Virus record (IMG/VR): IMGVR_UViG_3300045988_096647 | Length of the DNA: 5,563 nucleotides | Direction: 5' to 3' (one strand) | DNA from: a virus | Part shown: piece by piece, positions 1-5,563 of the stretch | How positions within the stretch are numbered: the stretch's first letter is position 1 | Layout: every line of letters starts with the position of its first letter | Translations under genes and position numbers: made by a program | The notes under the pieces: model-generated | What the model saw: only the letters and a program-made list of their open reading frames with translations | Database searches by the model: none | Told to the model about the DNA's origin: nothing

Positions 1-340
1 GAATACCAGAGCCAAATTTTTTACGAAGACGTTTCATGAATTTCTGAAACACTTCCTTGTGAACGCGACCATCAACAGGAATGTTTTCAGGATTGTATGT
101 AAGAGTAATAAAGCTGCCAACACGGTCAGAAGTCTCAAACTCGTGAACACATCGCATAGCCCATTGACGGCTATATTCTAATCTGCAGCCAACGCACTGA
201 CCACAAGGGACATAAATCGTTTCCGGTAACTTGCCGAGAGGACGCCATGCGTTGCCGTAATTAGCAGTCAATGGCCGTTTGCCGGTCTCTTTATTAATAG
301 ATTTAGAGTACCACATGGGAATCGGATGATAGCAAGGCAT
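1..340 (-). CDS. Replication initiation protein (Microviridae VP4 / phiX174 A-like rolling-circle HUH endonuclease), N-terminal segment. The gene starts at ATG 340 and runs off the window start, continuing at 5444->4867 on the circular genome; full length 305 aa.
   Basis: Translating the minus strand by hand from ATG at 340 gives MPCYHPIPMWYSKSINKETGKRPLTANYGNAWRPLGKLPETIYVPCGQCVGCRLEYSRQWAMRCVHEFETSDRVGSFITLTYNPENIPVDGRVHKEVFQKFMKRLRKKFGSGI... This joins in frame to the 209-aa ORF 4867..5496 through the 119-bp duplicated end. It contains the Cys cluster CGQCVGCR and rolling-circle motif 1 (FITLTY). A GAGGTGA ribosome-binding site sits 5 nt upstream of the ATG. Confidence 0.92.
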   Translation of the reverse strand, partial: MPCYHPIPMWYSKSINKETGKRPLTANYGNAWRPLGKLPETIYVPCGQCVGCRLEYSRQWAMRCVHEFETSDRVGSFITLTYNPENIPVDGRVHKEVFQKFMKRLRKKFGSGI

Positions 341-367
341 AGCATCACCTCAACAACACAACCAACG

Positions 368-500
368 GGAAAAGGGGCATGTATAATAAAATATCTACAG
401 TACGGCAATCAGCAAAAACCGTTTTAAAACATGTCCAACAGGGGAAAGGTTATACACAACAAAATATCTGCCGTACGACAAAATACTAAAGACGAAAACC
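368..500. repeat. Two imperfect direct repeats of ~55 bp (A 368..420, B 441..500) with 73-bp periodicity. The conserved core is AAAATATCTNCNGTACGNCAA (A 388..408, B 461..481; 18/21 identical), flanked by GGGRAAAGG on one side and RAAAACC on the other. The repeats lie in the non-coding interval between the J-like ORF and the rep start; copy B overlaps the 3' end of the J-like ORF (486..599). Candidate rep promoter/operator or origin-associated iterons.
   Basis: Direct alignment of the two segments from the sequence. Copy B also contains TTATACACA (450..458), which matches the DnaA-box consensus TTATNCACA. Both copies contain a GTACG core. Confidence 0.6.
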
Positions 501-599
501 ACCACGCATCGGAATGGGGCGCTTGTTCTTCGGATTAACTGTCATACCACGTCTAAAATTTTTACTAGATTTCTTTTTACTCATTTTGTTTCGTTTCAT
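486..599 (-). CDS. Small, highly basic DNA-binding protein, 37 aa. It is analogous to phiX174 J and to the Chlamydia-phage/gokushovirus ORF8 (VP8) DNA-packaging protein. It is absent from the supplied ORF track because it is shorter than 60 aa.
   Basis: Hand translation of the minus strand from ATG at 599 to the TAG stop at 488..486 gives MKRNKMSKKKSSKNFRRGMTVNPKNKRPIPMRGGFRL (13 K/R in 37 residues). A GAAAGGA ribosome-binding site lies 8 nt upstream. It sits in the intergenic space on the coding strand just upstream of rep. The C-terminal RGGFRL resembles the ends of gokushovirus small basic proteins; this is from memory and unverified. Confidence 0.65.
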   Translation of the reverse strand: MKRNKMSKKKSSKNFRRGMTVNPKNKRPIPMRGGFRL

Positions 600-708
600 A
601 ATATCAATCCTTTCTCAAAATAAAGCATCAATAATGCTGACAACAAAAACCAATACAACAAACGCAATGGACAAAGCAAGCAACGAAGCGCAGCAAAACA
701 AAATAAAC

Positions 709-915
709 TTAATCATGTTTTAAACTCTCCTCAAAATTCTCCGAACTCCGAAGGCTTTCGCCGGATAAAATCCGAATAAAGAAGCCAACATCAACTTTAT
801 GACGAAGAAATAAAAGGGGCATACGGTTATATATCCGAATGACCTCGAGGAACTGTTTTAAACGCAGATATTCGCTCTCCGTACAATAAATACTTCTACT
901 TTTCTTGACATCCAT
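709..915 (-). CDS. Hypothetical protein, 68 aa (orf68); no recognisable family.
   Basis: ATG at 915 is preceded by a GAGAGG ribosome-binding site with a 9-nt spacer, and by a near-consensus sigma70 promoter. It is on the coding strand in an otherwise gene-free interval between VP2 and the J-like ORF. Sequence: MDVKKSRSIYCTESEYLRLKQFLEVIRIYNRMPLLFLRHKVDVGFFIRILSGESLRSSENFEESLKHD. Confidence 0.45.
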   Translation of the reverse strand: MDVKKSRSIYCTESEYLRLKQFLEVIRIYNRMPLLFLRHKVDVGFFIRILSGESLRSSENFEESLKHD

Positions 916-931
916 TTAAATCAACCTCTCT

Positions 932-988
932 TTCTATGTTTAAAGTATAACATAATTTAAATAGAATGTCAATAGAAATATAATAGAA
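932..988. repeat. Hexamer repeats around the promoter. ATAGAA occurs three times on the plus strand at exact 11-bp phasing (961..966, 972..977, 983..988), with an inverted copy TTCTAT at 932..937 on the other side of the -10 element. Operator-like arrangement.
   Basis: Read directly from the sequence. The three direct copies span the -35 element; the inverted copy lies between the -10 and the ribosome-binding site. Confidence 0.5.
944..972 (-). promoter_or_regulatory. Candidate sigma70-type promoter on the coding strand: -35 TTGACA (972..967), 17-bp spacer, -10 TATACT (949..944). It would drive orf68 and possibly the J-like ORF and rep.
   Basis: Minus-strand sequence reads TTCTATTGACAttctatttaaattatgtTATACTttaaacatagaaagagaggttgatttaaATG. 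The hexamers match the consensus at 6/6 and 5/6 with optimal spacing, about 35 nt upstream of the orf68 ribosome-binding site and ATG. Confidence 0.5.
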
Positions 989-990
989 AT

Positions 991-1965
991 TTACTTGAAA
1001 AGTCTAGGAATTAAACCTAACGGACTGGCATCAGCAAGACCCTTGGCATTGCCAAGTATACGAGATAAATTTTCATACAAACCATTAGGATCCACACCCG
1101 AATAGCGATTTTGAACCTGATATTGCTTCAAATCGATTTCAGAACGAACACGATTAATATACTTCAACGCATTGTCTTCACTCTGACCTTTAGCCTGAAG
1201 GATCTCAACAAATGTACGGGCATTAAGTTCACCTTGTATATACTTCTGAGTAAGATATTTAACTTGATTTAATTGAGTTTCCGAATCAAGGCGCAAAACC
1301 TCATGCATATTTTTTTCAATATCACTATCAATTTTAGCGATTTCATGAGGTAAAAGCGCATTAATACGATTTGTCTGCGCGCCAAGATTTGCAGTCGTTG
1401 CGTTCGCAACATCCGTTTGAGGGCCTTGAATATAACGTGCCTCAGCATTTGTTTTAGAAGTAAGACTACCAGATGTATAGTCAGCCGAAGCAGTTAAAGA
1501 ATTGGCATTCGCAAGCATCTGCGCAATCTGCGATTCTAAAAGTAATGCTTGATAATCTGCAGAAATAGCAGCACTACGACCTTCCATTTCTTTTTTATAC
1601 GTATCAGCTTGCATATTGTCATTTTGAAATTCAAGATTTTTTTGCTGTTGTTCTTGAACTTTACGAGATGTTCTCGCATTATACATATTGGACATGGCGT
1701 TCACACCATTTGAGATATCAGTACCATAGCCAGTATACGCGCCATTAGCACCTTGTGGAGTGCTAGCGCCACTGCCACCAGTAGCGGAAAGAATAGGATT
1801 TAAACCAGCTTTACGAAGATCAGAAACTTCGCGTTGATGAGCCGTATTGCTCATCCGCTCCTGGAACGCCATTTGCTCACGATTCATACCAGCTTGCGCA
1901 TTAGCAGATTTATTAGCAGACCAAATACCAAGCGCAGCGCCAGCAACAGAAGATAACCAACTCAT
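991..1965 (-). CDS. Minor capsid / DNA pilot protein (Microviridae VP2, phiX174 H-like), 324 aa.
   Basis: Position immediately downstream of VP1 on the coding strand. An AAGGAG ribosome-binding site sits 9 nt upstream of ATG 1965 and overlaps the VP1 stop (TAAGGAG). The N-terminus is hydrophobic and Gly-rich ([13 protein letters not shown]). The motif [16 protein letters not shown] is typical of gokushovirus VP2. The central region is long, Q/N-rich and predicted coiled-coil. Confidence 0.85.
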
Positions 1966-1978
1966 ACATCATCGCTCC

Positions 1979-3619
1979 TTAGAAATGATCAAGCATACCA
2001 GGAACACCGTAAACAGGCATAGGACGAGCGCATTTGAGATCCAAATATACATCAAGATAAAATTGTGGTTCATTCTGTACGGCGCTGATACGCTTAATTG
2101 CTTGATAACTAGCCTGATCCTGAATAAACTCACCATTAAGAGCTGGAAGCGAATCAAATTTTTGAGCAAAATGCCATACGTCAACAGATTGAGCGTATGT
2201 AGAACGCATCTTACCGGTGATAATAGAAGGATGATACCGACATTCTGCATAACGTTCCTGATAGCCAAAAACATCGTTATCAGCAGCAGTACCTTGTGCA
2301 TAAATTTCCTTATTGAGGACGGCCTGTTCGCCAAGATGAGCAAAAGAAGGCCAATAAAACTCTTCACGAGTCTGACGAAGCCACGTTTTGTTAATACCTT
2401 GCTGATAGCTTAAATCAGTACGAACATTGCAAAGACCGATAACGATACCATGTTCAGTAAAAGATTTATTAAATCCATGAATTTTAGTAGACATTAATGC
2501 ATACGCAGACAGATTACCTTGCGGACTCGTCGTATCGGTAGAGCTTGTCTGCTGGACAGGATTAAACATAATCGGCGTAGAATCACCGCCAAGATATTCA
2601 GAACGCTGCAAACGGGCATCAGGAGAAATAACACCAAAATGCGAACGAATAATTTCAGTATAACGCGTACCACCACGAGCGTCTTTTTCATAAAAACGCT
2701 GAAGAGCAAATGCGGAACGCAACGAATTAATCGTGACCGCCGTTGCAGAAGATAAGTCAACCTTGGCTACCGAAGCATCAGCAGACCAACCTTTAACATG
2801 GCCCGAAAATTTAGGAAGACCAGAAACACCATGATAAAAAGAAAAAGAACGATCAAAGGAGTCAGAAACAGACAAAGAACCTGAAACAGAAGGATCAGAA
2901 GATTCTATAGTACCAGAAATCGGCAAAAATCCGGAAACGGAAGCAGTTTGACCTAACGGCAATTCAACACCAGGGCCTTTTTGAGGCCAGGGCAAAGCAC
3001 TTGTAAAATAATCATGACGCTTGCCGCGGTAAAAGCATATAGCACTTGTAGCATCTTGTGTGGCATCACCACCGTAAGCATCATCATCAGAAGACGCAGC
3101 AGAAAGCGGTTGACCGGTCTGAATAGATACAGCATTCTGCAGATTTTCATCACGGAACCAATCGTTATATACTTTCCAATACGCCCTAAACGGAAACGCA
3201 GAAACACTCAATTTGTTTTGGACATCTGTTGGAAAACCGAAATAGTCCCATAACGTCTGTACCTGCGCATTAGTAGCCGTGATTTGGGGAACTTCGTATT
3301 CTTTAGACTGATAACCTGCAAGCGGATTTTCGCCATTAAACTCTCGCCAATGTTTCCACAACAAACGATATGGAACAAAAAAGAAAAATGTATCCATGTA
3401 AGCATTATCCATTGCCGGAACAATCGGTGTGGCCATTCGGCCAAAAAGAGTAGCTTTACAATTAAATGTATCGCCTGGATAAACTTCATCAATATAAAAA
3501 GGAACAAGACGTCCTGCGTCTAATGTCGTTTTAACAGTATGGCTACGCTTAAAAGAAGAACGAGGTATCTGATTTTGTGGAGCCATAGCAAAATTATGCT
3601 GACTAGCATTCTTTGACAT
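1979..3619 (-). CDS. Major capsid protein VP1 (Microviridae F-like, single jelly-roll), 546 aa from ATG at 3619. The ORF track's start at 3658 is a TTG with no Shine-Dalgarno sequence.
   Basis: It is the longest ORF. The N-terminus MSKNASQHNFAMAPQNQIPRSSFKRSHTVKTTLDAGRLVPFYIDEVYPGDTF matches the conserved gokushovirus VP1 N-terminal pattern (RS.F..SH..KTT.D.G.LVP...DEV.PGDT). A GGAG lies 10 nt upstream of ATG 3619. A Ser-rich variable insertion, corresponding to ~2711..2959, is consistent with the three-fold 'mushroom' loop of gokushovirus capsids. Confidence 0.95.
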   Translation of the reverse strand: MSKNASQHNFAMAPQNQIPRSSFKRSHTVKTTLDAGRLVPFYIDEVYPGDTFNCKATLFGRMATPIVPAMDNAYMDTFFFFVPYRLLWKHWREFNGENPLAGYQSKEYEVPQITATNAQVQTLWDYFGFPTDVQNKLSVSAFPFRAYWKVYNDWFRDENLQNAVSIQTGQPLSAASSDDDAYGGDATQDATSAICFYRGKRHDYFTSALPWPQKGPGVELPLGQTASVSGFLPISGTIESSDPSVSGSLSVSDSFDRSFSFYHGVSGLPKFSGHVKGWSADASVAKVDLSSATAVTINSLRSAFALQRFYEKDARGGTRYTEIIRSHFGVISPDARLQRSEYLGGDSTPIMFNPVQQTSSTDTTSPQGNLSAYALMSTKIHGFNKSFTEHGIVIGLCNVRTDLSYQQGINKTWLRQTREEFYWPSFAHLGEQAVLNKEIYAQGTAADNDVFGYQERYAECRYHPSIITGKMRSTYAQSVDVWHFAQKFDSLPALNGEFIQDQASYQAIKRISAVQNEPQFYLDVYLDLKCARPMPVYGVPGMLDHF

Positions 3620-3673
3620 ATTTATACATCTCCGATCTACAATATTTAACACCCTCAAAATAGGGAGGTGTCA

Positions 3674-3708
3674 GTCGTACCAGTTACATCAAGTAGAACC
3701 GGTACGAC
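3674..3708. other. Perfect 8-bp inverted repeat (GTCGTACC ... GGTACGAC) with a 19-nt loop in the VP3-VP1 intergenic region. Candidate stem-loop: leaky terminator, mRNA stabiliser, or ssDNA structural/recognition element.
   Basis: Plus 3674..3681 gtcgtacc is the reverse complement of 3701..3708 ggtacgac. It is the only long perfect palindrome arm pair I found in a non-coding interval. It shares GTACGAC with repeat B (473..479). Confidence 0.5.
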
Positions 3709-3779
3709 CTGAAAACAAAGGTGACAACCATGCGGTTTTTCAGCTTTTCTGAGAAAAAGTGACATTTATTGAGAAAATG

Positions 3780-4226
3780 TTATTCAGTAACCGAATTTCC
3801 TGCACTATTATTCAACTTATTCGCATTAATATTGGAATCTTGCTGTTCAATGGTAGTCTTAGTAGCAAGGCCCATCGCAACTAATTCATCAACATTATTC
3901 GGGTTATCGACGAATTCCAAAAAAGCACCAGGATCATAGTTAAAACGTTTTCGAATATCAAGTGGAAGATTATCGAAATTAGCTTTAGCTTGAAGCATCT
4001 GATTGTACATCTCCTGTGCACTATCCGGAAGCTCTGCAAAATCAGCAAAAATGGGTTCAGAAGGCTGACCATCGCCATGGAAAGAAGGCATAACACCCGA
4101 AGAATTATACATCGCAATAATATAATTGATATCGGCTTCATCTTTAAATTGCTGCTGCGTCAAAGACGGTAGGCTAGAAGACCAGCCAGCACGAACGCCA
4201 GCATCATATCTAGAGCGTATCTCCAT
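3780..4226 (-). CDS. Internal scaffolding protein VP3 (phiX174 B-like functional analogue), 148 aa from ATG 4226. An in-frame upstream ATG at 4316, with its own ribosome-binding site, would give 178 aa.
   Basis: Position directly upstream of VP1. Typical gokushovirus VP3 size. The sequence MEIRSRYDAGVRAGWSSSLPSLTQQQFKDEADINYIIAMYN...PLDIRKRFNYDPGAFLEFVDNPNN has the acidic/aromatic character and SL..QQFKDE.DIN pattern of gokushovirus VP3 (from memory). An AAAGGAG ribosome-binding site lies 8 nt upstream of ATG 4226. Confidence 0.8.
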   Translation of the reverse strand: MEIRSRYDAGVRAGWSSSLPSLTQQQFKDEADINYIIAMYNSSGVMPSFHGDGQPSEPIFADFAELPDSAQEMYNQMLQAKANFDNLPLDIRKRFNYDPGAFLEFVDNPNNVDELVAMGLATKTTIEQQDSNINANKLNNSAGNSVTE

Positions 4227-4488
4227 TACTTTCACTCCTTTCGACATTAGCACACTGCATAGCATGACAAACAAAAGTAGGCATATCATACGGTCTAAGA
4301 AGACCCTTAACATCATCAAACTCTCCTAAACAATATAAATGAAAATCACCTAAATGCTGACTAACTGTACTCCGAGAATCATTGCATAAATCAGTAAAGC
4401 TGCGAATAGAAACCAAGTCATTAACGGCAAAATACGGCGTATTAAAGACTTGTGCCTTATCATCCATGATACTATAAATTTTAAGCAT
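4210..4488 (-). CDS. Small non-structural protein, 92 aa, VP5-like (gokushovirus ORF5 family; proposed phiX174 C-like role in ssDNA synthesis/packaging). The family assignment is tentative.
   Basis: An AAAGGAG ribosome-binding site lies 10 nt upstream of ATG 4488. Its position between rep and VP3 and its size match gokushovirus VP5. The N-terminal pattern KIYSIMDDKAQVFNTPYFAVNDLVSIRSFTDLCND resembles the VP5 consensus (..D.K...F..PFF..N...A.R.F.D..N) as I recall it. The 3' end overlaps the VP3 start by 17 nt in another frame. Confidence 0.6.
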   Translation of the reverse strand: MLKIYSIMDDKAQVFNTPYFAVNDLVSIRSFTDLCNDSRSTVSQHLGDFHLYCLGEFDDVKGLLRPYDMPTFVCHAMQCANVERSESNGDTL

Positions 4489-4715
4489 TTATAAACAACT
4501 CCTTTGAAAATATCAAAAATAAAATCAAAGAAAACGGTGAAAATAACGGTCAAGATACGTTTTAGAATAGCGAAAATATAATCCATTCCTTCCATGAAAA
4601 TATTTAGTAGTATACGGAGAAAAACAAACAACATCAGTAATATCAGTACTCCGTGTTTGACAGAAAATGCGGAATAAATCGAATCTATCAAAAGATTCGT
4701 AAGCTCGGTGAACAT
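4350..4715 (-). CDS. Speculative overprinted ORF, 121 aa, with three predicted transmembrane-like segments. It is embedded out of frame across orf66, the orf66-VP5 spacer and the 5' half of VP5. Candidate membrane or lysis protein, or a composition artefact.
   Basis: 121 stop-free codons in the third frame of a T-rich region. Hydrophobic stretches: GVLILLMLFVFLRILLNIF, YIFAILKRILTVIFTVFFDFIF and LPLMTWFLFAALLIYAMILGV. ATG 4715 lies 10 nt downstream of the orf66 ATG, so the shared AAAGGAG is 16 nt upstream, which is suboptimal. T-rich DNA yields F/L/I-rich products in any frame. Confidence 0.2.
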   Translation of the reverse strand: MFTELTNLLIDSIYSAFSVKHGVLILLMLFVFLRILLNIFMEGMDYIFAILKRILTVIFTVFFDFIFDIFKGVVYKCLKFIVSWMIRHKSLIRRILPLMTWFLFAALLIYAMILGVQLVSI

Positions 4716-4725
4716 ATATGCGCAT
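4525..4725 (-). CDS. Hypothetical small basic/aromatic protein, 66 aa (orf66), starting at the internal ATG 4725 of the listed 80-aa ORF.
   Basis: An AAAGGAG ribosome-binding site lies exactly 6 nt upstream of ATG 4725 (ctAAAGGAGtcgtatATG). Sequence: MRIYVHRAYESFDRFDLFRIFCQTRSTDITDVVCFSPYTTKYFHGRNGLYFRYSKTYLDRYFHRFL, rich in R/Y/F/H. It is on the coding strand in the rep-VP5 interval. No family recognised. Confidence 0.5.
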   Translation of the reverse strand: MRIYVHRAYESFDRFDLFRIFCQTRSTDITDVVCFSPYTTKYFHGRNGLYFRYSKTYLDRYFHRFL

Positions 4726-4866
4726 ATACGACTCCTTTAGCGAGAAAAGTCCAGAGAAGAACGTCACAAACCGGAGGCTTCACCTACCTTTCAATTTTTA
4801 AAATAAAAAAAACCCTCTCGCTAATATAAGAATATCAAACGGGGGGGGCAAAAAAGCAAATAACAA

Positions 4867-5563
4867 TTATTCATATTCATCCAAATCATTATGAAATCGT
4901 CGAACAAGTCTCATAAGTTTTCGGGCTTTTAAACGTTCTTGAACTTCCATAAATTCAGCTTCTTCTGAAGATATAAGCTCAGCACGACGAAATTTATCTT
5001 GACGAGATTTTTTAACACGCGCAAAAAGATCAGGATCGTCTTTTTCAAGAAGGGAATCGTAATAAACAGGAGGCTTACAAGTAACGCCATCGCGAACAAC
5101 AATAAAATCGTTCGGATATATCTGACTTCTATACTTCTCATACCAATCATGGCCAAGACCAGGCATTCGAGACATCAAAACAAATGGTTGTGTATCTTCA
5201 TCAATATTATCTCCTTTCTGCTTTTTCATGACATAACGAGCAACATACGCACAACTCTCAAACGTAACAAAGCCAACAAGAGAAAAACCATACGGCCAAA
5301 GCGATTCAAGAGACGGACTACGGTAATACTGATAACCACGTTTAACCGTGTGAATAAACAAATCAGGAAACTGAAAGCCAAACAAGACAGCATGATAATG
5401 CGGTCTATGTCGTTGATGGCCATACTCACCACAAGCAAAAAAACGAATACCAGAGCCAAATTTTTTACGAAGACGTTTCATGAATTTCTGAAACACTTCC
5501 TTGTGAACGCGACCATCAACAGGAATGTTTTCAGGATTGTATGTAAGAGTAATAAAGCTGCCA
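4867..5563 (-). CDS. Replication initiation protein (VP4 / A-like), C-terminal segment. The in-window ORF 4867..5496 is the 3' part of the gene; coding continues upstream through the window end. Positions 5445..5563 duplicate 1..119, so this is the same gene as feature 1..340.
   Basis: The HUH motif YGHQRHRPHYHAVLFG and the two-tyrosine catalytic motif YVARYVMKK (compare phiX174 A protein YVAKYVNKK) are present. It is contiguous in frame with the N-terminal segment across the circular junction. Stop codon at 4867..4869. Confidence 0.93.
   Translation of the reverse strand, partial: GSFITLTYNPENIPVDGRVHKEVFQKFMKRLRKKFGSGIRFFACGEYGHQRHRPHYHAVLFGFQFPDLFIHTVKRGYQYYRSPSLESLWPYGFSLVGFVTFESCAYVARYVMKKQKGDNIDEDTQPFVLMSRMPGLGHDWYEKYRSQIYPNDFIVVRDGVTCKPPVYYDSLLEKDDPDLFARVKKSRQDKFRRAELISSEEAEFMEVQERLKARKLMRLVRRFHNDLDEYE
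5445..5563. repeat. Terminal redundancy: an exact 119-bp copy of positions 1..119. It is an artefact of linearising the 5444-bp circular genome, not a biological repeat.
   Basis: Exact identity of 1..119 with 5445..5563 read from the sequence. The rep ORF is continuous across the junction. Confidence 0.95.

Follow-up and report, generated by a model that had tools for sequence, protein, structure and literature searches.

The J protein of phiX174 is said to enter the procapsid together with the single-stranded DNA and to dock by its C-terminus in the capsid protein. Published work likewise describes J as escorting ssDNA into the procapsid, and presents VP8 of the gokushoviruses as an Arg/Lys-rich polypeptide which is analogous to J and important for DNA packaging (PMC11281519). 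This account places VP8 on the capsid interior of both SpV4 and phiEC6098, where VP1 encloses its C-terminus, and in the case of phiEC6098 gives the C-terminal 10 residues as the only ordered part (PMC11281519). The N-terminal residues of SpV4 VP8 face the inside of the capsid, and order is seen in them only when the particles are filled with DNA (PMC11281519). Structural conservation between VP8 and J is limited to the C-terminal residues, which are buried in the capsid protein; only the last four residues of the two proteins superpose, and the N-terminus of VP8 is directed toward the 5-fold axis and not the 2-fold one (PMC11281519). VP8 has also been reported as a conserved protein by which the gokushoviral subfamilies are linked, in a group of viruses, the microviruses, where a single coding strand carries all of the genes (PMC9239249), and it takes the last place in the gene order VP4–VP5–VP3–VP1–VP2–VP8 reported for the enterogokushoviruses (PMC7062461).

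The DNA analysed here (IMG/VR record IMGVR_UViG_3300045988_096647; the window, referring to the whole stretch of 5,563 nt) comes from a virus typical of the Gokushovirinae. The two ends of the window are exact copies of each other over 119 nt (positions 1–119 = 5445–5563), and this terminal redundancy indicates that the window represents a circularly permuted complete circular genome of 5444 nt in which the rep ORF spans the circular junction. Every gene recognisable from the ORF list and from Pfam and PHROG searches lies on the minus strand. These include rep (VP4), which runs from 341 through the junction to 4867 (REP_ORF2-G2P and phrog_942), VP5 (4488..4210; Phage_ORF5), the VP3 scaffold (within 4319..3780; Chlamy_scaf), VP1 (3658..1979; Phage_F, E 2.8e-168) and the VP2 pilot protein (1965..991). 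The region between VP2 and rep contains orf68, a hydrophobic 33-aa ORF (orf33) and the 37-codon ORF with which we are concerned (ORF37), and the complete minus-strand order is VP4–VP5–VP3–VP1–VP2–(orf68, orf33)–ORF37–VP4. A second IMG/VR record, IMGVR_UViG_3300045988_035660, shares 99.9% identity with the window, and the nearest GenBank relatives are microviruses from pig faeces with ~78–80% identity over the alignable parts. We note that the interval between rep and VP5 (4866..4489, minus strand) also contains overlapping candidate ORFs, of which one would encode a 121-aa hydrophobic protein (4715..4350) and overlaps VP5, and the second has a GTG start and is 80 aa in length (4767..4525, minus strand). 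These have no Pfam match, and the PHROG search returned only a marginal match for the 121-aa ORF (phrog_6771, E 0.064). A poly-A / poly-G tract is located at ~4802–4850.

ORF37 was found on the minus strand at 486..599 (37 codons at 599..489 followed by a TAG stop at 488..486), and its ATG-initiated product, MKRNKMSKKKSSKNFRRGMTVNPKNKRPIPMRGGFRL, is exactly the 37-aa peptide quoted in the initial annotation, where a K/R content of 35% had been given; the count is 14 of 37 residues or 38% (8 K + 6 R). The peptide contains no D or E, has a net charge of +14 and a mass of 4406 Da, and 12 of the 14 basic residues are found in an N-terminal arm (aa 1–27; 519..599, minus strand) which would be the ssDNA-binding and charge-neutralising part of the protein. 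At the other end, MRGGFRL (aa 31–37; 489..509, minus strand) is the putative anchor in a hydrophobic pocket of VP1. A Shine-Dalgarno-like GAAAGGA site can be read from the reverse complement of 608..614 (minus strand), and the 8 nt claimed to separate it from the ATG are exactly those at 600–607. AAGGA, AAGGAG or GAGGAA is present 7–9 nt upstream of the ORF in 13 relatives, these being all of the relatives for which upstream sequence is available. The earlier placement of ORF37 on the coding strand upstream of rep is also correct, except that it is not the sole ORF between orf68 and rep, as the conserved 33-aa ORF (716..615, minus strand) is found there too.

The VP8-like identity that had been proposed for this peptide agrees with our searches, in which ORF37 is homologous by sequence to the ORF8/VP8 proteins of Chp2, phiMH2K and phiEC6098. 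ORF37 matches phrog_10695 over its full length (37/37 aa, E 1.9e-8), and this family is also matched by Chp2 ORF8 (E 5.8e-19), phiEC6098 VP8 (E 1.9e-10) and phiMH2K ORF8 (E 8e-8), as well as by a protein of bajarodmic virus 248 annotated in GenBank as 'DNA binding protein' (E 2.3e-9). In a direct BLASTP comparison ORF37 shares 47% identity over its full length with phiMH2K ORF8 (E 2e-7), which is annotated in its own record as 'putative DNA binding protein; similar to phiX174 J'. An alignment of 14 sequences including those of Chp2 and phiMH2K gives the family signature MKRxKMSxKxSxKNFRRG..V..KN..P.PMRGGxRL, in which R3, F15, N25, R32, G33, G34 and R36 are invariant, and the C-terminal RGGxR[LMFI]-stop motif is present in ORF37, which ends in MRGGFRL followed by the stop codon. 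The family profile matches PDB 8DES chain E, the phiEC6098 'putative DNA binding protein', with E 2.5e-9, whereas the single ORF37 sequence does so with only E 0.038; here MRGGFRL aligns with the MRGGIRL of phiEC6098 VP8, and six of the last 10 residues match ARSMRGGIRL. The same profile searched against PDB at E ≤ 10 retrieved neither SpV4 VP8 nor phiX174 J.

The E-values obtained with ORF37 are modest because the peptide is short and compositionally biased, and a profile was built from three named VP8s only in order to exclude a purely compositional match. ORF37 scores 29.9 bits on this profile, while 2000 shuffled sequences of the same composition have a mean score of -1.1 (SD 2.3) and a maximum of 12.3. 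A phmmer search with the single sequence against 1.84 billion representatives found nine matches at E ≤ 1e-3, a low number which reflects the statistics of short peptides rather than the absence of a family. A weak match of ORF37 to SBDS_domain_II (E 0.14) was dismissed as noise. ORF37 is the gene immediately upstream of rep, as are Chp2 ORF8 (before ORF4) and phiMH2K ORF8, and since the gene order of the window matches that of the enterogokushoviruses, synteny agrees with the VP8 identity. As far as sequence can tell, ORF37 has every defining feature of the gokushovirus VP8 family.

The conservation of ORF37 was assessed in the window plus 14 relatives (seven GenBank records and seven IMG/VR contigs, making 15 distinct nucleotide sequences) which were gathered by tblastn on a phage collection and by a degenerate DNA pattern search of IMG/VR. 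The tblastn alignments covered residues 18–37 of ORF37 only, probably owing to low-complexity masking of the basic N-terminus, and conservation over the full length was therefore read from the loci of the relatives. Both of the signs of a gene that the initial annotation had looked to in related genomes, a conserved frame and purifying selection, are present, and neither of those that it had feared, frameshifts or stops on the one hand and a non-coding pattern of substitution on the other, is seen in the 15 sequences. The frame, the ATG and the length of 37 codons are kept in 15/15 with a stop codon which varies between TAG, TGA and TAA. The relatives differ from the window at 19–25 of the 111 nt of ORF37 (17–23%; ~78–83% identity) and at 2–4 of the 37 residues of the protein, the variable columns at codon positions 1/2/3 number 7/3/28 across the 15 sequences, and the pooled pN is 0.037 compared with a pS of 0.56 (calculated from the first eight sequences). 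Synonymous changes are also found at codons 2–4 (AAA/AAG, CGA/CGG and CAA/CAG), and this indicates that the start is the first ATG and not Met6.

An ORF as short as this one, lying near a repeat-bearing intergenic region, might be a chance open frame in A-rich DNA, conserved on account of an origin, a promoter or another non-coding element, and none of the sequences has a stop in antisense frame 1 either. However, variable columns are found at 28 of the 37 third positions and at 3 of the 37 second positions, a codon-position pattern which indicates protein coding in the ORF37 frame, has the wrong periodicity for the antisense frame, and effectively refutes a chance origin. ORF37 is also free of indels, whereas its flanks are far more variable and contain them, and its profile score to the named VP8s is well outside the range of the shuffled controls; we consider a chance frame to be next to impossible. 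A 69-aa ORF on the plus strand (514..723) overlaps the same region and might be taken as the real coding gene, but the periodicity of the substitutions fits the minus-strand frame, the plus-strand frames over the region are interrupted by stops in some relatives, and conservation of the start, stop and sequence of the plus-strand ORF was not observed across the relatives. All of the recognisable genes of the genome are on the other strand as well, and a plus-strand gene at this position seems to us extremely improbable. By its pattern of substitution, ORF37 is instead a genuine gene under strong purifying selection.

The spacer of 145 nt between the stop codon of ORF37 and the ATG of rep (342–487) is a degenerate tandem duplication of ~73 nt, with a direct-repeat core at 355–408 / 428–481 (70% identity; 43 of the 73 positions are identical in register). 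The 3' end of ORF37 had been described as overlapping repeat B, but the core ends 5 nt past the stop codon, and the 73-nt register touches the stop codon only, where it is poorly aligned, so that any overlap is marginal at most. A stable ssDNA hairpin such as might be expected of an origin was also considered for the spacer and rejected, as the predicted fold is no better than those of shuffled sequences (z = -0.15). In two relatives, L001 and L004, the spacer is likewise enlarged by the duplication and has a comparable length (140 nt). Ten other loci with a detected rep start have a spacer of 18–34 nt, and L003 gave no match to a rep start. The short gap to rep seen in most of the relatives, and the position of ORF8 directly before rep in Chp2 and phiMH2K, would suit an ORF whose main function is to set the level of rep, either as an upstream ORF or as a device for translational coupling, and whose peptide matters little. 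However, it is the amino acid sequence and not merely the open frame that is under strong purifying selection, and homologues have been located in virions (PDB 8DES_E; PMC11281519). The gap of 140–145 nt in the window, L001 and L004, together with the GAGG-type site that rep has of its own, further argues against obligatory coupling, and we regard such a device as very unlikely. ORF37 could nonetheless have a secondary regulatory role beside its coding function as VP8.

Upstream of ORF37, the hydrophobic ORF (615–716, minus strand; 33 aa, MIKFILFCCASLLALSIAFVVLVFVVSIIDALF) has a mean hydropathy of 2.6 and ends in a TGA which adjoins the Shine-Dalgarno site of VP8, with the stop 15 nt before the VP8 ATG. 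It is found with the same position and length in most of the relatives as two types, MIKFILFCW...IDALF and MKVxTPVALFCWLVL...LDVFL, is missing from the sibling type of L001 only by sequence divergence, and is frame-broken in L016. The variable columns by codon position number 11/7/15 in five relatives, and no match was found in Pfam or PHROG. orf68 (709–915, minus strand) shares 8 nt with the start of the hydrophobic ORF. It is conserved in the relatives with the motif K(S/T)RS(I/V)YCxxxEYxRLKxxLxxIRV(Y/F)D, and again no family match was found in Pfam or PHROG. Just upstream of orf68 there is a strong sigma-70-like site (972..944, minus strand; TTGACA-17-TATACT with TG, 11/12 matches) which could drive an orf68–orf33–VP8 transcript. 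In one relative (L015, IMGVR_UViG_3300045988_096731) the hydrophobic ORF and the first 10 codons of VP8 are locally duplicated ~250 nt upstream of VP8, and the result is a chimeric ORF, MKRQKMSKKKNESWYS..., which precedes the intact copy. The 33-aa product is a candidate single-pass membrane peptide, for which a role in lysis is speculative; to our knowledge, no lysis gene has been described for the gokushoviruses. A more elaborate scheme can be drawn for the pig-gut clade in which VP8 is the last gene of a conserved orf68/33-aa/VP8 module, the hydrophobic peptide is a putative lysis or membrane-targeting factor with its translation coordinated with that of VP8, and VP8 modulates rep. We find this scheme doubtful.

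Our preferred reading, which we hold with a probability of about 0.9, is that ORF37 is a VP8/ORF8 gene encoding a 4.4-kDa, +14 virion-internal DNA-binding protein whose mechanism can be proposed from that of its homologues. It is likewise from the homologues that we infer DNA binding and incorporation into the virion. ORF37 would be translated from its own Shine-Dalgarno site, on a transcript that is probably shared with the upstream small ORFs and possibly with rep. During packaging the basic arm (aa 1–27) would bind the nascent single-stranded genome by its phosphate backbone, and the peptide would enter the procapsid together with it, where MRGGFRL may dock in a hydrophobic pocket at the inner surface of VP1 and in this way tether the DNA to the shell. 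If each VP1 has one copy, as the solved structures show, the resulting 60 copies (an assumed number) would provide 840 positive charges to 5444 phosphates and neutralise ~15% of these, with the same calculation giving ~13% for phiX174 J.

As a member of a well-known core family, ORF37 is ordinary, and only the functional label is missing from the databases. The initial annotation had called it unannotated, which holds for the close relatives in GenBank, whose records have no feature at the matching position, and not elsewhere, as the exact peptide has been called on 17 public contigs. The 90% cluster to which ORF37 belongs has 46 members, some of them on hundreds of contigs, and these are 'hypothetical protein' wherever they are named, as is the ORF37 peptide itself in IMG, ENA and NCBI. 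The label given to phrog_10695 in PHROGs is 'unknown function', and no VP8 model was found in Pfam or NCBIfam. The comment that small basic genes are missed by automated annotation is a fair one, with the GenBank relatives omitting the gene and others leaving it unlabelled. The value of our analysis is mainly for annotation, as with the VP8 label the core gene set (VP1–5 plus VP8) is complete for this genome and for its clade, and the VP2–rep interval is shown to be coding. No new biology is involved, because VP8 is already established as a structurally observed component of the gokushovirus virion.

It was also suggested at the outset that short-ORF searches might connect ORF37 with phiX174 J as well as with ORF8/VP8, and it is only the second of these connections that was found. 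phiX174 J matches PF04726 (Microvir_J; E 1.7e-16) and phrog_2354 ('DNA condensation'), whereas ORF37 has no match to PF04726 at E ≤ 10 and none to phrog_2354. Established VP8s likewise match neither of these families, and for the ORF8 proteins of Chp2 and phiMH2K there is no PF04726 match at E ≤ 10. ORF37 is therefore an analogue of J and not a member of the J family, and the accurate label is 'VP8, functional analogue of J'. The two proteins are comparable in size and charge (38 aa and +12 for J, 37 aa and +14 for ORF37), and have in common an architecture of a basic N-terminal DNA-binding arm and a hydrophobic C-terminal capsid anchor, which in ORF37 are predicted, and by inspection both end in GG-x-x-hydrophobic (GGFRL in ORF37 and GGQQF in J). 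This common architecture supports the view that ORF37 would work like J, and not that it belongs with J, and since there is no detectable sequence relationship between them, a J-like mechanism for ORF37 draws on analogy and on the gokushovirus structures.

The comparison with the gokushovirus VP8s is closer, and here it is to phiEC6098 VP8, rather than to SpV4 VP8, that the ORF37 family is linked by sequence. Known VP8s are 38–44 aa in length compared with the 37 aa of ORF37, and both are extremely basic and without acidic residues. The motifs MKRxKMS at the N-terminus and MRGG[IFY]R[LMF] at the C-terminus, before the stop, are also common to both, as are an F and an N in the centre. ORF37 differs from the known VP8s in the way expected of an ordinary divergent member, with a proline-rich NPKNKRPIP linker. 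At the level of the locus, the clade to which ORF37 belongs has two extra conserved small ORFs, orf68 and the 33-aa hydrophobic ORF, between VP2 and VP8, and when the window alone is set against the known VP8 loci it is further distinguished by the repeat-bearing spacer of 145 nt which separates VP8 from rep.

Follow-up and report, generated by a model that had tools for sequence, protein, structure and literature searches.

The question raised by this locus is what function, if any, is served by two imperfect direct repeats lying immediately 5' of the rep gene, which the initial annotation had regarded as candidate Rep-binding iterons, an autoregulatory operator or origin-associated sequence. 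The window, i.e., the whole stretch of 5,563 nucleotides analysed here, carries an exact copy of its bases 1-119 at 5445-5563 and is therefore a circular genome of 5444 nt. It is a complete circular gokushovirus genome from pig gut, its GenBank relatives being Gokushovirinae from pig faeces, and a second IMG/VR contig, UViG_3300045988_035660, differs from it at six sites, none of them in the repeats. The coding strand of every gene is the minus strand. Starting from the ATG at 340-338, rep runs through position 1 to 4867 and encodes 305 amino acids (PF23343; active-site YVARYVMKK); it is followed by a VP5-like gene (4488-4210, PF20577), the VP3 scaffold gene (4319-3780, PF09675), VP1 (3658-1979, PF02305), the VP2 pilot protein gene (1965-991), ORF68 for a small, RHH-like protein of 68 amino acids (915-709), ORF33 for a hydrophobic protein of 33 amino acids (716-615), and a J-like or VP8-like gene for a basic protein of 37 amino acids (MKRNKMSKKKSSKNFRRGMTVNPKNKRPIPMRGGFRL; 486-599; PHROG 10695, E 2e-8). 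The order of J and then rep is that of the phiMH2K annotation, in which J is followed by Vp4. A Shine-Dalgarno (SD) sequence for rep, GAGGTGAT, can be read at 343-350 on the minus strand, and the only strong promoter of the window lies at 972-944 (TTGACA-17-TATACT with TG).

The spacer between J and rep (341-485, 145 nt, bounded by the J stop at 486-488 and the rep ATG at 338-340) is filled by the repeat. When compared without gaps, 355-408 and 428-481 are identical at 38 of 54 positions (70%) with an offset of 73. No gapless comparison of the genome with itself at offsets of 20-300 does better, and the value exceeds the maximum of 34 found in 200 dinucleotide-shuffled sequences; the annotated pair of direct repeats with 73-bp spacing upstream of rep is thus upheld. 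If one indel of 6-7 nt is allowed, the similarity reaches GGTTTT at 420 and at 500, and copy B therefore starts 15 nt inside the J-like ORF, as had also been annotated. The shared 21-bp core was likewise recovered, at 388-408 and 461-481, with 18 of 21 positions identical, but taken alone its significance is marginal, since 3 of 200 shuffles also reach 18.

Two units were delimited on the minus strand. Unit B, distal to rep, occupies 421-500 (coding strand GGTTTTCGTCTTTAGTATTTTGTCGTACGGCAGATATTTTGTTGTGTATAACCTTTCCCCTGTTGGACATGTTTTAAAAC; nhmmer E 1e-10); its 5' start is the last 15 nt of the J-like ORF, so that the J 3' end is included in the duplication, and its 3' end, TTTTAAAACGG, appears to be a decayed rep SD region when set beside the single-unit relative L297 (..TGTTTTTAAGAGGTGAT). 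Unit A, proximal to rep, occupies 348-420 (coding strand GGTTTTTGCTGATTGCCGTACTGTAGATATTTTATTATACATGCCCCTTTTCCCGTTGGTTGTGTTGTTGAGG; nhmmer E 6e-7); its first bases, GGTTTT, are left over from the J 3' end, and it runs into the functional rep SD, the rest of which follows together with the ATG. The core of unit B (461-481, minus; plus strand AAAATATCTGCCGTACGACAA) forms the 'block 1' of the window lineage and aligns with TGATGTTGTACATTTTGCTAT of single-unit relatives, and that of unit A (388-408, minus) reads AAAATATCTACAGTACGGCAA on the plus strand; on the coding, i.e., viral, strand the core reads CGTACnGnAGATATTTT. From the unit alignments a 'block 2' was also recognized on the minus strand, at 426-444 in unit B (CCCCTGTTGGACATGTTTT) and at 352-370 in unit A (TCCCGTTGGTTGTGTTGTT), with the equivalents CCTGGTTAGCCATGTTTT in the R group of relatives described below and CCTGTTTAGCATGTTTT in L090.

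For comparison, about 35 genomes with Reps 77-87% identical to that of the window were collected from GenBank, IMG/VR, JGI/ENA metagenomes and Logan; those with checkable ends are all free circles of 5.2-5.6 kb. Their J-rep spacers fall into three states. In the majority, the spacer is 18-35 nt long and holds the SD only. A spacer of about 70 nt with one unit is found in L090, L091, L296 and L297, the latter two being the nearest relatives of the window (Rep 87% and 84%), each with its single unit between J and rep. Two units are found in the window and in a separate R group (L001, L011, L012, L014, L016, L019 and L167). A tree of Rep places the window at the base, followed by the single-unit L090 and L091, with the R group inside a set of genomes that lack the unit; Reps of two-unit genomes are 92-96% identical to those of zero-unit genomes. 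Matches to an nhmmer profile of the unit were confined to the J-rep spacer of the unit-bearing genomes, and S-type genomes gave none, nor did over 100 further gokushoviruses. No Rep more than 87% identical to that of the window was present among 5.8 billion proteins, leaving this lineage with one genome, and when the collections were scanned for the core of the window, for the end of the R-type unit and for the block of the single-unit genomes, chance matches in large phage contigs, or none, were returned. Homology of the unit to the 'beta' cassette in the VP2-ORF68 spacer of S-type relatives was considered and dropped, there being one marginal match in 12 comparisons. It is to be noted that repeats 5' of rep occur in 12 of 130 other gokushovirus genomes, mostly as low-complexity sequence, and that none precede rep in Chp2 or phiMH2K; repeats upstream of rep are no general trait of the subfamily. 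A literature search found no account of the cassette or of a gokushovirus origin hairpin, although earlier reports may exist.

The units of all lineages align with one another and are homologous. Within a genome, the two copies are 62% identical in the window and 66% in the R group, whereas the identity is 42% when the proximal copy of the window is set against that of the R group. At the B|A junction, the window has a decayed SD (..TGTTTTAAAACGG; L297 has ..TGTTTTTAAGAGG) running directly into the GGTTTT of the J end, and the R-group copies meet inside a shared GTTTT(A)G homology. Since paralogues are closer than orthologues, the junctions differ, and the nearest relatives of the window have a single unit, the alignments indicate two independent tandem duplications of the segment comprising the J 3' end, cassette and SD, one in the window lineage and one in the R group. 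It is nearly certain that the window repeat arose as a lineage-specific tandem duplication of a non-coding cassette: GGTTTT from the 3' end of J opens each copy, and the distal copy has a decayed SD (TTTTAAAACGG, compared with TTTTTAAGAGG in L297). The ancestral state would have been one cassette of about 70 nt, as retained in the closest relatives, made of a conserved 5' block (TTAGTCTGATGTTGTACATTTTGCTATGTACA) and a 3' block (CCTGTTTAGCYATGTTTT) abutting the SD. Along the lineage of the window, this 5' block would first have become ..CGTACnGnAGATATTTT..; a segment of about 73-80 nt, which began in the final codons of the J-like gene (GGTTTT...) and took in the cassette and the rep SD, would then have been duplicated, followed by decay of the distal SD from GAGG to ACGG. 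Single-unit genomes have CTGATGTTGTACATTTTGCTAT where both window copies have the derived core, and the core change therefore preceded the duplication. The J end (GGTTTTAGG) and the end of the cassette (TGTTTTAGG) have a short homology in common, by which duplication and deletion alike would be favoured.

Comparison of divergence shows the homologous cassettes in relatives to be under purifying selection. In the deepest pairs of the R group, the spacer with the SD excluded has diverged by 2.3-7.0%, as against 22-27% at third codon positions of J and rep 1-300 (p down to 5e-13). In the single-unit genomes, the unit has diverged by 23-38% against 50-57% at third positions of rep (p down to 8e-8), and a 27-nt stretch, TTAGTCTGATGTTGTACATTTTGCTAT, is the same in L296 and L297. 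The whole unit of L090 and L091 is not slower than synonymous sites, with about 30% against 28% at third positions of rep 1-300, or 31% against 19% at those of the whole rep. A TGTACA..TGTACA block is nearly invariant in the single-unit relatives. Both window copies are without it and stand far from the conserved single-unit consensus, and they are most alike in the 21-nt core, which is the position of the block best conserved elsewhere.

An ORF runs through the units, and a small overlapping gene or leader peptide might be considered as the object of this selection. ORFs of 36 amino acids in the window (505-395) and of 33-48 amino acids in the R group end at the rep SD, and of 10 substitutions in the R group, 6 are at third positions of this reading frame. 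Nonetheless, third positions of the through-running ORF in the R-group units are conserved like the others, at 3% against 25% in neighbouring genes, and since all positions are constrained, the constraint is of a non-coding type. Moreover, the ORF is frameshifted in L011 and L014 and meets a stop after 2-6 codons in L090 and L091, the frame in which the conserved 3' block is read is not the same in the window as in the R group, and no SD precedes the ORF, all of which leaves a peptide extremely improbable.

The association with a replication origin was not borne out. Whole-genome alignment of 22 clade members contained two invariant runs of at least 14 nt, both in the VP3-VP1 spacer: TAAATGTCACTTTTT at 3754-3768, and ACTTGATGTAACTGG at 3680-3694, which covers the loop and 3' arm of an origin-like hairpin. 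This hairpin lies at 3668-3708 on the minus strand and reads GTCGTACCGGTT-CTACTTGATGT-AACTGGTACGAC (3708-3674), then TGACAC; its loop, CTACTTGAT, is followed by GACTGACAC and matches the phiX174 origin. Its stem and the neighbouring hairpins show compensatory changes among relatives, and the spacer as a whole folds as single-stranded DNA into a multi-hairpin structure of -22.7 kcal/mol (z -4.5, equalled by 0 of 200 shuffles). Beyond the clade, a perfect stem of 7-16 bp around CTTGAT was found on the coding strand at 108 of 147 gokushovirus loci and on the other strand at 3; the stem sequences vary widely, and CTTGATGTAA...GA[CG]TGACAC is common to 65 of 67 distinct 48-mers. Chlamydia phage Chp2 has a 14-bp stem with the loop TCTACTTGAT after VP3. 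The 30-nt origin of phiX174, CAACTTGATATTAATAACACTATAGACCAC, is situated in gene A, where its sequence was checked at 4299-4328, and is nicked at G/A. The gokushovirus hairpin (..CTACTTGATGTAACTGGTACGACTGACAC) is collinear with it, sharing the C-ACTTGAT start and the GAC-AC end. This origin-like motif is placed in the loop of a hairpin and does not vary within the clade. The repeats have no counterpart to it beyond an AGATATT within their core that loosely resembles the TGATATT of the phiX174 origin, and there is no ACTTGAT-type nick motif in 341-500.

About 2.2-3.2 kb of the circle separate the repeats from the hairpin. The initial annotation had itself taken lack of conservation in close relatives, or a nick site mapping elsewhere, as refuting its reading, and both count against it here. 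Most close relatives lack the cassette, among them those with Reps 92-96% identical to the Reps of two-unit genomes, beside which it is, by this comparison, dispensable, and an invariant candidate hairpin with a phiX174-like loop is present at 3668-3708. Judged from these alignments, the repeats are neither the replication origin nor the Rep nick site, and the hairpin is a far better origin candidate, conserved across the subfamily. Indeed, this candidate, recognizable in more than 100 gokushovirus genomes and Chp2 and collinear with the 30-nt phiX174 origin, is the more useful by-product of the analysis, since it makes the gokushovirus nick site directly testable. The importance of the repeat itself is limited: here a conspicuous repeat adjacent to rep proves not to be the origin, and a lone DnaA-box match to be noise.

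Rep might nonetheless bind the repeats away from the origin, the units then being iterons that form a distant 'bind' locus or an autoregulatory operator for VP4, as in rolling-circle plasmids, in which RepB of pMV158 binds repeats and RepU of pUB110 covers the repU promoter by spreading onto it (PMC5703833). As in those plasmids, direct repeats (at least two, matching at 38/54) lie immediately 5' of the gene for an HUH initiator and can stand apart from the nick site, additional copies could strengthen binding, and the paralogues are more alike than the orthologues, as if co-evolving with a binder. Furthermore, the 7-mer GTCGTAC occurs three times in the genome, confined to both arms of the origin-like hairpin (3708 on the minus strand and 3674 on the plus strand) and unit B (479, minus). 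This 7-mer is, however, missing from the R-group units even though it is present in the origin stem of the same group; enrichment of YCGTACNG is specific to the window, and local alignment of the J-rep spacer with the origin region was not significant (p 0.46), and the idea that the repeats mimic the origin through GTCGTAC was rejected on these three counts. The plasmid repeats are no more than about 100 bp away from the nick hairpin, and their Rep cannot do without them, whereas the cassette is 2-3 kb from the hairpin, not adjacent to the candidate nick site, and has no significant similarity to the origin. Reps 92-96% identical, with origin hairpins that are the same or differ by single stem or loop changes, are accompanied by either two units or none; the repeats neither adjoin the origin-like hairpin nor co-occur obligatorily with Rep. 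Together with the rarity and mostly low-complexity nature of repeats upstream of rep in other gokushoviruses, this makes the proposed iterons improbable.

Signals for the complementary-strand origin differ between related microviruses and sit in intergenic spacers, and the cassette could in principle be such a signal, placed on the viral strand where the host primes minus-strand synthesis. Its lineage-specific, intergenic and dispensable nature would be in keeping with that, as would the alternative cassettes in other spacers of relatives. The R-group spacer moreover contains lineage-specific hairpins (RNA z about -2.3; ssDNA z -1.6, a weak value), in which substitutions are G-C/G-U exchanges, i.e., G-T/G-C in the DNA, a signature specific to the sense strand, and two pairs show a compensatory change from A-T to G-C between paralogues. 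Against these stand the folding of the window spacer itself, which as single-stranded DNA does not differ from shuffles (z +0.29), and the VP3-VP1 spacer, whose multi-hairpin structure and presence in all relatives make it the obvious place for both origins. A complementary-strand origin in the repeats was consequently deemed improbable, to the same degree as Rep binding.

Other functional signals gave mostly null results. The match to the DnaA box annotated in copy B, TTATACACA at 450-458 on the plus strand, does exist, but the low chance count offered in its favour does not hold as functional evidence: the consensus TTATNCACA has 3 matches in the window against 0.28 expected, of which the other two lie in coding sequence (2295-2303 in VP1 and 5349-5357 in rep), there is no clustering, and no box occurs at the homologous position in unit A, in the R-group units or in L090, L091, L296 or L297. 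As a single match found in no homologous unit, it was rejected as unconserved or due to chance. No sigma-70 promoter or intrinsic terminator was detected in the spacers of the window, L090 and L091, and L012 showed a chance-level 9/12 match; neither a -35/-10 pair with 16-18 spacing nor a GC-rich hairpin with a T run stood at a conserved position in the units. A Rho utilisation site was also discarded, C being rarer than G in all spacers. As RNA, the window spacer again resembled its shuffles (z +0.59), and RNAalifold over the units yielded no consensus pairs across lineages. Masking of the rep SD was not supported, as its unpaired probability fell within the distribution of shuffled leaders. 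Rfam, tRNA/tmRNA and TRF searches gave no relevant match. Finally, no variant of ORF68, ORF33 or J co-occurred with a unit type, and no phage protein was seen to co-vary with the units.

The position of the cassette also recalls a site of integration. In the enterogokushovirus EC6098, a phage dif motif lies between VP8 and VP4 (Kirchberger and Ochman 2020, PMC7062461), which is the same J-like/VP8 to VP4 spacer, and that motif is likewise accessory, phylogenetically sporadic and unneeded for lytic growth; some alpavirus proviruses have two dif-like sequences (PMC3091885), and the L091 unit matches the bacterial dif consensus at 23 of 28 positions. The units of the window, on the other hand, match DBBBCSBATAATRTAYATTATGTHAANT at 20 of 28 positions, where shuffled genomes typically reach 21, and leave the inner ATAA/TTAT unmatched. 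The EC6098 motif is a single 28-bp palindrome, whereas the cassette is about 70 nt long and tandemly duplicated, with no dif 28-mer above chance. All checkable clade members are free circular genomes, none being embedded in a bacterial contig; the best prophage Rep is 51% identical among 185,579 species genomes and 58% among metagenome contigs; and the nearest integrated relatives have their junction beside VP3/VP1, away from rep. The bacterial contigs in which relatives do occur are those of Veillonella, Phascolarctobacterium and Clostridia. XerC/XerD sites serving integration into the host chromosome are, in view of this, very improbable.

Since a real repeated element stands 5' of rep, and its homologues in relatives are under purifying selection, a cis-acting role linked to rep is the most reasonable one. 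Specifically, we infer, with confidence falling somewhat short of an even chance, that the cassette is a leader or operator acting in cis to adjust the supply of Rep, the number of copies being what varies. This reading is preferred because the cassette occupies an untranslated gap between J and rep, reaches to the rep SD, shows constraint on sequence but not on shape, and has been doubled twice. The sense-strand signature of the R-group hairpins, with their G-C/G-U exchanges and two compensatory pairs, was also counted in its favour. The promoter at 972-944 being the sole strong one, and the spacer having neither promoter nor terminator, the spacer should be transcribed as an intercistronic leader. 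A polycistronic transcript from 972-944 would thus comprise ORF68, ORF33, J and then rep, with the cassette in an untranslated stretch, where it could exert in cis a sequence-specific control over the amount of Rep relative to the abundantly needed J. Rep is needed in far smaller amounts than J. The route might be through the sense RNA (processing, stability or ribosome loading) or through a binding platform on duplex DNA, and a copy number of 0, 1 or 2 would be the tuning knob. The null result for SD accessibility, the shuffle-like folding of the window spacer, the lack of a consensus structure or a co-varying protein, the drift of the window copies from the single-unit consensus, the unslowed divergence of the unit in L090 and L091, and the absence of the cassette in most relatives were counted against this leader role, and its mechanism is accordingly weak.

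A broadly comparable arrangement is known in phages of the phiX174 type, which have the promoter PA in the H-A spacer and leaky terminators after J, F, G and H. Like those signals, the cassette occupies a non-coding gap between the gene for a small DNA-binding protein and the next gene, and would set their relative expression; unlike them, it contains no detectable sigma-70-type promoter or intrinsic terminator in any lineage. In its proposed action, the cassette would most resemble the repeat arrays that govern initiator supply in rolling-circle plasmids.

The chief rival of the leader role is that the repeat is a tolerated relic, produced by slippage or unequal exchange at the short GTTTT(A)GG that occurs both at the 3' end of J and where the cassette ends, the copies being inert and decaying in this genome. 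The state of the window units fits such a history, as they are 62-70% identical, have both lost the TGTACA..TGTACA block of single-unit relatives, and include a decayed distal SD; the spacer, too, is without structure, promoter or terminator, and most relatives do without the cassette. However, 73 useless bases would rarely be kept to a divergence of about 35% in a 5.4-kb single-stranded DNA genome packed in a T=1 capsid; the cassette was duplicated a second time, independently, in the R group, where both copies are strongly constrained; and the similarity of the window copies peaks where other lineages conserve the cassette most. Decay of inert copies is, on balance, conceivable but unlikely.

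Slightly less likely still is the possibility that the cassette is an undescribed sequence-specific control element, in which a trans-acting factor reads the block of about 30 nt and the element was doubled twice for dose. The block would in that case have remained nearly invariant in the single-copy lineages and been re-specified in the window lineage; candidates for the factor would be Rep itself, the RHH-like product of ORF68 or a protein of the host. If true, the cassette would work like an iteron or operator array of a plasmid, but one detached from the origin and governing Rep supply. Whichever way it acts, the cassette belongs to a small family of strongly constrained non-coding cassettes that vary in copy number from 0 through 1 to 2 among very close pig-gut gokushoviruses, and this copy-number series offers natural material for studying the control of Rep supply in the subfamily.

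Inside the VP3-VP1 spacer of the window (3620-3779) lies an origin-like hairpin, on the minus strand at 3668-3708, which reads GTCGTACCGGTT-CTACTTGATGT-AACTGGTACGAC and is followed by TGACAC. The hairpin is invariant in 22 clade genomes, the changes in its stem being compensatory, and the spacer as a whole folds strongly as single-stranded DNA (z -4.5). Its loop was common to 108 of the 147 gokushovirus loci, where it is carried on perfect stems of varied sequence, and is also found in the Chlamydia phage Chp2; moreover, the 30-nt origin of phiX174 is collinear with the hairpin motif. The hairpin is probably the plus-strand origin of the Gokushovirinae. Distant relatives with Rep 52-58% identical (L093, L095-L098 and L157) were found embedded in long bacterial contigs of up to 1.4 Mb. 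In one of these, L096, the phage part (3369-7800) spans VP1 to VP3 and ends exactly at an origin-like hairpin (7709-7745); therefore, the integration junction adjoins the origin and not rep.

The heptamer GTCGTAC occurs in the window in both arms of the origin-like hairpin and in unit B, the rep-distal copy (421-500) of the non-coding cassette between the J-like gene and rep, and in no other place. The coding strand carries five YCGTACNG sites, where 0.21 are expected; their 5' bases are at 405, 478, 2082, 2423 and 3707. Since the relatives hold just 0-2 sites of this type each, the enrichment is specific to the window.

Most relatives without the J-rep cassette have a different conserved non-coding cassette of ~85 nt, located in the VP2-ORF68 spacer within the first ~90 nt past the VP2 stop (L005, L007, L008, L010, L013, L015, L084, L085, L087, L089 and L169) and containing GGTTTTCCCTTGATTGCC and, further along, CGTATTAGTGGAACGGTGACGTACTGTGGCGTTTAGCC. 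It is absent from the window and from the R group, the separately two-unit relatives, and it is only marginally similar to the window unit, one of 12 comparisons giving p 0.047. The same spacer of the single-unit genomes L091 and L090 contains GCGCAATAAAATGTGCGTGATGTTAAAA (rotated positions ~4742 and ~4775, respectively), which matches the dif consensus at 20-21 of 28 positions and includes a good XerD-arm-like TGATGTTAAAA; it is a possible dif-like site, lying in a spacer other than J-rep. Repeats upstream of rep were also seen in other gokushoviruses. In the unrelated gokushovirus L151, whose Rep is 40% identical, the 250 nt upstream of rep include a tandem repeat of 26 nt (28/30 identical) directly upstream of the gene; this repeat holds the palindrome TCCAGG..CCTGGA. 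The group with Rep 52% identical (L096, L021, L023, L099 and L110) has a 29-30-nt direct repeat containing ATCTTTGGAAAGTGAGGTGAT, with a spacing of 105, ~150-260 nt upstream of rep, which looks like duplicated ribosome-binding regions of the small ORFs that lie between VP2 and rep.

In the window, the VP2-ORF68 spacer (region 916-990) carries the sole strong promoter-like site of the genome, TTGACA-17-TATACT with an upstream TG (972-944, minus strand), and this promoter is kept in relatives. On its flanks lie three direct ATTTCTATT-like repeats and an inverted repeat, TATGTT/AACATA, which may serve as an operator. Two minus-strand ORFs, of 68 (709-915) and 33 amino acids (615-716), are kept by every clade member. 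The N-terminus of the former, KKSRSIYCTESEYLRLK, to our own reading resembles that of ribbon-helix-helix proteins, although Pfam and PHROG gave no match for this ORF; the protein has two or three C-terminal variants within the clade. The 33-aa product, a single hydrophobic helix, is possibly a lysis or membrane peptide.

Between the rep stop and the VP5 start (~4489-4866), ~380 nt contain no convincing gene. This region is the most variable and indel-rich part of the clade alignment, and the window lacks single nucleotides at two places there when compared with the IMG/VR contig (two 1-nt deletions).
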